Shown: in pieces, positions 1 to 64,000 of the stretch | Numbering within the stretch: position 1 is the first letter of the stretch | Layout of the letters: every line of letters starts with the position of its first letter | NCBI RefSeq assembly: GCF_040081985.1 | Contig: NZ_JBEBMH010000002.1 | Span: 1-64,000 of the forward strand | Source: Mesorhizobium yinganensis | GTDB taxonomy: Bacteria > Pseudomonadota > Alphaproteobacteria > Rhizobiales > Rhizobiaceae | DNA length: 64,000 nucleotides | Direction of reading: 5' to 3' | Translations under genes and position numbers: made by a program | Notes under the pieces: generated by a model | Seen by the model: only the letters and a program-made list of their open reading frames with translations | What the model was told of the DNA's origin: nothing | The model's database searches: none

Positions 1-130
1 CTCGCCTTCCAGGCATAGAAAGTTGCGCTGCTGATCCCGTGTTTGCGGCAGACATCGGCCGTGGGAACTCCCGCCTCCTGCTCGCGCAACACCGCGATGA
101 TCTGTTCTTCTGAAAACCTCGATCGCTTCA
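1..130 (-). mobile_element. IS3-family transposase OrfA, N-terminal fragment (gene continues beyond left window edge)
   Basis: Reverse complement of 1..130 begins with ATG at 128-130 and translates to MKRSRFSEEQIIAVLREQEAGVPTADVCRKHGISSATFYAWKA, the helix-turn-helix N-terminus typical of IS3/IS911 OrfA. Only 43 codons are in the window. Confidence 0.6.
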
Positions 131-164
131 TTGTCCGGTCCTTCTTGCGGTCCGGACTCTAGCC

Positions 165-1508
165 TCATCTGGTCGACATCAAAGGGGTCACAGCACCGTC
201 GGTAAACAGCACGACCCACTTGCTGACATTTTTATCCTTGAACGGTTGACCTTCCGCGTAAGGCTCTCCCGGTGACAAAACCCTCCGCCCCCAGGCCATG
301 CCTTCAGAGACATTGGTGCCTGAGCCCGCCCAAGCCCGCATCTTCCCGATCTCAACAAGCAAGGAATCGAGGTCTTCCGTCAACGGGGCGATTGGCGTCG
401 GACACGAGCGGTTTGGACCGGTAGCGAGAACCTTGTGCTCTGTTTTCTTGGTAAAGGTGGCGGTGGGCTGCAGGTCGTCTTTTATGCTGCGAGGGGTACC
501 ACCGGGCAGGTTGTATTTGACGACGTTCATTAGCTCCGCTTTTTGTGCCTCTACAATTCTATTGTCTTCCTTGTTACCTCCCTTGGTAGCCTTGCTATCC
601 GTACCATCCCGTAAATACGAATTGTTGAATTGTGAGCCGTCATTGCTCTTTGCGAGGTCTGTTTTCTCAACGCCTGGTTCATCTGGAGCGAAATAGGGTA
701 CGAACAGCGTCTTCGGATTGTTCAAATCTGGCACGTCGTCACTGAGATTGAGCGAACCCTCCCGCGCCTCAACGCAGCCGCCCCAGTCAACTCCAAGGCG
801 TTTGAACATAAGAAGATGGTCGGCCGCGCTGCCATTTATGGTGTTGAAGCGCTCGCCGTTTCTTGGGTTCTTACCCGTTTTGTCGATCCAGCTATCCTTG
901 AATCCCTTGCCGTTCACATTGACCGCCGTCACAAACGGCACAAGCGCGGCCCGCACCGTGCGACCGGAACTGTCGTTGCCTTGCATACCTTTTAATGCCT
1001 TGACCAGTTCGCTGGCGGCCTCGCGCAAATCCCAGATCCTGTTGTTTTTTTCACTCCCGTCGTTCATCGAACCAGTATTGTCCAGCACCAGCGCGACCTC
1101 GACGTTCTTGCGCGATTCGAAGGCCACCGCCGTCACCTTGATCAGCGGATCGGCCCCGAAAAGCCCTATGAATTTCAGGTCGACATGCGATGTCGCGGTC
1201 GCCTCGTTGCGGATGTCGACGATCGTCTCATTGACGTTGATGGTGGCCGTCGGATCGCGCAGCAACTGTTTGCCGGCGATATTCGAGGCGAAGAAACGGT
1301 CGAACGTGTCTTTCCGCGAGACATCGGTCGCGCCGACGCGGGAAGCGGCCATCACCGCCGCATCGAGCGAGGCCTGCAGATCCGACTTCGCCGACATCAA
1401 ATTGGTGATGTCGATGGCAAAACCGACAGCAAAAAGTGCAGCGGGCGACACCACCGCCAATGTCAGCGCAAAATTGCCGGACGTCGACCGCAGGAACCGT
1501 TTGAACAT
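165..1508 (-). CDS. TadG-like Flp-pilus assembly protein (TadE-like N-terminal membrane segment plus vWA-like domain), probably 3'-truncated by the IS element
   Basis: ORF 165..1682 with an internal ATG at 1506-1508 giving MFKRFLRSTSGNFALTLAVVSPAALFAVGFAID (TadE/TadG-type N-terminus). A metal-site-like block DNTGSMND and a C-terminal VVLFTDGAV follow. The stop lies about 35 bp from the IS3 orfA start. Confidence 0.55.
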   Translation of the reverse strand: MFKRFLRSTSGNFALTLAVVSPAALFAVGFAIDITNLMSAKSDLQASLDAAVMAASRVGATDVSRKDTFDRFFASNIAGKQLLRDPTATINVNETIVDIRNEATATSHVDLKFIGLFGADPLIKVTAVAFESRKNVEVALVLDNTGSMNDGSEKNNRIWDLREAASELVKALKGMQGNDSSGRTVRAALVPFVTAVNVNGKGFKDSWIDKTGKNPRNGERFNTINGSAADHLLMFKRLGVDWGGCVEAREGSLNLSDDVPDLNNPKTLFVPYFAPDEPGVEKTDLAKSNDGSQFNNSYLRDGTDSKATKGGNKEDNRIVEAQKAELMNVVKYNLPGGTPRSIKDDLQPTATFTKKTEHKVLATGPNRSCPTPIAPLTEDLDSLLVEIGKMRAWAGSGTNVSEGMAWGRRVLSPGEPYAEGQPFKDKNVSKWVVLFTDGAVTPLMSTR

Positions 1509-1739
1509 TTCTGACCCCAGACAACCACAGGCGTGCAAACTGCCGATGCCGGCGTGAAAATTCGGTTGAAAATCAGAACACGCCGGCAACCGGTTGCGTG
1601 CAGGCTTAACGGGGGATTGCGAGACCGGGGGAAATTCTAGACAATCGCCTGCGTGTCCGCTCTTGCCCGCACAACAAGGCAAACGAGCGCATCAAAGTTG
1701 ACGTCATTCGCGCATCCAACCTTGCGCCGCAGCCGAAAT

Positions 1740-1835
1740 CCTGTATAGAGCGCGCTTCTGCCGGTCCCGGCTGGGGGCTGAACGGAGGGCCGGAGGTTTT
1801 CAAAACCTCCGTTCGAAGGCGAAGAAAGCCTTCAG
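1740..1835 (+). promoter_or_regulatory. Putative rpsF promoter (cTTGCGCc ... TATAGAg) and structured 5' leader hairpins
   Basis: A -35/-10-like pair sits near 1725-1755. Downstream is a near-perfect palindrome ggagggccggaggttttcaaaacctccgttcgaagg and a second hairpin gaaggcgaagaaagccttc, about 140 nt upstream of the rpsF ATG. rpsF leaders are known S6:S18 autoregulatory targets in many bacteria. Confidence 0.25.
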
Positions 1836-1973
1836 CCTCCCGTGTCTCCGCTCTCCGACCGTCCATGCTCCTTTCTTCTCCTGAGGCGGCCATCGGCCCC
1901 CGAAGGATCAAGACAGGTTGCAGAGGCTTAGCCGCCGGTGCCGGGCAGAGTGTTGAAGAAAGGCAAAAGCACA

Positions 1974-2456
1974 ATGGCTCTTTACGAACATGTGTTCCTT
2001 GCCCGCCAGGACCTCTCGCAGCAGCAGGTCGACGCGCTTGTGGAGCACTACAAGGGCGTGATCGCTGCCAACGGAGGCTCCGTCGGCCGGGTGGAGAACT
2101 GGGGACTGAAGTCCCTCACCTACCGGATCAAGAAGAACCGGAAAGCCTACTACACGCTGATGGACCTGAACTGCCCGCCGGCCGCGCTGAACGAGATGGA
2201 GCGCCAGCAGGGCCTCTCGGAAGACATCCTGCGTTTCCTGACCGTCAAGGTCGACAAGCACGAGGAAGGCCAGTCGGCCATGCTGCAGAAGCGCGAAGAG
2301 CGCAGCGAACGCGGCGGTTTCGGCGACCGCGACCGCGGCGATCGTGGCCCGCGCAGCTTCGGTGACCGTGACCGCGGCGACCGTGGCCCGCGCAGCTTCG
2401 GCGACCGCGAGGACCGCCCGCGCCGTCCGCGCGAAAATGTTGAAGGAGCCGCATGA
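1974..2456 (+). CDS. rpsF: 30S ribosomal protein S6
   Basis: [30 protein letters not shown]... is the canonical S6 N-terminus, with a start 12 codons inside ORF 1938..2456. The C-terminus carries an RD-rich tandem repeat ([15 protein letters not shown] x2). Confidence 0.95.
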
Positions 2457-2704
2457 TGGTCGACATCAACCAGATCCCGACCCGGCGTCCGTTCCATCGC
2501 CGCCGCAAGACCTGCCCGTTCTCCGGCGCCAACGCCCCGAAGATCGACTACAAGGACGTGCGCCTGCTGCAGCGCTACATTTCCGAGCGCGGCAAGATCG
2601 TGCCGAGCCGCATCACCGCCGTTAGCCAGAAGAAGCAGCGCGAACTCGCCCAGGCGATCAAGCGCGCCCGCTTCCTCGGCCTGCTGCCATATCTGGTGCG
2701 CTAA
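2453..2704 (+). CDS. rpsR: 30S ribosomal protein S18
   Basis: [80 protein letters not shown] is the canonical S18. Its ATG overlaps the rpsF stop (ATGA). Confidence 0.95.
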
Positions 2705-2970
2705 GTTAGACGCTGGGGGCAGTTTACTTTCCCGCAAGAAGGCGATGGCCGACGAGGCCTTGGCGCAAGCGGAAAAAGCAAACTGTCCCCAGCGGCCCCT
2801 CTGCGACGGGCGCGGCGGGTGAAAAATGAAAATCCCGAGTTGGGGCCCAAAAGACCCCTAACTGCCGACACGGGCAGGACAGCGACCTCTTTCGGCCGAG
2901 CCGTCGACCCGCTTCCTGATCCGTTTCCGAAACCGCCGCGCACGCGCGGCACCAGAAAAGGAACAGAGAG

Positions 2971-3546
2971 ATGGAAGTCATTCTTCTCGAACGCATTTCC
3001 CGCCTCGGCCAGATGGGCGACACCGTCAAGGTCAAGGACGGTTTCGCCCGCAACTTCCTGCTGCCGCAGGGCAAGGCGCTGCGCGCCAACGAAGGCAACA
3101 AGAAGAAGTTCGAGGGCCAGCGCGCCCAGCTCGAAGCCCGCAACCTCGAGCGCAAGTCGGAAGCCACGGCGATCGCCGAGACGCTCGACGGCAAGAGCTT
3201 CATCGTCGTGCGCTCGGCCGGCGAGACCGGCCAGCTCTACGGTTCGGTGTCGACCCGCGACATCGCCGACCTGCTGACCGCCGGCGGCTATACCGTCGCC
3301 CGCAACCAGGTCGAGCTCAACCAGCCGATCAAGACCATCGGCCTCACCAATGTGGCGATCGCGCTGCATCCGGAAGTCGAGGTCACGGTGACGCTGAACA
3401 TCGCCCGCTCCGAGGAAGAGGCCGAGCGCCAGTCGAAGGGCGAGACGCTGACCACGGCCGAGGCCATCTACGGAGACGACATCAACGAAAACGCGCGGCC
3501 GGACAATTTCTTCGATCCGGCTTCCGAAGAGGACGAGGGAGCGTAA
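2971..3546 (+). CDS. rplI: 50S ribosomal protein L9
   Basis: [39 protein letters not shown] is the canonical L9 N-terminus. This is the third gene of the rpsF-rpsR-rplI operon. Confidence 0.95.
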
Positions 3547-3571
3547 GCTCGGTCCAGACCGACGACTTCAG

Positions 3572-3600
3572 AGCCCGGGTTCGACCCGGGCTTTTTGTTC
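3572..3600 (+). terminator. Rho-independent terminator of the rpsF-rpsR-rplI operon
   Basis: agcccgggttcgacccgggctttttgtt: a GC-rich 7-bp stem with loop ttcga followed by a T-run, 26 nt after the rplI stop. Confidence 0.65.
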
Positions 3601-3757
3601 TCAGGGCCTCGGTTGTCCGAGCCAGGATATGACCCATGTCATGTTCCCAGCCAGTCCCAAATTTGATTGAAAGCGTTGCCGCGCCTGCCCTGTGCGGCGA
3701 GCACATATCGGTGCTCAACATCGGCGAAGCTGGCCAGCCTGCCTGGAATGGAAAACA

Positions 3758-3772
3758 TGATCAAAAAATTCA
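3758..3772 (+). promoter_or_regulatory. Candidate RirA operator (IRO-type TGA-N9-TCA) upstream of rirA
   Basis: tgatcaaaaaattca lies in the AT-rich region about 85 bp upstream of the rirA ATG. Confidence 0.3.
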
Positions 3773-3853
3773 AGTAATTGAGTCTCTTGTCTGGAATTAT
3801 TCCAAACTATAGGCCATATTCAGCCGACGAACGCGTGCGCGGAAGGAGCGACC

Positions 3854-4318
3854 ATGCGACTGACACGCCAGACCAACTACGCCATGCGCATCCTGATGTA
3901 TTGCGCGGCCAATGAGGGACGGCTGAGCCGCATCCCCGAGATCGCCGAGGCCTACACGGTCTCGGAACTCTTCCTCTTTAAGATCCTGCAGCCGCTGGTC
4001 GAAAACGGCCTCGTCGAGACGGTGCGCGGCAGGAATGGCGGCGTGCGGCTCGGGCGCCCGGCCGACAAGATCAACCTCTTCGACGTCGTTCGCGTCACCG
4101 AGGAGAGTTTTGCCATGGCGGAATGTTTCGAGAACGACGCGGCCGAATGTCCTCTGATCGACAGCTGCGCGCTGAATGCGGCACTGCGCGAGGCGCTGAA
4201 CGCCTTCTTCGCCGTGCTGGAACGTCATACGATCGCCGATCTGGTGAAGTCGCGCAGCAACGTCCGCTCGCTGCTCGGTATCGAGGCGCTGGCGCCGGTC
4301 CGAGCGCCGGCCGCCTGA
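3854..4318 (+). CDS. rirA: Rrf2-family iron-responsive regulator RirA
   Basis: MRLTRQTNYAMRILMYCAANEGRLSRIPEIAEAYTVSELFLFKILQPLVENGLVETVRGRNGGVRLGRPA... matches the rhizobial RirA N-terminus and length (154 aa). The Cys residues needed for the Fe-S cluster are present (ECFENDAAECPLIDSC). Confidence 0.85.
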   Translation: MRLTRQTNYAMRILMYCAANEGRLSRIPEIAEAYTVSELFLFKILQPLVENGLVETVRGRNGGVRLGRPADKINLFDVVRVTEESFAMAECFENDAAECPLIDSCALNAALREALNAFFAVLERHTIADLVKSRSNVRSLLGIEALAPVRAPAA

Positions 4319-4321
4319 TCG

Positions 4322-5113
4322 CTACACAGCCACCGACTGCGGCAGGACGAAGGGGACATTGCCTGCAGGCAGCGCCCCTACCCTCAGCCGGCAGTCGAAG
4401 ACGCTTTCGATCAGTTCGTCGCTGAGCACGTCGCGCGGTCCGCCCGAAGCCGCGACACGGCCGCGATGCATGACGAAGACGCAGTCCGCATACATCGCCG
4501 TCAGGTTGAGGTCGTGCAGGATAGCGACCACGCCTCCGCCCCTTCGGGCATAGTCACGGGCAATGTCCATGATGACCAACTGGTGTTTTATGTCGAGGCT
4601 GGAGACCGGCTCGTCGAGGAAGAGATAACGCGGCCGCCCTTCGAGAACCGGCACCCAGACCTGGCAGAGCACGCGGGCAAGCTGCACGCGCTGCTGTTCG
4701 CCGCCCGAAAGCTCTTGATAAAATCGCCCGCCGAAGCCGGCGAGGTCGACCTTGGCCAGCGCGCGCTCCGGTAGCCGCTCGGCTTCTCCCGCGAGCGTTC
4801 CCGAACGGCCGCCCATCAGACCGAGGCGCACGATCTCGCGTACCGTGAACGGAAAGGCGAGTTGCGTCGACTGCGGCAGCACGGCCCGCAAGCCCGCCGC
4901 CTCGCGCGGCGTCATGCCGGCAATCTCGCGCCCGTCCAGCGTGATGCTGCCGCGATAGGGCAAGTCGCCGGTCAAGGCTTTCAGGAAAGTCGTCTTGCCG
5001 GATCCGTTCGGTCCGACAATTGCGGTTATCTCCCCCGGCCGGGTGCGAAAATCCACGCCCTCGACGATGCGTGCGCTGCCGATCGAGACCGCGACGTCCT
5101 TTGCTTCGATCAT
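4322..5113 (-). CDS. hmuV: Hemin ABC transporter ATP-binding protein
   Basis: MIEAKDVAVSIGSARIVEGVDFRTRPGEITAIVGPNGSGKTT (Walker A), LSGGEQQRV (signature) and LFLDEPVSSLD (Walker B). It is the last gene of the hmuPSTUV operon. An alternative GTG start lies at 5125. Confidence 0.85.
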   Translation of the reverse strand: MIEAKDVAVSIGSARIVEGVDFRTRPGEITAIVGPNGSGKTTFLKALTGDLPYRGSITLDGREIAGMTPREAAGLRAVLPQSTQLAFPFTVREIVRLGLMGGRSGTLAGEAERLPERALAKVDLAGFGGRFYQELSGGEQQRVQLARVLCQVWVPVLEGRPRYLFLDEPVSSLDIKHQLVIMDIARDYARRGGGVVAILHDLNLTAMYADCVFVMHRGRVAASGGPRDVLSDELIESVFDCRLRVGALPAGNVPFVLPQSVAV

Positions 5114-5125
5114 CCTGTCCTCCAC

Positions 5126-6226
5126 TCAGAGATCGAGCACGCCGCGCTTGCGCAGCAGGATCCATAGGAAGAAGGGACCGCCCGCCGCGGCCGTGATGAT
5201 ACCGATCGGCAGTTCCGCCGGCGCGACGATGGTGCGGCTCAGCGCATCGGCGAGCAGCAGCAGGCAGGCGCCGAGCAGCGCCGAGCACGGCAGCAGGTAG
5301 CGGTTGTCGGGTCCGATCAGCAGGCGCAGCAGATGCGGAACGATGATGCCCACGAACGCAATGCCGCCGCTGACAGCCACCGAGGCGCCGGTCGCCGCCG
5401 AGACCATGAGGATAGCGGCGTATTTCAACCGCTGCACCGGCACGCCGAGATAGGCGGCGCTGGATTCTCCGAGCGCCAGCGCATTTAGCCCACGCGCGAA
5501 GAAAGGCGAGACGGCGAGCGCGGTCGCCACGATGCTGCCCGCCGCGAAAACCTTCGTCCACGTCGCGCCGGCGAGCGACCCCAGCGACCAGAAAGTCAGG
5601 TCGCGCAATTGACGGTCGTCCGCCATGAAGATCAGCAGGCCCGTCAGCGCTGTCGCCATGGCGCCGAGCGCGATGCCGGCGAGCAGCATGGTGGCGATCG
5701 AGGTCTGGCCGCGCCGCGTCGCCACCTTGTAGAGCACCATCGTCACCACGAGGCTGCCGATGAAGGCCGCCAGCGGCAGGGCATAGATGCCGAGCAGCGC
5801 CGTCACCGGCGCAAGCACTGTCGTGCCCAGCACGATCACCGACACGGCGCCCAGGCTGGCACCGGCGGAGACGCCGACGATGCCGGGATCGGCAAGCGGA
5901 TTGCGGAACAGCCCCTGCATGACAGCGCCGGACACCGCCAGCCCCGCGCCGACCATGACGCCCATGGCGACACGCGGCAGACGGATGTCGTAGATGATGA
6001 TGCGGTCGCGCTCGGTGAGCACGTCGCCGCCCGCCCCTTGCAGCAGCCAGTCCTTCAGCACGGCAAAAGCCGATGCATCCGAGGCGCCTGAGGACGCACC
6101 GAACGCCGCCGTGAGTAGCAGTGCGACGCAAAGCAGGACCAGCACCAATTGGGCGCGCTGCGAGCGGTCGCCGGCGGCTCGAACAGAAGGGTTCACGGCA
6201 GCGGCAGCATCGCTGAACACGGACAT
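5126..6226 (-). CDS. hmuU: Hemin ABC transporter permease (FecCD family)
   Basis: An internal ATG at 6224-6226 gives MSVFSDAAAAVNPS... followed by multiple TM helices and FecCD-type motifs (IYDIRLPRV, GPFFLWILLRKR). The longer upstream reading frame lacks sensible N-terminal sequence. Confidence 0.85.
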   Translation of the reverse strand: MSVFSDAAAAVNPSVRAAGDRSQRAQLVLVLLCVALLLTAAFGASSGASDASAFAVLKDWLLQGAGGDVLTERDRIIIYDIRLPRVAMGVMVGAGLAVSGAVMQGLFRNPLADPGIVGVSAGASLGAVSVIVLGTTVLAPVTALLGIYALPLAAFIGSLVVTMVLYKVATRRGQTSIATMLLAGIALGAMATALTGLLIFMADDRQLRDLTFWSLGSLAGATWTKVFAAGSIVATALAVSPFFARGLNALALGESSAAYLGVPVQRLKYAAILMVSAATGASVAVSGGIAFVGIIVPHLLRLLIGPDNRYLLPCSALLGACLLLLADALSRTIVAPAELPIGIITAAAGGPFFLWILLRKRGVLDL

Positions 6227-6236
6227 TCCCGCATGC

Positions 6237-7145
6237 CTATTGCTTGATCGCGTCGCCGTACAGCTCCGCGGCGAGATCACGGACCGCATCGGCGGTGCGC
6301 GGCCCGAAGCCGAGCAGATAGGCTCCGCCCATGCGCACGAAGCTTCGCTTCTCGCCGGCCGGCGTCGACTGGATTGCCGGCAGTGAGAATAGCTGCGCCT
6401 CGGTCGCCGCATGATCTTCATCGCCGCCGCGGCTCATCATCAGGACGAGGTCGGGTTTGGCGGTGATGATCGCCTCGTCGGAGAGTGGGCGATAGCCCGA
6501 AAAACCCTGGATGGCATTGACGCCGCCCGCCATCTTGATGATGCCGTCCGCCGCCGTGTCTGCACCGGAGCCAAGAATCTTGCCGTCCTGCACGCTGAGC
6601 ACGAACAGCACGCGCTTGCGCTCGGCGATATTGGCGGTGAGGTCTTCCGCCGCCTTCAGGTCGGCGTCGACCTTGGCGGCAAGCTCTGCCGCCTTGTCAT
6701 CGGCGCCGATCGCTTTGCCGACGATGACGATCTTGTCGACGATGCCCTGGTGGCCGAAATGGTCGGGCACCTCGATATAGGGAACGCTGGCCTTCTTCAG
6801 CACGTCGACCGCTTCCTTGGGGCCGCTGCCCTGCAGCGCCAGGATGGCGCTGGGCTTTACCGACAGCACGCCCTCCGGCGAAAGCGCCCGCATGTAGCCG
6901 ACATCGGGCAGGCTGAAGGCGGCCTCGGGATAGACGCTGGTCGAATCGCGAGCGACCAGCCGCTTCTCCTCGCCCAGCGCAAAGACGATCTCGGTGATCG
7001 AGCCGCCGACGGCGACGATACGGCTGGGATCAGGGAAAACACTGACGCCTTCCGTGGCCTGCGCTGAAACGGACGCGGCCGCCGTGAATACCACGGCGGC
7101 GAGCAGGCGGCGCAGCGGCAAACCGCCAAGTCGGAACGATGTCAT
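6237..7145 (-). CDS. hmuT: Periplasmic hemin-binding protein
   Basis: Signal peptide MTSFRLGGLPLRRLLAAVVFTAAASVSAQA followed by a class-III substrate-binding-protein fold. Sits between hmuS and hmuU. Confidence 0.85.
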   Translation of the reverse strand: MTSFRLGGLPLRRLLAAVVFTAAASVSAQATEGVSVFPDPSRIVAVGGSITEIVFALGEEKRLVARDSTSVYPEAAFSLPDVGYMRALSPEGVLSVKPSAILALQGSGPKEAVDVLKKASVPYIEVPDHFGHQGIVDKIVIVGKAIGADDKAAELAAKVDADLKAAEDLTANIAERKRVLFVLSVQDGKILGSGADTAADGIIKMAGGVNAIQGFSGYRPLSDEAIITAKPDLVLMMSRGGDEDHAATEAQLFSLPAIQSTPAGEKRSFVRMGGAYLLGFGPRTADAVRDLAAELYGDAIKQ

Positions 7146-7146
7146 G

Positions 7147-8217
7147 TCAAACTTTCACGCGGCGGTGGAACAGGGAATGCGGGGGAAGATGCTCGGCCAG
7201 GAAGCGCCAGTCCTCGCGCTCGCCCTCGCCTTCATGGCGCTTGCCGAAGAACTGGATGATCAGCCTGCCCTCGCCGTCATACGCCTCGACGGAGGTTACG
7301 TGCCCGTCCTTGGTCGGCTTGCGCACCGCCCAGGTCTCGCGGATGTGGTCGAGGCGCAGATGCAGATGAAAAGTCTCGTCGAGAACGTTGATCCACGGCC
7401 CCATCGGCTTGGCCGAGGCGATCGGCCCGGAATGGATCTGGATGCAGCCGCGGCTGCCGACGAAACACATGATCGGGACCGCATCCTGCGCCGCGAGATT
7501 CATCAGCGCGGCCACCGCGTCGCCGTCAAGCTGCCAGGCGAGATCGGGACCCGCAAGCCGCATGGCGCGGCGGCGGCTGATTTTCAACGAGCGCAGCATG
7601 CCGAAGAATTGGTGCGTGTCGGTCAGGCTGTTCCAGCGCTCGCGCAGCACGTCCGGCGAGACGCCCTCGTCGTCGGCCTCCACCTTCGCCTCGCCGGTCT
7701 CGATGTCGACCGTCGGAGATTGGTCCGGCGATTCCAGCGAGGCAACCAGCTTCTGGTAGGCATAAAGGTTTGAGGCAGGCCGCAAATGCACCTTGTGCAC
7801 GGCCTCGCCGGCCGCGTCGAAGAATTGCAGGCTGCGCCGGATTTCGTCACCGTCGCGTTTCTCGACAGCGAATCCGTGTTTCCACATGCCGGGGAAAATC
7901 CTGAGGTCGATGTCGGCGCCCAGAACCATGGCGCTGTGCTCGCCCGGAAAGACCTTGTCATAGACGCCGATCTTCTCGTGCACAGCGCTGTCATTGCGCG
8001 TCAGCGCCATGACCTCGCCCACCGATTCGAGACCAATTAGCAGGTCGTTGACGCGCGGCTCGATACGCACGACGCCCTGGCCGCAATGCGCGGCCACCAG
8101 TTCCGCCTCGGAGATACCGAGCTGAATCGCAAGATCGCGCTCGCGCATCTTCGAATTGTCGTCCCGCGCCCGCCGGATTTGCTCCGGCGTCGGCTTCACC
8201 TGCTGATCCATGTCCAA
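7147..8217 (-). CDS. hmuS: Cytoplasmic heme-degrading/chaperone protein (HemS/ChuS/PhuS family)
   Basis: 356 aa with the duplicated HemS/ChuS architecture. Occupies the position between hmuP and hmuT. Confidence 0.8.
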   Translation of the reverse strand: MDMDQQVKPTPEQIRRARDDNSKMRERDLAIQLGISEAELVAAHCGQGVVRIEPRVNDLLIGLESVGEVMALTRNDSAVHEKIGVYDKVFPGEHSAMVLGADIDLRIFPGMWKHGFAVEKRDGDEIRRSLQFFDAAGEAVHKVHLRPASNLYAYQKLVASLESPDQSPTVDIETGEAKVEADDEGVSPDVLRERWNSLTDTHQFFGMLRSLKISRRRAMRLAGPDLAWQLDGDAVAALMNLAAQDAVPIMCFVGSRGCIQIHSGPIASAKPMGPWINVLDETFHLHLRLDHIRETWAVRKPTKDGHVTSVEAYDGEGRLIIQFFGKRHEGEGEREDWRFLAEHLPPHSLFHRRVKV

Positions 8218-8218
8218 C

Positions 8219-8428
8219 CTATTTGTTGAGAATAAGCTTGCCCTGCCGGGTGATCTTCAGCCGGTAGAGCGACCCGCCGTGATCGATACCGATCTCGAAC
8301 TCGCCCTGGAAGAGCGACTGGCTGGTCAGGGTGCGAACTGCCGCCGGACGCCGGAATTCGGGGCGTTGCACGCCCTCGGTGGGGTAAGGACGCGCGCGGA
8401 AGAAAGCATTGGGATTGTGCGTGTTCAT
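8219..8428 (-). CDS. hmuP: Small hemin-uptake protein HmuP/HemP
   Basis: 69 aa ending ...LYRLKITRQGKLILNK, the conserved C-terminal motif of HemP/HmuP. It is the first gene of the operon, directly downstream of the divergent promoter region. Confidence 0.7.
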   Translation of the reverse strand: MNTHNPNAFFRARPYPTEGVQRPEFRRPAAVRTLTSQSLFQGEFEIGIDHGGSLYRLKITRQGKLILNK

Positions 8429-8497
8429 CTCGATCGACCCTCTCTGTCGCCGTTGATACCGCTTGGCCGGTTGCCCGGAATTTGCCGCCTGTTATCT

Positions 8498-8512
8498 TGA
8501 CTTAAAATATCA
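8498..8512. promoter_or_regulatory. Candidate RirA box (TGA-N9-TCA) in the hmuP/hmuR divergent promoter region; a second perfect palindrome GTCAACATATTTGAC is at 8547-8561
   Basis: ttgacttaaaatatcatg contains TGA-cttaaaata-TCA. It lies within a 200-bp AT-rich intergenic region between the divergently transcribed hmuP and hmuR. Confidence 0.35.
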
Positions 8513-8632
8513 TGTTTTATAGGGAGTGCAATACCGGACAAAACAAGTCAACATATTTGACGGGTAACACCAAAATGCCAGCCAGCCTCCCGCCAGCCCG
8601 CATTTTTTTCAGACGCATGCAGGAGTAGGGAC

Positions 8633-10867
8633 ATGGGGGCTGTCGGCTTGGGGCACGACAATCGGCAAAATGGGCGCGGGGTTGATGCCCGGCCGCTGAA
8701 AAGAAGGATCGCGCTGCTCGCCGGCGTGGCGTCGATGGCGCTGATCGGGGGATCGGCCCTGGCGCAGGAACAAAAGCCTCTGGTGCCGACCCAGGAACAG
8801 GCTTCAGCCACCGAACAGCAAGGCGAGAACAAGCCGGAGGAAGGCACGGTCAATGCCGCAGGCAATACGGTCCTCGACCAGATCACGATCGTCAGCAGGA
8901 CCGGCGAATCGGCAATCGATACGCTGGCATCGGTCAGCCATGTGGATCAGGCACAGATTGAGCGCCGCATGGCCGTGACGCCCGGCGATCTCTTCTTCGG
9001 CGTCCCGGGTGTCGCCGCCCAGACGGACGCCAAGCGCGGCGCAACCAGCATCAATATTCGCGGCCTGCAGGATTTCGGCCGAGTCGCGGTCATCGTCGAC
9101 GGCGCCCGCCAGAATTTCCAGCGCTCCGGCCACGGCACCCAATCGGTCTTCTTCATTGATCCGGAACTCGTTCAGCAGGTCGACGTGATTCGCGGCCCGG
9201 TCGCCAACACCTACGGTTCGGGCGCCATCGGCGGCGTCGTGTTCTACGAGACCAAGGACGCCGAAGACTTCCTGCGCCCGGACGAGACCTGGGCCGCATC
9301 GACGACGGCCCGCTACGATACCAATGGCGAAGGCTTTACCACCAGCGCCACCGGTGCCTACAAATTCAACGATGCCGTCGACGTGCTCGGCAACATCGTC
9401 TACCGCAATTTCAACGACTACAAGGACGGCGATGGCAACGACGTCTCCGGCACCGGCTTCGACATTCTGGCCGGAATGATGAAGAGCACCATTCGTCCGA
9501 CCGAGAACAGCGAGTTGAAACTCGGTTGGGTCGGCGAAAAGCAAAACTGGACCGAAGGCTCGGACGTCTACGACGTCGACCAGGACCAGAACACCTTTAC
9601 GGGCCGCTACAACATCACGGATGACGACAGGAGCTGGCTCGATCTGCACGTCAACCTGTCGGCCAACATCGCCACCCTCGACCAGACCTACGGGCAGAAC
9701 GTGACCCGTTTCAGCTCGGTGACCGGCCAGCCGATCATCATTCCGAAGGGTTCCAAGACCGGCTACGATCTCGATACCTACGGCATCGACCTCTGGAACA
9801 CGTCGCGCTTCGAGACAGGCGTGATCGCGCATGAACTGACCTATGGCGGCGACTGGGTGACGGATGATGTCGTGACGAGCAGCCCGGAAGGCGGCGACGA
9901 TCTGTTCACGCCTTCGGGCAAGCGCCGCCTCGGCGGCGCCTACATCCAGGAGAAGCTCACCTACGAGTGGCTGGAGATCATCGGCGCTCTGCGTTACGAC
10001 AGCTACAAACTCGACGATGACGACGTCAACGTGTCAGGCGACCGGCTTTCACCGCGCATCACCGTGGGCGTCTCTCCGTTCGAAAGCATAGGGCTCGAAG
10101 GCTTGCAGTTCTACGGCACCTACGCCGAGGGCTACCGCGCGCCGTCATTGTCGGAAACGCTGATCAGCGGCCTGCATCCCAATGGCGTCGTGTTCCCCTT
10201 CCTGCCCAATCCGGATCTGCAACCCGAGACCGCCCACACCGTGGAATTCGGCATCAACTACGCTCAGGACGGGCTGATCCAGGCGGATGACCGGTTGCGC
10301 GCCAAGGCGGCCTACTACAACAACGACATCGACGACTATATCGGCCTCGCCACTCTGTCGCCTTTCGATCCGACCAGCGGCTGCCCGTTCGTGCCCGGCC
10401 CCGGCGTGATCCCGATCTGTTCACAGTATCAAAACTTCGCAAACGCCAAGATCGAGGGTTTCGAATTCGAGAGCGTCTATGATGCCGGCTGGGGCTTTGC
10501 CGGCCTGACGGCCTCGATCATTCAGGGCTACACGGTATCCTACTCGGGCGAGCGCGAAGATCTCTCCACAATCCCCTCCTCGCAGGTCACCGGCCAGATC
10601 GGCTTCCGCTTCCTCGAAGACAAGCTGACCGTGGGCGGCGAGGTCCAATACAATGGCAAGCCGAAGGGCAACCCGACCGCGGACGACTATACGCTGGTGA
10701 ATCTGTTCGCCAGCTATCAGCCCAACGAGGATTTCCGCATGGATTTCCGCGTGGACAACCTCTTCGACGAACAATACGTCAACCCGCTGAACGGCACGAC
10801 CACCACCCCGCTCTACGAGCCTGGCGTGTCGGTGAAGCTCGCAGCAACCATGCGTTTCGGAGGCTGA
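8633..10867 (+). CDS. hmuR: TonB-dependent outer-membrane heme receptor
   Basis: 744 aa. Signal peptide RRIALLAGVASMALIGGSALAQE; TonB-box/plug region DQITIVSRTGES...; beta-barrel with typical receptor blocks (NIRGL, FYETKDAEDF). It is divergent from hmuPSTUV. Confidence 0.85.
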   Translation: MGAVGLGHDNRQNGRGVDARPLKRRIALLAGVASMALIGGSALAQEQKPLVPTQEQASATEQQGENKPEEGTVNAAGNTVLDQITIVSRTGESAIDTLASVSHVDQAQIERRMAVTPGDLFFGVPGVAAQTDAKRGATSINIRGLQDFGRVAVIVDGARQNFQRSGHGTQSVFFIDPELVQQVDVIRGPVANTYGSGAIGGVVFYETKDAEDFLRPDETWAASTTARYDTNGEGFTTSATGAYKFNDAVDVLGNIVYRNFNDYKDGDGNDVSGTGFDILAGMMKSTIRPTENSELKLGWVGEKQNWTEGSDVYDVDQDQNTFTGRYNITDDDRSWLDLHVNLSANIATLDQTYGQNVTRFSSVTGQPIIIPKGSKTGYDLDTYGIDLWNTSRFETGVIAHELTYGGDWVTDDVVTSSPEGGDDLFTPSGKRRLGGAYIQEKLTYEWLEIIGALRYDSYKLDDDDVNVSGDRLSPRITVGVSPFESIGLEGLQFYGTYAEGYRAPSLSETLISGLHPNGVVFPFLPNPDLQPETAHTVEFGINYAQDGLIQADDRLRAKAAYYNNDIDDYIGLATLSPFDPTSGCPFVPGPGVIPICSQYQNFANAKIEGFEFESVYDAGWGFAGLTASIIQGYTVSYSGEREDLSTIPSSQVTGQIGFRFLEDKLTVGGEVQYNGKPKGNPTADDYTLVNLFASYQPNEDFRMDFRVDNLFDEQYVNPLNGTTTTPLYEPGVSVKLAATMRFGG

Positions 10868-10869
10868 GC

Positions 10870-11310
10870 TTGGCACGTTCGACTGCAGCGAAAATTCTGT
10901 TCCTGGCGGCGGCGCTTGCCGTCGCCGAGGGCAGTGCCGGCGCACAGGAGCAGGCCGCAAAACCTGCTCTATCGCTGGAACTGAACGCCGCGCAGCCATC
11001 GCAAAAAGGCTGCCGGCTGACCTTCGTCGTCACCAACGGGCTCGGCGCCGAACTTTCCAAGGCAGCCTTCGAGATCGCCCTGTTCAACGAGGTGGGCGTG
11101 GTCGATACGCTGACCGTGCTCGACTTCAAGGAACTTCCGGCCGGCAAGACCAAGGTGACCCGTTTCGACCTGCCCGGACTCGACTGCGCGAAGATCAGCC
11201 GCGTGCTGGTCAACCGCGCCACCGACTGCGCCGGCAAGGGCGTCGACCCCGCCGCCTGCATGCGGCAACTGGCGCCCGGCACCAAGGCCAAAATCGCTTT
11301 CGGCGTTTGA
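10870..11310 (+). CDS. Hypothetical exported protein immediately downstream of hmuR (possibly co-transcribed)
   Basis: TTG/alt start 3 nt after the hmuR stop. Signal peptide MARSTAAKILFLAAALAVAEGSAGAQE. 146 aa with no recognisable catalytic motif. Confidence 0.4.
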   Translation: MARSTAAKILFLAAALAVAEGSAGAQEQAAKPALSLELNAAQPSQKGCRLTFVVTNGLGAELSKAAFEIALFNEVGVVDTLTVLDFKELPAGKTKVTRFDLPGLDCAKISRVLVNRATDCAGKGVDPAACMRQLAPGTKAKIAFGV

Positions 11311-11732
11311 CCGCCGATTCCCACCCAGGGATACGCGGCCGGAACACGGCTTCGCCCTGCCCCGTTTGAGCGTCGGACAATTTTGAACGCCCGGCAAGTC
11401 GGGACGAAGCACTTGCTGTCTCACGCTTCACAAGGAGCCAAGAGATTGAACTTTCTGCGCCTTCACAGGCTGGCCGCGCATCGCGGCGACGGCCTCAACG
11501 CCAAAATGCTCGACCTGCTCGACCTGCTCGAGCGCCGCGCGAGCCTTGCCGCCTGCCCGAACGTCGAGGAGCTTGCGCACCATCGTGCCACCACGCATAT
11601 GCAGGCTGGCCCCAATCCGGCCGCGCCGGCATCCGCCGATCTGCCCGAAGGCGTTATCCGCTTTCCGGCAAGACCGGGTCCAAGAAGCGCCGCGCGGCGC
11701 TAAATCCTGACAGGCAACAGAGGAACACAGCC

Positions 11733-12047
11733 ATGTACATAGCCATGAACCGCTTCAAGGTGCAGCAAGGGTCGGAACAGGCGTTCGAGGACGTCTGGAA
11801 GGGCCGCGACTCGACCCTCGGCGAGATGAAGGGGTTTCGCGAATTCCACCTCCTGCGCGGCCCGGTGAACGAAACGGAGGGCTACACGCTGTTCGCCTCG
11901 CACACGGTTTGGGCGAGCCAGGACGATTTCATCGCCTGGACGAAGTCGGAAAACTTCCGCGCCGCTCACCGCAACGCCGGCCAGAACAAGCCGCTCTACA
12001 TCGGCCACCCTCAGTTCGAGGGTTTTTCGGTCGTCGAGGGAGCCTGA
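11733..12047 (+). CDS. Antibiotic-biosynthesis-monooxygenase (ABM) domain protein; possible IsdG/HmuQ-like heme oxygenase
   Basis: 104 aa. MYIAMNRFKVQQGSEQAFEDVWKGRDSTLGEMKGFREFHLLRG... shows ABM-fold size and pattern. Proximity to the hmu locus suggests heme degradation, but this is not proven. Confidence 0.65.
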   Translation: MYIAMNRFKVQQGSEQAFEDVWKGRDSTLGEMKGFREFHLLRGPVNETEGYTLFASHTVWASQDDFIAWTKSENFRAAHRNAGQNKPLYIGHPQFEGFSVVEGA

Positions 12048-12049
12048 CG

Positions 12050-12418
12050 ATGCAGCCCGGCTCCGATCCCGCGCGTTCGATCCCGATCCTGCCATCGCCG
12101 GACATAGCGGAAAGCCGGGCCTTCTATCGCGACCGTCTCGGCTTCGAGACGGTCACACCGGACATGGACGCCTATCTGATCGTTCGGCGCGGCGAGATCG
12201 AAATCCATTTCTGGCTGACGCCGGACCGCGACCTGCCGAAGGTCTCTTCCTGCTACATCCGGGGCGGCGAAGTCTCCCGGCTGCACGCCGAGTTCTCGGA
12301 TCGCAACGTGCCGGGCCTGACGCCGTTCACCGTGCGGCCCTGGAACATGAAAGAATTCTATATCCACGACCCGCACGGCAACCTGCTGCGCTTCGGCTGC
12401 ATTCCCGAAGAAACCTAA
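12050..12418 (+). CDS. VOC-family (glyoxalase/bleomycin-resistance) protein
   Basis: Internal ATG right after the ABM stop gives MQPGSDPARSIPILPSPDIAESRAFYRDRLGFE... with typical VOC beta-alpha-beta-beta-beta signature residues. Confidence 0.65.
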   Translation: MQPGSDPARSIPILPSPDIAESRAFYRDRLGFETVTPDMDAYLIVRRGEIEIHFWLTPDRDLPKVSSCYIRGGEVSRLHAEFSDRNVPGLTPFTVRPWNMKEFYIHDPHGNLLRFGCIPEET

Positions 12419-12439
12419 GGCAACTTCGTATGCCACGCT

Positions 12440-13288
12440 TCAATGTCCAAGGAACTCGACCAGCCTGGAGATGACCTGGTCCGGCGCTTCGTCGATCAGC
12501 CAATGGCCGGAGCCTTTGACCACGACGCCCTCGACGTTACCGGCAACGAGCCTGCCCTGCTCGATCAGGAATTCGCCAGAAGCCTTTTCGCCGGTCAGCA
12601 CCAGCATCGGCATCGCCAGTTTCGTCTTGGCGAAACCGGCAAAATCCTTGCCGTCCTGCTCGAAGGCGCGGAATACCTCGAAGCCGGCACGCATCGCGCC
12701 CGGCTGGGCGTAGGACGCTGCATAGAACTGCCGGTCGCTTTCGGAGACGGAATGCTCGGGATCGGCGGCGAAATCGTTCCAGAAATGCTCGAAATAGATG
12801 CGCTCGCGACCCGCGACCAGCGCCAGCGGCGTCTTGCCGTAGAAATGGAAATGCCAGAGGTCGCGCAGCAGCCAGACATTCGTCCAGTCGCCGACGCCGG
12901 GCAGAAACGCGTCCATCAGCACGATGCGCTCGATCTCGGCCGGATATTGCGCGGCGTAGGCATAGGCGATCATCAGCCCGATATCGTGGCCGGCGAGCCG
13001 CACCTTGCCCAGCCCCAGCGCCGCGACGAGAGCGTGGATGTCGCCGGCCATGGTCTTCTTGTCGTAACCGGCCTCCGGCCTGGCCGACTGGCCGAAGCCA
13101 CGCAGGTCCGGCGCGATGACCAAATTGGTCTTCGCCAGTTCGGCGATCAGCGGCCGCCACATATGGCTGTTCTGCGCATAGCCATGCAACAGGACGACCG
13201 GTTCGCCCTTTCCAGCGGCGAGGTAATGCAGGCGAACGCCGGCGGCGTCGATGAAGCGGCTTTCGATTGTCGGCGAGGGACTGGACAT
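12440..13288 (-). CDS. Alpha/beta hydrolase (epoxide hydrolase/haloalkane dehalogenase-like)
   Basis: HGYAQNSHMWRPLI is the typical HGxP-like block. The nucleophile elbow is GHDIG. About 282 aa. Confidence 0.8.
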   Translation of the reverse strand: MSSPSPTIESRFIDAAGVRLHYLAAGKGEPVVLLHGYAQNSHMWRPLIAELAKTNLVIAPDLRGFGQSARPEAGYDKKTMAGDIHALVAALGLGKVRLAGHDIGLMIAYAYAAQYPAEIERIVLMDAFLPGVGDWTNVWLLRDLWHFHFYGKTPLALVAGRERIYFEHFWNDFAADPEHSVSESDRQFYAASYAQPGAMRAGFEVFRAFEQDGKDFAGFAKTKLAMPMLVLTGEKASGEFLIEQGRLVAGNVEGVVVKGSGHWLIDEAPDQVISRLVEFLGH

Positions 13289-13363
13289 GAAATCTCCTTG
13301 AGGTGCAGGTCGCAACTCCTTACACCCGAACAGCCCCGCGCAGCATGAATTCGACGACGGTCC

Positions 13364-16300
13364 TTATCCCGCTCCTGCCAACAAGCTCGCATTGCCGCCC
13401 GCTGCCGTGGTGTCGACACAGACCGAGCGCTCATGCGCGTAGGCGGCCGGATTCAGCACCTCGCTGATCAGCGGCACAATGGGACCGGGATGGTCGGCCA
13501 GTACCTTGCGGACGATGCGCATCGCATCCGGCGTCCCGGAAAAGGCGACGGCGTCGACGCCAAGTGCCCGCGATTCGACCGGATCGGGCCGGCCGTCGAT
13601 CACCGCCAGCGGAAACCCCTTACCGATGAGCGGCTGCAAGGCGGCCGGCGCTCCCGGCGCCACCGCCAGCACTGCATTGCCGGCGGCGAGCGCCTGCACC
13701 GCCTGGGCAAGCAGCGTCTCGCCGTCCGGCCCCAGGCAGAGCACCTTTCCGCGCGGATGAAGCGTCAGCGTATTCGCCTCGCCGGTCGGGCCGGGCAGGT
13801 CGACGGGACCAAACTCGGTCGCGGCGGCGGCCGCAATCGCCTCGGACGCCTTGCCGCGCAGAACCTTGCGCAGCGCCGGCACGCGGTCGGTGCGCGTCGA
13901 CCACCCGCCCCCGCCCGCATCGGGCAGCGCGTCGGCGAGTTCGGTGGCCGTCACCTTGTGACCCTCGCCGAGTTCGGCTCCCGCTTCGGCCGACTTGCGG
14001 AACCGGCGGAGATAATGCGGGCCGCCGGCCTTGGGTCCGGTGCCGGAAAGCCCCTCGCCGCCGAAAGGCTGCGAGCCGACCACCGCGCCGATCTGATTGC
14101 GGTTAACGTAGATGTTGCCGGCATGCACGCCGTCGACGATGTGCTGCACCCGCGCCTCGATGCGTGTGTGCAGGCCGAAGGTCAGGCCATAACCCTTGCG
14201 GTTGATCGACGAAATCACCTGGTCGATATCGTCCGCCCCGAAGGTGGCGACATGCAGCACCGGGCCGAACACTTCCCTCTTCATCTCGTCGATGCCCGAC
14301 ACACGGAAAATGTGCGGAGCGACGAAGCGGCCCTCGGTCGGCGCGTCGATTTTTGCGATCAGTTTTCCCTTGCCCTCCATATCCTTGCAGTAGCCAAGGA
14401 TCGACTGCCGCGCCTCGTCGTCGATGACCGGCCCAACGTCGGTCGATATCTGCCAGGGATCGCCGACCTTCAGCGCCTTCAGCGCGCCCTCCAGCATCTC
14501 CAGCATCTTTTTCTCCACGTCCTTCTGGACGTAGAGGACGCGCAGCGCCGAGCAGCGCTGGCCGGCGCTCTGGAACGACGAGGCAAGAATGTCGCGCACC
14601 GCCTGTTCCGGCAGGGCGGTGGAATCGACGATCATCGCGTTCAGGCCGCCGGTCTCGGCGATCAGCATGGCATCGGGCGCCGCCGTCTCGGCAAGCTGCT
14701 TTTCGATCAGCTTCGCAACCTCGGTCGAGCCGGTGAAGCAGACGCCGGCGATGCGCGGATCGGCGGTCAGCGGTGCACCGACCGACGGCCCGTCGCCCGG
14801 CAGCAAGTGCAACACCTCCACCGGCACACCGGCCCGGTGCAGCAGGTCGACGGCGCGAGCGGCGATCAGCGGCGTCTGCTCGGCGGGCTTGGCGACCACC
14901 GCATTGCCGGTGACCAGCGCGGCAGCGACCTGCCCGGAAAAGATCGCCAGCGGAAAATTCCATGGCGAGATGCAGGCGATGACGCCCCGCGCCTCGGTGC
15001 CGGGTTCAACCCTGGCCGCCTCGGCGGCGTAGTAGCGCAGGAAGTCCACGGCCTCGCGCACTTCCGCCACGCCGTCAGCAAGCGTCTTGCCCGCCTCGCG
15101 CGTGCATAGCGCGAAGAACTCGGCCGCATTCGCCTCATAAAGGTCGGCGGCGCGCTCCAGTGCAGCCGCGCGCTCGCCGACGGGCCGCTTCGCCCAAGCC
15201 GGCTGCGCACTCACGGCAGCCTTAACAGCGGCGGCTACCTGCTTGGCGCTGGCCTCGGTGACCGCGCCGACCACGTCCGACGGCTTTGCCGGATTCGTCA
15301 CCGCACGTTTCGAACCATAGCCCGCCGCCTTGGGCGCCGGTCCGGCGGTCCAACGCTCGGGACTCGCGAAAGCCGCCCTCGCCTCGCTGATCCTTCCCAG
15401 CGTCACAGCGTCGCTGACGTCCCACCCCTGCGCGTTGCGCCTGCCCGCGCCGAAAATCGCTGCTGGTTTTGCAATCGCCGGATTGGCGGCCGGACCCTGG
15501 TTCTCGACCACCGCGAACGGATCGCGCGCAATCTCCTCCGGCGGCACGTCCTCATCGGTGACTTGGTGCACGAAGGAGGAGTTGGCGCCGTTCTCCAGCA
15601 GCCTGCGGACCAGATAGGCCAAAAGGTCGGAATGCGCGCCGACCGGCGCGTAGATGCGGCAGCGCGTGCCTTCCGCCTTGCGCACGGTCTCGTGCAGCGC
15701 TTCGCCCATGCCGTGCAGCCGCTGGAACTCGAATTTCTCGCGGTCGGGCGCCATTCGCAGGATGGCGGCAACGGTATGCGCATTGTGCGTGGCGAATTGC
15801 GGATAGATGCGGTCGGTCATCGAAAGCAGCTTTTTGGCGCAGGCGATGTAGGAAACGTCGGTATTCACTTTTCGCGTGAAGACGGGATAGCCGGAAAGCC
15901 CCAGTACCTGCGCCCGCTTGATCTCGGTGTCCCAATAGGCGCCCTTGACCAGCCGCACCATGATGGTGCGGTCCAGCCTCTGCGCCAGCGCGTAAAGCCA
16001 GTCGATGACGAAGGCCGCGCGCGGGCCGTAAGCCTGCACGACCACGCCGAATCCGTCCCACTCCGCCAGCCGCGGATCGGCCAGCACTTGGCTGATCACG
16101 TCGAGCGACAGGTCGAGCCGATCGGCCTCCTCGGCGTCGATGTTGAGGCCCATGCGCGCATGGGCAGCCGCCAGCGCCAGGGACAACAGCCGATCGCTCA
16201 TGACAGGCAGCATGGTCTCGCGCTGCGCCTGCTCGTAGCGCGGATGGATCGCCGAGAGTTTTACCGAGATGCCGGGATTGGTACGGATATCGGGACCGTC

Positions 16301-16984
16301 GGTGCCGCTGTTCAGCGACGAGATGGCGTCGGCATAAGCCTTGAGATAGCGCAGAGCGTCCGCCTCGGTGCGGGCGGCCTCGCCCAGCATGTCGTAGGAA
16401 TAGAGATAACCCTTTTCCAGCATGTCGCCGCCGCGCCGCACCGCCTCGTCGATGGTGCGGCCGAGCACGAACTGATCGCCCATCTCGCGCATGGCGGCGG
16501 ACACGGCGCGGCGGATGACAGGCTCGCCCAACCGGCGCACCATCGAGCGCAGCGTACCGGCGATGCCGTCGTCGGCGTCGTCCAGCACGCGGCCGGTGAG
16601 CATGAGCGCCCAGGTCGAGGCATTGACGAAGATCGAGCTGGACTCGCCGGAATGCGCCGACCAGTCATGCGGCGCGATCTTGTCCTGGATCAGATCGTCC
16701 ATGGTCTGGGTGTCGGGCACGCGCAGCAACGCCTCGGCCAGGCACATCAGCGCCACGCCCTCCTTGGTCGACAGGCCGTAGGCGGAGAGAAAAACCTCCA
16801 TCAGCCGGGGGTCGGAAGAGGCGCGTACCGCCCGCACCAGTTCGGCGGCGCGCGCGGAAATCGCCTTGCGCTGCTCCGGCGACAGGTCGGCCGCCTTGAC
16901 CAGCCGGGCCAGCGCCTCGTCCTCGTCGGGCAGATAGTTTTCACGGATATTGCTGCGGAGCTTGTCGAGCAAAAGCGCGGTCAT
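13364..16984 (-). CDS. putA: Bifunctional proline dehydrogenase / delta-1-pyrroline-5-carboxylate dehydrogenase
   Basis: 1206 aa with an N-terminal PRODH domain and a C-terminal aldehyde-dehydrogenase domain (active-site block around FQSAGQRCSALR). It is divergent from an Lrp-type regulator, as in rhizobial put loci. Confidence 0.95.
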   Translation of the reverse strand: MTALLLDKLRSNIRENYLPDEDEALARLVKAADLSPEQRKAISARAAELVRAVRASSDPRLMEVFLSAYGLSTKEGVALMCLAEALLRVPDTQTMDDLIQDKIAPHDWSAHSGESSSIFVNASTWALMLTGRVLDDADDGIAGTLRSMVRRLGEPVIRRAVSAAMREMGDQFVLGRTIDEAVRRGGDMLEKGYLYSYDMLGEAARTEADALRYLKAYADAISSLNSGTDGPDIRTNPGISVKLSAIHPRYEQAQRETMLPVMSDRLLSLALAAAHARMGLNIDAEEADRLDLSLDVISQVLADPRLAEWDGFGVVVQAYGPRAAFVIDWLYALAQRLDRTIMVRLVKGAYWDTEIKRAQVLGLSGYPVFTRKVNTDVSYIACAKKLLSMTDRIYPQFATHNAHTVAAILRMAPDREKFEFQRLHGMGEALHETVRKAEGTRCRIYAPVGAHSDLLAYLVRRLLENGANSSFVHQVTDEDVPPEEIARDPFAVVENQGPAANPAIAKPAAIFGAGRRNAQGWDVSDAVTLGRISEARAAFASPERWTAGPAPKAAGYGSKRAVTNPAKPSDVVGAVTEASAKQVAAAVKAAVSAQPAWAKRPVGERAAALERAADLYEANAAEFFALCTREAGKTLADGVAEVREAVDFLRYYAAEAARVEPGTEARGVIACISPWNFPLAIFSGQVAAALVTGNAVVAKPAEQTPLIAARAVDLLHRAGVPVEVLHLLPGDGPSVGAPLTADPRIAGVCFTGSTEVAKLIEKQLAETAAPDAMLIAETGGLNAMIVDSTALPEQAVRDILASSFQSAGQRCSALRVLYVQKDVEKKMLEMLEGALKALKVGDPWQISTDVGPVIDDEARQSILGYCKDMEGKGKLIAKIDAPTEGRFVAPHIFRVSGIDEMKREVFGPVLHVATFGADDIDQVISSINRKGYGLTFGLHTRIEARVQHIVDGVHAGNIYVNRNQIGAVVGSQPFGGEGLSGTGPKAGGPHYLRRFRKSAEAGAELGEGHKVTATELADALPDAGGGGWSTRTDRVPALRKVLRGKASEAIAAAAATEFGPVDLPGPTGEANTLTLHPRGKVLCLGPDGETLLAQAVQALAAGNAVLAVAPGAPAALQPLIGKGFPLAVIDGRPDPVESRALGVDAVAFSGTPDAMRIVRKVLADHPGPIVPLISEVLNPAAYAHERSVCVDTTAAGGNASLLAGAG

Positions 16985-17139
16985 GGCGATCCCATGGGTG
17001 GCGGACGATGAAATTGGAGACAGGATGCACAGCTATCATGACGCAGATTTTTCCACGCACCAAATTGGTGGCTCTAGTGGGTCAAACGCGCTAGCCTTTG
17101 AGCCATCAAATAAGCGAATGGACTTTAAATAAGGCTTTC

Positions 17140-17586
17140 ATGGATCAATTGGATCGCATCGACCGAAACATTCTTGCGGCCCTGTCGCGCGACGCGCGGC
17201 TGTCGTCCAGCGAATTGGCGGCAGTGGTCGGCCTGTCCAAGACGCCGGTGCAGGCGCGGGTACGGCGGCTCGAAAAGGACGGCTTTATTCGCGGCTACTC
17301 GGCCGTCATCGATCGCGAGCGCATGGGCGAAGGCCATGTCGCCTTCGTGCAGGTCAAACTGTCAGACACACGCTCACTGGCGCTCGCCGAATTCAACCGT
17401 GCGGTCCAGGCGGTGCCGGAGATCGAGCAGTGCCACATGATGGCGGCGAGCTTCGACTATCTGCTGAAAGTCCGCACCCGCGATATCGCGGCCTACCGCC
17501 GCGTGCTCGGCGAACGCATCTCCGCCCTGCCGCATGTCGCGCAGACCTCGACATTCGTGGCAATGGAGACGGTGAAGGACCGGTAG
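17140..17586 (+). CDS. putR: Lrp/AsnC-family regulator of proline utilisation
   Basis: MDQLDRIDRNILAALSRDARLSSSELAAVVGLSKTPVQARVRRLEKDGFIRGY is an AsnC-type HTH plus RAM domain, divergent from putA. An alternative upstream start lies at 17098. Confidence 0.8.
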   Translation: MDQLDRIDRNILAALSRDARLSSSELAAVVGLSKTPVQARVRRLEKDGFIRGYSAVIDRERMGEGHVAFVQVKLSDTRSLALAEFNRAVQAVPEIEQCHMMAASFDYLLKVRTRDIAAYRRVLGERISALPHVAQTSTFVAMETVKDR

Positions 17587-17714
17587 ATGGCGCGCGCGTA
17601 GGGACGCCCTGCGGGAGCCGGTATGCGTCAACTAGCAGCAGCCACGGTTGGCGTCGTAATAGCTATCCACGGCATCGCTTCAGCCGAACGAGGCGTCGAA
17701 AAAGGAGATTAGAC

Positions 17715-18185
17715 ATGCGCCGCGATTTCAAGAAACTCAACCGACGTAGCTTCTTGCTAGTGTCGCTCCGGCTAGCAATCGCGGTGGCGGCTTTTGGATT
17801 GACGGGATTCGCTGGTGCGGCCGATTCCCTGCAGGGCACATGGGTAGCTACCAAGGTCCTGTCCGAAGGCAAGCCGGCGGAGAATTTGGTCGGCCATCGG
17901 CTGACCTTTGATGGCGCCAACTTTCAGATCCAGTCGAGCGGCGGGCAAATCATCTTTGCCGGCACGACCAGCATCGATCCAGCCGCTAACCCCGCTTCCA
18001 TCGATTTCGTCAACGTCGAAGGCGGCGCAGCAGGTGCCACCTGGCAGGGCATCTACGCATTCGATGAAGACACGCTGAGCATATGCGACAATTCCGCGAA
18101 CCTCGATGCGGATCGGCCCGCCGCCTTTGACACCGCGAGTGGTTCGGGTCACGTGCTTTTCATCTTCGAACGCGCCAAGCCTTGA
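17715..18185 (+). CDS. Hypothetical exported protein
   Basis: Good RBS (aaaggag) before ATG. Signal peptide MRRDFKKLNRRSFLLVSLRLAIAVAAFGLTGFAGAAD. 156 aa. Confidence 0.5.
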   Translation: MRRDFKKLNRRSFLLVSLRLAIAVAAFGLTGFAGAADSLQGTWVATKVLSEGKPAENLVGHRLTFDGANFQIQSSGGQIIFAGTTSIDPAANPASIDFVNVEGGAAGATWQGIYAFDEDTLSICDNSANLDADRPAAFDTASGSGHVLFIFERAKP

Positions 18186-18295
18186 GCGGGCGTGGCGCAA
18201 GCCACGCCAAAAAAGACCTTTCGATGCCGGCAATCCTTTGGCCTCAAGGCATTGGGGCGGATTGCCGAACCTGCTTGGTTCGGCGTGTTCCTCAG

Positions 18296-19498
18296 CTATT
18301 CCGACAGCGTCCGCAAAAACGCCACCAGAGCGGCCTTTTCGCGATCCGAAAGCCGCAACGGCTGCAGTTCCGACGTGCCCTCGACCGGCCGCGGGGCGGC
18401 TGCATAGTGAGCAACCACGTCCTCCAGCGTCGCGAATTGACCGGTATGCATGTAGGGCGGACGGTCGGCGACACCGCGCAGTGACGGCGTCTTGTAGGCA
18501 CGGCGCAGTTCCGGACCATCCCGCACGATATGCCGCAGTTCGCCGCAGGCTTGTTCACCGCCATCACGAAAGCGCCCGAAGCAGTTGAACGGGTCGGCGA
18601 GCACCTCACTGACGCCTGTCTGGCGCCCAAGGTCCGGAGGCTTGCTGTCGACCGGCGGCACACCGGTGTTGTGGAAACTCTCGTCGGTGAAGCGAGGGCC
18701 ATTGTGGCAGGTCGAGCAGCGCGCCTTGCCGATGAACAGTTTCAGGCCAAGCGCCTCCTCGTCCGAAAAGGCCGCATCCGTCTCGGGCGTCTGTCCGGCT
18801 CCAACGGCGTTGGCAAACCGGTCGAAGCGGGTCGGCGCATGCGTGATCGTGCGCTCGAAGGCGGCAATGGCCTTGCCGATATTGGCGAAGACTGTGTCGA
18901 CTTTTTCGCGTTGGTCCGCAGCCATAGCCGCCCATGCCGCCTGCTCGGCCGCCGTACCGAGCGGCCCGGCCGACGCCGGCAGCGCCGAAACATCCGGCAA
19001 AGGCCCGAAAATGCGCTCGTAGCGGGTCTTGAATTCGCGCACCATCAGATGCGCATAGGCCGTGCGTGTGCCGGCATGTTCGTTCTGGTCCTCGAGCGGC
19101 GTCAGCGCCTGGGCCCAAAGGCTGTCGCGGCGGCCATCCCAGAAGAACCACGGGCCGTAGGCTACACCGGCCAGCGGCATGGTGCGCCGGTTCGATTCGC
19201 CGACGCCGACGCCGAAGGGACGGTCGTCCTGGAACTGCCGGTCGATCATGTGGCAGGTCGAACATGCGACATTGCCGTCGCGTGACAGCCGCTGCTCGAA
19301 GAACAGCGTTGCTCCGAAGGCAGCCGGACCGGGCTTGTCGGCATATTTGTTGGTCGGGTCGGGCGGCAGCGGCTTCAAGGCGGAAAGCGACAGCGAAGCG
19401 ATGGTCGCTTTCTCAGGCTCGGAGAAATCCGGCCCGTCGCAGCCTGCAGGCAGCGCTAAAAACCCGAATGCGAGCAGAAGGGCAAGGCGGCGGCACAT
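18296..19498 (-). CDS. Di-heme cytochrome c peroxidase (CCP/MauG family)
   Basis: Signal/lipobox-like N-terminus. Two CXXCH heme motifs (CSTCHMIDRQ and CSTCHNGPRF). About 400 aa, as in bacterial CCPs. Confidence 0.85.
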   Translation of the reverse strand: MCRRLALLLAFGFLALPAGCDGPDFSEPEKATIASLSLSALKPLPPDPTNKYADKPGPAAFGATLFFEQRLSRDGNVACSTCHMIDRQFQDDRPFGVGVGESNRRTMPLAGVAYGPWFFWDGRRDSLWAQALTPLEDQNEHAGTRTAYAHLMVREFKTRYERIFGPLPDVSALPASAGPLGTAAEQAAWAAMAADQREKVDTVFANIGKAIAAFERTITHAPTRFDRFANAVGAGQTPETDAAFSDEEALGLKLFIGKARCSTCHNGPRFTDESFHNTGVPPVDSKPPDLGRQTGVSEVLADPFNCFGRFRDGGEQACGELRHIVRDGPELRRAYKTPSLRGVADRPPYMHTGQFATLEDVVAHYAAAPRPVEGTSELQPLRLSDREKAALVAFLRTLSE

Positions 19499-19520
19499 GG
19501 TTCTTCATCCAGAGCACACT

Positions 19521-19961
19521 CTAGAGAACAACGTTGAACACGGCCTCATCCTTCTCGCCCTTGATCGAAATGTCGAACTTCAGCACCCAGACGCCAGGCA
19601 TGGTGAACTTCAGGCCCTCGACACGGTAATGCCCCTCGCCAAGATCGGCCGTGACCGTCGGTTTCGTCGGCAGCCCGTGACTGTGGTCGGGCATGCCACC
19701 GTCGACCGAGATGGCAGCGTCGCGCACCGGATGGCCGTTCGGGAAGCGCACCGTGAGAATCCAAGAACTTAGCGGCCCAACCTTCGGCTCGCCGCCTTCC
19801 GGCGCGATGCTGGCGACGAAGCGTTTGTTCTCGGTGCGCTTGGCGCGGGCGACATCGGGAATGTCGTGCCGTGGCGCCGTCAGGTAAATCTGGGCAAAGC
19901 AGAAGATGGCGATGACGGCGAGTATCGGGACGACGATCATCCCCCAGGGAATTTTGCGCAT
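19521..19961 (-). CDS. Membrane-anchored FixH/YtkA-like periplasmic protein with a Met/His-rich patch (possible copper ligand)
   Basis: N-terminal TM helix IPWGMIVVPILAVIAIFCFAQI. DGGMPDHSHGLP motif. Ig-like C-terminal half. Its stop is 22 nt upstream of the CCP start, so it is the likely operon partner. Confidence 0.5.
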   Translation of the reverse strand: MRKIPWGMIVVPILAVIAIFCFAQIYLTAPRHDIPDVARAKRTENKRFVASIAPEGGEPKVGPLSSWILTVRFPNGHPVRDAAISVDGGMPDHSHGLPTKPTVTADLGEGHYRVEGLKFTMPGVWVLKFDISIKGEKDEAVFNVVL

Positions 19962-20099
19962 GGGAATTGTTCCAAAGGCGGTTTCGCGGCGAATTTAGGG
20001 CTTTGTGGGCAAAACGGGAAGCCGCGGCCCGCGCCGGGTTGCCGAGGGCAAAGCGGAGTGGCAAAAGGTCAGTAATTCCGGCGACTTGGGAGGACGGAC

Positions 20100-21023
20100 T
20101 TGGCTCGAGGAATTGCGTCTGTCGGCGAATGCATGCTGGAGCTTTCCGGCCAGGACGGTGACCAGTGGCGCATGGGTTATGCAGGCGACACGTTCAACAC
20201 GCTATGGACGCTGCGGGCGCTCACCGACGCCGGTCAGCCGGCCGATTATATCTCGGCTTTCGGCGACGATCCCTTTTCAATCAAGCAGATAGAGTTCTTT
20301 CGCGACAACGGGATCGGCATCGCCGCAAGCCCGGTCATCCCTGGAGCACGGCCCGGGCTTTATGCGATCACGCTGACCGGCGCCGAGCGTTCCTTCACAT
20401 ACTGGCGCTCCGACGCGGCCGCGCGGCAACTGGCGAAAGACCCGGAAGCCTTGCAAAAAAGCCTTGAAAACCGGGAACTTGTGTACTTTTCCGGAATTAC
20501 ATTGGCAATTCTGTCGAATGAAGCGCGCTGGGTGCTTTTCGACAGATTGGCGGCGGCGCGGGCCAAGGGCGCGCTTATCGCCTTCGATCCGAACTACCGC
20601 CCGCGGCTTTGGCCGGATGCCGGGGCTGCCCGGCAGGCGATCGCAGAGGCGCTGGCGACCACCGACATCGCGCTGCCGACCTTCCCCGACGAGCAGATGC
20701 TGTTCGGAGACGGCACGCCCGAACGCACCGCCAAACGATTGAAAAATCTTGATGTTTCCGAAATCGTGGTGAAGAACGGCGAGGCCGAAGCCTTGATCGC
20801 GCACGACGATCTCCTGCACCCGTCGCCGGCGAGTTCGGTGGCAAAACCGGTCGACACGACGGGGGCCGGCGATAGTTTCAACGGCGCCTATCTGGCCGCC
20901 AGGCTTGCAGGAGACACACCGATGCAGGCGTCCGTCCGGGCACATCGGGTCGCCGGCGCGGTCATCCAGGTGCGCGGGGCGCTGGCGCCGTTCGACGTGC
21001 TGCGGGCTGCATTCAACGGATAG
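20100..21023 (+). CDS. kdgK: PfkB-family sugar kinase (2-dehydro-3-deoxygluconokinase-like)
   Basis: N-terminal GECMLELS and C-terminal DTTGAGDSFNGAYLAARLAG (PfkB signature 2, anion hole). 307 aa. Confidence 0.7.
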   Translation: MARGIASVGECMLELSGQDGDQWRMGYAGDTFNTLWTLRALTDAGQPADYISAFGDDPFSIKQIEFFRDNGIGIAASPVIPGARPGLYAITLTGAERSFTYWRSDAAARQLAKDPEALQKSLENRELVYFSGITLAILSNEARWVLFDRLAAARAKGALIAFDPNYRPRLWPDAGAARQAIAEALATTDIALPTFPDEQMLFGDGTPERTAKRLKNLDVSEIVVKNGEAEALIAHDDLLHPSPASSVAKPVDTTGAGDSFNGAYLAARLAGDTPMQASVRAHRVAGAVIQVRGALAPFDVLRAAFNG

Positions 21024-21363
21024 CGGCAAACGACTGAATTATAGACGTAATTCGTCATGGCGGTCGAGACAAGGACGGTCTCGGGACCTGCCATTGCGGG
21101 CAGCCCCTGCCGCAGCTGGTGTCTCCGTCATGTTCGGAAAATTCTGCTCGTTCAAAGGCTTGTCGAAAAAGCGCGGAACAAATTTGCGTTTGCGCTGACG
21201 CGGATCCCTTTTGAACGTGACGCCACCGGTGTTTTCGCTGCCAGCGGGTCGCGGGGAGGCGTTTTTTCGGCCCCGGAGTTCGTCGCCACCAGCTTCTTCG
21301 ATCAGAACTCCTTTGCGTTCGTAGATCTCGCCAGCCGAGCCAAGATTTATCGGACACGAACGG

Positions 21364-21729
21364 ATGGCATCCAAAGAGAGGGCTTCCTACATCTGGGCCG
21401 GGTACAATTTATTGGCGTGCTCGATGCATCGGTTGAAGAAGCCCCTGGTCGGAGTCCTGCTCCTCGCAGGCGTTATATTTCTGATCTACGCCATGGATCG
21501 GAGCCACGATCGCGGTGTAGCTGTGACGGCAACGTATCCGACCGGTGAAATCGTCTCCGCACTATCCGATCACGGCACGCGGTTCATCGTCAAACTGGAT
21601 CATAGCGCCGAAACGATAATGGTCCACGACTCGGTCCTGCTGCCGCTTCCGGCCGGAACAAAAGTCCCGCTGGAACGGCTGGAATTTACGGACGGAACAA
21701 TCAAATACCAAATCGTCCGGAGACGTTAG
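21364..21729 (+). CDS. Hypothetical membrane-anchored protein (lower-GC ORF)
   Basis: 121 aa. One TM helix LVGVLLLAGVIFLIYAM. GC content is visibly lower than in neighbouring genes. No motif recognised. Confidence 0.3.
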   Translation: MASKERASYIWAGYNLLACSMHRLKKPLVGVLLLAGVIFLIYAMDRSHDRGVAVTATYPTGEIVSALSDHGTRFIVKLDHSAETIMVHDSVLLPLPAGTKVPLERLEFTDGTIKYQIVRRR

Positions 21730-21759
21730 TCTCGACGGAATCCGAGACCGACCGTTCGT

Positions 21760-22779
21760 CTATCCCCGCCGGAACCGGAACTCCGTTACGTGCCGATAGA
21801 TCTCGCCGGGTCGCAGGACCGCCTGCGGAAAATGTGGATGGTTGGGGGAGTCGGGCCAGGTCTGTGCTTCCAGGCAGAAGCTGGAGAATGGGCCGTAGCG
21901 GCGGCCGCCGAGGCCGATCGCTTCAAGATCGACATAATGGCCGGCGTAGAACTGCACCCCCGGCTCCGTCGTCCAGACTTCCATCTCTACGCCTGACGCC
22001 GCTCCCTGCGCGCGGGCGGCGAGGGTCAAGTCGCGCCGGGCTGCCGAAAGACAAAAATTGTTGTCGTAGCGGACGAGATCGGCTTTCGGCATGGGACGGA
22101 TGGGACGCAGTTCACGAAAATCGAACTCGGTCCCGGCGACCGGCCGGACCTCGCCGGTCGGGATCAGTTGTTCGTCGACAGGCAGGTAGGCATCGGCAAA
22201 GACCGCCAGACGGTGAGCGCGTGTGTCGGTCTCGCCGCCGTCGTCGAGGTTGAAATAGGCGTGGCTGGTAAGGTTGCAAAGCGTCGGCTGGTCAGCGGTC
22301 GCGGTGAGTTCGAGCGACAGCGCGCCCTCCCCGTTCAGCCGATAGGTGCAGCGGGCCTCCAGCCTGCCCGGAAAACCCATCGAGCCGTCCGGGTCGGCGA
22401 GCGTGAGCGTGACGAAATCCGAGCCGGAATCCTCGATCGTCCAGTTGCGGCGCGCGTAACCGTCGGGCCCGCCATGCAGCCCGTGCTTTTCGGGATGCCC
22501 GGGATCGACGGCGTAGTTTTTACCGTCGATGCTGAAGCGGCCGTTGCGAATGCGGTTGGCGTGGCGGCCGACGACCGCGCCGAAATAGTTGGGAAACGTC
22601 AGATAGTCGTCGAAGCGCTCGAACCCGAGCGTGAGCGGTGCGTCATGACCCTCAAGGCGCAGGTCCTGGAGGATGGCCCCCCAGGACAATATGCTGGCCG
22701 TCAGCCCGCCGCCCTCGATCATCAGGCGACGGACGGGTTCGCCCGTCGCGGTGTTGCCGAAAACCTGACCAGAACCCAT
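21760..22779 (-). CDS. galM: Aldose 1-epimerase (galactose mutarotase family)
   Basis: 339 aa with typical mutarotase blocks (HGGPDG, NLTSHAYFNL, and catalytic His/Glu context). Confidence 0.8.
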   Translation of the reverse strand: MGSGQVFGNTATGEPVRRLMIEGGGLTASILSWGAILQDLRLEGHDAPLTLGFERFDDYLTFPNYFGAVVGRHANRIRNGRFSIDGKNYAVDPGHPEKHGLHGGPDGYARRNWTIEDSGSDFVTLTLADPDGSMGFPGRLEARCTYRLNGEGALSLELTATADQPTLCNLTSHAYFNLDDGGETDTRAHRLAVFADAYLPVDEQLIPTGEVRPVAGTEFDFRELRPIRPMPKADLVRYDNNFCLSAARRDLTLAARAQGAASGVEMEVWTTEPGVQFYAGHYVDLEAIGLGGRRYGPFSSFCLEAQTWPDSPNHPHFPQAVLRPGEIYRHVTEFRFRRG

Positions 22780-22819
22780 CGCGCCGCTGCCTCCCCTTCA
22801 GCCTCGCCTTTGTCGGTGA

Positions 22820-24253
22820 TCAGAGGCCGAGACCACCGATGCAGACATATTTGGTGTCGAGATAGTCTTCGATGCCCTGGTGGCCGCCCTCCCGACCGAT
22901 GCCGGATTCCTTTACCCCGCCGAACGGCGCCTCGACCGTGGTGATCAGACCTTCGTTGACGCCGACCATGCCGTATTTCAGGCCTTCCATGACCCGGAAG
23001 GCGCGGCCGAGGCTGCCGGTGTAGAAATAGGAGGCAAGGCCGAACTCGGTGTCATTGGCCAGCTTTATGCCCTCTTCCTCGGTCTCGAACTTGAACACCG
23101 GGGCGACCGGTCCAAAAATCTCTTCCTTCATGAACATCATGTCGGGCGTGGCATCGGCAATGACCGTAGGCTCGAAGAACGAGCCGCCGAGCGCATGGCG
23201 CTTGCCGCCGGTGACGACCTTGCCGCCCTTGGCTTTCGCATCGGCGACGAACTCCTCGACCTTCTCGACCGCCTTTTCGTCGATCAGCGGACCCTGCTGC
23301 GTGCCTTCCTCCAGACCGGCTCCGATCTTCAGCTTGCTGCTGGCCTCCGAAAACTTCTCGACGAAGGCGTCATAGACGCCGGCCTGCACGAAAAAGCGGT
23401 TGGTGCACACGCAGGTCTGGCCGGAATTGCGGTATTTCGCCACCATCGCGCCCTCGACGGCGCGCGAAATGTCGGCGTCGTCGAAGACCAGGAACGGCGC
23501 ATTGCCGCCGAGTTCCATCGACACTTTCTTGACCGTCGAGGCGGCCTTGGCCATCAGCATCTTGCCGACCTCGGTCGAGCCGGTGAAGGTGATCTTCTTG
23601 ATCAGCGGGTTGGCGCAGATCTCGTCGCCGATCTCGCCCGCGGAACCGGTTACGATGTTGACCGTGCCCTTGGGGAAGCCGGCTTCCTCGCACAGCGCAC
23701 CCCAGGCCAGGCCCGAATAGGGCGTCTGCGAGGCCGGCTTGATCACCGCCGTGCAACCGGCAGCCAGCGCCGGCGCGATCTTTCGCGACAGCATCGAGGA
23801 CGGGAAATTCCACGGGGTGATCGCGGCAATCACCCCAGTCGGCTCCTTGGTGACAAGGATGCGGCGGTCGCCCCACGGCGATGGCACGACGTCGCCATAG
23901 ACGCGGCGGCCTTCTTCCGCGAACCACAGCACGTAAGCGGCGGAAATCCCGATCTCGCCCTTGGCCTCGGCGAGCGACTTGCCCTGCTCCATGGTGAGCA
24001 GTTCCGCCAGGGGCTGTTGGTTGTCCATGATCGCGTCGTGCAGTTTGCGCAGAAGCTTGTGGCGCTCCAGCACAGAGGTCTTCTTCCAGGACTGGAACGC
24101 CGCGTCGGCCGCCTCGATGGCGCGGCGCGTCTCCGCCTTGCCGGACTTCGGCACGGTGCCGATGACAAGCCCGGTCGCCGGGTTGGTGACATCGACGGTG
24201 GCGCCGGAATCCGCCTGCACCCATTCGCCGCCGATGAAATTCGCCTGCCGCAT
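22820..24253 (-). CDS. gabD: NAD(P)-dependent succinate-semialdehyde dehydrogenase
   Basis: Aldehyde dehydrogenase family: catalytic Cys block GQTCVCTNR and Glu block ELGGNAPF. N-terminus MRQANFIGGEWVQ is typical of GabD. Confidence 0.8.
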   Translation of the reverse strand: MRQANFIGGEWVQADSGATVDVTNPATGLVIGTVPKSGKAETRRAIEAADAAFQSWKKTSVLERHKLLRKLHDAIMDNQQPLAELLTMEQGKSLAEAKGEIGISAAYVLWFAEEGRRVYGDVVPSPWGDRRILVTKEPTGVIAAITPWNFPSSMLSRKIAPALAAGCTAVIKPASQTPYSGLAWGALCEEAGFPKGTVNIVTGSAGEIGDEICANPLIKKITFTGSTEVGKMLMAKAASTVKKVSMELGGNAPFLVFDDADISRAVEGAMVAKYRNSGQTCVCTNRFFVQAGVYDAFVEKFSEASSKLKIGAGLEEGTQQGPLIDEKAVEKVEEFVADAKAKGGKVVTGGKRHALGGSFFEPTVIADATPDMMFMKEEIFGPVAPVFKFETEEEGIKLANDTEFGLASYFYTGSLGRAFRVMEGLKYGMVGVNEGLITTVEAPFGGVKESGIGREGGHQGIEDYLDTKYVCIGGLGL

Positions 24254-24803
24254 GAAATGGCTGGTCTTCTGGAGCATCTTTTTTCTCTCCCTGGGCGTTC
24301 ACCGGCGGAACGCACGAGTTCGGGTTGCTAGGACGTCTGTCCTGAATGGCGCCGCCGTCTTAGCGCTCCAACGGCAAGGGATCAATTGGCGCGCGTCCTG
24401 GAGAAATAGGGCCACACAGACGAAGCCGCCAGGCACGGCTGGGAAATGGGATCTGCAAGCGATGCCCCGCGACAATGTGGCGCCGGCAATCCTGCGAAAA
24501 CGCCCAGAAACCGACGCATGGCCAAACCCAGAAGTCACGCCAACCCGTGGCTATCGCGCGATAGCCGGCCCCGGAAATTTGGCGGCAGACCTAAGGCGCC
24601 CATCCTTAGTCTCAATTGTTGATTTAGATCGAAAATTGAATAAACGGGTCATATTATTTTTCTCAAAACAGCCCTGGTGGCCTCCTTACTTGGGGAATAG
24701 ACTATTGTCGTCGACAGCCTCGAACACAGGCCACGAGACAATGCTGCAATCGTAGTAGAATTGTCTGATCTCGACCCGAAAAAACCTCAGGGAGGGGTTT
24801 CCA

Positions 24804-26414
24804 ATGATCAGTAGCGTTTTAGGCAGTTTACTGCTCGGCACTGCTTTGACCTTTGGCGGCCTTGCCACGGCGCAGGCCCAGGACAAGCCACCCAACATCG
24901 TCGTCATCATGGGCGACGACATCGGCATGTGGAACATAGGCGCCTACCACCGCGGCATGATGGCCGGCCGGACGCCCAACCTCGACAAGATCGCCGCCGA
25001 GGGCATGCTGTTCACCGACTATTATGCCGAGGCGAGCTGCACGGCGGGCCGCGCAAACTTCATCACCGGCGAGCTGCCGATCCGAACCGGCATGACGACC
25101 GTCGGCCAGGCGGGCGCCACGACAGGCATTCCCGCCGAAGCGATGACGCTGGCGACCGCCCTCAAGGACATGGGTTACGCCACCGGCCAGTTCGGCAAGA
25201 ACCATCTTGGCGATCTCAACGAGTTCCTGCCCACCGTCCACGGCTTCGACGAGTTCTTCGGTTACCTGTACCACCTTGACGCGATGGAAGACCCCGCGCA
25301 TCCCAACTACCCCCAGGACCTGCTGGACAAGGTCGGGCCGCGCAACATGCTGCACAGTTGGGCGACGACGACCGACGATCCGACGGTCGATCCGCGCTGG
25401 GGCAAGGTGGGCAAGCAGAAGATCGAAGACGCCGGGACCCTTTATCCCAAGCGGATGGAAACGGTGGACGACGAGATTCGCGACCTCGCCTTGAAGTTCG
25501 TGGAAAAAGCCAAGGCCGACAACAAGCCCTTCTTCCTGTGGCTCAACCCGACGCGCATGCACGTCGTAACCCACCTGTCGCCGAAATACGAGGCGATGCG
25601 CAACTCCGAGAATGGCTGGTCGCTGCAGGAAGCCGGCATGGCTCAGCTCGACGACGATGTCGGCCTCGTGATGCAGAAGCTCAAGGATTTGGGCGTCGAC
25701 GACAACACCATCGTCCTGTTCACCACCGACAACGGCACCGAGACCTTCACCTGGCCGGATGGAGGCAACACGCCGTTCCGGGGCCAGAAGGGAACGATCT
25801 ATGAAGGCGGGTTCCGCGTTCCGGCTTTCATCCGCTGGCCCGGCAAGATACCAGCCGGCAAGGTCGAGAACGGCATCGTCTCGGGTCTCGACTGGCTTCC
25901 GACCTTCGTGACCGCCGCCGGCAATCCGAACATCAAGGCGGAGTTGCTGAAGGGCAAGAAGATCGGCGACCGCACCTACAAGAACCATCTCGACGGCTAC
26001 GACCAGACGGCCCTGCTCACGGGCAAGGGACCCTCGGCCCGGCATGAAATCTTCTATTTCGGCGAGAGCACGTTGGGCGCGGTGCGCATCGACGACTACA
26101 AATACCGGTTCATCGAGCAACCCGACGGCTGGCTCGGCGCCAAGCAGGCCGTCGACGCGCCGTCGATCACCAACCTGCGCCTCGACCCCTTCGAACGGCT
26201 GGGAACGCCGGCCAATGGGACCCTGGACGGCGCGCAGGGATATTTCAACGAATGGTTCATGTATCAGTTCTGGCGCTTCGTGTTCGTCCAGCAGGAAGTG
26301 GCAAAGCTCGCTGAAACAGCCATCGAATTCCCGCCGATGCAAAAAGGCGCCAGCTTCAACCTCGACTCCGTGAAGGAGAAGATCGAAGCCGCAAGGGCGG
26401 CAATGGCAAAGTAA
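24804..26414 (+). CDS. Secreted arylsulfatase (type I sulfatase)
   Basis: Signal peptide, then NIVVIMGDDIGMWNIGAYH. The formylglycine motif reads S-C-T-A-G-R (Cys-type, with Ala replacing the usual Pro). Other sulfatase blocks present: GKNHLGD and TDNG. Confidence 0.85.
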   Translation: MISSVLGSLLLGTALTFGGLATAQAQDKPPNIVVIMGDDIGMWNIGAYHRGMMAGRTPNLDKIAAEGMLFTDYYAEASCTAGRANFITGELPIRTGMTTVGQAGATTGIPAEAMTLATALKDMGYATGQFGKNHLGDLNEFLPTVHGFDEFFGYLYHLDAMEDPAHPNYPQDLLDKVGPRNMLHSWATTTDDPTVDPRWGKVGKQKIEDAGTLYPKRMETVDDEIRDLALKFVEKAKADNKPFFLWLNPTRMHVVTHLSPKYEAMRNSENGWSLQEAGMAQLDDDVGLVMQKLKDLGVDDNTIVLFTTDNGTETFTWPDGGNTPFRGQKGTIYEGGFRVPAFIRWPGKIPAGKVENGIVSGLDWLPTFVTAAGNPNIKAELLKGKKIGDRTYKNHLDGYDQTALLTGKGPSARHEIFYFGESTLGAVRIDDYKYRFIEQPDGWLGAKQAVDAPSITNLRLDPFERLGTPANGTLDGAQGYFNEWFMYQFWRFVFVQQEVAKLAETAIEFPPMQKGASFNLDSVKEKIEAARAAMAK

Positions 26415-26429
26415 GCAAGGAAAAAACAC

Positions 26430-26462
26430 CCGTCGGCGGGCGGCTCACGGGAGCGCCCGCCG
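26430..26462. terminator. Bidirectional hairpin between convergent sulfatase and lipoprotein genes
   Basis: cggcgggcggctcacgggagcgcccgccg forms a 9-bp GC stem. It is preceded by an A-run and followed, on the minus-strand transcript, by a U-run. Confidence 0.4.
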
Positions 26463-26486
26463 AAAGGTCATGACAAGCGTGGCGGC

Positions 26487-26813
26487 TCAGATTTGGTTTG
26501 CGCTGATAAATGCACCATTGGGTCCAAAACGGCATTCAAACGTCCCTGCCGTGTCGTCGTCGTTCGGCAACGTCCAAGAGCCCCTGATCGTCGTTCCGCC
26601 AGCCCCGGCGACGGGATTGTCGGTCGAAATCTCCCCAAGGCTCACGCCCGTCTGATTGGCGAACTGCTGCCGGCAGAAGTCGGGCATCTGGCCCGCAGAC
26701 ACGACCTGCCCCGTCGCCGCGGAAGCGCCCGTACCGGGAGAGCCCTGGCAGCCGGCCAGCGCGAGGCCGGCCAAAACGCCCGTCCAGAGGTAGCTTTTCC
26801 GTCTCGTCGTCAT
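26487..26813 (-). CDS. Hypothetical lipoprotein
   Basis: An internal ATG gives MTTRRKSYLWTGVLAGLALAGC (lipobox LAGC). 108 aa. The longer upstream reading frame has no RBS-supported start. Confidence 0.45.
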   Translation of the reverse strand: MTTRRKSYLWTGVLAGLALAGCQGSPGTGASAATGQVVSAGQMPDFCRQQFANQTGVSLGEISTDNPVAGAGGTTIRGSWTLPNDDDTAGTFECRFGPNGAFISANQI

Positions 26814-27193
26814 TGGGCCTTCTCCTCGAAAAACCGGCACTGTGCCGCTGCAATTGTCTTTGGAATCACGATCAGCATGCAGATACTTCGCCGCCGTTTC
26901 CTCCCGCTTTGCAACCCGCTTTCCAAGCCGGCAGTCAAAGCCTCCACGTTCAATAAACGGCGACGCGACAGAATGCAGCACTTTAACAACAATGCGAGGC
27001 GTCGCCAGCAAAGCTGTGTAATTTACGTGGCGGCTACACCCGCGGCGGCGCGATAATCGTCCGCTTGGCGCACCACGCCTGGCGGGCATGGGGCTCGCCA
27101 GCGGCCAAGAAAGCAGCCGGTCACACGATCTAGCCTCATTTGCATTTCATCGGTATGAACCACGGAAAACGACAAGGGACTCGTCAATCGTAG

Positions 27194-28345
27194 ATGCGAA
27201 AGAAGCCAGGACCGACCGAACATCCGCGTTATCGCGTCATCCCTCGCGATTCGAACAAGCTCGCTATCTTCTTTTCCGGGTCAAGCGTCCAGGACAACCA
27301 GTTCCACTGGTGGAACATGGGGCAAAGGATCGGCACCAACGTCATCCTGGTAAACAACGGCCGCAACGAATGGTATGTCAACGGCATCCCCGGACTTGGG
27401 GATTCCTACAGCGCGACGGTGGATGCATTCCGCAACTGGGCTGACGCGCTCGGCGCGACCGACATCTATACGTGCGGCGGGTCGATGGGAGGGTCCGGCG
27501 CCCTCATTTACGGCGTGCCGCTCGGGGCGCGCGTGCTGGCTCTTGGCTTCGAAACCCATCTCCACTTCCCATGGGGCCATGTCCAGAGCCTGATGGTGCG
27601 GGATTTCGTCCCCGAGTTTTCCGATTTTCGTCCGCTCGTGGCGAAGGCCAAGCAGCGGATCGTCGTCTATGCGGGAGAGAGCGAGCCGGTGGACCTGGCG
27701 GCGGCGGCGCATATCGCCGACCTGCCGATGGTGGAAACCGTGACCTTGCGCGGCGTCGGACACGGGCCGCCTTCGCACCTGCGCAACCGCGGGAAACTGG
27801 ACCCGCTTTTCGATGCCTTGCTGGATGATGGGCCGCTGCCCGAGGTTTCCAACGCCGGCGAGGGGCTTAGGTCCGGATTTCCCGAAGCGCTCTATGCGGC
27901 CTACTGCGCCGACAAGGAGAAGCGTTGGCATGATCTTGAAAGCCTGGCGCGCAAGGCTGTCGAAATCTATCCGACATCGGAATTTGCCACGATGCTTCTC
28001 GGTAAGGCGTTGCTTCAACGGCACAAGGCCAAGCAAGCGCTCCCGGTCTTGCGGCAGGCCATTGCGCTGCATTCGAACTCGCGCGAGGCGCGTCTGCTTC
28101 TGGCACTCGCCACCGAGAAGGCAGGCGACCTGACCGGCGCGGTCGCCCTTCACAAGGATATACTGGCGCAATGGCCGGGCTTCGGCCTCTCTCATTACGC
28201 GCTCGGCCGAATCTATGCGGGCAAGAAAAGTCTGCGCGCGGCGATCAAGTGCCTGGAGCGCGCCGTGGAGCATGATCCGCATCGCGCCAACTTCCGAAGC
28301 AAGCTGGAGCAGACGAGAGGCCTGGCCGGCGCCCTGAAAGCATAA
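27194..28345 (+). CDS. Hypothetical alpha/beta-hydrolase-like domain fused to C-terminal TPR repeats
   Basis: A GGSMGGSGA (GxSxG) nucleophile elbow lies in the N-terminal half. The C-terminal ~150 aa carry TPR-like repeats (LGKALLQRHKAKQALPVLRQAIALHS...). The promoter region is AT-rich. Confidence 0.5.
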   Translation: MRKKPGPTEHPRYRVIPRDSNKLAIFFSGSSVQDNQFHWWNMGQRIGTNVILVNNGRNEWYVNGIPGLGDSYSATVDAFRNWADALGATDIYTCGGSMGGSGALIYGVPLGARVLALGFETHLHFPWGHVQSLMVRDFVPEFSDFRPLVAKAKQRIVVYAGESEPVDLAAAAHIADLPMVETVTLRGVGHGPPSHLRNRGKLDPLFDALLDDGPLPEVSNAGEGLRSGFPEALYAAYCADKEKRWHDLESLARKAVEIYPTSEFATMLLGKALLQRHKAKQALPVLRQAIALHSNSREARLLLALATEKAGDLTGAVALHKDILAQWPGFGLSHYALGRIYAGKKSLRAAIKCLERAVEHDPHRANFRSKLEQTRGLAGALKA

Positions 28346-28386
28346 TCGACCGCCGGCCGCCGCATTGCGTCGCGAGCGGGGCCGGG

Positions 28387-29337
28387 CTAGCCGAACACCA
28401 TTTGCAGCACCGCCATCCATGCCGTCATGGTGACGGCGGCGAGCGCGGTGGCGATGGTCATCTGGTTGGAGGCCAGCGCCTGGCCGGTGCCGAACTGCAT
28501 AGCGATCAGGTACGAATTGATGCCGGACGGCAGCGCCGCGGCGGCAACTGCGATCTTGGCGGTCAGCGGCGGCAGGCCGGCCAGCCAGACAAATGCGAGG
28601 GCCGCCGCCGGCATCAGGACCAATTTGAGCGCCGAGAGCGCCAGCGCCGGCCTGACGTTGCCGGAAATGCCGAATTTATTCAGCCCCAGCCCCATGGCGA
28701 AAAGCGCCAGCGGCGCTGCGATGCCCGCCAGCGCGTCGACAAAACGCATCGCAAGGGCCGGCATGTCGAGGCCGGTCAGCCGCCACAGAAGCCCGCCGAA
28801 AATGCCGAGGATGAGCGGGTTGGTGAAAACCTTTCGCAGGAAATCGCGCAGGATGATCAGCGGATGCATGGGCTCGCCGTCACGCCGGCTGACGAATTGG
28901 AAGACGATGATCGAGGCCATCAACATGGTCGGCAGATGGATCGAGATCAGCAGCGACAGTTCCTCAAAGCCCTGCTGTCCGAACACGCCCAGCGTGAAAG
29001 GGATGCCGAGCAGCACGAGATTGGAAAAAGCCGAGGAGACTCCGCCAACCACGCCGGCCTTGGAATCGCGGCCGAAGACGCGCGTCGTCACCAGGTGGCC
29101 CGCCGTCCAGGCGACGATGACGGCCGAAAAATAGACGCCCCACAGCCCCCATGGCGCCGAGCCGTGAAAATCGGCTGACACCATGGTGCGGAACAGAAGC
29201 AGCGGCAGCGCCACGCCGACGGCGAATTCCGAGAGCGCGTCGCCGGTCTGGATCTTGAGATAGCCGGTGGCGCCGGCAAGGTAGCCCAGCGCCACGAGGC
29301 CGAAGATGAACAGCACGGTTTCGATGAGCGGGGACAT
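28387..29337 (-). CDS. AEC-family (auxin efflux carrier / malate permease-like) transporter
   Basis: An internal ATG gives MSPLIETVLFIFGLVALGYLAG... with about 10 TM helices, typical of the AEC family. Confidence 0.8.
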   Translation of the reverse strand: MSPLIETVLFIFGLVALGYLAGATGYLKIQTGDALSEFAVGVALPLLLFRTMVSADFHGSAPWGLWGVYFSAVIVAWTAGHLVTTRVFGRDSKAGVVGGVSSAFSNLVLLGIPFTLGVFGQQGFEELSLLISIHLPTMLMASIIVFQFVSRRDGEPMHPLIILRDFLRKVFTNPLILGIFGGLLWRLTGLDMPALAMRFVDALAGIAAPLALFAMGLGLNKFGISGNVRPALALSALKLVLMPAAALAFVWLAGLPPLTAKIAVAAAALPSGINSYLIAMQFGTGQALASNQMTIATALAAVTMTAWMAVLQMVFG

Positions 29338-29518
29338 TTTTTCGTGAACGGAGGGCGGAGCGTGGCGCGGAACCGGCCGGGGAAAAAGGCTTTGGCCTTG
29401 ATAGGCGAGGTTTCGGCGCATCGCAACGCCGGGGTCCCGAACAGGCGGGCCGGCCGCGAGCCTTGTTTTTGCAGAGGCTTTGACGTCCCTATATCGGGAA
29501 ACAGGACTGGGAGGATGG

Positions 29519-30070
29519 ATGCTTCGTTTGTTTGCCGCGCTGATGCTATTGCTGTTTGCCGGGCCGGCGGTCGCGACGGAGGCCGGCTGGGCATTGCTGC
29601 GCGAGGGTGGGTATGTTGTGCTGTTGCGTCATGCGATGGCCGGCGGCGGGGCGGAACCCGCCAATTTCGACATCGAGAAATGCGCCACCCAGCGCAATCT
29701 TTCGGAGCGTGGAAAACAGCAGGCGCGAAAAATCGGCGCGCTGTTCGCGGCGCGCGCCGCACCCGTGGAGCGCGTGCTCTCCAGCCGCTACTGCCGCTGC
29801 CTGGACACGGCGCGTCTCGCCTTCGAGGCTGAGCCGGAGATTTTCGAGCCACTCGATCCGCCGAAGCAGGACGAACGGGAAAAGGCGGCGCAACTGAAGG
29901 CGATCATGGATGTGATCACCGGTTTCGCCGGCTCCGACAATCTGGTGATGGTCACCAATGCGGAAGATATTCAGGCACTGGCCGGGGTTTCAGCCAGAGA
30001 GGGCGAGGCGATCATCGTGCGGCCCGATGGCGAGCGCCTGCATGTGCTCGGGCGCATCGTGTTCAACTGA
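29519..30070 (+). CDS. Histidine-phosphatase-superfamily protein (SixA/phosphoglycerate-mutase-like), probably periplasmic
   Basis: Signal-like MLRLFAALMLLLFAGPAVATEA, then the catalytic block VVLLRHAMAG (RHA in place of RHG). An alternative start lies at 29480. Confidence 0.6.
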   Translation: MLRLFAALMLLLFAGPAVATEAGWALLREGGYVVLLRHAMAGGGAEPANFDIEKCATQRNLSERGKQQARKIGALFAARAAPVERVLSSRYCRCLDTARLAFEAEPEIFEPLDPPKQDEREKAAQLKAIMDVITGFAGSDNLVMVTNAEDIQALAGVSAREGEAIIVRPDGERLHVLGRIVFN

Positions 30071-30289
30071 TTGCGCATGAACAGCGCCGGCGGATGTTGC
30101 CGAAATACAACCACCCGAAGAAGCCGTGAAATTGCCACAACAATGCCGCTTGCGACAACCCGTCGCAGGGTCTATAGGCGCGCTCCCGGTCACGAAAGCC
30201 GGAGCGAGCACAACGGCTGGAGCTTTTTGCTCCGCCCGCGCAGGTGGTTCTGCCTCCCTGTGTATGGCGCCGCTTCGGAGGTCGGAAAG

Positions 30290-30363
30290 CGCGGCATAGC
30301 TCAGAGGAAGAGCACCGGACCAAAAGTCCGGGGGTCGGGGGTTCGAGTCCCTTTGCTGCACCA
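30290..30363 (+). tRNA. tRNA gene, isotype unresolved (anticodon loop reads CCAAAAG; C1:A72 mismatch)
   Basis: Canonical D arm (TAGCTCAGAGGAAGAGCA) and T arm (GGGGGTTCGAGTCCCTT). Acceptor pairs cgcggca/tgctgca (6 of 7). Anticodon stem ccgga/tccgg is perfect, but the 7-nt loop CCAAAAG lacks U33 and gives no standard anticodon. The CCA is not cleanly encoded. Confidence 0.45.
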
Positions 30364-30433
30364 CGGATAGCTCAGACGGTAGAGCATCAGACTTGTAATC
30401 TGATTGTCGAAGGTTCGAATCCTTCTCCTTGTT
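30361..30433 (+). tRNA. tRNA-Thr (anticodon UGU) candidate
   Basis: D arm TAGCTCAGACGGTAGAGCA. Anticodon stem tcaga/tctga with loop CTTGTAA (U33, anticodon TGT, A37). T arm gaagg-TTCGAAT-ccttc. The acceptor stem, as read, has two mismatches and its first three nucleotides coincide with the CCA-like end of the upstream tRNA. Confidence 0.55.
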
Positions 30434-30766
30434 GGCCTGAAAAACCAGCAGCACCTTGTCACGGTGTCTATCTGAACGACGGTCCGGGGACTGGAATGCC
30501 GACGATTCGAAGCACGGCTTTGCCCACGGGCAGGACCGGACGGACGATCCGAAGCCGTTGCGTGCGGCCAGATCCGCGGTGACGGCGAAGACGCGCCTTG
30601 ACCGGCAAGGGTGGTTTGGCCGCCCGCGCCCGCCAGGACGCTTCGACGCCCTCTCCCGACGATCCGCCGCGCGCGACGCCACCAGTCCCCGGATCTTTCT
30701 GCCCGGGAACGTGAAACGAGAAAACGAAAGGACTTTCGAAGCATGACCTAGCCATGCCCGACAGGA

Positions 30767-31918
30767 GTGACGAACATGATGACCATTCTCGAAAAGATGC
30801 TTGGACGCCAGCGCGTCCTCGTGAAGGAAAACGAACGCGCCATCGCCCTCTACAAGGGTGAGATCAAGACGATCCTCGAGCCGGGCGAGCATTCGCTGGC
30901 CAACCGGGGCAACCGTCTGGAGATCGCGCGCCACGACCTGAAGAACTCGGAATTCACCTCGCCCTACGAGAAGGCCTTGTTCGAAAAGCTCCCGGACGTG
31001 GCGAAGCGCCACCTGACCGTGTTCCGCACCGGACGCACGGAAGTGGCCGTCGTCGAGCGCGACGGCCAGCTTCACGCCGTGCTCGGCCCGGACCGCAAGC
31101 TGGTGGTCTGGACCGTGACCGGCCCGTGGACGGGCACGATCGTCGAGGTCGGCAACGATCTGGCCGTCGAGCCGGCGCTGATGCGGCGTCTCGGCCAGGC
31201 ACGCAAGACCGAGATGATGACGGTGCATCCGGTGGTGGACGGCCAGGCGGGCCTGCTCTTCGTCGAGGGCGCCTTCGTGAAGGTGCTCGCCGCCGGCGTG
31301 CACGCCTTCTGGAATGTCGGCCGCATGGTGCAGATGAAGGTCGTCGACCTGAAGCGGCAGTCGCTCGACGTGGCCGGCCAGGAGATGCTGACCAGGGATC
31401 GTGTGACGATCCGCGTCAACATCTCGGCCGAATACCGCGTCGTCGACCCGGTCAAGGCGGTGACCGCGGTGAAGGATTTCTCGGAAGCCTTCTACCGCGC
31501 GCTGCAGTATGCGTTCCGCAAGGCGCTCGGCGCGATGACGCTCGACCAGATCCTCGAACAGAAGGTGACGGTGGACGCCGAAGCGGCCGGCAAGGTGCGG
31601 GCCGACATGGCCGAGATCGGTGTCGAGGTGTCCGAGATCACGCTCAAGGATGTGATCCTGCCGGGCGAGATGCGCGACATCCTGAACCGGGTGGTCGCGG
31701 CCGAGAAGCAGGCCGAGGCCAACGTCATCCGCCGACGCGAGGAGACGAACGCGACACGTTCGCTGCTCAACACGGCGAAGGTGATGGCCGAGAACCCGGT
31801 CATGCTGCGCTTGAAGGAGCTCGAGGCGCTGGAGACCATCGCCGGCAAGGTCGAGCGGCTGACCGTGCACAACGGCACAGGCGGGTTGCTCAACGACCTC
31901 GTGAAGCTTCGCGACTGA
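30767..31918 (+). CDS. SPFH/band-7 (stomatin/prohibitin-like) domain protein
   Basis: 383 aa. The SPFH core spans VDLKRQSLDVAGQEMLTRDRVTIRVNISAEYRVVDPVKAV..., with a C-terminal coiled-coil (AEKQAEANVIRRREETNATRSLL). Confidence 0.7.
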   Translation: MTNMMTILEKMLGRQRVLVKENERAIALYKGEIKTILEPGEHSLANRGNRLEIARHDLKNSEFTSPYEKALFEKLPDVAKRHLTVFRTGRTEVAVVERDGQLHAVLGPDRKLVVWTVTGPWTGTIVEVGNDLAVEPALMRRLGQARKTEMMTVHPVVDGQAGLLFVEGAFVKVLAAGVHAFWNVGRMVQMKVVDLKRQSLDVAGQEMLTRDRVTIRVNISAEYRVVDPVKAVTAVKDFSEAFYRALQYAFRKALGAMTLDQILEQKVTVDAEAAGKVRADMAEIGVEVSEITLKDVILPGEMRDILNRVVAAEKQAEANVIRRREETNATRSLLNTAKVMAENPVMLRLKELEALETIAGKVERLTVHNGTGGLLNDLVKLRD

Positions 31919-31924
31919 CCAAGG

Positions 31925-31952
31925 CAGGCCGCCTCGCAAGGGGCGGCCTGTC
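31925..31952. terminator. Hairpin between convergent SPFH gene and small secreted-protein gene
   Basis: ggcaggccgcctcgcaaggggcggcctg: an 8-bp GC stem with no strong U-run. Confidence 0.25.
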
Positions 31953-32004
31953 CTTCGATGCCGAAGCCGGTGGTGACGGTCCCAGTTTGATCCGAACGGT
32001 TTGG

Positions 32005-32364
32005 TCAGCAGGGAACGGCACTGAACGGAAATCGTCCATAATCCTGAACTTCCAGCACAAATCCCTGCGCTGAATAGTTGGTGATACGGATGAAAAGCGC
32101 GCCGGACTCATACTCGTGGCCGCGAAACAGCCGTCCGGCTCCCGACCATCCGTCCGCTTTGATCTGCATGACCCCAATGGTTCGTGAGGAGATCTGGCCC
32201 CACACCTCGAAGGACTCGCCGACACGTTCGGCCTGTAGAATCATTCGTGCAGGGGCGCCGGCAGCGTCGGTTCCTGCAAAGCATCCCTGGGACTGCTGCG
32301 CGGCGGATTCCGTCACGCCTGCCGTCTGCATCACGAAGGCGAGTAGAAATGCGCGATGGATCAT
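32005..32364 (-). CDS. Small hypothetical secreted protein (third gene of uncharacterised operon)
   Basis: Its ATG overlaps the stop of the upstream peptidase gene. Signal peptide MIHRAFLLAFVMQTAGVTESAAQQ. 119 aa. Confidence 0.45.
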   Translation of the reverse strand: MIHRAFLLAFVMQTAGVTESAAQQSQGCFAGTDAAGAPARMILQAERVGESFEVWGQISSRTIGVMQIKADGWSGAGRLFRGHEYESGALFIRITNYSAQGFVLEVQDYGRFPFSAVPC

Positions 32365-32365
32365 G

Positions 32366-33325
32366 TCAGCGATCCTTCAGATCGGCCGGATTGCCGAAGA
32401 TTGCACGCCGCGCGACCAGTTGCTGCATTGCCGGATCGTCGAGATCGGTGGCGAATTGTTCGAGCCGGTTGCCGATAAAGCTAAGCACTTCGGCGCGGGT
32501 AGCGCCCGATTGGCGCTTAGCCTCCAATTGCAGATGCCGGGCAATCGTCAACAGGCGCTGCGAATTCACCGGGTGTGTCGCCTGCTCGCGCTGCCAGACG
32601 GCATAGGCGCGGTCGCTGGGCAGGTCGACGCGGCTGGCATAAAAGGCCACGGTCGCCTGGAAATATAGAATGGCGCCCATCGGGATAGTCTCCGTGCGCT
32701 CTAGCAAATCCAGCGCGAATGCGTCGGCTTGGCGCTCGTTTGCCTGAACCTGCTTAGGGGGAACACTATTACCGGGGTGGCTGTAGTAGACGTGGGCGAG
32801 TTCATGGGCGAGGATAAAGGCCCAGGCCTCGTTGCGCAGGGATGTACCGAGGCCGGCAAGGCGTTGATCCTGATCCCATGCGCCAGGCGGCACGCCAAAT
32901 GTTTTTAGGGGGTCGCTGTAAACCCCGCCCGGCCACTCGGCCTCGGGCTTCCATCGCAACATGGCGAGGTATTCGTCGAAGGGTTCGAGCGTCTGGCCCC
33001 GGCTGTAGCGCCAAGCATAGGCCATGGTCAGGTCTTCGATGAACTTCAGACCGGTCAGAGGCATGATAACCACGCCGTTTTCCGACATGAAGCCCATCGG
33101 GTCACCGTTCGGCGCCACATTGGGGATGGAAATGCTGACACCGGAAAGCCAGCCAGCGTCGGGCGGCAGATAGACAGGCAATGTCAGCACGCGATCGAGA
33201 TCGGTAAGCCTAGCCACCAGCCGCTGCCGTTCCGCGGCCAGCACGGTGCTGTCATACATTTCGGCGCTTGCCTTGCCTTCACCTAGCAGGACCAGCACTA
33301 TGCCGAGTATCGCGAGACGGCGCAT
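32366..33325 (-). CDS. Secreted putative zinc metallopeptidase (HExxH)
   Basis: Signal peptide MRRLAILGIVLVLLGEGKASA. HELAH motif in AFILAHELAHVYYSH. 319 aa. Confidence 0.55.
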   Translation of the reverse strand: MRRLAILGIVLVLLGEGKASAEMYDSTVLAAERQRLVARLTDLDRVLTLPVYLPPDAGWLSGVSISIPNVAPNGDPMGFMSENGVVIMPLTGLKFIEDLTMAYAWRYSRGQTLEPFDEYLAMLRWKPEAEWPGGVYSDPLKTFGVPPGAWDQDQRLAGLGTSLRNEAWAFILAHELAHVYYSHPGNSVPPKQVQANERQADAFALDLLERTETIPMGAILYFQATVAFYASRVDLPSDRAYAVWQREQATHPVNSQRLLTIARHLQLEAKRQSGATRAEVLSFIGNRLEQFATDLDDPAMQQLVARRAIFGNPADLKDR

Positions 33326-33328
33326 GGC

Positions 33329-33940
33329 TCACCCGCTGCCCTCCATGATCGCCAACGCCCTTTCGAACTCCGGACGCCGCGGCCTGTCGGTTTCATTGAG
33401 CCAGATCTCAAATTCCGTAGGATCGCCCCATTCGCTTTGCCAAGCCCGTCCCATCAAGGCGAGTTTCACCGCCCGGAAACGCCTGTTGACCTGATCACGG
33501 TCTGCTTCGGATGCCGCGGCAAGCTGGCGAGCCTCGAGATCCTTCAGGAAAGCCAGAGATTGGCTCAGCTCATCGAAGTTGATCGGCCTTGGTGGCAGCG
33601 GGCCTGTTTCGTCAGGAACAAGTTGTCGCGCTACATCCTGCGTACTCAGGCCGGAATTATTCCCAATCTTTACGGGAAAGGCGTAGGAGGCAACCAACAC
33701 GGCGGTACCGAACAGCGCAAAGAAAGTTCCCGGTCCAACGCGCGAAACGAGCAGCCGACGATCCTTGGAGAGTGAAATCTCGGCACGCCCATCTGATCTC
33801 TGATCAGGAATACTCAGGAAAAGCCGGTATCCGAAATAGATCGCAAGGCCGCCGATAATCACAGCGATAATGCGCTCCATCGAACGAAGAATGAACGGGT
33901 CCACCAAAGCTGCGCCCTCCGCAGCCGCATAGCCAAACAT
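33329..33940 (-). CDS. Hypothetical membrane protein (two predicted TM helices), first gene of the three-gene operon
   Basis: TM1 MERIIAVIIGGLAIYFGYRLFL and TM2 GPGTFFALFGTAVLVASYAF. Charged C-terminal domain. Its stop lies 4 nt before the peptidase start. Confidence 0.45.
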   Translation of the reverse strand: MFGYAAAEGAALVDPFILRSMERIIAVIIGGLAIYFGYRLFLSIPDQRSDGRAEISLSKDRRLLVSRVGPGTFFALFGTAVLVASYAFPVKIGNNSGLSTQDVARQLVPDETGPLPPRPINFDELSQSLAFLKDLEARQLAAASEADRDQVNRRFRAVKLALMGRAWQSEWGDPTEFEIWLNETDRPRRPEFERALAIMEGSG

Positions 33941-34367
33941 TAACTTTAAGCACGCTGTCCATTGTCCGCCCGGCGGAACGATAGATCAGCGAATGAAAAT
34001 GTCTCTTCGCCTTCAGACGCTACACGCAACGTTAGAATAATAGACCAACCGCGATGTTTTTTCTACATGTCAACGGTTGTGTCTTTCCCGTCGCAAAATC
34101 ACAGCGCTTCGATCCTACCCATATGAACCGCATGATTCTCCAACCACTTGCGCAAGACGCAGGTTTCCATTTTTTATGATTATCGAAGACCGGGTCCCGC
34201 CGTGTTTTGTCCGAAAGTCGGGCCAAGAGGCCGGCGATTTCCCCGATGCTCCGGAGCCGTCGCAATTCGCGCCCCCCTTTTCCTTCCCACCAAAACCGAT
34301 TAGACAGCGGCAAACTTGCGTGTGGCGGGCAGCCGCGCGACTCCGCACTCTTTTCAAGGATTTCCCC

Positions 34368-34652
34368 TTGTCCACGACATTCGACAAAGTCGCGAACATC
34401 ATCGCCGAGACCAGCGAGATCGACCGCGACAAGATCACGCCGGAGAGCCACACGATCGACGATCTCGGCATCGACAGCCTGGATTTCCTCGACATCGTCT
34501 TCGCCATCGACAAGGAATTCGGCATCAAGGTGCCGCTTGAGAAGTGGACGCAGGAAGTCAATGACGGCAAGGCTTCGACTGACGACTATTTCGTCATGAA
34601 GAATCTTTGCGCCAAGATCGACGGCCTGGTTGCCGCGAAGGCCGCGGGCTGA
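34368..34652 (+). CDS. acpXL: Specialised acyl carrier protein for lipid-A very-long-chain fatty acid
   Basis: A TTG start after the RBS aagga gives (M)[59 protein letters not shown], the AcpXL sequence, with the DSL phosphopantetheine site. Confidence 0.85.
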
Positions 34653-34694
34653 GCCGGCCTTGCCCAGCCCAGGATTTCCAGTCGACAGGCTGAC

Positions 34695-35885
34695 ATGAGC
34701 GCGCGCGACGTCGTCATCACCGGCATCGGACTGGTCTCCTGCCTTGGCGAAGGACTGGACGCGCATTGGCGCGCGCTGAACGACGAGGTGGCTGAGCCGA
34801 TCGTCGACGCGGAGCGTTTTCCGCCCTATTCGGTGCACCCGCTGCCGGCGATCGACTGGAACCTGCAGATTCCGAAGCGCGGCGACCAGCGGCAGATGGA
34901 GACCTGGCAGCGGCTGGGCGTCTATGCGGCGGGGCTGGCGCTCGACGACGCCGGGCTGAAGAACGACGAGGCTCTGTGCGCCTCGATGGACATGGTCGTG
35001 GCGGCCGCCGGCGGCGAGCGCGACGAGGCCGTCGATGCCTCGATCCTCGAGGCTTCCGCGACACGCAACGACCGCGAGGTCCTGCTCAATGAAAAGCTGA
35101 CCACGGATCTCCGCCCTACCCTTTTCCTCGCGCAGCTTTCCAACCTGCTCGCCGGCAATATTTCCATCGTCCACAAGGTGACGGGTTCGTCGCGCACCTT
35201 CATGGGCGAGGAAGGGGCCGGTATCGCGGCGGTGGAGACGGCTGTGGCGCGGGTGCGCTCCGGCCAGTCCGATCACATGCTGGTCGGCGGCGACTTCAAT
35301 GCCGAAAACGCCGACATGCTTTTGGGCTACGAACTCGGCGGCTATCTGCATCGGGCACCTTGGAAACCTGTATGGCAGCGCGGCGGCTCGGAAGGCGGCG
35401 GCGTGGTCTCCGGCTCGGGTGGCGTTTTCCTGGTGCTGGAATCGCGCGAACATGCCGAGAGCCGGGGCAAAAAACCCTATGCGACGATCGAAAGCGTGGT
35501 CTCGGCGCGCATCCGGCGTCCGAAGCAGGATTTTCAGGCCGGCATCTCAGAAATGCTGGGACGCTTGAAGGCGCCCGACGGGCAGTTGCTGGCGCTCTCC
35601 GGTGCATCCGGCGCGCACGCCGCGACCGCCGCCGAAAAGGCCGCTTTCGATGCCCTGCCGAATATCGCGCTGCGTGGCTTCGGCACGCGGACGGGCCATA
35701 TGAAGGAAGCGCAGTTCCCCTTCGCGGTGGCGCTTGCCGCGCTCGCCATGCACAAGGGCGCGGCCTATCCGGCCTTCGATGTCTCGATGGAAAGGCCGGC
35801 GGTGGGAATACCGACGCGGGCATTGGCGACCACGGTCGGCTACCATATCTTCGAGGGCGCAGCGCTGATCGCGCCCGCCGACTGA
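34695..35885 (+). CDS. fabF2XL: Beta-ketoacyl-ACP synthase-like protein (FabF2XL-type partner)
   Basis: MSARDVVITGIGLVSCLGEGLDAHW is a KS N-terminus. It has a thiolase fold but lacks a clear Cys-His-His triad, as in chain-length-factor-like FabF2XL. Assignment rests on family knowledge; no database search was run. Confidence 0.7.
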   Translation: MSARDVVITGIGLVSCLGEGLDAHWRALNDEVAEPIVDAERFPPYSVHPLPAIDWNLQIPKRGDQRQMETWQRLGVYAAGLALDDAGLKNDEALCASMDMVVAAAGGERDEAVDASILEASATRNDREVLLNEKLTTDLRPTLFLAQLSNLLAGNISIVHKVTGSSRTFMGEEGAGIAAVETAVARVRSGQSDHMLVGGDFNAENADMLLGYELGGYLHRAPWKPVWQRGGSEGGGVVSGSGGVFLVLESREHAESRGKKPYATIESVVSARIRRPKQDFQAGISEMLGRLKAPDGQLLALSGASGAHAATAAEKAAFDALPNIALRGFGTRTGHMKEAQFPFAVALAALAMHKGAAYPAFDVSMERPAVGIPTRALATTVGYHIFEGAALIAPAD

Positions 35886-35895
35886 GGGTTCAGCC

Positions 35896-37167
35896 ATGAC
35901 CAAGACTACCGATCATCTCGGCAGGCCGCTGGTGGCCGTCACCGGCATTGGCGTCGTGACCTCGCTCGGCGTGGGCAAGACGGACAATTGGGAGGCGCTG
36001 ACCTCCGGCCGCTCCGGCATCCACACGATCACGCGGTTTCCGACCGACCATCTGAAGACGCAGATTGCCGGCACCGTCGATTTCCTGAAGTCGAGCGACA
36101 AGGGCGCCAGCCCGCTGACCTTCGAGCTCGCCGACACCGCCGCGACCGAAGCGGTCGGCCAGTCGGGGCTGAGCCTGGACGATTTCGGCGGCCCACTGTT
36201 TCTGGCCTCGCCGCCGGTCGAGCTCGACTGGAAGGACCGCATGCTGCTTTACCACGACGGCAAGGGCGCGACGGCCAATGAGCGCATCGCCGACGCGGCG
36301 CGGGCGCTGAGGTCGCTGGATATTTTCGACACCACGCAGTTCGGCTCGATCGCCGACCGGCTGTCGGAAAAGTTCGGCGCACGCGGACTGCCGATCACGC
36401 TGTCGACCGCTTGCGCCTCGGGCGCCACCTCCATCCAGCTCGGCGTCGAGGCGATCCGCCGGGGCGAGAGCGACCGCGCGCTTTCGATCGGCGCCGACGG
36501 CTCGGCAACCGCCGAGGCCTTGATCCGCTTCTCGCTGCTGTCGGCGCTGTCGACTCAGAATGACGCTCCGGAAAAGGCATCAAAGCCGTTTTCGAAGGAC
36601 CGTGACGGTTTTGTGCTGGCCGAGGGTTCGGCGGCACTCGTGCTGGAATCGCTGGAAAGCGCATTGGCGCGCGGCGCGAAGGTGCTGGGCATCCTGGCCG
36701 GCTGCGGCGAACGCGCCGACGATTTCCACCGCACTCGCTCAAAACCCGACGGCTCGCCGGCGATTGCAGCGGTTCGTGCAGCCTTAGCCGACTCCGGACT
36801 CAGCGAGGACGGCATCGACTACGTCAACGCCCACGGCACCTCGACGCCCGAAAACGACAAGATGGAGCATCTGTCGCTGTCGACGGTGTTCGGCGAGCGG
36901 ATGAAAAAAATCCCGATCTCGTCCAACAAGTCGATGATCGGCCACACGCTGTCGGCCGCCGGCGCCATCGAGGCGGCGTTCTCGCTGATGACCATGCTGG
37001 AAGGCGTCATTCCGCCGACGATCAACCACGACATACCCGACCCGGCGATCGACCTAGACGTGGTGCCGAACGTCAAGCGTTCGGCCGATGTTTCGACGGT
37101 CATCTCGAACTCGTTCGGCTTCGGCGGGCAGAACACCTGCCTTGTCATGACGCGGGAACCCGTTTAG
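35896..37167 (+). CDS. fabF1XL: Beta-ketoacyl-ACP synthase II (very-long-chain specific)
   Basis: Active-site Cys in LSTACASGATS. His blocks NAHGTSTPEND and IGHTLSAAG. 423 aa. Confidence 0.8.
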   Translation: MTKTTDHLGRPLVAVTGIGVVTSLGVGKTDNWEALTSGRSGIHTITRFPTDHLKTQIAGTVDFLKSSDKGASPLTFELADTAATEAVGQSGLSLDDFGGPLFLASPPVELDWKDRMLLYHDGKGATANERIADAARALRSLDIFDTTQFGSIADRLSEKFGARGLPITLSTACASGATSIQLGVEAIRRGESDRALSIGADGSATAEALIRFSLLSALSTQNDAPEKASKPFSKDRDGFVLAEGSAALVLESLESALARGAKVLGILAGCGERADDFHRTRSKPDGSPAIAAVRAALADSGLSEDGIDYVNAHGTSTPENDKMEHLSLSTVFGERMKKIPISSNKSMIGHTLSAAGAIEAAFSLMTMLEGVIPPTINHDIPDPAIDLDVVPNVKRSADVSTVISNSFGFGGQNTCLVMTREPV

Positions 37168-37189
37168 GCGGAACGCTCACCTTTTATGA

Positions 37190-37385
37190 GCGGTTACTGT
37201 TTGCGCCTCTTCGCACCCCCCTCTGTCCTGCCGGACATCTCCCCCTCAAGGGGGGAGATTGCTCCGACCGCTTGGCTTTCGCCAATCGCCGCCGTCGCAG
37301 GAAGAGCGGCGGAAGCGACACAGCCAATCTCCCCCCTTGAGGGGGAGATGTCCGGCAGGACAGAGGGGGGTGCGACGAGACGTAA
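37190..37385. repeat. RIME/REP-like palindromic intergenic element
   Basis: The arms gcaccccctctgtcctgccggacatctccccctcaaggggggagattg and caatctccccccttgagggggagatgtccggcaggacagaggggggtgc are near-perfect reverse complements (about 48 bp) flanking a 70-bp spacer. Confidence 0.6.
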
Positions 37386-37427
37386 ACTTTCAAGCGGACC
37401 GATCCCCGCCCAAAGGACCATCCAATA

Positions 37428-38456
37428 ATGCGCGCGCTGCAACTGATCGAAGACCGCAGGCTGGAAGAGGTGGACATAGCGGAACCGCCGCCGCCTGCCA
37501 TCGGCGAGGTGACGCTGCGCATCAAGGCGGTGGCCCTGAACCACATCGACGTCTGGGGCTGGCGCGGCATGGCGTTTGCCAAGCGCAAGCTGCCGCTGAC
37601 CATCGGCGCGGAAGCGTCCGGCGAAGTAGAAGCGATCGGACAAGGCGTCGCAGGCCTCGTGCCCGGCCAACTGGTGTCGATCTACGGCGCGCGCACCTGC
37701 GGCCTATGCAAGGCCTGCAAGAGCGGCCGCGACAATCTTTGCGAGCACGTCGGCGGCGTGCATGGCTTCCACCTCGACGGTTTTGCCCAGGAGAAGATCA
37801 ACCTGCCGGCGCGCCTGCTGGTCCCTGCCCCGCCCGGCGTCGACGCCGTGGGCGCGGCGGTGGCACCGGTCACCTTCGGCACGGTCGAGCACATGCTATT
37901 CGACAATGCGAAACTGGAACCCGGCGAGACGATTCTGGTCCATGCCGGCGGCTCCGGCATCGGTTCGGCGGCGATCCAGCTTGCAAAACGCATGGGATGC
38001 ACGGTGATCACCACCGTCGGCTCGAACGATAAGGTCGAGAAGGCGGCGGCGCTCGGCGCCGACCACGTCATCAACTACCGCGAGGACCGGTTCGAAGGCG
38101 TTGTGCGCAAGCTGACGAAGAAGAAAGGCGTCGACGTGGTGTTCGAGCATGTCGGCGCCGACACGTGGGCGGGATCGATGCTCTGCCTCAAGCGCGGCGG
38201 CCGCCTCGTCACCTGCGGCTCGACCTCGGGCGTCTCCACCCAGATGAACCTGATGCAGCTCTTCCAGCAGCAGATCAAGATTTTCGGCTCGTTCGGCTGC
38301 CGCATGCAGAACATGGCCGACGCCATGCAGAAAATGGCGGCCGGCGTCGTCAAGCCCGTGATCGACACCGAGGTCGATTTCGGGTCGATCGATGCGGCGC
38401 TGAAGCGCATGGAAACCCGCGACGTGTTCGGAAAAATCATCCTGCGGGTCGGATGA
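37428..38456 (+). CDS. adhA2XL: Zinc-dependent alcohol dehydrogenase (MDR family) of the acpXL cluster
   Basis: GroES-like N-domain with Zn ligands (CGLCKACKSGRDNLCE). Rossmann motif GGSGIGSAA. Confidence 0.75.
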   Translation: MRALQLIEDRRLEEVDIAEPPPPAIGEVTLRIKAVALNHIDVWGWRGMAFAKRKLPLTIGAEASGEVEAIGQGVAGLVPGQLVSIYGARTCGLCKACKSGRDNLCEHVGGVHGFHLDGFAQEKINLPARLLVPAPPGVDAVGAAVAPVTFGTVEHMLFDNAKLEPGETILVHAGGSGIGSAAIQLAKRMGCTVITTVGSNDKVEKAAALGADHVINYREDRFEGVVRKLTKKKGVDVVFEHVGADTWAGSMLCLKRGGRLVTCGSTSGVSTQMNLMQLFQQQIKIFGSFGCRMQNMADAMQKMAAGVVKPVIDTEVDFGSIDAALKRMETRDVFGKIILRVG

Positions 38457-39406
38457 AGTCGCGCGACCGCCTCTACCACCTCTCGCGGTTCCTGACGCAG
38501 GCCGGCTACTGGCTGACCGCGCAGGTGTCGCTGACGCTGATGCGCGTGCTGAGGCTGCTGCCCGCCGACAAGGCGATCAATTTTGCCGATCGCGTCGCCC
38601 GCCGCCTCGGCCCGCTGGTCGGCCGGCATCAAGTGGCTCTGGAGAATTTGCGAAAGGCCTATCCGGAGAAAAGCGAGGACGAGATCAAGACCATCGCCGT
38701 CGACATGTGGGGCAACATGGCGCGGCTGGCGGCCGAATATGTATTCCTCGACCAGTTGTTCGACTTCGACCTGCAGTCGGAGAGTACGGGCCGCGTCGAG
38801 GTCGAGGGCATACCGCTCTTCAAGAAGATCGCGGAAGAGGACCGACCACACATATTGTTCACCGGACATCTCGGCAATTTCGAGCTGCTCCCGATTGCCG
38901 GCGCCGCCTATGGCATGAAGGTGACTTCGCTGTTCCGGCCGCCGAACAATCCCTACATCGCCGACTACATCAATTCGACGCGGCGCTCGACCATGGGCGA
39001 CCTGATCGCCTCGCGCGCCGGCGTGTCGTTCATGCTGGCCAGGATTCTCGACGACAATGGCACCATCGGCGTGCTGGTCGACCAGAAATTTAGACACGGA
39101 CTGCCGACGACATTCTTCGGGCGGCCGTGCGAGACCAGCCCGCTGCTGCCCAAGCTCGCCCGCCAATACGACTGCGATGTCTATCCGGCGCGCTGCATCC
39201 GCCTACCCGGCAACCGCTTTCGCCTGGTCATCGAGCCGAAACTGGAACTGCCCAGGCTGGAGAACGGCCGCATCGACGCGCAAGCCACCGCGCAATTGCT
39301 CAACGACGTGGTCGAGCGCTGGGTTCGCGAGGACCCCGGCCAGTGGATGTGGTTTCACAAACGCTGGAAATTGACCCGCAAGAATCGCCGCGCCCGCGCC
39401 TCATAG
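38453..39406 (+). CDS. lpxXL: Lipid-A very-long-chain fatty acid acyltransferase (HtrB/MsbB family)
   Basis: Its ATG overlaps the ADH stop. HLGNFELL is the H(X)4E-like acyltransferase motif. About 317 aa, as in LpxXL. Confidence 0.8.
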   Translation: MKSRDRLYHLSRFLTQAGYWLTAQVSLTLMRVLRLLPADKAINFADRVARRLGPLVGRHQVALENLRKAYPEKSEDEIKTIAVDMWGNMARLAAEYVFLDQLFDFDLQSESTGRVEVEGIPLFKKIAEEDRPHILFTGHLGNFELLPIAGAAYGMKVTSLFRPPNNPYIADYINSTRRSTMGDLIASRAGVSFMLARILDDNGTIGVLVDQKFRHGLPTTFFGRPCETSPLLPKLARQYDCDVYPARCIRLPGNRFRLVIEPKLELPRLENGRIDAQATAQLLNDVVERWVREDPGQWMWFHKRWKLTRKNRRARAS

Positions 39407-39718
39407 CGTCGGTCATCCGGTCGCGGCCTCGTGATCCGCTTTTGTCGGAACATGTCGCGAAGTCGTCCGTTCACATTGGAAATACGCACGCAACATTAAG
39501 TGTGCATTAACCATGTGGACGGAGACTTTTGATGGACAGTGATCCGAAGGTGGAGCCGATGCTGAAGCGCCCAAAGGTCGAAAAATCGAGCCCTGTCATC
39601 TGGACACCCTGGGGTCCGCAGAAGTTCTCGGAACGCGATGCGCAGCTTGCGGCCCGTCGAAGGCTTGGCCGGAAAGTCGAGAAACTCGGCGCGCGCAAGC
39701 CGGTGCTGGTCGGCTGAC

Positions 39719-40642
39719 CTACCCGCCGTAATAGTTCATCACCGCATGGCGCGCCTCGGCGAAAAACAGCCAGCGTTCGAGGAATATGCCGGCATAGTGG
39801 AGCAGCGTGGCACAGGCGATAATCGCGGCAGAGGCCACTGGAAAGGCTGAGAAAGCAGCAGCCGCGAGCAACAAAAGTACCGGCAGCACCCCTCCCGCAA
39901 GGAATGAGATACGCCCCAGTTTCGCGGCGTGCTTTCGGGCGATCACAAATCCCATTTCCCGCGTCAGATAGTTTTCGTTGATGTGCGGCCGCTCGAACAG
40001 GCGGACTTTTCCGATCGAACCAAGCCCGGTTGCGGTCTCCGGGGTCGACAGCGGCCGTAGCGTGAGCATGCGCCGACGCCAAGCAGTCTTGGCAATCCAG
40101 GCGACGAGGGTTGCGGCGACGGCGGAGAGTGTCAGCCACAACCCATTGCCGCCCCCGGCCGTACCCGCCAGGCTTGCGAGGATCAGTCCGCCCGACAGGC
40201 CAAACAGCAGGAAGCAGAGCGGCGTCAGCGGCGTATGCCATGCCTGCACGGATCTGAGCGAGGCATAGATCATGCCGGTGCAGTAGACCGTGAGCGCCGC
40301 TCCGGCCGTGCCGAGCAGGCCGGCTGATGGGATGTATCGGCTTTCGACCACCGTTGCCCAGGCCGACCAGAGCAGCGGCACGAAGGTCAGCAGCGCCATG
40401 ACGCCCTCGCGCGACAGCCAGCTCGACCGCCATTGTGACAGCGCCCGCCATGCGCGCTGCGGGTTGCCAAGATGGAGCGTGGAGGACATCAGGCCGGCCC
40501 CTATCAGCACGAGCGCGCCGAGATAGGCGAGTTTCGTAGCCAGTGCCGAAGGATCGAGGACGCCAAGCCCGAGGATCGCGGCAAGGCCGTAGCCGAGACC
40601 GGACAGCGTGGTGAAGACGATGATGGAAAAGGCGGGGTGCAT
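39719..40642 (-). CDS. DmsC-family membrane anchor subunit of a molybdopterin oxidoreductase
   Basis: MHPAFSIIVFTTLSGLGYGLAAILG... with about 8 TM helices, typical of the DMSO-reductase anchor family. Confidence 0.7.
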   Translation of the reverse strand: MHPAFSIIVFTTLSGLGYGLAAILGLGVLDPSALATKLAYLGALVLIGAGLMSSTLHLGNPQRAWRALSQWRSSWLSREGVMALLTFVPLLWSAWATVVESRYIPSAGLLGTAGAALTVYCTGMIYASLRSVQAWHTPLTPLCFLLFGLSGGLILASLAGTAGGGNGLWLTLSAVAATLVAWIAKTAWRRRMLTLRPLSTPETATGLGSIGKVRLFERPHINENYLTREMGFVIARKHAAKLGRISFLAGGVLPVLLLLAAAAFSAFPVASAAIIACATLLHYAGIFLERWLFFAEARHAVMNYYGG

Positions 40643-40664
40643 GGTTAGATGTTTCGCCCCGTCC

Positions 40665-40850
40665 AACACCCCTCATCCGACCTCGCTTTGCTCGGCCACC
40701 TTCTCCCACAAGGGGAGAAGGGAGAGTTTCGCGCCGACCTTGCAGCAAATCGTCGACATCGGAGATTTGCTGAAACGAAGCGGCGGCGCTCTCCCTTCTC
40801 CCCTTGTGGGAGAAGGTGGCCGAGCAAAGCGAGGTCGGATGAGGGGTGTT
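40665..40850. repeat. Large perfect palindromic element (about 58-bp arms, about 68-bp spacer) between the B and C subunit genes
   Basis: Left arm cacccctcatccgacctcgctttgctcggccaccttctcccacaaggggagaagggagag. Right arm ctctcccttctccccttgtgggagaaggtggccgagcaaagcgaggtcggatgaggggtg, an exact reverse complement. Confidence 0.7.
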
Positions 40851-40892
40851 CCAGCTTGGCGCTCGCAACCGATGGAAGGCAATTCGAGTGCA

Positions 40893-41657
40893 TCAAATCC
40901 GGTCCAGCATGCCGTCGAGCCAGGCGAAGAAGCCGCTGGCGCCGGAGGTGTTTTCGGCAAGCAGCGCACCGGCGCTTGCGGCCAGCGGCGTTCGCGGACG
41001 CGGGGGAAGATATTTGTTGACGGGGCGCGTGCCCTGCTCCGGCATCAGGTCCATGCCGCCGCGCTCGGCCACCATGATCGACACCGCCGAGGCCGGATCG
41101 GCGAGGTCGCCGAAATGCCGGGCATTGGCCGGGCATGTCCGCACGCAGGAGGGCACGCGGTCCACCTCCTTGAGCGTCTCGTTGTAGATGCGGTCTACGC
41201 AGAGCGTGCATTTTTTCATGACGCCTGCGGCAAGGTCCATCTCGCGCGCGCCGTAGGGACAGGCCCAGGCGCACAGGCCGCAGCCGATGCATTTGTCCTC
41301 GTCGACCAGCACGATGCCGTCCTCGCCGCGCTTATAGGACGCGCCGGTCGGGCAGACGGTGACGCAGGGCGCATCATCGCAATGCAGACAGCTTTTGGGG
41401 AAATGCACGATGCGCGCCTCGCCCGCCTCGCCGATCACCTCGCCGCCTTCCGGTACGACCTCGAAAGAGTGGATGCGATTGAGGAAGGTGCCGGAAACGC
41501 CAGGCCCGTAAGGTTGCTGGTCGGAGAGCGCGTTGCCGTAGCCGCCGGTGTTCCACTCCTTGCAGGAGACCACGCAGGCATGGCAGCCGACGCAGACGTC
41601 GAGATCGATAACCAGCCCGAGCTTTTTGCCGGAGCGCTCTGCGGGCAGACTGGTCAT
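40893..41657 (-). CDS. 4Fe-4S ferredoxin-type electron-transfer subunit (DmsB-like)
   Basis: Four Cys clusters (CVGCHACVVSC, CLHCDDAPCVTVCP, CIGCGLCAWACP, CTLCVDRIYNE...CVRTCP). Confidence 0.8.
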   Translation of the reverse strand: MTSLPAERSGKKLGLVIDLDVCVGCHACVVSCKEWNTGGYGNALSDQQPYGPGVSGTFLNRIHSFEVVPEGGEVIGEAGEARIVHFPKSCLHCDDAPCVTVCPTGASYKRGEDGIVLVDEDKCIGCGLCAWACPYGAREMDLAAGVMKKCTLCVDRIYNETLKEVDRVPSCVRTCPANARHFGDLADPASAVSIMVAERGGMDLMPEQGTRPVNKYLPPRPRTPLAASAGALLAENTSGASGFFAWLDGMLDRI

Positions 41658-41689
41658 GCGGTGGCCTTGATAAGGCTAGAGCCGAAATT

Positions 41690-41840
41690 ACTCCCATCCC
41701 TAGCCCCTCCCCACAACGGGTAGGGGGACTTTGCGGCCGCAATGCCGCGCGAAACCACCGACGATTGATGCCTGGCCGAAGTGCAAGCCGATCCCCCTTC
41801 CCCTTGTGGGGAGGAGTTAGGGGTGGGGGTAGCTGTCTTC
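41690..41840. repeat. REP/RIME-like inverted repeat between the A and B subunit genes
   Basis: cccctccccacaacgggtagggggac (about 41702-41730) and gatcccccttccccttgtggggaggagttaggggtggggg (about 41790-41832) carry complementary ccccacaa/ttgtgggg cores. Confidence 0.4.
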
Positions 41841-41859
41841 GGGGTCGGCCAAGTCAGGA

Positions 41860-44709
41860 TCACTTCGCCCACTCCTGCCCGTAGCGCAACTCGGCCGGAA
41901 TATCCTCGCCCCGCCTCAACTTGGCGACCGAGGCGAAATGCGGCTGGCTTTCGATGCCCGCCTCGGCCTTCTCGATGCGCACACGCAGATCGTACCAGGC
42001 GGCCTGTCCGGTGACCGGATCGGAGTTCGACCAGCGCAGCCCGTCGCCCTTTGGCGGCAAAAGCTCGTTGATGAGGTGGTTCATCAGGAACCCGCGCTCG
42101 GCCTCCGGCGATTTCGGGTCGAGCGCCCAGGCGCCGCCACGCTTGCCGATTGCGTTCCAGGTCCAGATCGTCGAGGAATTCACCGCCTCCATGCGTTTGA
42201 TCTCGACTTTTATACGGCCGTGGCTGGAGGTGACCCACACCCAGTCGCCGTCACCGAGCCCATGCTCGTCGCAGATCGGACCCGGCACGTAGAGCGGGTT
42301 GCGCGTGTGGATCTGGCGCAGCCAGGCGTTCATCGAGCCCCAGGAATGGTACATGGCCGCCGGCCGCTGTGTGATCGCGTGGTACGGGAATTGTTCACGG
42401 TCGACCGCCGCCTCCTCGAAGGGGCGGTACCAGATCGGCAGCGGATCGAAGGTCTCGAGGATGCGCGCCCGGTGCGTTTCAGGTGCGATCGGCTCACGCA
42501 CGCCCTCGGCGGACAGCCGAAATTTCTGCAGCGATTCCTGATAGAGTTGGAAGATGACCGGCTGCGGCTGATCGAAGAATCCCATGCGCACCGCAAAATC
42601 CTGGTAGGCCTTATTGGCGTGCTTGAAGAATTGCGCCTCCAGCGGGATGTGCGCCGAGAAAAAAGAACCGTTCTCGATGTAGCGCTTCAACTGATCCGGA
42701 TTGCTGGCGCCGCGCCCGGTGCGGTCGCCTTCCCGGCCGCGAAAACCGGCCAGCGGGCCGATGCCTGGCCGGCGCTCGTGGCGGACGATGTAGTCGGCAT
42801 AATTTTCGTAAATCGGCTTGCCGCGATTGTCGGCGAAGGCCGGCAGTTTCAGCCGCGCGCCGAGGTCGAGCAGCACGGACTGGAAGCCGCGCACGTCGCG
42901 GTCGGGTTCGACCACCGGCCAGCGGATGGCGTCCTGCACTGCGTCCGGCTCCGAGATCGGCCGGTCAAGCATGGAGATGCAATCGTGGCGCTCAAGATAG
43001 GTCGTGTCCGGCAGCACGAGGTCGGCATAGGCGACCATCTCGGAGGCATAGGCATCGGAATAGATGATTTTCGGGATGCGGTACTCGCCGGTTGCCGGAT
43101 CCTTGTCTTCCAGCATCTTGATCACGCCGCCGGTATTCATCGACGAGTTCCACGCCATGTTGGCCATGTAGAGGAACAGCAAGTCAACGGGGTACGGATC
43201 GCCCGCATGGGCGTTGGCGATCACCATGTGCATCAGGCCGTGCGCCGAGAACGGCGCGTCCCAGGAAAACGCCTTGTCGATGCGGGTCGGATTTCCGTCC
43301 TTGTCGATCAGCATATCCTCCGGCCCGCGCGGAAAGCCGAGATGCGGGCCGGACAGAGGTTTGTTGGAGCCAAAATGCTCCGCCTTGCCATGCGGCGTCG
43401 GATGCGCCGCGACCGGCTTCGGATAAGGCGGCTCGAAGCGGAACCCGCCGGGACAGTCGATGGCGCCGATCAGCACTTGCAAAAGATGCAGCGCACGCGC
43501 CGTCTGAAAACCGTTGGAATGGGCGGAGATGCCGCGCATGGCGTGGAAGGAGACGGGTCGGCCGACAAAACCGTCATGCTGCCTGCCGTCGACATCGGTC
43601 CAGGGCTGGTCGAGGAAGATCGCCTCGTCGAAAGCGACGCGGGCGATCTCGGCGGCAAGCCCGCGGATCACGTCAGCCGCAACACCGGTCTCGCCGGCGA
43701 CCGCCTCGGGCGCGTATTGCGGATCAAGGTATTTTTCAGCGAGGAGTTGGAAGGCCGGCTGCGCAAAACGTCCATCCGGCAGCTCCACGCGGCCCGAAAG
43801 AGCCGCCCGTGCCCCTTGTGTGCCCAGCGACACCACGCGCTCCGTCACGCTTTCGAAGACGAGCGGTTTTCCTTCGCCGTCGCGCGCGAACAGCCCGTGG
43901 TCGGCAGCACCCGGCTGGTCGATCACCAGCCATGTCGCATTGGTGTAGCGCACGATGTAGTCGACATCGATCTTTCGCGCTTTGAGCAATTCGTGAATGA
44001 CCGAGAGGATCAGCAGCCCGTCGGTGCCGGGGCGGATGCCGATCCAGTTGTCGGCGATGGCTGAATAGCCCGTGCGCACCGGATTGACCGAGACGAAACG
44101 CGCACCGTTCTTCTTCAGCTTCGACAGGCCGATCTTGATCGGGTTGGAATCATGGTCCTCGGCCACGCCGAACAGCACGAACAGTTTTGTGCGGTCCCAG
44201 TCCGGCGCGCCGAATTCCCAGAACGCGCCGCCGATGGTCATGATGCCGGCCGCCGCCATGTTGACCGAGCAGAAGCCGCCATGCGCGGCATAGTTCGGCG
44301 TGCCGTACATCTGCGCCCAGTAGCCAGTCAGCGACTGCGACTGGTCGCGGCCGGTGAAAAAGGCAAGCTTCTTCGGATCGCGCTCGCGCACTTCGCCCAG
44401 CCATCGCGTCGCCGTCTCCAGCACCTCGTCCCAGGAGATTTCCTTGAACTCGCCGGAGCCGCGCGGCCCGACGCGCTTCAGCGGCGCCTTGAGGCGGGCC
44501 GGAGCGTAATGCTGCATGATGCCGGCCGAACCCTTTGCACACAGCACACCGCGGTTGACCGGATGGTCGCGGTTGCCTTCGATGTAACGGATTTTTCCGT
44601 CCTTGATGTGCACGTCGATGCCGCAGCGGCAGGCGCACATATAGCAGGTGGTCTTGCGGACCTCGTCGGAGACGGGTTCCGAAAGCGCAACCCGTGGCTT
44701 AGCCGGCAT
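41860..44709 (-). CDS. Molybdopterin (bis-MGD) oxidoreductase catalytic subunit, no Tat signal
   Basis: 949 aa. N-terminal Fe-S motif CYMCACRCGIDVH...LCAKGSAG. No RR twin-arginine motif. Molybdopterin-binding domains throughout. Confidence 0.8.
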   Translation of the reverse strand: MPAKPRVALSEPVSDEVRKTTCYMCACRCGIDVHIKDGKIRYIEGNRDHPVNRGVLCAKGSAGIMQHYAPARLKAPLKRVGPRGSGEFKEISWDEVLETATRWLGEVRERDPKKLAFFTGRDQSQSLTGYWAQMYGTPNYAAHGGFCSVNMAAAGIMTIGGAFWEFGAPDWDRTKLFVLFGVAEDHDSNPIKIGLSKLKKNGARFVSVNPVRTGYSAIADNWIGIRPGTDGLLILSVIHELLKARKIDVDYIVRYTNATWLVIDQPGAADHGLFARDGEGKPLVFESVTERVVSLGTQGARAALSGRVELPDGRFAQPAFQLLAEKYLDPQYAPEAVAGETGVAADVIRGLAAEIARVAFDEAIFLDQPWTDVDGRQHDGFVGRPVSFHAMRGISAHSNGFQTARALHLLQVLIGAIDCPGGFRFEPPYPKPVAAHPTPHGKAEHFGSNKPLSGPHLGFPRGPEDMLIDKDGNPTRIDKAFSWDAPFSAHGLMHMVIANAHAGDPYPVDLLFLYMANMAWNSSMNTGGVIKMLEDKDPATGEYRIPKIIYSDAYASEMVAYADLVLPDTTYLERHDCISMLDRPISEPDAVQDAIRWPVVEPDRDVRGFQSVLLDLGARLKLPAFADNRGKPIYENYADYIVRHERRPGIGPLAGFRGREGDRTGRGASNPDQLKRYIENGSFFSAHIPLEAQFFKHANKAYQDFAVRMGFFDQPQPVIFQLYQESLQKFRLSAEGVREPIAPETHRARILETFDPLPIWYRPFEEAAVDREQFPYHAITQRPAAMYHSWGSMNAWLRQIHTRNPLYVPGPICDEHGLGDGDWVWVTSSHGRIKVEIKRMEAVNSSTIWTWNAIGKRGGAWALDPKSPEAERGFLMNHLINELLPPKGDGLRWSNSDPVTGQAAWYDLRVRIEKAEAGIESQPHFASVAKLRRGEDIPAELRYGQEWAK

Positions 44710-44898
44710 CTTTTGCGCCCCGTGCGGCCTGGCTGGTCATCATCGCAGCCATCTCTATCGGTCACGCCGGGGGAAGCAAATGCTCTAAAACGTCAATTCA
44801 TAGCAAAATTTGTGTAGACCTATCCCCATGCCGCGCAAAGCGCCGGTCGATTGCGTGGTTTGCAACGATCGCTGGCGGCTGGCGTCCGCTCGCGCGGT

Positions 44899-45330
44899 TC
44901 AGTTGGTGACGATGATCCGGGTATTTCCGGGTCCGATCTCTTTCACCAGCGAGTAGAAGGTCGCCGCATTCGCGGTCTGCAGCCGCACACATCCGTGCGA
45001 CGCAGGCCGGCCGAGCGACTTCACCGCTCCGGTGCCGTGGACCGCGTAGCCGCCATAGTAGAACACCGAATAGGGCATCGGGGCATTGTCGTATTTGCGT
45101 GAACGCCACATCTTGTGCAGACGGGTTGGACGCCAACTGCCGCGCGGCGTGACATATCCTTTGCGCGCGGTAGAAACTTTCCACACGTGGATGACACGTC
45201 CGTGCTTGCTGACAGTCATCGTCTGGCTGGCGACATCCACCTGGGCCACCAGACTTGCCGCGAAACTCTGGCTTATGCCGCTGAAAAGAAGTCCGCAGAA
45301 CGCTGCGGCCACCAATACCGACTTTCTCAT
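44899..45330 (-). CDS. L,D-transpeptidase (YkuD domain)
   Basis: Signal peptide MRKSVLVAAAFCGLLFSGISQSFAAS. Catalytic HGCVRL motif near the C-terminus. Confidence 0.75.
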   Translation of the reverse strand: MRKSVLVAAAFCGLLFSGISQSFAASLVAQVDVASQTMTVSKHGRVIHVWKVSTARKGYVTPRGSWRPTRLHKMWRSRKYDNAPMPYSVFYYGGYAVHGTGAVKSLGRPASHGCVRLQTANAATFYSLVKEIGPGNTRIIVTN

Positions 45331-45529
45331 AAAGCCCACCCTGATAGCTACGACACAACCGCGCTTTTCATTGCCTGAGCACGATTAGCATGAAGAGATT
45401 GAGCAATTTGCCAATGTGACTTCACGCATTTGATCAATTCCTCGCGATTATTCGTTAAAATATTGACCCATCCTGGGTTGTGTCGCCGGGCGCTTGCCAA
45501 ACCACCTTCTTGCCTGCTCAAATCCGCTC

Positions 45530-46807
45530 ATGACCGACGGACTGATCGACGCAGTCGCCGCGCGCCGCGACGAACTTATTGCGCTCACCATAGACCTCAT
45601 CCGTTTTCCGACGGTAAATCCGCCGGGCGAGGCCTATACGCCCTGCGCCGAATATCTGGGCGAGCGGCTGCGCCGGCGCGGCTTCGCCGTCGACTATGTG
45701 CGGGGCGTCGGCACGCCGGGCGATTCGGACCGCTATCCGCGCACCAATGTCGTGGCGCGGCGCGAAGGCCGTTCGCCCGGACCGACCGTGCATTTCAACG
45801 GCCATATCGACGTGGTCGAACCGGGCCATGACTGGACGGTCGACCCATTCGCCGGCGTCGTGAAGGACGGGCGCGTCTACGGGCGCGGCGCATGCGACAT
45901 GAAAGGCGGGCTGGCGGCAGCCATCATCGCGGCCGAGGCCTATATCGAGCTCAACCCGGATTTTGCCGGCGCCATCGAGATTTCCGGCACGGTCGATGAG
46001 GAGTCGGGCGGCTTCGGCGGCGTCGCCTATCTGGCATCGAAGGGATCTTTCTCAAAACCGCGCGTCGACCACGTCATCATCCCCGAACCGTTGAACAAGG
46101 ACCGCATCTGCCTCGGCCATCGCGGCGTCTGGTGGGCGGAGATCGAGACAAAGGGCGAGATCGCGCACGGCTCCATGCCCTTCCTCGGCGACTGCGCGGT
46201 GCGCCACATGGGCGCCGTGCTCGACGCCTTCGAGGCTGAACTGTTCCCACTGCTCGACAGCAAGCGCACAAAAATGCCGGTGGTGCCGGAGGGCGCACGG
46301 CGCTCGACGCTGAACCTGAATTCCGTGCATGGCGGCCAGACCGACGACTTCAAACCCGGCCTGCCCTCGCCCAACGTGCCGGATTCGTGCCGGCTGACCA
46401 TCGACCGGCGCTTCCTGCTGGAAGAGGATCTTCACGACGTGAAGCAAGAAGTGGTGTCCATCCTCGAAAGGCTGAAGCGCGAGCGGCCGAAATTCGACTA
46501 CGTCGTCCAGGACGTCATGGAAGTCCACCCGATCATGACGGACCATGACAAGCCGGTGCCTTCAGCGTTGGCGCAAGGCATCCGCGCCGTCTTCGATCGT
46601 GAGCCGGACTATGTCATCTCGCCCGGCACGTATGACCAGAAGCACATCGCGCGCATCGGCCATGTCTACGACTGCGTGGCCTACGGTCCCGGCATCCTCG
46701 ACCTGGCCCACCGGCCGGACGAATGGGTGGGCATCGACGACATGGTACAGTCGGCGCAGGTCATGGCGATCGGGCTGGATCTGCTGCTGCGGGGCAAGGC
46801 TGGCTAG
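45530..46807 (+). CDS. M20-family metallopeptidase / deacylase (ArgE/DapE-like)
   Basis: NGHIDVV (His ligand) and GRGACDMKGG (Asp/Glu block) metal-binding blocks typical of M20. An alternative start lies at 45494. Confidence 0.75.
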   Translation: MTDGLIDAVAARRDELIALTIDLIRFPTVNPPGEAYTPCAEYLGERLRRRGFAVDYVRGVGTPGDSDRYPRTNVVARREGRSPGPTVHFNGHIDVVEPGHDWTVDPFAGVVKDGRVYGRGACDMKGGLAAAIIAAEAYIELNPDFAGAIEISGTVDEESGGFGGVAYLASKGSFSKPRVDHVIIPEPLNKDRICLGHRGVWWAEIETKGEIAHGSMPFLGDCAVRHMGAVLDAFEAELFPLLDSKRTKMPVVPEGARRSTLNLNSVHGGQTDDFKPGLPSPNVPDSCRLTIDRRFLLEEDLHDVKQEVVSILERLKRERPKFDYVVQDVMEVHPIMTDHDKPVPSALAQGIRAVFDREPDYVISPGTYDQKHIARIGHVYDCVAYGPGILDLAHRPDEWVGIDDMVQSAQVMAIGLDLLLRGKAG

Positions 46808-47313
46808 CCGTGGCTTGCCGTTACCGATAGTTCCGGCCGCTGATTGATCGTCTGGAACACCACGCAATACCGCTCGGTCAGCTTGAGCAGCGAATCGATG
46901 CGCTCCTGCGGCTCGTCGGTGTCGAGGTCGAAGGCCAGCCGGATCGCCCTGAAACCGACGGGCGCATCCTTGGCGACGCCCAGCGTGCCGCGGAAATCGA
47001 GGTCGCCCTCCGCCGAGACGGTCGCGCCCGCAAGCTTGAACTCCAGCGCTGTCGCCACGGCTTTCAGCGTCACACCGGCACAGGCGACCAGCGCCTCCAG
47101 CAGCATGTCGCCCGAGCAGAGTTCCAGCCCGCTGCCGCCGGTAGCCGGATGCAGGCCGGCCACCGCGATGGCGCGGCCGGTCTCGACCTTGCAGGCGATC
47201 GCCTGGTCGTCGATCGAGCCCTTGGCGCGCAACGTGATCAGCGCCGCGTCCGGCGTCTCGCGATAGGCATTCTTCAACGGCGCCTGCTGGGCCTTGAGCG
47301 TTGCGGCATCCAT
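46804..47313 (-). CDS. OsmC/Ohr-family peroxiredoxin-like protein
   Basis: 169 aa with two conserved Cys (ELCSGD and LVACAGV), as in the OsmC fold. Its stop overlaps the M20 gene stop (CTAG). Confidence 0.8.
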   Translation of the reverse strand: MDAATLKAQQAPLKNAYRETPDAALITLRAKGSIDDQAIACKVETGRAIAVAGLHPATGGSGLELCSGDMLLEALVACAGVTLKAVATALEFKLAGATVSAEGDLDFRGTLGVAKDAPVGFRAIRLAFDLDTDEPQERIDSLLKLTERYCVVFQTINQRPELSVTASHG

Positions 47314-47516
47314 GGCTGGTCCTCCATCTTCGCCTGCGCTTATAGATCATCGAGATCGCCGCCGCATGCCTTTGTCGCTGCGCGCAACGGAAGAGCCTCT
47401 TGGGCCAGCAAATTGGATTCGCATTCCCTTCACGGCCAGGCCGGCAAACCGAAAGCCGATTTACTCCGGTCCGAATTCAGGCTTCTATCCGCAAAATTTT
47501 TCCGGCGAAGGGAGCA

Positions 47517-49004
47517 ATGCCGATGACAGCGTGGAAGACATTTGCCGCAGCGGCGACGCTGACGATCTTGAGCGCAAGTGGTGCTTTCGCGGCCCGCACC
47601 GATCTCGTGCTCGGCATGCCGCTGGAGCCGCCGCATCTCGACCCGACCGCAGGTGCCGCGGCGGCCATCGACGAGGTGCTCTACGCAAACGTCTTCGAGG
47701 GCCTGACCCGCATCGGATCGTCCGGCGAGGTGCTTCCGGCACTGGCCGAAAGCTGGACGGTTTCGGAGGACGGCAAGACCTACACCTTCAAGCTGCATAC
47801 GAACGTCAAATTCCATGATGGCTCCGCCTTCGACGCCGAGGACGTAAAATTCTCGCTGGACCGCGCCCGCGCGGCCGATTCGACGAACGCCCAAAAAGGC
47901 CTGTTCGCCGCGATCGAGGCGGTCGATGTCGTTGACCCGGCAACGGTCAAGGTGACGCTGAAGAACCCGCAGGGCGCATTCCTCTACAATATGGGCTGGG
48001 GCGACGCGGTGATCGTCGCGCCGGAAAGTGCGGCGACCAACAAGGAAAAGCCGATCGGCACCGGACCGTTCAAGTTCGACAACTGGGCGAAGGGGTCGGC
48101 GATCACCATCGTCAAGAACCCCGACTACTGGGGCGAGCCGGCATTTCTCGACCGCGCCGAGTTCCGCATCGTGCCGGATGCCGCGGCTGCGATCCCGGCG
48201 CTGCTTTCCGGCGACGTGCAGGCCTTCCCGAACATGAATGTCGGCGACGCGCTGCCGCAGGTGCAGGCCGATCCGCGTTTCAAGGTGGTGATCGGCGCGA
48301 CCGAAGGCGAGACCATCCTCGCCACCAACAACAAGAAACCGCCCTTCGACCAGTTGAAGGTACGCCAGGCCATCGCCCATGCGATAGACCGCAAGGCGAT
48401 CATAGACGGCGCCTCGTCCGGGCTCGGCACGCCGATCGGCTCGCATTTCTCCCCTGCCAACAAGGCCTATATCGACCTGACGGGCACCTATCCGCACGAC
48501 ATCGCCAAGGCGAAGGAACTTTTGAAGGAAGCCGGTCTCGAGAACGGATTCTCGGCGACGCTGAAACTGCCGCCAGTGGCCTATGCCCGCGACGGCGGCC
48601 AGATCATCGCATCCGAATTGCGCGAGATCGGCGTCAATCTGGAGATCATCCCGCTCGAATGGGCCGACTGGCTGAGCCAGGTCTTCACCGACAAGAATTA
48701 CGACCTGTCGATCGTCTCGCACACCGAGCCCAACGACATCGATATCTACGCGCGCAAGGACTATTATTTTAACTATGACAACCCGGCCTTCGACAAGGTG
48801 ATCGAGGAACTGAACCTCACCGCCGACGACGCCAAGCGCACCGCGCTCTACCAGCAGGCGCAAAAGATCCTGGCCGACGATGCCGTCAACGGATTCCTGT
48901 TCGAGCTGCCGAAGATCGGCATCTGGGATGCCAAGGTCGAGGGGCTGTGGGAAAACTCGCCGATCCAGGCCAACGATTTGACGAAGGTCAAGTGGGTCGA
49001 CTAG
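47517..49004 (+). CDS. ABC transporter periplasmic substrate-binding protein, family 5 (peptide/nickel/glutathione type)
   Basis: Signal peptide MPMTAWKTFAAAATLTILSASGAFA, then an SBP_bac_5 fold of about 495 aa. It precedes two permeases and an ATPase. Confidence 0.8.
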   Translation: MPMTAWKTFAAAATLTILSASGAFAARTDLVLGMPLEPPHLDPTAGAAAAIDEVLYANVFEGLTRIGSSGEVLPALAESWTVSEDGKTYTFKLHTNVKFHDGSAFDAEDVKFSLDRARAADSTNAQKGLFAAIEAVDVVDPATVKVTLKNPQGAFLYNMGWGDAVIVAPESAATNKEKPIGTGPFKFDNWAKGSAITIVKNPDYWGEPAFLDRAEFRIVPDAAAAIPALLSGDVQAFPNMNVGDALPQVQADPRFKVVIGATEGETILATNNKKPPFDQLKVRQAIAHAIDRKAIIDGASSGLGTPIGSHFSPANKAYIDLTGTYPHDIAKAKELLKEAGLENGFSATLKLPPVAYARDGGQIIASELREIGVNLEIIPLEWADWLSQVFTDKNYDLSIVSHTEPNDIDIYARKDYYFNYDNPAFDKVIEELNLTADDAKRTALYQQAQKILADDAVNGFLFELPKIGIWDAKVEGLWENSPIQANDLTKVKWVD

Positions 49005-49009
49005 CGACG

Positions 49010-49170
49010 AGGTCCCCCTCCCCCTTGAGGGGAGGGTCGGCGCGAAGCGCCGGGGTGGGGTCATTGCGGCAGCGCGGGACGCAAAGAATGAACGTCGAAT
49101 ATGGCCGCAGCGACCCCTCCCGGCTCGCTGCGCTCGCCACCCTCCCCTCAAGGGGGAGGGAAACGTTGGC
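49010..49170. repeat. RIME-like palindromic mosaic element (intergenic copy)
   Basis: ggtccccctcccccttgaggggagggtcggcg ... gccggggtggggtcattgcggcagcg ... ccaccctcccctcaagggggaggg: terminal 20-bp inverted repeats around a core. Confidence 0.6.
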
Positions 49171-49176
49171 GCTCCC

Positions 49177-50121
49177 ATGACCGCCTACCTCGCCCAGCGC
49201 CTCTCGATTGCCATCGTGACGCTGCTGGTCGCCTCGCTGGTCGTCTTCGCGGTGCTGGAAGTCTTGCCCGGCGACCCGGCGCGGCTGATGCTCGGCATCA
49301 ATGCGACGCCTGACGCAGTCGAAGCGCTGCGCGAGCAGATGGGGCTGAACCATCCGCTGCCCGTCCGCTATTTCAACTGGATCGGCGGGTTGACGACGCT
49401 CGATTTCGGCCGCTCCTACACCTATTCCGTCCCCGTCATCGACCTCATCACAGAGCGAATCTCAGTCTCGCTGCCGCTGGCCTTGATCTCGCTGCTCCTG
49501 TCGGTGGCCATTGCGATTCCGGTCGGCGCGTACGCTGCCGAGCGGCGCGGTCGCGCCGGCGATGCGCTGTCGATGAGCGCTGCGCAAGTGGGCGTGGCCA
49601 TCCCGAATTTCTGGTTCGCACTGCTGCTGATCTACGTCTTCGCCGTCTGGCTGCGGCTCGTGCCGGCGGGCGGCTTTCCCGGCTGGAGCGCCGGCATCTG
49701 GCCGGCACTGAAGGCGCTGCTGCTGCCAGCCATCGCTTTGGCGCTGCCGCAGGCGGCGATCCTGTCGCGCGTCACCCGTTCGGCGCTGATCGAAGTGCTT
49801 GGTGAAGACTATATCCGCACCGCACGCGCAAAGGGCCTGCCGTTCGGCACGGTGCTGTGGCGGCATGCGCTGCGTAATGCGCTCATCCCCGTGCTCACCA
49901 TCGTCGGCTTGCAATTCTCCTTCCTGCTGGCTGGCACCATCATCATCGAGAACGTGTTTTATCTCCCAGGCCTCGGCCGGCTGGTATTCCAGGCCATCAC
50001 ACAGCGCGACCTGATCGTGGTGGAGGGCGTGGTGATGCTGCTGGTCGCCACCGTCGTCGTGGTCAACCTGCTGGTCGACCTGTCCTATGCACTGGTCGAT
50101 CCACGGCTGAGGGCGCGATGA
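49177..50121 (+). CDS. ABC transporter permease (DppB/GsiC-like)
   Basis: 314 aa with 6 TM helices. EAA-like loop in RTARAKGLPFGTVLWRHALRNAL. Confidence 0.85.
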   Translation: MTAYLAQRLSIAIVTLLVASLVVFAVLEVLPGDPARLMLGINATPDAVEALREQMGLNHPLPVRYFNWIGGLTTLDFGRSYTYSVPVIDLITERISVSLPLALISLLLSVAIAIPVGAYAAERRGRAGDALSMSAAQVGVAIPNFWFALLLIYVFAVWLRLVPAGGFPGWSAGIWPALKALLLPAIALALPQAAILSRVTRSALIEVLGEDYIRTARAKGLPFGTVLWRHALRNALIPVLTIVGLQFSFLLAGTIIIENVFYLPGLGRLVFQAITQRDLIVVEGVVMLLVATVVVVNLLVDLSYALVDPRLRAR

Positions 50122-50191
50122 TGGGTGTTCTTGCGGCATTTGGCAGTCGTGGAGCGCCGGCGCCGCACGCTCTTCGCCTGGCCGACGAATC

Positions 50192-51064
50192 ATGACCGAA
50201 CTCTCCACCACCCCAGCGCATGACGGCTTTTCCGCCTTCCTCGCCCGCGCCGTAGCCAGCCGATCCTTCGTCATTGGCTTCGTCATCACCGCACTGGTCG
50301 CATTGGTGGCGCTGGTCTCCTTCTTCTGGACGCCTTACGACGTGACCAAACTGGTCGTCGCCGACCGCATGTTGCCGCCGTCGGCGACGCATCTTTTCGG
50401 CACCGACCAGTTCGGCCGCGACGTGCTGTCGATGATCATGGTCGGCTCGCGCAACTCCATCGCCGTGGCGCTGGTCGCGGTCGGCATCGGCATGGGCATC
50501 GGCGTGCCGCTCGGCTGCCTCGCGGCGGCGCGCGGCGGCTGGCTGGACGAGGTCGTCATGCGTTTCAACGACCTCGTCTTCGCCTTCCCTGCATTGCTGT
50601 CGGCGGTGATGATCACCGCAGTATTCGGGCCGGGCGCGGTCAACGCCATCATCGCCATCGGCATTTTCAACATCCCGGTGTTTGCGCGCGTGGCGCGGGC
50701 CGGTGCGCTCGCCATCTGGCCGCGCGAATTCATCCTGGCGGCGCGCGCCGCAGGCAAGGGCAAGGCGCGCATCACGGTCGAGCACATATTGCCCAACATT
50801 GCGACGATGCTGCTGGTACAGGGTACGATCCAGTTCGCGCTAGGTATTCTGGCCGAGGCGGGCCTTTCCTATGTCGGGCTGGGCGCGCAGCCGCCGATGC
50901 CGAGTTGGGGCCGAATGCTGTTCGATGCGCAGACGCGCATGATGGTGATGCCGTCGCTGGCGCTGTTTCCTGGCCTTGCCATCATCGTCACCGTGCTCGG
51001 CCTCAACCTGCTCGGCGACGGCGTCAGCGACGCGCTCGATCCGAAACTGAGGCAGAGGCGATGA
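50192..51064 (+). CDS. ABC transporter permease (DppC/GsiD-like)
   Basis: 290 aa with a BPD_transp_1 pattern (ILAARAAGKGKARITVEHILPN). Confidence 0.85.
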   Translation: MTELSTTPAHDGFSAFLARAVASRSFVIGFVITALVALVALVSFFWTPYDVTKLVVADRMLPPSATHLFGTDQFGRDVLSMIMVGSRNSIAVALVAVGIGMGIGVPLGCLAAARGGWLDEVVMRFNDLVFAFPALLSAVMITAVFGPGAVNAIIAIGIFNIPVFARVARAGALAIWPREFILAARAAGKGKARITVEHILPNIATMLLVQGTIQFALGILAEAGLSYVGLGAQPPMPSWGRMLFDAQTRMMVMPSLALFPGLAIIVTVLGLNLLGDGVSDALDPKLRQRR

Positions 51065-52809
51065 GCCTGCTTGCCATCGAGAACCTGTCGCTGTCGATCG
51101 GCGACACGGAAATTCTGAAGGACGTCGATCTCGCGATCGAGCCCGGCGAGGTTTTGGGACTGGTCGGCGAATCCGGCTCCGGCAAGTCGATGTCGGCGCT
51201 CGCAATCATGCAACTGCTGCCGGAAGGCGCGCGGGCAATAGGCAGCATAAAACTCAACGGTGTCGACATCCTTGGTGCCGGCGAAGATGCGATGTGCCGG
51301 TTGCGCGGCAACGACATCGGCATGGTGTTCCAGGAGCCGATGACGGCGCTGAACCCGGTGAAGACCATCGGCGAGCAGGTGGCGGAGGGTATCCGCTGGC
51401 ATGCCGGTGTCGGCCGTGCCGAAGCCGAGGGGCGGGCGAGAATAATGCTCGACCGCGTCGGCCTGCCAGCGGAGAAATTTCCGCTGTCGCGTTATCCGCA
51501 CCAGCTTTCGGGCGGCCAGCGCCAGCGCGTCGTCATCGCCATCGCCTGCGCGCTAAAGCCGAAATTGCTGATCGCCGACGAGCCGACGACGGCGCTGGAT
51601 GTCGTGCTGCAGGCGCAGATTCTCGAGCTGCTGCGCGAACTGGTCGCCGAGAACCGCATGGGCCTGCTGCTGATCTCTCACGACCTCGCCGTGGTGACGG
51701 AAATGTCCGACCGGATCGCCATCATGCGCGGCGGCGAGATTCTGGAGACCGGCGAGACGGCGCGCACACTCGCCGCCCAGCAGCATCCTTATACACGGCA
51801 ACTCGCCCTGGCCTCGATGCATGTGCCGGAGGGGCGTTCACCATCCCCCCTGGGGGGAGGGTCGGCGATCCGGCTGAGCGAAGCGAAGCTGGCGAGCCGG
51901 GGTGGGGTCACCGAAGGTTGGCGCACTGCCGCAGCAACCCCCTCTGACCCTTCAGGCCATCTCTCCCTCAAGGGGGGAGACGGCGCCGCACCCCTCCTCG
52001 AAGTCACTTCCCTCACCCGCGACTACCCTGCCGACCGCCATTCCCTCTTCGCCAAGCCAACGATGTTCCGCGCCGTCGACGATGTATCGTTCTGCCTCGC
52101 GCCGGGCCGTTCAGTAGCGCTGGTCGGCCGCTCCGGCTGTGGAAAGTCGACGCTGGCGCGGCTGGTGCTGGCGTTGGACAAAGTGACGTCGGGCACGATC
52201 CGCTTCATGGGCGAGGACATCACCAGCCGAAGCGAGGCGGATCTGAGGACGGCGCGGCGCAATATGCAAGTGGTGTTCCAGGACCCTTACGGCTCGTTCA
52301 ACCCACGCCACCGGGTAGAGCGGCTGGTCGCAGAGCCGCTGTCGCTGCTTGAACCCGCTCCCGACCCGCTGAAGCGACGCGAGTTGGTGGCGCATGCGCT
52401 GCATCAGGTCGGGCTTAAGCCACACGACATGCAGAAATATCCGCATGAATTCTCCGGCGGTCAGCGTCAGCGCCTGTCGATCGCCCGTGCCATCATCACG
52501 CGGCCGAAACTGGTGGTTGCGGACGAGGCTGTTTCGGCGCTCGACGTGTCGATCCGCGCCCAGATCCTCGACCTTTTCGCAGACCTCAACCGCAAGCTCG
52601 GCATCGCCTACCTGTTCATCACGCACGACCTGACGGTCGCCCGCGCCATCACCGACGACGTGCTGGTCATGCACGAGGGCAGGATCGTCGAGCGCGGCGC
52701 GACCGCCCACGTGCTGGACAATCCGCAATCGGACGCGGCCAGGGCACTGGTCGATGCGGCGCCCGACCTGAGACGCGCGATCTCGCGCAAACTGCGCGAG
52801 CAGGGGTGA
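51061..52809 (+). CDS. Fused double-ATPase ABC protein (GsiA-like; two complete nucleotide-binding domains)
   Basis: Start overlaps the permease stop (ATGA). NBD1 has GESGSGKS ... LSGGQRQRV ... [15 protein letters not shown]2 has GRSGCGKS ... FSGGQRQRL ... [13 protein letters not shown] roughly 50-aa Gly/Ser/Pro-rich linker separates them. Confidence 0.85.
51845..51990 (+). repeat. RIME-like palindromic element embedded in frame in the inter-domain linker of the fused ATPase
   Basis: ccatcccccctggggggagggtcggcg ... gccggggtggggtcaccgaaggttggcgcactgccgcagca ... tctctccctcaaggggggagacgg shares long blocks with the intergenic copy at 49010-49170. It encodes [51 protein letters not shown]. Confidence 0.55.
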
Positions 52810-52840
52810 GCGGCAAAAGACGCGCCATGCCCAAAATTCG

Positions 52841-53272
52841 CTAGGGCTGCGGGCGCACCACGTCGACCGGGCTGAGGCCCAGAACCTCCAGCGTGCGGCG
52901 CAGCAGCCGCACTTCCTTCTCCGCCAGCCGCGAATCGGCCTTGGCGATGTCGGCCATATGGCGCGCCAAAAGTTTGCGGCGGTCTATGTCTAGGTCCTGG
53001 AACAATGCCAGCGCCTGCTGGCCGCTGGTCTCGTAGCCGAAATCGTTGAGGAACTCGACGACGCCGTCAATGCTCTCCTCGCCGATACCGAAGGCATCGC
53101 GGCAGATGCGGCGAAACGTCTTGATCTCGCTGTCGCTGACCTCGCCATCCGCGAGAATCATGCGGAAAAGCAGAAGCAACTCGGCCGACAGCGTAGGGTC
53201 GTCCGCCACCTTGCGCACGCCGGGATCGCCCTCGAACATGTTCCTGAACCGCGACAGAAGTCCCTGCGCCAT
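52841..53272 (-). CDS. TerB-like (tellurite-resistance / DjlA-N-terminal-like) protein
   Basis: 143 aa with the duplicated TerB-like helical pattern (ADGEVSDSEIKTFRRICRDAFG and ADSRLAEKEVRLLRRTLEVLG). Confidence 0.55.
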   Translation of the reverse strand: MAQGLLSRFRNMFEGDPGVRKVADDPTLSAELLLLFRMILADGEVSDSEIKTFRRICRDAFGIGEESIDGVVEFLNDFGYETSGQQALALFQDLDIDRRKLLARHMADIAKADSRLAEKEVRLLRRTLEVLGLSPVDVVRPQP

Positions 53273-53418
53273 CCCGAATTCCCCTGACTATTCATGCGGC
53301 CGGGTTCGACATATACAGCGCCCCGCCGACGGCTGCCTCTCCGCTCTCTTCGTAGCGCGAAATCCGCTTTGCGCAAACTGCCGCCGCGTGACCGAAGACA
53401 GTCAACTGAAAGCCCCGC

Positions 53419-54173
53419 CTTGTTCGATCTTCCCAGCGAGACCGCCCTGCTGCTCGCCTTCGCCGCGTTCGCGGCCGGCTTCATCGATTCGATCGCCGGC
53501 GGCGGTGGACTGATCGCCTTGCCGGCGCTGCTGCTCGCTGGATTTTCGCCGGCCGAGGCGCTCGGCACGAACAAATTGCAAGGCCTGTTCGGCACAGGCG
53601 CCGCGACGCTCGCTTACGCCTCGAAAGGCCAGGTCGATCTGCGAAAGCAGGCCCCGATGGCGCTGCCGGCCTTTCTAGGTGGCGCGCTGGGCGCCGTGCT
53701 CGCGAGCGTGCTGCCTCGTGCTGATCGCCATCGCACTTTTCTTTGCGCTGAAGCCCAACATGGACGATGTCGACCGCTCCGAGCGGCTGAAGCCCTGTTC
53801 GGGCTGATGGTGGTGCCGGCGATCGGGTTTTTATGACGGCGTGTTCGGCCCCGGCACCGGCTCCTTTTTAATGCTCGCCTTCGTGACGCTCGCCGGCTGC
53901 GGCGTGCTGAAGGCCACGGCGCACACCAAGCTGCTCAATTTCGGATCGAACGTCGGCGGCTTCGCCGTCTTCGCGCTGGCCGGCGTCGTCGGCTGGAAGA
54001 TCGGGCTGATGATGGCGGCGATGCAGATCCTCGGGGCGCGCCTCGGCGCCGGGCTGGCGGTAAGAATCGGCGCGCGGCTGATAAAACCGCTGCTGGTGGT
54101 TACCTGCGTGGCGCTCGCCATCCGACTGCTTGCCGATCCCACCCACCCGCTGCGGGTCATGCTGGGATTTTGA
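53419..54173 (+). pseudogene. TauE/SafE (TSUP, DUF81) family membrane transporter disrupted by frameshifts
   Basis: Family-typical blocks (FIDSIAGGGGLIALPALL, GTNKLQGLFGTGAA, LFFALKP, ALFGLMVVPAIGFYDGVFGPGTG, GFAVFALAGVVGWKIGLMMAAMQILGARLGA) are spread over three reading frames. One break lies at a T5 homopolymer (gggtttttatgacggc). Confidence 0.5.
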
Positions 54174-54355
54174 GCGGCCGCCAACGGCTCAGCCAAGACC
54201 GACAGCAGGAAAGGCTCAGCTTATCGATCCTTTTATCCTCGCGGTTACCGTAGGTTGCGAAATGCCGCTCTGCTTGCTCGGAATCGGCTTCTGTTCAGTG
54301 AATCCTTTGCAGTCCTCGGGTTTGATCGTCGCCGATCTGCGCGGGGATGTGTGCG

Positions 54356-54904
54356 ATGAATTATCTTTTCAGCCTAAAGGGCCGGTTTGGCCGTCTTCAA
54401 TGGTGGTCGATACAGTTGATCGTGGGCGTGCTGCTGGTTGGCTCCGCCTACGCTCTTGGCAGCAGCCTGTCGTCATTGAGCGAGGATGCAGCCAGAAGGC
54501 TTGCACGCGAGCAAGGCGTGACATTCCTGCTGTCCTTCCTCGTCCTTTTCGTCTTTTGCTGCTGGATCAATGTCGCAGCGACGGTGAAGCGCTATCATGA
54601 CCGCGACAAATCAGGCTTCTGGTTCCTGATCGTCTTCATTCCGTTCATCGGCGGCATCTGGCAACTGGTCGAATGCGGCTTCCTGAGCGGGACGGGCGGC
54701 AGCAACAGCTACGGCCAGCGACGGGCGCTCGACGTGTCGTTCCTCGACGGCTCGGAACTGAGAGACGAGTCGCCCCGCCAAAGCCGCGCCATGAAGGCGG
54801 AGCGCAACGTCGAGCCTCCGCAAGCGTCGGCGCCAGCCGTTGTTCGCCGGTCGGCGGGCCTCACTCGGCCGAAGCCGGCAAGCTTCGGCAGGCGTGGCCT
54901 GTAG
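54356..54904 (+). CDS. DUF805-family inner-membrane protein
   Basis: YLFSLKGRFGRLQWWSIQLIV and DRDKSGFWFLIVFIPFIGGIW are characteristic DUF805 blocks. The C-terminal tail is disordered. Confidence 0.6.
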   Translation: MNYLFSLKGRFGRLQWWSIQLIVGVLLVGSAYALGSSLSSLSEDAARRLAREQGVTFLLSFLVLFVFCCWINVAATVKRYHDRDKSGFWFLIVFIPFIGGIWQLVECGFLSGTGGSNSYGQRRALDVSFLDGSELRDESPRQSRAMKAERNVEPPQASAPAVVRRSAGLTRPKPASFGRRGL

Positions 54905-55001
54905 CGACCGCGCGGCGCGATCACGGCTGGCCGTACATGCCCGACCAAGCGACCGGCGGCTTTGTTTTGACGCATCCGCCCCGGCTTGCTAGCCTCAGCG
55001 C

Positions 55002-55820
55002 ATGCCCTCGCCGATCCAGCCAGATGTCGGCGCGTTCGAGATGGTCGAAACCCGTCCGGGCGGCCTGCTGCGCGGCATCGTCACGCGCATCGTCGGTTAC
55101 CGCGAAATGGCGCGCCGGCATATCCGCACGCGCGAGACCGCTTCGCTGACCGTTCCCCTGATCATCAGCTTCGGCGAGCCGTTTTACATCGGCCTCGGTC
55201 GCGCGCCAAGCGAAGCCGACCGCATCGCCAGCTTTGCAGCCGGCCTCTATGCCGGTCCGGTGCTGATCGAATCCTTCGGCGCTTCCCACTGCCTGCAGAT
55301 CGATTTTTCACCGCTGGGCGCCCGGCGGTTCTTCAAGCTGCCGATGCATGAACTCGCCGACCGCATGGTGCTGCTGGACGACGTGCTCGGCAACGAAGGT
55401 GCGGCGTTGCGCGAGCGCCTCGGCAATGCACCGGACTGGCGGACTCGCTTCGCACTGGTCATCGACTTCGTATCCGCCCGTATCGACGCCGCGAAAACCC
55501 CGGCGGCGGAAGTGCGCGAGGTGTTCGGCCATATCGAAATCTCTGGAGGCCGGGCGCCTATATCGCGGCTGGCAGCGCGCATCGGCTGGAGCAGAAAACA
55601 CCTCGCCGACCGCTTCAACGCCGAGGTCGGCCTTGGGCCGAAATCGATCGCCCGTATCGTACGGTTCAACCGTGCGCTGGCAGCGGCGCGCTCCGGCGGG
55701 GAAGGCTGGGCTGACATCGCCGCCGGCTGCGGCTACGCCGACCAAGCGCATCTCACCCGCGAGTTCCAGGCAATGGCCGGCCTCTCGCCGGCAGCGTGGC
55801 GGGCCGAGGATTTTGCCTGA
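55002..55820 (+). CDS. AraC-family transcriptional regulator
   Basis: C-terminal AraC HTH (ISRLAARIGWSRKHLADRFNAEVGLGPKSIARIVRFNRALA...GYADQAHLTREFQAMAGLSP). Confidence 0.75.
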   Translation: MPSPIQPDVGAFEMVETRPGGLLRGIVTRIVGYREMARRHIRTRETASLTVPLIISFGEPFYIGLGRAPSEADRIASFAAGLYAGPVLIESFGASHCLQIDFSPLGARRFFKLPMHELADRMVLLDDVLGNEGAALRERLGNAPDWRTRFALVIDFVSARIDAAKTPAAEVREVFGHIEISGGRAPISRLAARIGWSRKHLADRFNAEVGLGPKSIARIVRFNRALAAARSGGEGWADIAAGCGYADQAHLTREFQAMAGLSPAAWRAEDFA

Positions 55821-55898
55821 CGTTACATTCCTTCAAGACCCGGCAACCGATGCGCCCCATCGTGGCTTACCAAAGCAGGTGAGCCACAGGAGAAAGAC

Positions 55899-56321
55899 AT
55901 GACCGACAAGGCAATCGAACCGCCCCGCATCTACCCGACTTTCCGCTACCACGACGCCGCCAAGATGATCGAGTGGCTGGAGGAGGCTTTCGGCTTTGCC
56001 GTTCACGCAAAATATATGGACGGCGATCACGTCGCCCATGCGCAGATGAGCTTCGGCTCGTCGATGATCATGCTCGGCAGCGTGCGCGACGACCGGTACG
56101 GCGCGATGGTTGGCGGACCCGGCGAAAATGGCGGCAAGAGCGTCTATGTCGCCGTCGACGATACGGACGCCGTCTACGCCCGCGCCAAGGCCGCCGGCGC
56201 AGGAATCCTGGAGGAGCCGACCGACCGCGACTATGGCAGCCGCGATTTCGTCTGCGTCGATCCGGAAAGCAATATCTGGTCCTTCGGCACCTATTGGCCC
56301 AAGCCGACTGACAAGGCGTGA
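55899..56321 (+). CDS. VOC-family (glyoxalase/dioxygenase-like) protein
   Basis: 140 aa with a VOC fold pattern (HAQMSFGSSMIMLGS ... KSVYVAVDDTDAVYARAKAAGAGILEEP). Confidence 0.65.
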   Translation: MTDKAIEPPRIYPTFRYHDAAKMIEWLEEAFGFAVHAKYMDGDHVAHAQMSFGSSMIMLGSVRDDRYGAMVGGPGENGGKSVYVAVDDTDAVYARAKAAGAGILEEPTDRDYGSRDFVCVDPESNIWSFGTYWPKPTDKA

Positions 56322-56326
56322 ATGCT

Positions 56327-56749
56327 ATGACCGCTCCCGTCACCCCGATCGTGCTCGGCCCCGGCGAGGGCCGCTGCTATGCCATGCCGGCGATGCGTGC
56401 CGTCTTCAAGGCGGACGGTGCCGAGACCGGCAACCGCTGTTCGGTCTCGGAATGGTGGGTCGAGCCCCACTGCGCCGGCCCCGGCGCTCACAGCCACGAA
56501 GCCAATGACGAGATTTTCTACGTCATCGAGGGCACCGCCTTGGTGATGGTCGGCGACCGCTGGATCGACGCCCAGCGCGGTTCATTCGTCTTCATTCCGG
56601 CCGGCACGACCCACGACTTCGCCAACCGCACCGGCAAGCCGGCGGGCCCTTTCAACGTCTTCGTGCCCGGCGGGTTTGAGACGAACATGCAGGGCATCGT
56701 AAAATGGTTCGAGGAGAAGGGCCGAACCTACTCGAACTCGGATGACTAA
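56327..56749 (+). CDS. Cupin-domain protein
   Basis: HSHEANDEIFYVIEGTALVMVGD ... FVFIPAGTTHDF shows cupin motifs 1 and 2. A GTG alternative start at 56318 overlaps the upstream stop. Confidence 0.6.
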   Translation: MTAPVTPIVLGPGEGRCYAMPAMRAVFKADGAETGNRCSVSEWWVEPHCAGPGAHSHEANDEIFYVIEGTALVMVGDRWIDAQRGSFVFIPAGTTHDFANRTGKPAGPFNVFVPGGFETNMQGIVKWFEEKGRTYSNSDD

Positions 56750-57165
56750 GGGGTGGCGGCTGCCACCGCTTTGGCGGAATCGAACAGATCGATCATAGAA
56801 ACGGCCTTGCCGTCCTTAAACTCCCATAGATTGGAAATGCGACACTCAGCCTTCCTACCGGTTATTTTGTGCTTATACGCACATTTGCCGAACATTGCGA
56901 TTTTGTCACCTTGCTCTACGTAGGTCTCCGGCGTGAAGTGAACCATTTCCCATTCGTCAAATATTCCATTGAGATAGGCAACCGAAGCTGATTTCTCCAT
57001 GCGACCCATCGCAAACTCTAAACCTGGCGTCGCCTGTTCGACGCTGGCAATACGGAAATTCTCTGCCATAAGCGCCTCTAGCTGACTGACATTAGCCGTC
57101 AACTTGCTCTTGCCCCAAGCGGCATAAGCAGCCTTCAAATTCGTGAGGTTCTTACTATCGGACAT
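56746..57165 (-). CDS. SnoaL/NTF2-like small protein (AT-rich, probably horizontally acquired)
   Basis: An internal ATG gives MSDSKNLTNLKAAYAAWGKSKLTANVSQLEALMAENFRIASV..., 139 aa. Local GC is about 48% against about 64% in the flanks. Confidence 0.55.
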   Translation of the reverse strand: MSDSKNLTNLKAAYAAWGKSKLTANVSQLEALMAENFRIASVEQATPGLEFAMGRMEKSASVAYLNGIFDEWEMVHFTPETYVEQGDKIAMFGKCAYKHKITGRKAECRISNLWEFKDGKAVSMIDLFDSAKAVAAATP

Positions 57166-57251
57166 AATAACCCTCCCTAATCGGTGCGAGCTTATCTTGC
57201 TGCCAATGCTTTCGTTCCGCAAGTCGTTATGGCTCGGATACTTTTCCGTTC

Positions 57252-58721
57252 TTACCGCGCCAACGCAAAAACCGCATCGCAGTCGAGACGCTTCTCCAGT
57301 TCCGCAGCCACGTCGTCCAGTGCGCGCTCGACCTCCGCGCGATAGTCGATGCCGCCGCCCTTGACGCCGAGACTTTCCAGCAAGCGGGTGCGGAACAGGT
57401 CGGCGTGAAACAATCCGTGCATGTAGGTGCCGAACACTTTTCCGTCGGCGGAGGTCGCGCCATCCTCGACACCGCCGATCAGCGTCGCAGGACGCAGGCA
57501 ATCCGGGCCAAAGGTGCGGCCAAGATGGATCTCATAGCCGGACAGCGGCGCATCGAAGGCGAGCGACCGCGCGGTCACGTTGCGCACTGTCTTTTCCGGC
57601 TCCATCACTGTCTCGATATCGAGCAGGCCGAGCCCCGGCGTCTCACGCACGCTGCCCTCAATGCCATCTGGATCGCGCACGACGTGGCCGAGCATCTGGA
57701 ACCCGCCGCAGACGCCGACCACATGGCCGCCGCGCCGGCGGTGAGCCTTAAGGTCATCGTCCCAGCCATTCTTGCGAAATTCGATCAGGTCGCCAATCGT
57801 CGATTTCGAGCCTGGGATGACGACCAACCCGGCATCCTGCGGCAACCGCTCGCCGGGCGGGACGAACACGACCTCCACCTGTGGCTCGGCCTTCAACGGA
57901 TCGAGATCGTCGAAATTGGCGATGCGCGCCAGCATCGGCACCGCGATCTTGAGAGCCCGCCGCTCGCCGGCCGCCAGCCTCTCGAGCACGACCGAATCCT
58001 CGGACGGCAGCATTGCGGCCGCCTTCAGCCAAGGCACGACGCCAAAACAGCGCCAGCCGGTGAAACCCTGGATCGCCTTGATTCCGTCGTCGAACAGCGA
58101 GGCATCGCCGCGGAACTTGTTTATGAGATAACCGGCAATCATTCTCCGGTCTTCGTCCGGCAGGATGAGATGCGTGCCGGCCACCGACGCGATCACCCCG
58201 CCGCGGTCGATGTCGCCGACCAGGACGACCGGAACGTTGGCGCGCGTCGCAAAGCCCATATTGGCGATGTCGCGCGGCCGAAGGTTGATCTCCGCCGGCG
58301 AGCCCGCGCCCTCGACGATGACGAGGTCGGCACCCTCCCCGACCTTGGCCCAAGACTCCATCACGGCATCCATCAGCTTGGGTTTCAGTGCCTGGTAGTC
58401 CCGCGCCTTCGCCTGGCCGAACATTTTTCCCTGAACGATGATCTGCGAGCCGATGTCGCTTTGCGGCTTCAGCAGCACCGGGTTCATGTGCACCGAGGGC
58501 GCGACCCCGCAGGCAATCGCCTGCAGCCATTGCGCACGGCCGATCTCGCCGCCACCGGCCTCGCCGGGAATGTCGGCCACCGCGGCGTTGTTCGACATGT
58601 TCTGCGGCTTGAACGGCTTTACCTTCAGCCCGCGCCTTAGCGCCGCGCGGCAGAGCCCCGCGACCAGCACCGTCTTGCCGACATCCGAGCCGGTTCCCTG
58701 AAGCATGATCGCACGTGCCAT
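57252..58721 (-). CDS. cobQ: Cobyric acid synthase
   Basis: MARAIMLQGTGSDVGKTVLVAGLCRA is the CobQ N-terminus (ATP-binding). C-terminal glutamine amidotransferase domain with GVCGGFQMLG. About 489 aa. Confidence 0.85.
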   Translation of the reverse strand: MARAIMLQGTGSDVGKTVLVAGLCRAALRRGLKVKPFKPQNMSNNAAVADIPGEAGGGEIGRAQWLQAIACGVAPSVHMNPVLLKPQSDIGSQIIVQGKMFGQAKARDYQALKPKLMDAVMESWAKVGEGADLVIVEGAGSPAEINLRPRDIANMGFATRANVPVVLVGDIDRGGVIASVAGTHLILPDEDRRMIAGYLINKFRGDASLFDDGIKAIQGFTGWRCFGVVPWLKAAAMLPSEDSVVLERLAAGERRALKIAVPMLARIANFDDLDPLKAEPQVEVVFVPPGERLPQDAGLVVIPGSKSTIGDLIEFRKNGWDDDLKAHRRRGGHVVGVCGGFQMLGHVVRDPDGIEGSVRETPGLGLLDIETVMEPEKTVRNVTARSLAFDAPLSGYEIHLGRTFGPDCLRPATLIGGVEDGATSADGKVFGTYMHGLFHADLFRTRLLESLGVKGGGIDYRAEVERALDDVAAELEKRLDCDAVFALAR

Positions 58722-58723
58722 GC

Positions 58724-59323
58724 TCAGCGTCCCTCGCCGATGACCGAGCGCTGCGCCAGCGGCCCTCCGCGCCACAGATAGACGGCGAGCAGTGGATCGT
58801 CGCCGGTCCGCATGGCGTGATTGACGTTGGACGGGTGGTGGATGATGTCACCTGCCTCGCGAACCACAAAATCACCAACGCCCTTGCGCCATTCGGTGCC
58901 ACCGGTCAGCGGAACGTAGATCTCTTCTGCAATGTGATGGTGATCGGGATAATGCGCGTGCGGCCCGAGGATGAGGAATCCTGCCGCGATATCGTCATGC
59001 ACAAAATGCCCGCGCGAGCCGAGAACTTCGAGCCAGCCATAATTGTCGACGAAGTTCTGGCCGAAATCGGCGGCCGTGTAGGTCTGGCCCCAGCAGAACT
59101 GGTCGCGCTGCATTGCGACAACAGTTGCCAACGCTTCACCCGGCGTCGGCGCTATCTCGACGATCCTGTCGAGATGACCAAGGCATGCCAGCCGATTCGG
59201 AGTTAGCGCCCGTTCCTCCATCGCATTATCCAAGGCCGCGAAAAACCTCGGCGGCAGCCGATCCGAGATTTCGGTCAGATAGCCCAGGAAAGCCTGGAGC
59301 AGCCTTGCAGCAGTCGCAGTCAC
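58724..59323 (-). CDS. Cupin-domain protein (His-rich metal site; function unknown)
   Basis: GPHAHYPDHHHIAEEIYVPLTGG and AGDIIHHPSNVNHAMRTG are two His-rich cupin motifs. It is immediately upstream of cobQ in the same orientation. Confidence 0.5.
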   Translation of the reverse strand: MTATAARLLQAFLGYLTEISDRLPPRFFAALDNAMEERALTPNRLACLGHLDRIVEIAPTPGEALATVVAMQRDQFCWGQTYTAADFGQNFVDNYGWLEVLGSRGHFVHDDIAAGFLILGPHAHYPDHHHIAEEIYVPLTGGTEWRKGVGDFVVREAGDIIHHPSNVNHAMRTGDDPLLAVYLWRGGPLAQRSVIGEGR

Positions 59324-59439
59324 GCAAACCTCGATCTATAATTTTCGCACAACCGATGCGCGGCCTGGCCGGTTTGCGCGGCGGCATCATTGGTCTAGAT
59401 TGAGGCCGAGGCATAGCCAAAAACGTCGGGAGGACGCCC

Positions 59440-60606
59440 ATGGACACCGCAGTCGATCCGGCCGCCACGCAATTCGATCTTTCCGAGGATCAGCGTGCCA
59501 TCAAGGAGATGGCGGAGGCTTTTGCCGCCGACCGTGTGGCGCCGAACGCGCTCGACTGGGACAGCAAGCGGCATTTCCCGGCGGACGTGATCAGGGAGAC
59601 CGGTCCGCTGGGCTTTGGCGGAATCTATGTCCGCGACGATGTCGGCGGCTCCGGCCTGAAGCGCCTGGATGCCGTGCTTGTCTTCGAGGCGCTGTCACGT
59701 GCCTGCCCGGGCTTCGCCTCCTTCATCTCCATCCACAATATGGGCGCCTGGATGATCGACCGGTTCGGCAGCAAGGAACAGCGCCAGCGTTTCCTTCCGA
59801 AGCTGACAACCATGGAGTGGCTCGCCAGCTATTGCCTCACCGAGCCCGGTTCCGGCTCCGATGCCGCGGCGCTGAAGACACGCGCCGTTCGTGAAGGCGA
59901 CCACTATGTGCTGAACGGTACGAAACAGTTCATTTCCGGCGCAGGAGACAGTGACGTCTACGTCGTCATGGTCCGCACCGGCGCCGATGGACCGAAGGGC
60001 ATCTCGACGCTGGTGGTCGAGAAGGGCACGCCGGGGCTCTCCTTCGGGGGGCTGGAGCACAAGATGGGTTGGCACATGCAGTCGACCCGCCAGGTGATTT
60101 TTTCGGATTGCCGCGTGCCGGTTGCAAATCGCCTCTCCGAGGAAGGCGCCGGATTTTCGATCGCCATGGCCGGACTGGACGGCGGACGCCTTAACATTGG
60201 CGCCTGCTCGCTCGGCGGCGCCCAGTCGGCGCTGGACAAGGCTGTCGCCTATGCCGGCGAGCGAAAGGCATTCGGCAAGGCGATCCGTGAGTTCCAGGCG
60301 CTGCAGTTCAAGCTGGCCGACATGGAGACGGAGTTGCAGGCGGCAAGAATTTTCCTCTATGCCGCCGCGTCAAAACTCGATGCAAAAAGCCCAGAAGCCG
60401 GCAAATGGTCGGCGATGGCAAAACGCTTTGTCACCGACATCGGCTTCCAGGTGGCAAACGACGCGCTGCAGGTCCACGGCGGCTACGGCTATCTCCACGA
60501 CTACGGCATCGAGAAACTGGTGCGCGACCTGCGCGTCCATCAAATTCTCGAAGGCACCAATGAGATCATGCGGATGATCGTGGCGAGGACGTTGGTGGGG
60601 AAGTAG
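59440..60606 (+). CDS. Acyl-CoA dehydrogenase (isobutyryl-CoA dehydrogenase-like, valine catabolism)
   Basis: 388 aa. ACAD blocks YCLTEPGSGSDAAAL and QVHGGYGYLHDYGIEKLVRDLRVHQILEGTNEIMRMIV (catalytic Glu region). It is paired with mmsB downstream. Confidence 0.85.
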   Translation: MDTAVDPAATQFDLSEDQRAIKEMAEAFAADRVAPNALDWDSKRHFPADVIRETGPLGFGGIYVRDDVGGSGLKRLDAVLVFEALSRACPGFASFISIHNMGAWMIDRFGSKEQRQRFLPKLTTMEWLASYCLTEPGSGSDAAALKTRAVREGDHYVLNGTKQFISGAGDSDVYVVMVRTGADGPKGISTLVVEKGTPGLSFGGLEHKMGWHMQSTRQVIFSDCRVPVANRLSEEGAGFSIAMAGLDGGRLNIGACSLGGAQSALDKAVAYAGERKAFGKAIREFQALQFKLADMETELQAARIFLYAAASKLDAKSPEAGKWSAMAKRFVTDIGFQVANDALQVHGGYGYLHDYGIEKLVRDLRVHQILEGTNEIMRMIVARTLVGK

Positions 60607-60608
60607 AT

Positions 60609-60660
60609 CTAGGGCAGTAGGGCAGTAGGGCAGTAGGGCAGTAGGGCAGTAGGGCAGTAG
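60609..60660 (+). repeat. Tandem octamer array (TAGGGCAG)x6, left boundary of cassette
   Basis: ctagggcagtagggcagtagggcagtagggcagtagggcagtagggcagtagg starts 3 nt after the acdH stop. It places TAG stop codons in all three plus-strand frames. Confidence 0.85.
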
Positions 60661-60667
60661 GAAAAGG

Positions 60668-61036
60668 ATGCCCGAGAAGATCGATTCTTACAGGGACCTG
60701 GTCGTCTGGCAACAGGCGATAGATTTGGCTGTGGCCGTGTACGAAACGACAAGCAACTGGCCGAGGGACGAAGTCTACGGGTTAACCAGGCAAGCTCGTA
60801 GGGCGGCCACGTCCGTTCCCGCCAACATCGCCGAAGGATATGGCAGGGAAAATGTTGGCTCCTATCAGCAGTTCCTGAGGATCGCGCAAGGATCGTTAAA
60901 AGAGCTGGAGACGCATCTATTGATCGCACAACGCATAGGCATCGCATCGCGCGATGGAATCGGCCCCTTGCTAACCAGCAGTGAGAGCGTCGGAAAATTG
61001 CTGCGCCTTCTGATCCGAAGGCTCTCGAACGACTAA
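60668..61036 (+). CDS. Four-helix-bundle protein (23S rRNA intervening-sequence protein family)
   Basis: RBS aaaagg then ATG. MPEKIDSYRDLVVWQQAIDLAVAVYETTSNWPRDEVYGLTRQARRAATSVPANIAEGYGRENVGSYQQFLRIAQGSLKELETHLLIAQRIG carries the family hallmark blocks (L.VWQ.A, R.A..SI.ANIAEG, A.GS..E...L). GC is lower than in the flanks. Confidence 0.7.
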   Translation: MPEKIDSYRDLVVWQQAIDLAVAVYETTSNWPRDEVYGLTRQARRAATSVPANIAEGYGRENVGSYQQFLRIAQGSLKELETHLLIAQRIGIASRDGIGPLLTSSESVGKLLRLLIRRLSND

Positions 61037-61087
61037 CCCTACTGCCCTACTGCCCTACTGCCCTACTGCCCTACTGCCCTACTGCCC
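61037..61087 (+). repeat. Tandem octamer array (CCCTACTG)x6, exact reverse complement of the left array; right boundary of cassette
   Basis: ccctactgccctactgccctactgccctactgccctactgccctactgccc begins immediately after the TAA stop. It puts stops in all three minus-strand frames. Confidence 0.85.
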
Positions 61088-61114
61088 TTTCCACCGCCAT
61101 TCAGGAGCACGCAC

Positions 61115-61999
61115 ATGCCAACCATCGCATTCATCGGCCTCGGCAACATGGGCAACCCGATGGCGGCCAATCTGGTAAAGGCCGGGCACGCGGTACAGGG
61201 GTTTGACCTGATCCCCGAAAACCTCGCCACGGCAAAGGACCACGGCGTCGCCATCATGGCCAACGCCCATGCGGCGGTGAAGGACGCCGAAATCGTCATC
61301 ACCATGCTGCCGGCCGGCAAGCATGTCGTCTCGGTCTATGAAGACATCGTGCCGAACGTCGCCGACGGCGCGCTCCTGATCGACAGTTCGACGATCGACA
61401 TCGAATCGGCGCGCAAGGCGCACGGTATCGCGGCGCGGCGGGGCCTGCTTTCAGTCGACGCCCCGGTGTCGGGCGGCACCGGCGGCGCGGTCGCCGGCAC
61501 GCTGACCTTCATGGCGGGCGGCAGCGCCGAGGCCTTTACCAAGGCCGAGCCTGTGCTGAAGCCGATGGCCGGTCGCATCGTTCATTGCGGCGAGGCCGGC
61601 ACCGGTCAGGCGGCGAAAATCTGCAACAACATGATGCTCGGCATCTCGATGATCGGCGTCGCCGAAGCCTTCGTGCTGGCCGAAAAGATCGGGCTGACAC
61701 ATCAGGCGCTTTTCGATGTCGCCTCGACTTCGTCCGGCCAGTGCTGGTCGTTGACCACCTATTGCCCGGTGCCCGGCCCCGTCCCCAGTTCGCCGGCCAA
61801 TCGCGACTACAAGCCCGGCTTCGCCGCGGCACTGATGCTGAAGGATCTGAAGCTCGCGCAGGAGGCCGCGCAATCCTCCGGCGTCGCCACGCCGCTCGGC
61901 GCGCAGGCCGCGCAACTCTACGCGCTGTTCTCGGGACTCGGCCATGCCGGCAGCGATTTCTCCGGCATCATCCGCATGCTGCGCGGTGACGTTGGGTAA
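61115..61999 (+). CDS. mmsB: 3-hydroxyisobutyrate dehydrogenase
   Basis: MPTIAFIGLGNMGNPMAANL (NAD-binding GxGxxG), DAPVSGG, and catalytic Lys region AAKICNNMML. 294 aa. Confidence 0.85.
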   Translation: MPTIAFIGLGNMGNPMAANLVKAGHAVQGFDLIPENLATAKDHGVAIMANAHAAVKDAEIVITMLPAGKHVVSVYEDIVPNVADGALLIDSSTIDIESARKAHGIAARRGLLSVDAPVSGGTGGAVAGTLTFMAGGSAEAFTKAEPVLKPMAGRIVHCGEAGTGQAAKICNNMMLGISMIGVAEAFVLAEKIGLTHQALFDVASTSSGQCWSLTTYCPVPGPVPSSPANRDYKPGFAAALMLKDLKLAQEAAQSSGVATPLGAQAAQLYALFSGLGHAGSDFSGIIRMLRGDVG

Positions 62000-62202
62000 T
62001 CGCGAAATCTCTTCTGTTAAGGTCGAAAAGAGGCGCGTTTAGGTTTGCTTAAGCTCTTGCTAACCGTGCGGTAAGACTATCCAGGTACAAACAACCCAGA
62101 TCGGTCATCGCAGCCGCTCTCACGCTCCGGATCAGGTATTGCGTACCGGAGCCGTCATCTTCGCAGTGTAATGCGTAGCGAAGGCCATGCGTATTTTGGC
62201 AA

Positions 62203-62240
62203 GACCGCGCCCTTTCGCCCATCGAAAGGCGCGGTTTTTC
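62203..62240 (+). terminator. Rho-independent terminator
   Basis: accgcgccctttcgcccatcgaaaggcgcggtttttcc: a 12-bp GC-rich stem, 5-nt loop and T5 run. Confidence 0.6.
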
Positions 62241-62285
62241 CAGTTCGCCAACCCTTCCGCTCGGAACCCACTATCAGGCGCGCTG

Positions 62286-62654
62286 TCACGTGCCCTTGGA
62301 TCGCGCGCTCAACCGTCGATAGTTAGCCTTGACCCTCCTGCCCACGGGTTTCAGCGCCGCGTGCATCGCCTGCTCGGCGGCCACCCCGTTCAGCATCGAC
62401 GGCGTCCTGCCGGACAGCAGTTCGGGCCAGAAGCGCATGGCCGCGCCCGCCACGGACACTTGCGCCGCGGCCATGCCTTGCGCCATCGCCATGCCTTTCT
62501 CGGTTACGGCCCTCATTGTCTCTATGCCGCCCGCCCCGGCATTGGTTTCACTGGCAAGCAGCGGAATCCGCATCCACATCACCATCGGCGCCAGCATCAG
62601 GTTGGACGCCACTTCGGCAGCATTGCGGAGATTTCCCGCGCGACGTCTTGCCAT
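62286..62654 (-). CDS. Hypothetical Ala/Met-rich protein
   Basis: ORF 62286..62795 with a plausible internal start MARRRAGNLRNAAEVASNL... It has helical, low-complexity composition and no motif recognised. It overlaps the downstream gene if the long start is used. Confidence 0.25.
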   Translation of the reverse strand: MARRRAGNLRNAAEVASNLMLAPMVMWMRIPLLASETNAGAGGIETMRAVTEKGMAMAQGMAAAQVSVAGAAMRFWPELLSGRTPSMLNGVAAEQAMHAALKPVGRRVKANYRRLSARSKGT

Positions 62655-62727
62655 GATGGAACATCCCCCAGAAGCTTCGGAATCGATTGCAATAGTTTGG
62701 ATAGACAGCGGAAAGTCGAACGTCCGA

Positions 62728-63138
62728 TCAGTCGTGTGGCTGGAATTGCACATCGACCGGAGGACGCAACGCATTGGCCAGCCGATTGGTTTCATTGGCC
62801 ATGCCGACCACCGAAAGCACTTCCATGAACTGCTCTTCGGTCATGCCCTTGGCGCGCGCACCGGCCGTGTGCGAATAGGTGCAGTATTCGCAGCCATTGG
62901 TTGCCGAGACGGCGATGTAGATCAGTTCCTTGGTCAGCGGATCGAGCGCGCCGGGCGCCATCACCTGTTTGATCGATTCCCACGTGCGCTTGAGCAGAGC
63001 CGGGTCATGCGCCAGCACCTTCCAGAAATTGTTGATCCAGTCGGATTTTCGGGTCTCCATGATGTCGTCATAGACGGCCCGCACCTCGGCGTCTGCCATC
63101 TCGTATTCCACCAAAGTCACCAGCGCCTTGCCCGACAT
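62728..63138 (-). CDS. Carboxymuconolactone-decarboxylase (AhpD-like) family protein
   Basis: An internal ATG gives MSGKALVTLVEYEMADAEVRAVYDDIMETRKSDWINNFWKVLAHDP... with the CMD core motif NGCEYCTYSH. Confidence 0.7.
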   Translation of the reverse strand: MSGKALVTLVEYEMADAEVRAVYDDIMETRKSDWINNFWKVLAHDPALLKRTWESIKQVMAPGALDPLTKELIYIAVSATNGCEYCTYSHTAGARAKGMTEEQFMEVLSVVGMANETNRLANALRPPVDVQFQPHD

Positions 63139-63213
63139 CCACTTTCTCCGATTTGAAATGTTTCGGGGCGAAGCCGAAGCTCCGCCCCCGTTGAATTGCA
63201 ACGCCGCGCCTGG

Positions 63214-64000
63214 TTACTTCGCCTTGCTCAAATCCGCGAAGGCAAGATCCAGGGCCTTCGCGATCCGGTCGCCTGCCATATCAATCGTGTCGCGCGTCCA
63301 CATGATCGGCGGCGACAGGATCATCGTGTCGCCGGTCGCTCGCATCATCATGCCCTGCGCGATCGCGTGGTCGCGGATGACGACCGCGGCGCTGCCGGCA
63401 GGCAGGAAACGCTCGCGCGTCGCCTTGTCCTTGACGATCTCGATGGCGCCCATCAGGCCGATGCTGCGCACCTCGCCGACCAGCGGATGGTCCGCCACCT
63501 TCTCCTGCAGCATCTTTGCGAAATACGGCCCGGTGTCTTCGCGCACCCGCTCGACCAGCCCTTCCCGCTCGATGATCTCGAGATTGGCGAGACCGACCGC
63601 GCAGGCCACCGGATGTCCGGAATAGGTATAGCCGTGGTGGAACTCGCCGCCCTTCTCTTCGAGCGTTCTGGCGATCCGGTCGCCGACCAGCAGGGCGGAC
63701 AGCGGCAGGTAGCCGGAGGTCAGCGCCTTGGCTGTGGTGATCGTATCCGGCTCGATGCCGTAGGTCTCGGCGGCGAACCAATTGCCGGTGCGCCCATAGC
63801 CGGTAATCACCTCGTCGAGCATCAGGAGCACGTCGTATTTGCGGCAGATGCGCTGCACCTCGGGCCAGTAGCTCGCCGGCGGTATTTTTACGCCTCCCGC
63901 CCCCATCACAGGCTCGCCGATGAAGGCGGCGACCTTGTCGGCGCCGGCTTCGAGAATGGCGTCCTCGACGGCCTTCGCCGCCCGCAGACCGAATTCATGG
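63214..64000 (-). CDS. Class-III (omega) aminotransferase, C-terminal part (gene continues beyond right window edge)
   Basis: The reading frame continues upstream of 63909 to the window end (…GEPVMGAGGVKIPP…). PLP-Lys region LLMLDEVITGYGRTGNWFAAE...ITTAKALTSGYLP is typical of the aspartate aminotransferase superfamily class III. Confidence 0.8.
   Translation of the reverse strand, partial: HEFGLRAAKAVEDAILEAGADKVAAFIGEPVMGAGGVKIPPASYWPEVQRICRKYDVLLMLDEVITGYGRTGNWFAAETYGIEPDTITTAKALTSGYLPLSALLVGDRIARTLEEKGGEFHHGYTYSGHPVACAVGLANLEIIEREGLVERVREDTGPYFAKMLQEKVADHPLVGEVRSIGLMGAIEIVKDKATRERFLPAGSAAVVIRDHAIAQGMMMRATGDTMILSPPIMWTRDTIDMAGDRIAKALDLAFADLSKAK

Follow-up and report, generated by a model that had tools for sequence, protein, structure and literature searches.

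A rhizobial palindromic repeat read in frame within the inter-domain linker of a fused double ABC ATPase

The gene of a fused double ABC ATPase in Mesorhizobium yinganensis carries, between its two nucleotide-binding domains (NBD1 and NBD2), a segment that resembles an intergenic palindromic element of the same operon, and the resemblance raises the question of how the segment came to be there: it may be a repeat that has entered the linker of an ATPase that was already fused, a repeat that has itself joined two separate ATPase genes, or an ordinary coding sequence whose likeness to the repeat is accidental. Here, we have compared the segment with the repeats of the window (i.e. the whole 64-kb stretch of DNA that has been analysed), with the same site in orthologous genes, and with repeat families outside the window. 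The comparison leads us to the view that the segment very probably represents a palindromic repeat of the rhizobial REP/RIME type, GC-rich and non-coding, located within the linker-coding region of an already-fused ATPase of the Dpp/Opp type.

The ATPase gene and its linker

The ATPase gene is the last gene of an operon, preceded by the genes of an SBP_bac_5 binding protein and of two BPD_transp_1 permeases (Pfam assignments). It lies in an open reading frame (ORF) that spans 50905-52809; its true start is likely the ATG at 51061, in overlap with the stop codon of the permease gene upstream. The gene and its parts are:

51061..52809, + strand: gene of the fused double-NBD ABC ATPase, 582 aa (two ABC_tran domains by Pfam, 7.5e-63)
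51061..51828, + strand: NBD1, residues 1-256 (domain search and motifs)
51829..51990, + strand: inter-domain linker, residues 257-310, 54 aa (alignment with orthologues)
51991..52806, + strand: NBD2, residues 311-582 (domain search and motifs)

The two ABC_tran domains, with the Walker A, signature and Walker B motifs intact in both halves, and the SBP_bac_5 protein and two permeases encoded in the same operon, are the features of a fused ATPase of the peptide/nickel type. In NCBIfam, the protein falls near GsiA, YejF and Dpp, with scores under the equivalog cut-offs of GsiA (501 against 1077) and YejF (494 against 834); its best solved relatives are the fused DppD (8wd9) and Rv1281c (8j5q) of Mycobacterium tuberculosis. 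With these two proteins and with GsiA and YejF of Escherichia coli it has in common that a single chain holds both ABC_tran domains and that its gene follows those of an SBP_bac_5 protein and of two permeases, but it differs from all four by its repeat-bearing linker.

The repeat segment, 51838-51985, holds no stop in the frame of the ORF and is read as residues ~260-308 of the 582-aa protein, the stretch 51820-52005 being read as CAT GTG CCG ... CCC CTC CTC GAA GTC. The encoded peptide, preceded by ...ASMHVP, consists to 63% of Gly, Ser, Pro, Ala and Thr, so that the description of the segment in the original prediction, as a Gly/Ser/Pro-rich spacer between the two domains, is accurate. In an AlphaFold2 model built on a 60-sequence alignment (pTM 0.76), the pLDDT falls below 50 at residues 260-308 only, i.e. 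at the insert, which is thus predicted to be disordered, while both domains are modelled with confidence: the means of 10-residue blocks range from 74 to 94 over residues 1-250 and from 74 to 95 in NBD2, with a value of 70 in the block before the linker.

Repeat elements of the window and the hybrid copy in the linker

The window contains five palindromic elements, one of them inside the ATPase gene and four classed as intergenic by their position relative to an ORF list whose entries are not confirmed genes; a copy number for the source genome would be an extrapolation from these five elements in 64 kb. The four intergenic elements are:

37199..37387, no strand assigned: family-B doublet in a reversed arrangement, with the hairpin ends facing inward (63-nt arms, 95% complementary)
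40665..40850, no strand assigned: family-C doublet, of the family that also occupies the linker of the relative L085, as compared by eye (92-nt arms, 88% complementary)
41689..41831, no strand assigned: a further, more degenerate palindromic doublet (40-nt arms, 85% complementary)
49005..49176, + strand: family-A doublet that makes up the whole spacer between the binding-protein (SBP) gene and the permease gene (35-nt arms, 86% complementary)

When intact, an element consists of two units of about 50-75 nt in inverted orientation (a doublet), and each unit carries a terminal CCCC-loop-GGGG hairpin. By sequence, at least three families occur in the window: family A (CCCTCCCCCTTGAGGGGAGGGTCGGCG...GCCGGGGTGGGGTCA), family B (TCTCCCCCCTTGAGGGGGAGATG...CAGAGGGGGGT) and family C (CCTTCTCCC...GGGGAGAAGG). 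The core hairpin motif is found 11 times in the window, where 3.4 occurrences are expected, and the RNA of the copy at 49015-49162 folds with -113.2 kcal/mol (z -10.5). In relatives, the SBP-permease spacers that are orthologous to 49005-49176 hold an element of type A, A' or B, or no element.

The segment inside the ATPase gene belongs to the same group of sequences. When 51838-51985 is searched with blastn against the remainder of the window, four matches of at least 30 bits are returned (37236-37258, 37350-37328, 49019-49042 and 49049-49063), and 200 dinucleotide shuffles of the segment return 0.04 matches on average and one at most; the blocks that the original prediction saw shared with 49010-49170 are present as it described them. 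It had also taken the two ends of the segment for the arms of a single inverted repeat, and on this point it was mistaken: the left half is of the family of the element at 49005-49176, while the right half is of the family of the element at 37199-37387. The copy is thus a hybrid of a left family-A unit and a right family-B unit, made up as follows:

51838..51909, + strand: left repeat unit, family A (match to the same site in the relatives L081 and L084; collinear with 49019-49063)
51841..51861, + strand: left terminal hairpin, ccatcccccctggggggaggg (read from the sequence; motif scans)
51910..51985, + strand: right repeat unit, family B, in inverted orientation (match to the same site in the relative L083 and to the element at 37199-37387)
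51960..51980, + strand: right terminal hairpin, tctctccctcaaggggggaga (read from the sequence; motif scan)

Over 70 nt, the left unit shares 93% identity with the linker site of L081, with only five differences between the two in the A unit, and over 64 nt it shares 92% with that of L084. The right unit shares 87% identity with the linker site of L083 over 70 nt and matches both 37236-37258 and 37350-37328 at 22 of 23 nt. The fold of the segment as a whole is weak (-78.4 kcal/mol, z -2.2), with 3 of 200 shuffles doing equally well, and since the long hairpin no longer forms, this copy would most likely be an immobile fossil. A search for promoter-like or terminator-like sites within the element found none.

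The linker site across orthologues and close relatives

The age of the fusion relative to the repeat has been addressed with the best 120 homologues of the ATPase, all of them full length and 69-88% identical to it, whose linkers fall into four length classes:

12 aa: 66 of 120 orthologues, e.g. ARAKVHATGQGK, unrelated to the repeat, in a protein of 540 aa
13-14 aa: 9 of 120, with solo-hairpin alleles among them
15-30 aa: 6 of 120
more than 30 aa: 39 of 120, hairpin-type peptides being recognisable in 34

The linker of the present ATPase is about 42 aa longer than the 12-aa form. Among the matches listed, the orthologues of Aminobacter, Nitratireductor and Aquamicrobium are fused proteins whose short linkers lack a palindromic doublet, and the genes of Rhodobacteraceae, at 52-57% identity, are ~1.55-1.6 kb long, which is the length of a fused gene with no insert. 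Because short-linker fused orthologues dominate and the fused outgroups have no doublet, the fusion, judged from these sequences, is much older than the insertion, and the repeat entered a linker that already existed.

The original prediction had offered two readings of the locus, an in-frame insertion into a pre-existing linker and a fusion mediated by the element, and the alignment with fused orthologues, in 66 of which the linker is shorter (12 aa) and unrelated to the repeat, bears out the former. According to the latter, the element lay between separate DppD-like and DppF-like genes and the loss of a stop codon joined the two; a repeat between ATPase genes is plausible in principle, seeing that the same families sit in spacers within operons, such as the SBP-permease spacer at 49005-49176. 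This course of events is nevertheless very improbable: short, repeat-free fused linkers are the dominant form in Mesorhizobium (66 of 120), the fused form extends, far more widely than the insertion, to the four outgroups named above, and the filled state of the linker is nested within the fused clade.

In the DNA of the closest relatives, synteny is conserved. The linker occupants are:

L084 and L081: A/A doublet
L083 and L086: B/B doublet
L085: C/C doublet
L001 (M. loti LU): B-like doublet
L171: A-like doublet
L088: unclassified insert of 47 aa
L087: 21 aa, with no clear repeat

The intact doublets of these relatives are near-perfect palindromes of 120-150 nt at the same codons, folding with -110.4 kcal/mol (z -11.4) in L084 (A/A), -99.5 kcal/mol (z -7.4) in L083 (B/B) and -102.8 kcal/mol (z -10.3) in L085 (C/C). 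By inspection, the left hairpin starts, in every locus but L085 (24 nt), at a distance of 12-15 nt past the Pro codon of HVP, and the right hairpin ends 5-10 nt ahead of the PLL codons. Reduced and enlarged forms of the occupant also occur: L170 has a solo 24-nt hairpin (CCCTCCCCCCTTGTGGGGGAGAGG) in a 14-aa linker at the position where L171, whose gene is 86.6% identical, has a full doublet; half elements are found in P0018 and P0022, and composites of 69-96 aa in P0001, P0063 and P0077. In every allele of the close relatives the frame is open and the junctions agree to a few nt, in a set that is skewed to intact ORFs, where frameshifted alleles would not show as full-length proteins.

Outside the window, the 148-nt segment has 269 matches in 89 plasmid and chromid records (Sinorhizobium, Shinella, Rhizobium, Neorhizobium and relatives), so that the nucleotide search, like the comparison within the window, identifies it as a member of a dispersed repeat family. 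Among the matches listed, those to Rhizobiaceae plasmids and chromids involve nearly always the B half, and none is located inside an annotated gene, one in Shinella overlapping the 5' end of a gene; the latter match, recorded under the name "ABC transporter ATP-binding protein", had been considered as a possible further linker insertion, but the gene at whose 5' end it merely overlaps is a split ATPase gene. A typical family-B doublet is located on pSymB of Sinorhizobium meliloti, between convergent ORFs, and the intergenic A element has matches in 19 further records. Of the 33 hairpin clusters present in 537 kb of related DNA, the one in the ATPase linker alone lies inside a real gene; the other apparently embedded clusters proved, when checked against the gene calls, to be antisense or intergenic ORF artefacts. 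Scanning metagenomes with the linker plus flanking sequence recovered six distant orthologues only, the results being swamped by the generic Walker-A pattern. In Rfam, no family matches the elements at the gathering threshold or at E <= 1.

These comparisons also bear on the reading of the linker as ordinary GC-rich, low-complexity coding sequence that resembles the repeat by coincidence. The composition of the peptide, the weak fold of the segment, which barely beats its shuffles, and the empty peptide searches would all suit such a sequence: with the linker peptide as query, a word-index search gives no match and an exhaustive HMMER search a single, spurious one, although we ascribe this failure to the hybrid peptide being too short and too diverged. 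A coincidence has next to no probability in view of the nucleotide matches to the intergenic elements, which are collinear and far above those of shuffled sequence, of the near-perfect palindromes that relatives carry at the same codons (z -7 to -11), and of the hundreds of intergenic copies elsewhere that the unit matches.

Turnover at the linker site and comparison with known repeats

Between three and four of the six frames are free of stops in the intergenic copies of the window, and two to four over all intergenic copies tested, with a probability of ~0.35 per frame for a shuffled sequence of the same composition to be open; an in-frame, stop-free landing is therefore not rare. The insertion would be tolerated on account of the disordered linker and of repeats that are stop-free in about half to two thirds of the six frames, with selection presumably retaining only the in-frame, stop-free versions, and its outcome would be a full-length ATPase with a Gly/Ser/Pro/Ala-rich spacer that is ~42 aa longer. 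Since then, one element after another may have re-occupied the site or overwritten its occupant in this lineage (A/A, B/B, C/C and composites), and elements may have been trimmed by in-frame deletions to half elements or a single hairpin. Such a peptide would probably be neutral.

It is also conceivable that the insert is kept because it is useful, either as a longer flexible tether or as an mRNA structure of the operon that tunes translation or decay, an exaptation that would be compatible with the entry of a repeat into an existing linker. Long linkers do persist, always in frame, across lineages that are 25-30% apart in protein sequence, the same families recur in the SBP-permease spacer, and REP hairpins in E. 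coli operons stabilise the upstream mRNA. We nonetheless hold usefulness to be unlikely: unrelated families can stand in for one another at the site, at lengths of 23-96 aa; the insert has repeatedly been trimmed to 14 aa and is absent from most orthologues; and the copy described here has lost its strong hairpin and shows no promoter or terminator signal. The proposal that the repeat was co-opted as coding sequence holds, as far as the sequence goes, in the literal sense that the segment would be translated, and an advantage from it is the part that we doubt.

The order of events at the site has been reconstructed from a tree of the operon (4.5 kb with the linker excluded, eight sequences), whose order could be blurred by recombination between strains. 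The tree groups the sequences as (L084,(window,(L085,L081))), with 97-100% bootstrap, and places L083 and L086 outside this group; together with the occupants of the linker, it therefore points to at least three changes of occupant among six close relatives. The replacement probably took the form of nested insertions accompanied by deletion, or of conversion from other copies. That the families share a reading frame had been weighed in favour of replacement in place, but the point has been dropped: relative to the hairpin loop, the frames of families A and B differ, and the "SPL" peptide that they have in common arises from different lengths of the C-run.

The A/B hybrid might alternatively have arisen through recombination over a short patch with a strain that carries a B/B allele, rather than by nesting and deletion, or conversion, within the lineage. 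The B half is nearer to the linker of L083 (87% over 70 nt) than to the B element of the source itself, which it matches over 23 nt, and the operon tree places the source inside a clade whose other members are A/A or C/C. Wider allelic recombination with an L083-like strain has been rejected as the origin of the hybrid, since a sliding-window comparison finds no L083-like tract beyond the element: in NBD2, the source gene is 86-87% identical to L081, L084 and L085 and 78% identical to L083. The sequence directly past the element resembles, by inspection, L081 and not L083, and the composites of 69-96 aa show that stacking followed by deletion does occur; we consider the recombination patch somewhat unlikely, if worth keeping in mind.

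Replacement within the lineage can be put in a more specific form, which we offer tentatively and with less than even confidence: the linker may be an intragenic landing pad, fixed to a few nt, where families A, B, C and D and their composites take each other's place, the terminal CCCC-loop-GGGG hairpin that they share serving as the anchor and selection maintaining an open frame, and the A/B hybrid may be an intermediate caught in this process. If so, the alleles (empty, solo hairpin, half element, doublet, hetero-doublet and composite) would form a natural series for REP-like exchange at orthologous sites. In any case, an allelic series at one site could be used for studying the gain, swap and loss of palindromic repeats.

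Palindromic repeats that are fused in frame within genes are already documented, as Rickettsia palindromic elements (RPEs), ERIC/RU, BRE, BOX and RUP (PMC3184786, PMC10969869), and the ATPase linker is a further example; what is less usual is that the copy is a hybrid and that several families have turned over at one intragenic site, which is fixed to a few nt. The copy behaves like an RPE in being a dispersed palindrome of ~100-150 nt with open frames, of a family with intergenic copies, inserted in frame at a fold-compatible site of an intact gene that has repeat-free orthologues. The bacteria are different ones and the sequence families unrelated; the likeness, drawn by analogy, would be one of working and not of membership, and whereas RPEs occupy many genes (44 in R. 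conorii; PMC10969869), here a single linker is occupied in 537 kb, with several families alternating and a hybrid copy.

The REP doublets (REPINs) and BIMEs of gamma-proteobacteria, which are mobilised by RAYT/TnpA-REP (PMC3116915, PMC3337134, PMC6006769), consist, like the intact doublets described here, of two inverted units that form a long hairpin, are mainly intergenic and often located within operons, and have unit types that form mosaics. The units described here are longer (~50-75 nt), and the copy in the ATPase gene is intragenic and translated, and so not extragenic as REPINs are. The long hairpin of the inverted doublet is evident at 49015-49162 (z -10.5) and in the linkers of relatives (z -7 to -11), and much reduced in the present hetero-doublet (z -2.2). 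No GTAG was seen beside the terminal hairpins on inspection of the window elements and of the linkers and spacers of relatives, and Y1 transposase genes are reported to be absent or few in Alphaproteobacteria, Rhizobiales included (PMC6006769). As in MITEs, terminal inverted repeats are present, the terminal hairpins of intact doublets being inverted copies of one another; the inspection of 49005-49176, 37199-37387 and the linker copies for a target-site duplication found no flanking direct repeat. Because neither a target-site duplication nor a GTAG-type cleavage motif was found, nor any transposase or RAYT in the 64 kb of the window, the mobility of the elements is an assumption that we make by analogy.

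By description, the elements also resemble the RIME1, RIME2 and Sm-repeats of S. meliloti (Osteras et al. 1995, as cited in PMC2573895), which, as far as that account conveys, are rhizobial intergenic mosaic palindromes of ~100 nt; the family-B type occurs on S. meliloti pSymB, and the label "RIME-like" is reasonable as a description of the segment. RIMEs are described there as intergenic, whereas the present copy is translated.

At this locus, non-coding repeat DNA has become part of a working protein of a free-living soil bacterium, in a case that is clean and can be dated; the locus shows how much arbitrary extra sequence the inter-domain linker of an ABC ATPase can absorb. It also bears on annotation: the translated element at 37199-37387 matches 446 clusters of "hypothetical proteins" of 56-101 aa (Mesorhizobium, Agrobacterium and Neorhizobium), which we read as spurious ORF calls over other copies of the repeat. 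Translations of such repeats yield hundreds of spurious small "proteins", some of them misleadingly named, and inflate the diversity of linkers in protein families.

Repeat turnover in the ATPase operon

A single family-A doublet, i.e. two inverted GC-rich units that each end in a CCCC-loop-GGGG hairpin, fills the entire intergenic spacer between the SBP gene and the permease gene (window 49005-49176). We have compared this spacer with the orthologous spacers of loci from relatives (L081-L088, L001 from M. loti LU and L006 from Nitratireductor), whose contents are listed below.

Contents of the orthologous SBP-permease spacers
L084 and L086: A doublet as in the window
L081: A doublet of another type
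L083 and L085: B doublet
L087, L088 and L001: no element
L006 (Nitratireductor): solo hairpin

The SBP-permease spacer is a second site of repeat turnover within the ATPase operon.

In the linker between the two domains of the fused ATPase, the relatives' loci L170 and L171 differ: the linker of L170 comprises 14 aa and consists of one 24-nt hairpin (5781-5805), whereas a full 150-nt doublet is found there in L171 (5781-5935). The single hairpin of L170 is either the remnant of a deletion between both terminal hairpins, or an insertion seed.

Family-B units and annotated reading frames

On the Shinella plasmid (NZ_OZ000535.1, L172 3001-3054), the 5' end annotated for a split ABC ATPase gene shares sequence with a family-B unit; this overlap could be an N-terminal extension into the repeat, or the start codon could be mis-set.

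The translation of an intergenic family-B doublet (window 37199-37387) matches hundreds of database "proteins" of 56-101 aa (P0122-P0241), which appear to be the translated family-B repeat; the names that some of them bear, for example CobN, FtsY, precorrin-3B synthase or propionyl-CoA carboxylase alpha polypeptide, look like annotation artefacts.

Other features of the window

2314-2430: tandem repeat, three copies of a 39-nt unit (the first copy shares 87% and 69% identity with the other two)
30291-30433, + strand: two neighbouring tRNA genes, 1 base between them
60668-61036: 23S_rRNA_IVP gene, 122 aa (Pfam 23S_rRNA_IVP, 7.7e-34)

The 39-nt tandem repeat is possibly coding. The 23S_rRNA_IVP gene lies between two octamer arrays: one consists of seven tandem TAGGGCAG copies, and the array on the opposite side is the exact reverse complement of these; the two arms, of 51 nt each, are 100% complementary and are separated by 376 nt, and the whole segment (window 60610-61092) looks like a small cassette, bordered by the inverted octamer arrays.

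Follow-up and report, generated by a model that had tools for sequence, protein, structure and literature searches.

The element that lies between acdH and mmsB in the window (the stretch of 64,000 nucleotides of Mesorhizobium yinganensis DNA analysed here) is, with a probability of roughly 55%, a gene-bearing hairpin with tandem-repeat arms that holds a functional, promoterless PF05635 gene in its loop, would be transcribed by read-through as a cassette of the intervening-sequence (IVS) type and is probably cut by RNase III. The PF05635 protein itself is a relative of the proteins encoded by 23S rRNA IVSs and of Avd, the accessory protein of DGRs. The features of the element and its host operon are listed in Table 1.

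Table 1 Features of the acdH-mmsB junction in the window.
Feature	Position	Strand	Basis
Acyl-CoA dehydrogenase (acdH), upstream host gene	59440-60606	+	Pfam Acyl-CoA_dh_N, _M, _1, E 1e-26 to 3e-48
Left (5') arm, (TAGGGCAG)x6.5	60610-60661	+	Tandem Repeats Finder (TRF): 100% matches, score 104
Predicted RNA (or cruciform) stem-loop: perfect 51-bp stem, 376-nt loop	60611-61088	+	RNA folding
Putative RBS region of the four-helix-bundle gene	60659-60667	+	AGGA 60659-60662, 5 nt 5' of ATG; read from sequence
Four-helix-bundle gene, 122 aa + stop, forming the hairpin loop	60668-61036	+	PF05635/TIGR02436 matches
Right (3') arm, (CCCTACTG)x6.5, exact reverse complement of the left arm	61037-61088	+	TRF, perfect, period 8
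Residual intercistronic spacer with mmsB Shine-Dalgarno AGGAG (61103-61107)	61089-61114	+	sequence
3-Hydroxyisobutyrate dehydrogenase (mmsB), downstream host gene	61115-61999	+	TIGR01692 equivalog 440.7 bits, cutoff 291.6

A previous sequence-only reading of this DNA had described a 369-bp ORF bracketed by perfect inverted octamer arrays. This description was confirmed by TRF, which found both arrays to be perfect, with a period of 8 and 6.5 copies each; together they form a 51-nt inverted repeat of 100% complementarity whose arms lie 376 nt apart. The 16-mer GGGCAGTAGGGCAGTA occurs ten times in the window, each time within the two arrays, where shuffled sequences lead one to expect 0. The ORF starts 6 nt past the left array and its end abuts the start of the right array exactly. 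The left arm is purine- and G-rich. In a frame check, TAG closed all three frames in the left array on the plus strand and in the right array on the minus strand, while reading outward from the cassette met 0 stops (the right arm has none on the plus strand and closes all frames on the minus strand); the proposal that translation is stopped on entering the cassette, but not on leaving it, is thus correct for the window. Folding of positions 60596-61114 yielded -254.9 kcal/mol, compared to a mean of -185 ± 7.5 for shuffled sequences (z = -9.4), and the full 51-bp stem was present in the MFE as well as in the centroid structure. The first three bases of the AGGA motif take part in the final base pairs of the predicted stem; junctions of the form ...GTAGGGCAAGG-ATG, equivalent to this putative RBS, occur in L120-L130. 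As also stated before, the GC content of the cassette is below that of its flanks (ORF 0.556, GC3 0.675; acdH 0.626 and 0.787; mmsB 0.661 and 0.847). No promoter-like site was found on the plus strand inside the cassette, the only terminator-like site lies 3' of mmsB, and Rfam gave no match within the cassette.

The assignment of the 122-aa product to the four-helix-bundle family likewise stood, with scores above the curated cutoffs. The protein reached 116.5 bits against PF05635 (cutoff 33.8, E 7.7e-34), its sole Pfam match, 108.8 bits against TIGR02436 (cutoff 24) and 173.1 bits against NF008911 (cutoff 137), and phmmer matched it to 2GSC (E 6e-20). An AF2 model with four helices (pLDDT 91) superposed on 2GSC with a TM score of 0.84 (rmsd 1.4 Å) and on 2RLD with 0.81. 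These two structures, of Xcc0516 and BT_0352, respectively, contain five chains each. The modelled fold is also Avd-like (TM 0.77-0.79 to 4DWL and 8UB7), at a sequence identity of about 14%. The family motif GxxRxxxSxxxNxxE (PMC3936711) is present from its arginine onward as R45, S49, N53 and E56, with Q42 in place of the leading glycine; across the aligned homologues S49, N53 and E56 do not vary at all and R45 hardly does (≥90%). An identical protein is on record for Mesorhizobium sp. CN2-181. At the level of coding sequence, the protein is shown to be under purifying selection (dN/dS 0.04-0.16). Searches for a nuclease, HUH or recombinase motif in the protein found none, and PADLOC and PHROGs returned no matches for it.

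The flanking Pfam and TIGR01692 matches identify acdH and mmsB, the pair that the cassette had been said to split. Orthologues of acdH adjoin mmsB in at least 15 related loci, and the cassette ORF has the same direction as both genes. The acdH stop codon TAG occupies positions 60604-60606, and the left array follows 3 nt further. An empty site, as had been anticipated for close relatives, exists in three related Mesorhizobium loci (L219-221), where the spacer between acdH and mmsB is only 24 nt long (AGCAGCAAATTTCGGGAGACAACG); positions 61089-61114 of the window align with the SD-proximal half of this spacer in L219. The comparison shows that the cassette was inserted into what had been a ~24-nt spacer, bounded by the stop codon of acdH and the ribosome-binding site of mmsB. 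Comparison of the empty site in L219 with the filled sites revealed no duplicated flank, and neither a transposase nor a recombinase was found in or beside the cassette; therefore, 'inserted' denotes an outcome and not a mechanism. On the same grounds (target-site duplication and transposase both lacking), membership among transposons or MITEs was rejected.

Other relatives display further states of this junction. Intact cassettes occupy it in L130 and L082, with arms of 8-mers, and in L217, with arms of 7-mers. L217 differs from L215 only in the spacer, where the cassette is present in the former and absent in the latter: the flanks are 99.2% and 99.8% identical and show no clustered mismatches around this swap. 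The sequence-only reading had held that arrays lacking the ORF at this junction, as a simple microsatellite, would speak against a cassette. ORF-less arrays indeed occur in four relatives (L039, L212, L213 and L214), which bears this objection out in part, but these are inverted pairs forming a hairpin and not microsatellites, and in L032 the gene is visibly deleted internally. The arms of L032 consist of 8-mers throughout on the left and of a mosaic of 8-mers and 7-mers on the right. These alignments show loss of the gene at the acdH-mmsB junction by internal deletion, with hairpin-only forms left behind.

We propose that the cassette, lacking its own promoter, would be transcribed by read-through from acdH. 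In the transcript the arms would pair into the 51-bp stem, folding the insert out of the operon, so that the acdH stop would again lie no more than ~30 nt from the start of mmsB; this would account for the tolerance of the insert. By analogy with the homologous IVS of Coxiella, a stem of this length may serve as an RNase III substrate; its cleavage would free the mRNA of the four-helix-bundle gene and part the acdH message from that of mmsB. The Shine-Dalgarno sequence of the four-helix-bundle gene lies in the top of the predicted stem, so that the stem should restrict translation of the gene. In Mesorhizobium, a valine-catabolism operon may be split or modulated by the element. The complementarity of the arms is probably not due mainly to selection on single RNA base pairs. 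Over 51 loci the mismatches in the arms comprised 55 G.U versus 50 A.C, no sense-RNA-specific pairing bias, and thus give no specific argument for selection acting on the sense RNA. The complementarity may instead be kept mainly by DNA-level processes, with slippage during replication inside arrays and gene conversion between the numerous arrays of a genome. A DNA-level role of the arms, as cruciform, recombination site or protein-binding array, fits the same pairing data. An RNase III stem by itself does not account for the consistently purine-rich 5' arm or for the period of 7-8 nt.

The octamer of the Mesorhizobium arrays is GGGCAGTA, which reads (GGGCAGUA)n as RNA. Such arrays were found at no fewer than 119 loci in Mesorhizobium and relatives, and nearly all of them are hairpins of array, spacer and inverted array without a gene; the gene is present in 6 of the 119 and absent from the other 113. 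The arrays, which had been regarded as boundary repeats of the cassette itself, are a dispersed hairpin repeat of the whole genus. In total, 85 inverted pairs have the order G-rich then C-rich array, 78 of them with a spacer between -5 and 82 nt; the opposite order was seen in just 3 cases, which resemble separate neighbouring elements. Apart from L032, no spacer of a gene-less hairpin contained gene remnants above the level of shuffled controls, and no other genes were found in the loops. In many loci the array starts on the upstream gene's stop codon or extends over it. A count of gene ends at arrays is left out here as confounded, since arrays end every open frame and GC-rich DNA contains long spurious ORFs.

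The gene-bearing form is restricted to two conserved operon sites in the Phyllobacteriaceae, the second being flanked by genes for a GlnA-like protein and a DAO oxidoreductase. The proteins of these two paralogous sites are ~75% identical and both sites use GGGCAGTA. At the GlnA-like/DAO site the right arm counts 2 or 11 units in strains with an identical protein, so that array copy number is shown to vary among strains that share one and the same protein. Such hypervariable arrays could serve as markers for strain typing.

The layout observed in the window recurs across the family. We sampled 69 diverse metagenome members by similarity to the window protein and scored inverted repeats around the genes. 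A score of at least 14 was reached by 47 of these 69 genes and by none of the 117 control ORFs (Mann-Whitney p 7e-21). The period was 7 nt in 67 of 72 perfect arrays, the 5' arm was purine-rich in 45 of 51 loci, the upstream neighbour was co-directional in 48 of 60, and 12 of 45 metagenome loci held extra heptamer arrays a few kb or less from the gene. The repeat units are lineage-specific and 7-8 nt long, mostly heptamers (for example GATATCA, ACAGATG and AATTGACA), and homologues at 59-67% identity in other genomes have different units. Cyanobacterial plasmid copies carry heptamer arms of TCAGGAG (L224) or CCTCTGC (L222/L223), and Bacteroides copies of the BT_0352 type sit between araD and araA within arms of (AATTGACA)n, a unit shared by two Bacteroides sites. 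Comparison of these loci shows a hairpin of inverted 7-8-nt arrays to be the normal setting of PF05635 genes in Proteobacteria, Cyanobacteria and Bacteroides, and GGGCAGTA to be the Mesorhizobium version of the 7-8-nt units of the family. Among 80 sampled metagenome relatives, Rfam placed 79 outside rRNA; only L194 is in 23S rRNA, as a true helix-45 IVS whose heptamer-built arms are purine-rich and pyrimidine-rich. The known 23S rRNA inserts are a small minority of the PF05635 family.

Two general principles were considered for the arms and rejected. Stops on entry, which had been put forward as a property of the arrays, hold in the window but are not a family trait: over 51 loci, 80 stop codons fell in 5' arms and 66 in 3' arms, and 7 loci were closed in all frames on each side. 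Likewise, (GGGCAGTA)n fits the G-quadruplex motif, but this cannot be the general principle because units of other lineages (GATATCA, ACAGATG, AATTGACA) have no G runs. Literature searches on the repeat and on PF05635/TIGR02436 yielded no paper describing such arms, with the exception of the Coxiella heptamers. The sequence-only reading knew of no element with octamer-array termini; the octamer proved to be a local variant of the family-wide 7-8-nt rule, and the GACAGAT heptamers of Coxiella were already in print (PMC4990558).

The element might also consist of two ordinary microsatellites that came to lie on either side of a small gene by chance or by an error of assembly. As with any microsatellite, the arrays are perfect and their copy number varies between strains. 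However, many independent assemblies show the identical unit, inverted order and tight bracketing, and they do so at two sites; the family-wide statistic speaks against chance, and 0 matches of the 16-mer are expected in shuffled sequences. This explanation is already contradicted and hardly credible.

Another explanation regards the array hairpins as self-spreading structures, useful or neutral to the host (terminators, transcript stabilisers or translational insulators), in which the gene is a selfish or incidental passenger moving between hairpins by homologous recombination with the arrays as homology arms. The lack of the gene at 113 of 119 array loci would fit, as would the position of many arrays at or over the upstream stop codon and the closure of all frames on entry in Mesorhizobium. 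The mosaic right arm of L032 next to its all-8-mer left arm points to exchange between arrays, and the spacer swap between 99%-identical strains left no clustered flank mismatches. However, such a passenger role leaves unexplained why one gene family resides in such hairpins in several phyla and with differing units, and no other gene was found in the loops. The protein is also conserved and the stop-codon property is not general, and we therefore regard this explanation as distinctly unlikely.

As a gene-bearing hairpin, the element resembles several known systems. IVSs in 23S rRNA that encode the 'S23p' or IVS protein occur in Leptospira, Coxiella, Brucella and Xanthomonas (Ralph and McClelland 1993; PMC4990558). 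The sequence-only reading had likened the window to these IVSs, and the likeness in layout holds: the PF05635 protein is homologous, and its ORF fills the loop of a long terminal-inverted-repeat stem, sense to the host transcript. In L194 the arms are also repeat-built, purine- and pyrimidine-rich, as in the window. In the IVS of Coxiella, tandem GACAGAT heptamers of variable number lie upstream of the ORF, and RNase III cleaves in vitro inside a 28-bp stem (PMC4990558); these variable heptamers by the Coxiella start codon and the decay-prone gene are further points of likeness. Unlike these inserts, the window element occupies the spacer of an mRNA operon between protein genes rather than a 23S helix (9, 25 or 45), its stem is longer (51 bp, perfect, versus 28 bp) and its unit is an octamer. 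Moreover, its protein is clearly under purifying selection, and RNase III cleavage of its stem is a prediction.

Cyanobacterial STRR sequences, short tandemly repeated repetitive heptamers, were reportedly described by Mazel et al. in 1990. Like these, the Mesorhizobium arrays are dispersed, intergenic and tandem, and STRR arrays with their 7-nt units are often hairpin-capable. The cyanobacterial PF05635 genes examined (L224, L222/L223) are bracketed by such heptamers. The window element differs in its alphaproteobacterial host and its 8-nt unit, although in L217 and L032 the same junction carries 7-mer variants. STRR sequences are mentioned in PMC2858038, and we found no papers linking STRR arrays to PF05635 genes.

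Inverted-repeat inserts within transcription units form a third group for comparison. Correia, ERIC and other co-transcribed inverted-repeat elements are reported to be processed by RNase III in mRNAs (De Gregorio et al.). Elements of the Correia/ERIC type are non-coding and have terminal inverted repeats of unique sequence and target duplications. With these elements the window cassette shares its place within a transcription unit and a stem that could be cleaved by RNase III and could alter the expression of neighbours; it differs by its conserved gene, its tandem-array arms and the lack of a visible target duplication.

The fold also raises the question of a relation to DGRs. Like Avd, the closer relatives 2GSC and 2RLD crystallise with five chains. 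The gene might be an avd whose reverse transcriptase (RT) and template/variable repeats lie elsewhere or were lost, that is, a DGR remnant or satellite. In addition to the fold match, some close homologues have weak matches to PF22296 (bAvd), and one is named 'Diversity-ge...' in UniRef. Yet the neighbours are metabolic in the window and at every related locus examined, with no RT family listed among them; the flanking repeats are short 7-8-nt arrays and not a template/variable repeat pair, and the identity to Avd is low. DGR membership was rejected, and an origin as remnant or satellite is very improbable.

A further parallel in genomic layout is offered by REPIN-RAYT systems (PMC3116915, PMC3337134). 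In both cases inverted copies of a repeat flank a vertically inherited gene that is present in low copy at conserved sites, and the repeat is also dispersed as many gene-less intergenic hairpin doublets, a REPtron-like arrangement. By analogy, the four-helix-bundle protein could be the trans-acting factor of the arrays, with a few conserved genes maintaining or propagating the gene-less hairpins and a pentamer binding the 7-8-nt units on ssDNA or RNA, possibly together with a host reverse transcriptase or nuclease. This would agree with a unit that is the same throughout a genome and varies from lineage to lineage (GGGCAGTA at two Mesorhizobium sites, AATTGACA at two in Bacteroides), with the strong purifying selection and the conserved polar residues, with the extra heptamer arrays near the gene in part of the metagenome loci, and with Avd, the nearest relative of known function, being a pentamer that binds nucleic acid and RT. 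However, RAYT is an IS200/IS605-type tyrosine (HUH) transposase, whereas the window protein is a 122-aa helical bundle devoid of nuclease, HUH and recombinase motifs and of PADLOC and PHROGs matches. REPs are single palindromes of 20-40 nt with a GTAG tag and not tandem arrays; the octamer does contain GTAG, but without the palindromic REP body, and assignment to the REP 'GTAG' family was rejected. Outside the Rhizobiales, GGGCAGTA arrays were found in Pirellulaceae, cyanobacteria (Okeania, Leptolyngbya), Streptomyces and Acetobacter, and no family gene was present near them in the fetched blocks of 8 kb. Gene conversion alone could also make the unit uniform across a genome. A REPIN-RAYT-like role of the protein appears unlikely, and we retain the read-through-transcribed, IVS-type hairpin as the preferred reading.

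Extending the comparison to all array hairpins, one may speculate that PF05635 genes with their arms and the gene-less array hairpins form one unrecognised, multi-phylum class of elements. Its gene-bearing members would be autonomous, the gene-less ones, including STRR and the Mesorhizobium octamer hairpins, would be non-autonomous or decayed, and the 23S IVSs would represent copies that ended up in helices of rRNA. An Avd-like pentamer might read the 7-8-nt units and be required to propagate or maintain the arrays, possibly via an RNA intermediate and a host reverse transcriptase, in analogy to what Avd does. We consider this scheme possible, if rather doubtful.

Among orphan families PF05635 is very large, with more than 7,000 relatives of the window protein at E ≤ 0.001. 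Its textbook context is only the rare 23S rRNA IVS. The finding that these genes usually reside in a hairpin of inverted 7-8-nt arrays provides the family with a structural definition and a testable hypothesis, and it connects three old puzzles, namely the origin of ORF-bearing IVSs, the STRR arrays of cyanobacteria and the array hairpins dispersed in rhizobia. It also advises caution towards guilt by association: family genes located between cmr2 and cmr3 (L225), or scored as defence-linked (PMC3936711), may be no more than inserts of this kind.

The cassette between acdH and mmsB consists of a four-helix-bundle gene and two octamer arrays that form its arms, and every factual element given for it in the sequence-only reading (ORF, arrays, frames, flanks and GC) was borne out. 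The perfect inverted repeat, put there at about 50 bp, measures 51 nt at 100% complementarity, with 376 nt between the arms. The ORF starts 6 nt past the left array and extends up to the start of the right one. As claimed, translation meets stops in every frame on entry and none on exit: TAG occurs in all three frames when the left array is read on the plus strand and the right array on the minus strand, and both arrays are stop-free when read outward. GC of the ORF, read there as lower than in the flanks, is below that of both neighbours, and so is GC3. No further copy of the array motif occurs in the 64-kb window, where none is expected by chance either. In the cobyric-acid-synthase region of the window, long ORFs of 507, 411 and 382 aa overlap across the two strands; they are shadow ORFs of the kind usual in GC-rich DNA rather than extra genes.

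Features of the cassette and of loci from relatives, other genomes or metagenomes (L handles) fetched for comparison
Feature	Locus	Position	Strand	Description
Left array	window	60610-60661		TAGGGCAG, period 8, 6.5 copies, perfect
Right array	window	61037-61088		CCCTACTG, period 8, 6.5 copies, perfect
Four-helix-bundle ORF	window	60668-61036	+	122 aa, sole ORF between arrays
Probable Shine-Dalgarno	window	60659-60662		AGGA
acdH	window	stop codon 60604-60606		upstream flank; acyl-CoA dehydrogenase
mmsB	window			downstream flank; 3-hydroxyisobutyrate dehydrogenase, TIGR01692, 440 bits
Overlapping ORFs	window	57252-58902	both	rejected
acdH/mmsB, truly empty	L219-L221			stop codon, AGCAGCAAATTTCGGGAGACAACG, ATG
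acdH/mmsB, filled, octamer arms	window, L130, L082			intact; protein 90% (L130) and 74% (L082) identical
acdH/mmsB, filled, heptamer arms	L217			intact; TAGGCAG
acdH/mmsB, remnant	L032			large internal deletions, ~158 nt remaining; homologous to L217-type gene
acdH/mmsB, arrays only	L039, L212, L213, L214			L213 Kumtagia, L214 Pseudaminobacter
Arms of L039	L039	~6230-6290		right arm homogenised to variant CCCTGCTG; left arm remains GGGCAGTA
acdH/mmsB, unrelated 118-nt repeat	L215, L216, L218	1883-2000		array-free
GlnA-like/DAO oxidoreductase, filled	L003, L026, L041, L045, L096, L120-L129, L131, L133			L133 metagenome locus
23S rRNA helix-45 IVS	L194	1-540		ORF 82-450, sense to rRNA
Family gene, NZ_CP016476.1	L225	1489-1845		Picosynechococcus sp. 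PCC 7003 plasmid
Bacteroides family genes	L226-L229, L234-L237	1501-1851/1854		metagenome
Bacteroides family genes	L230-L233	1501-1878		metagenome
RNase P RNA	L174	68-630		bacterial, RF00010, 238 bits

The encoded protein clears the curated cutoff by a wide margin for PF05635, TIGR02436 and NF008911, which confirms the predicted membership of the four-helix-bundle family. It matches Xcc0516 (2GSC) with an E value of 6e-20, and an identical sequence is on record from Mesorhizobium sp. CN2-181; searches of PADLOC and PHROGs gave no match. The predicted fold is a four-helix bundle (pLDDT 91) with TM scores of 0.84 to 2GSC, 0.81 to BT_0352 (2RLD) and 0.77-0.79 to Avd, the accessory protein of diversity-generating retroelements; that the cassette is a remnant of such a retroelement is contradicted by the gene neighbourhoods. 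Among Mesorhizobium-group copies, dN/dS for pairs of sequences is 0.04-0.16, reflecting purifying selection and thus a working gene. Decayed copies also occur, with a frameshift (L041), a compensated frameshift (L045) or an internal deletion (L032).

All filled hairpins found in Phyllobacteriaceae occupy one of two operon junctions, acdH/mmsB or GlnA-like/DAO oxidoreductase. At the latter, arm length varies among strains with identical protein, the right arm having 2 units in L124 and 11 in L126. For the former, the sequence-only reading had proposed to define an empty site in relatives, and such a site was found: the cassette is an insertion, and it decays into hairpin-only forms. It is old, as species with about 80% identity in the flanking proteins have it in common, and its presence is still polymorphic within one species: MmsB is identical in L215 and L217, and the flanks are 99.2% and 99.8% identical, with few mismatches that do not cluster at the junction. 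L212, with arrays only, is a close relative by MmsB (93%), L130 and several other matches being comparably close. No target-site duplication was visible at this junction between the window and its relatives. The empty, filled and decayed sites thus bear out the small mobile cassette as an outcome, which does not extend to a mechanism.

The 118-nt element that replaces the cassette in L215, L216 and L218, all with an MmsB identical to that of L217, starts with GCATTTTGCAGCCAAGTGGAATCACTTGGCGTCGCAGAAATGC, has its own inverted repeat and probably belongs to a further family of rhizobial intergenic repeats, which marks the junction as a hotspot for small inserts. In L039 and L082, the original acdH stop codon is gone and the gene terminates at a TAG of the array; in L130, the array's first TAG serves as the acdH stop codon.

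Searching one genome per species with (GGGCAGTA)x3 yielded at least 119 loci, mostly in Mesorhizobium and other Phyllobacteriaceae; among the matches listed, a few were in Brucella, Pirellulaceae, cyanobacteria, Streptomyces and Acetobacter. At a typical locus, (GGGCAGTA)n forms a perfect array and is followed, across a short spacer, by the inverted array, which is more degenerate; its units include CCTTACTG, CCCTATTC and CCCTACTC. Among the matches listed, a tolerant detector found 85 array pairs in G-rich-then-C-rich order, 78 of them with a spacer of -5 to 82 nt; only three had the reverse order, and these resemble adjacent separate elements. The sequence-only reading had proposed to check whether arrays elsewhere always form inverted pairs around a small ORF; the pairing was found, and only 6 of the 119 listed loci hold a family gene. 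At many loci the array start touches or overlaps the upstream gene's stop codon. Several loci have orthologues in other species, which makes many hairpins old residents. The arrays also exist independently of the cassette, as a genus-wide hairpin repeat. The 113 gene-less loci among the matches listed fit autonomous host hairpins with the family gene as a passenger, a reading that leaves unaccounted for why only the PF05635 family occupies loops across phyla.

Outside Rhizobiales, GGGCAGTA arrays continue into other 7-8-nt units (GGGCAGTG, GGGCAGTT, GGCGAGT, CGCAACT, GGGTAAGA, GGGGAGT) in four Pirellulaceae MAGs (L002, L035, L084, L095) and in Okeania (L005), with no family gene near these compound tracts within the 8-kb block.

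A metagenome scan seeded with the family alignment was evaluated for the best 80 of 593 matches (42-71% identity), the arm score being the best ungapped complement between 200-230 nt upstream and 200 nt downstream. A score of at least 14 was reached by 47 of 69 family genes with usable flanks versus 0 of 117 other ORFs of the same loci (medians 17 versus 8; Mann-Whitney p 7e-21); as these loci are the top-ranking 80 of 593, 47/69 is an estimate for relatives of the cassette protein and not for the whole Pfam family. These statistics contradict two chance microsatellites around a small gene. Tandem arrays make up the arms, and their unit varies by locus (TAGGCAG, TAGCGAA, GTGAATA, GGGACTG, ACAGATG, CAGTACC, AACAGAG, GATATCA), with a period in perfect arrays of 7 nt in 67 of 72, 8 nt in three and 6 nt in two. 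The 5' arm is purine-rich in 45/51 loci (mean 0.67). Upstream, the closest neighbour reads in the direction of the family gene in 48 of 60 cases; downstream, 22 neighbours share that direction and 29 are convergent. Among these best 80 of 593, only L194 lies in 23S rRNA, as a real intervening sequence (IVS) with GGGGCGA/GAGAGGC heptamer arrays and pyrimidine-rich complements as arms. This IVS and the shared gene-in-stem-loop layout make the core idea of the sequence-only reading sound, namely that an mRNA operon here carries an IVS-like cassette. The octamer-array termini, for which that reading knew of no described element type, are the local form of a rule that is general for PF05635 genes and apparently undescribed. 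No paper was found on repeat-array arms as a general feature of PF05635 genes, on a link of cyanobacterial short tandemly repeated repetitive heptamers to the family, or on the octamer array.

Arms also occur in other lineages. On Nostoc punctiforme pNPUN02, a family gene is preceded by (TCAGGAG)5, and on Nostoc PCC 7120 plasmids it is followed by CCTCTGC arrays. On plasmids gamma (L222) and alpha (L223) of the latter, the identical protein WP_010994075.1 is encoded next to transposase genes (ISL3, IS200/IS605, ISAzo13-like); apparently an insertion-sequence end has replaced the 5' arm and the 3' CCTCTGC array was kept. In L225, a type III-B operon carries the family gene between its cas10/cmr2 and cmr3. 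Zhang et al. reported family genes within cas operons, including the corresponding cmr2/cmr3 position in Pleurocapsa, and considered a functional link (PMC3936711). The GGAGATAA-type inverted arms of L225 suggest an intercistronic insertion rather than a cas function. In the distant Bacteroides branch (BT_0352, 26% identity), the araD/araA site of the arabinose operon encodes the BT_0352-type protein crystallised as 2RLD, and a paralogue type with 79% identity to it is found between an aminotransferase gene and DAHP synthase/chorismate mutase. In L226-L233, (AATTGACA)n / (TTGTCAAT)n arms occur at either site; a more diverged araD/araA copy (L234-L237) has different, GAATTGAT-type arms.

No sigma-70-like site was found on the plus strand within the cassette, and a terminator-like site occurs only past mmsB. 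The cassette may thus be promoterless and, if so, read through from acdH. Its RNA is predicted to fold into a 51-bp stem (-254.9 kcal/mol, z -9.4). Pairing of the arms in the transcript would fold the insert out and bring the acdH stop back to about 30 nt from the mmsB start, near the 24-nt spacing at the empty site. A stem of such length is an RNase III substrate, and by analogy with its Coxiella homologue the cassette stem may be cut. As the probable Shine-Dalgarno sequence lies within the final stem pairs, translation of the cassette gene would be held down. We regard this read-through and RNase III model as the most likely mode of working; its account covers neither the 7-8-nt period nor the purine richness of the 5' arm nor the origin of new copies.

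Arm mismatches show no G.U excess (G.U 55 versus A.C 50). Together with a unit that is uniform per genome and differs by lineage, and with the mosaic of 8-mers and 7-mers in the right arm of L032, this indicates that arm complementarity probably reflects DNA-level turnover. A REPIN/RAYT-like system, in which the family protein would act on the arrays, matches the layout and a unit that is uniform within each genome; the protein has no enzymatic motif.

The Coxiella IVS has a 28-bp terminal stem that RNase III cuts in vitro, taking off the Shine-Dalgarno region and leaving a labile excised RNA, and carries 'three tandem heptameric repeats (GACAGAT)', variable in number, directly 5' of its ORF (PMC4990558). 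The same heptamer also flanks L158 and L174. The RNase P RNA of L174, at 563 nt against a 367-position model, carries a large insertion; no tandem array was found inside it. A family gene flanked by CAGATGA arms is 2.3 kb away.
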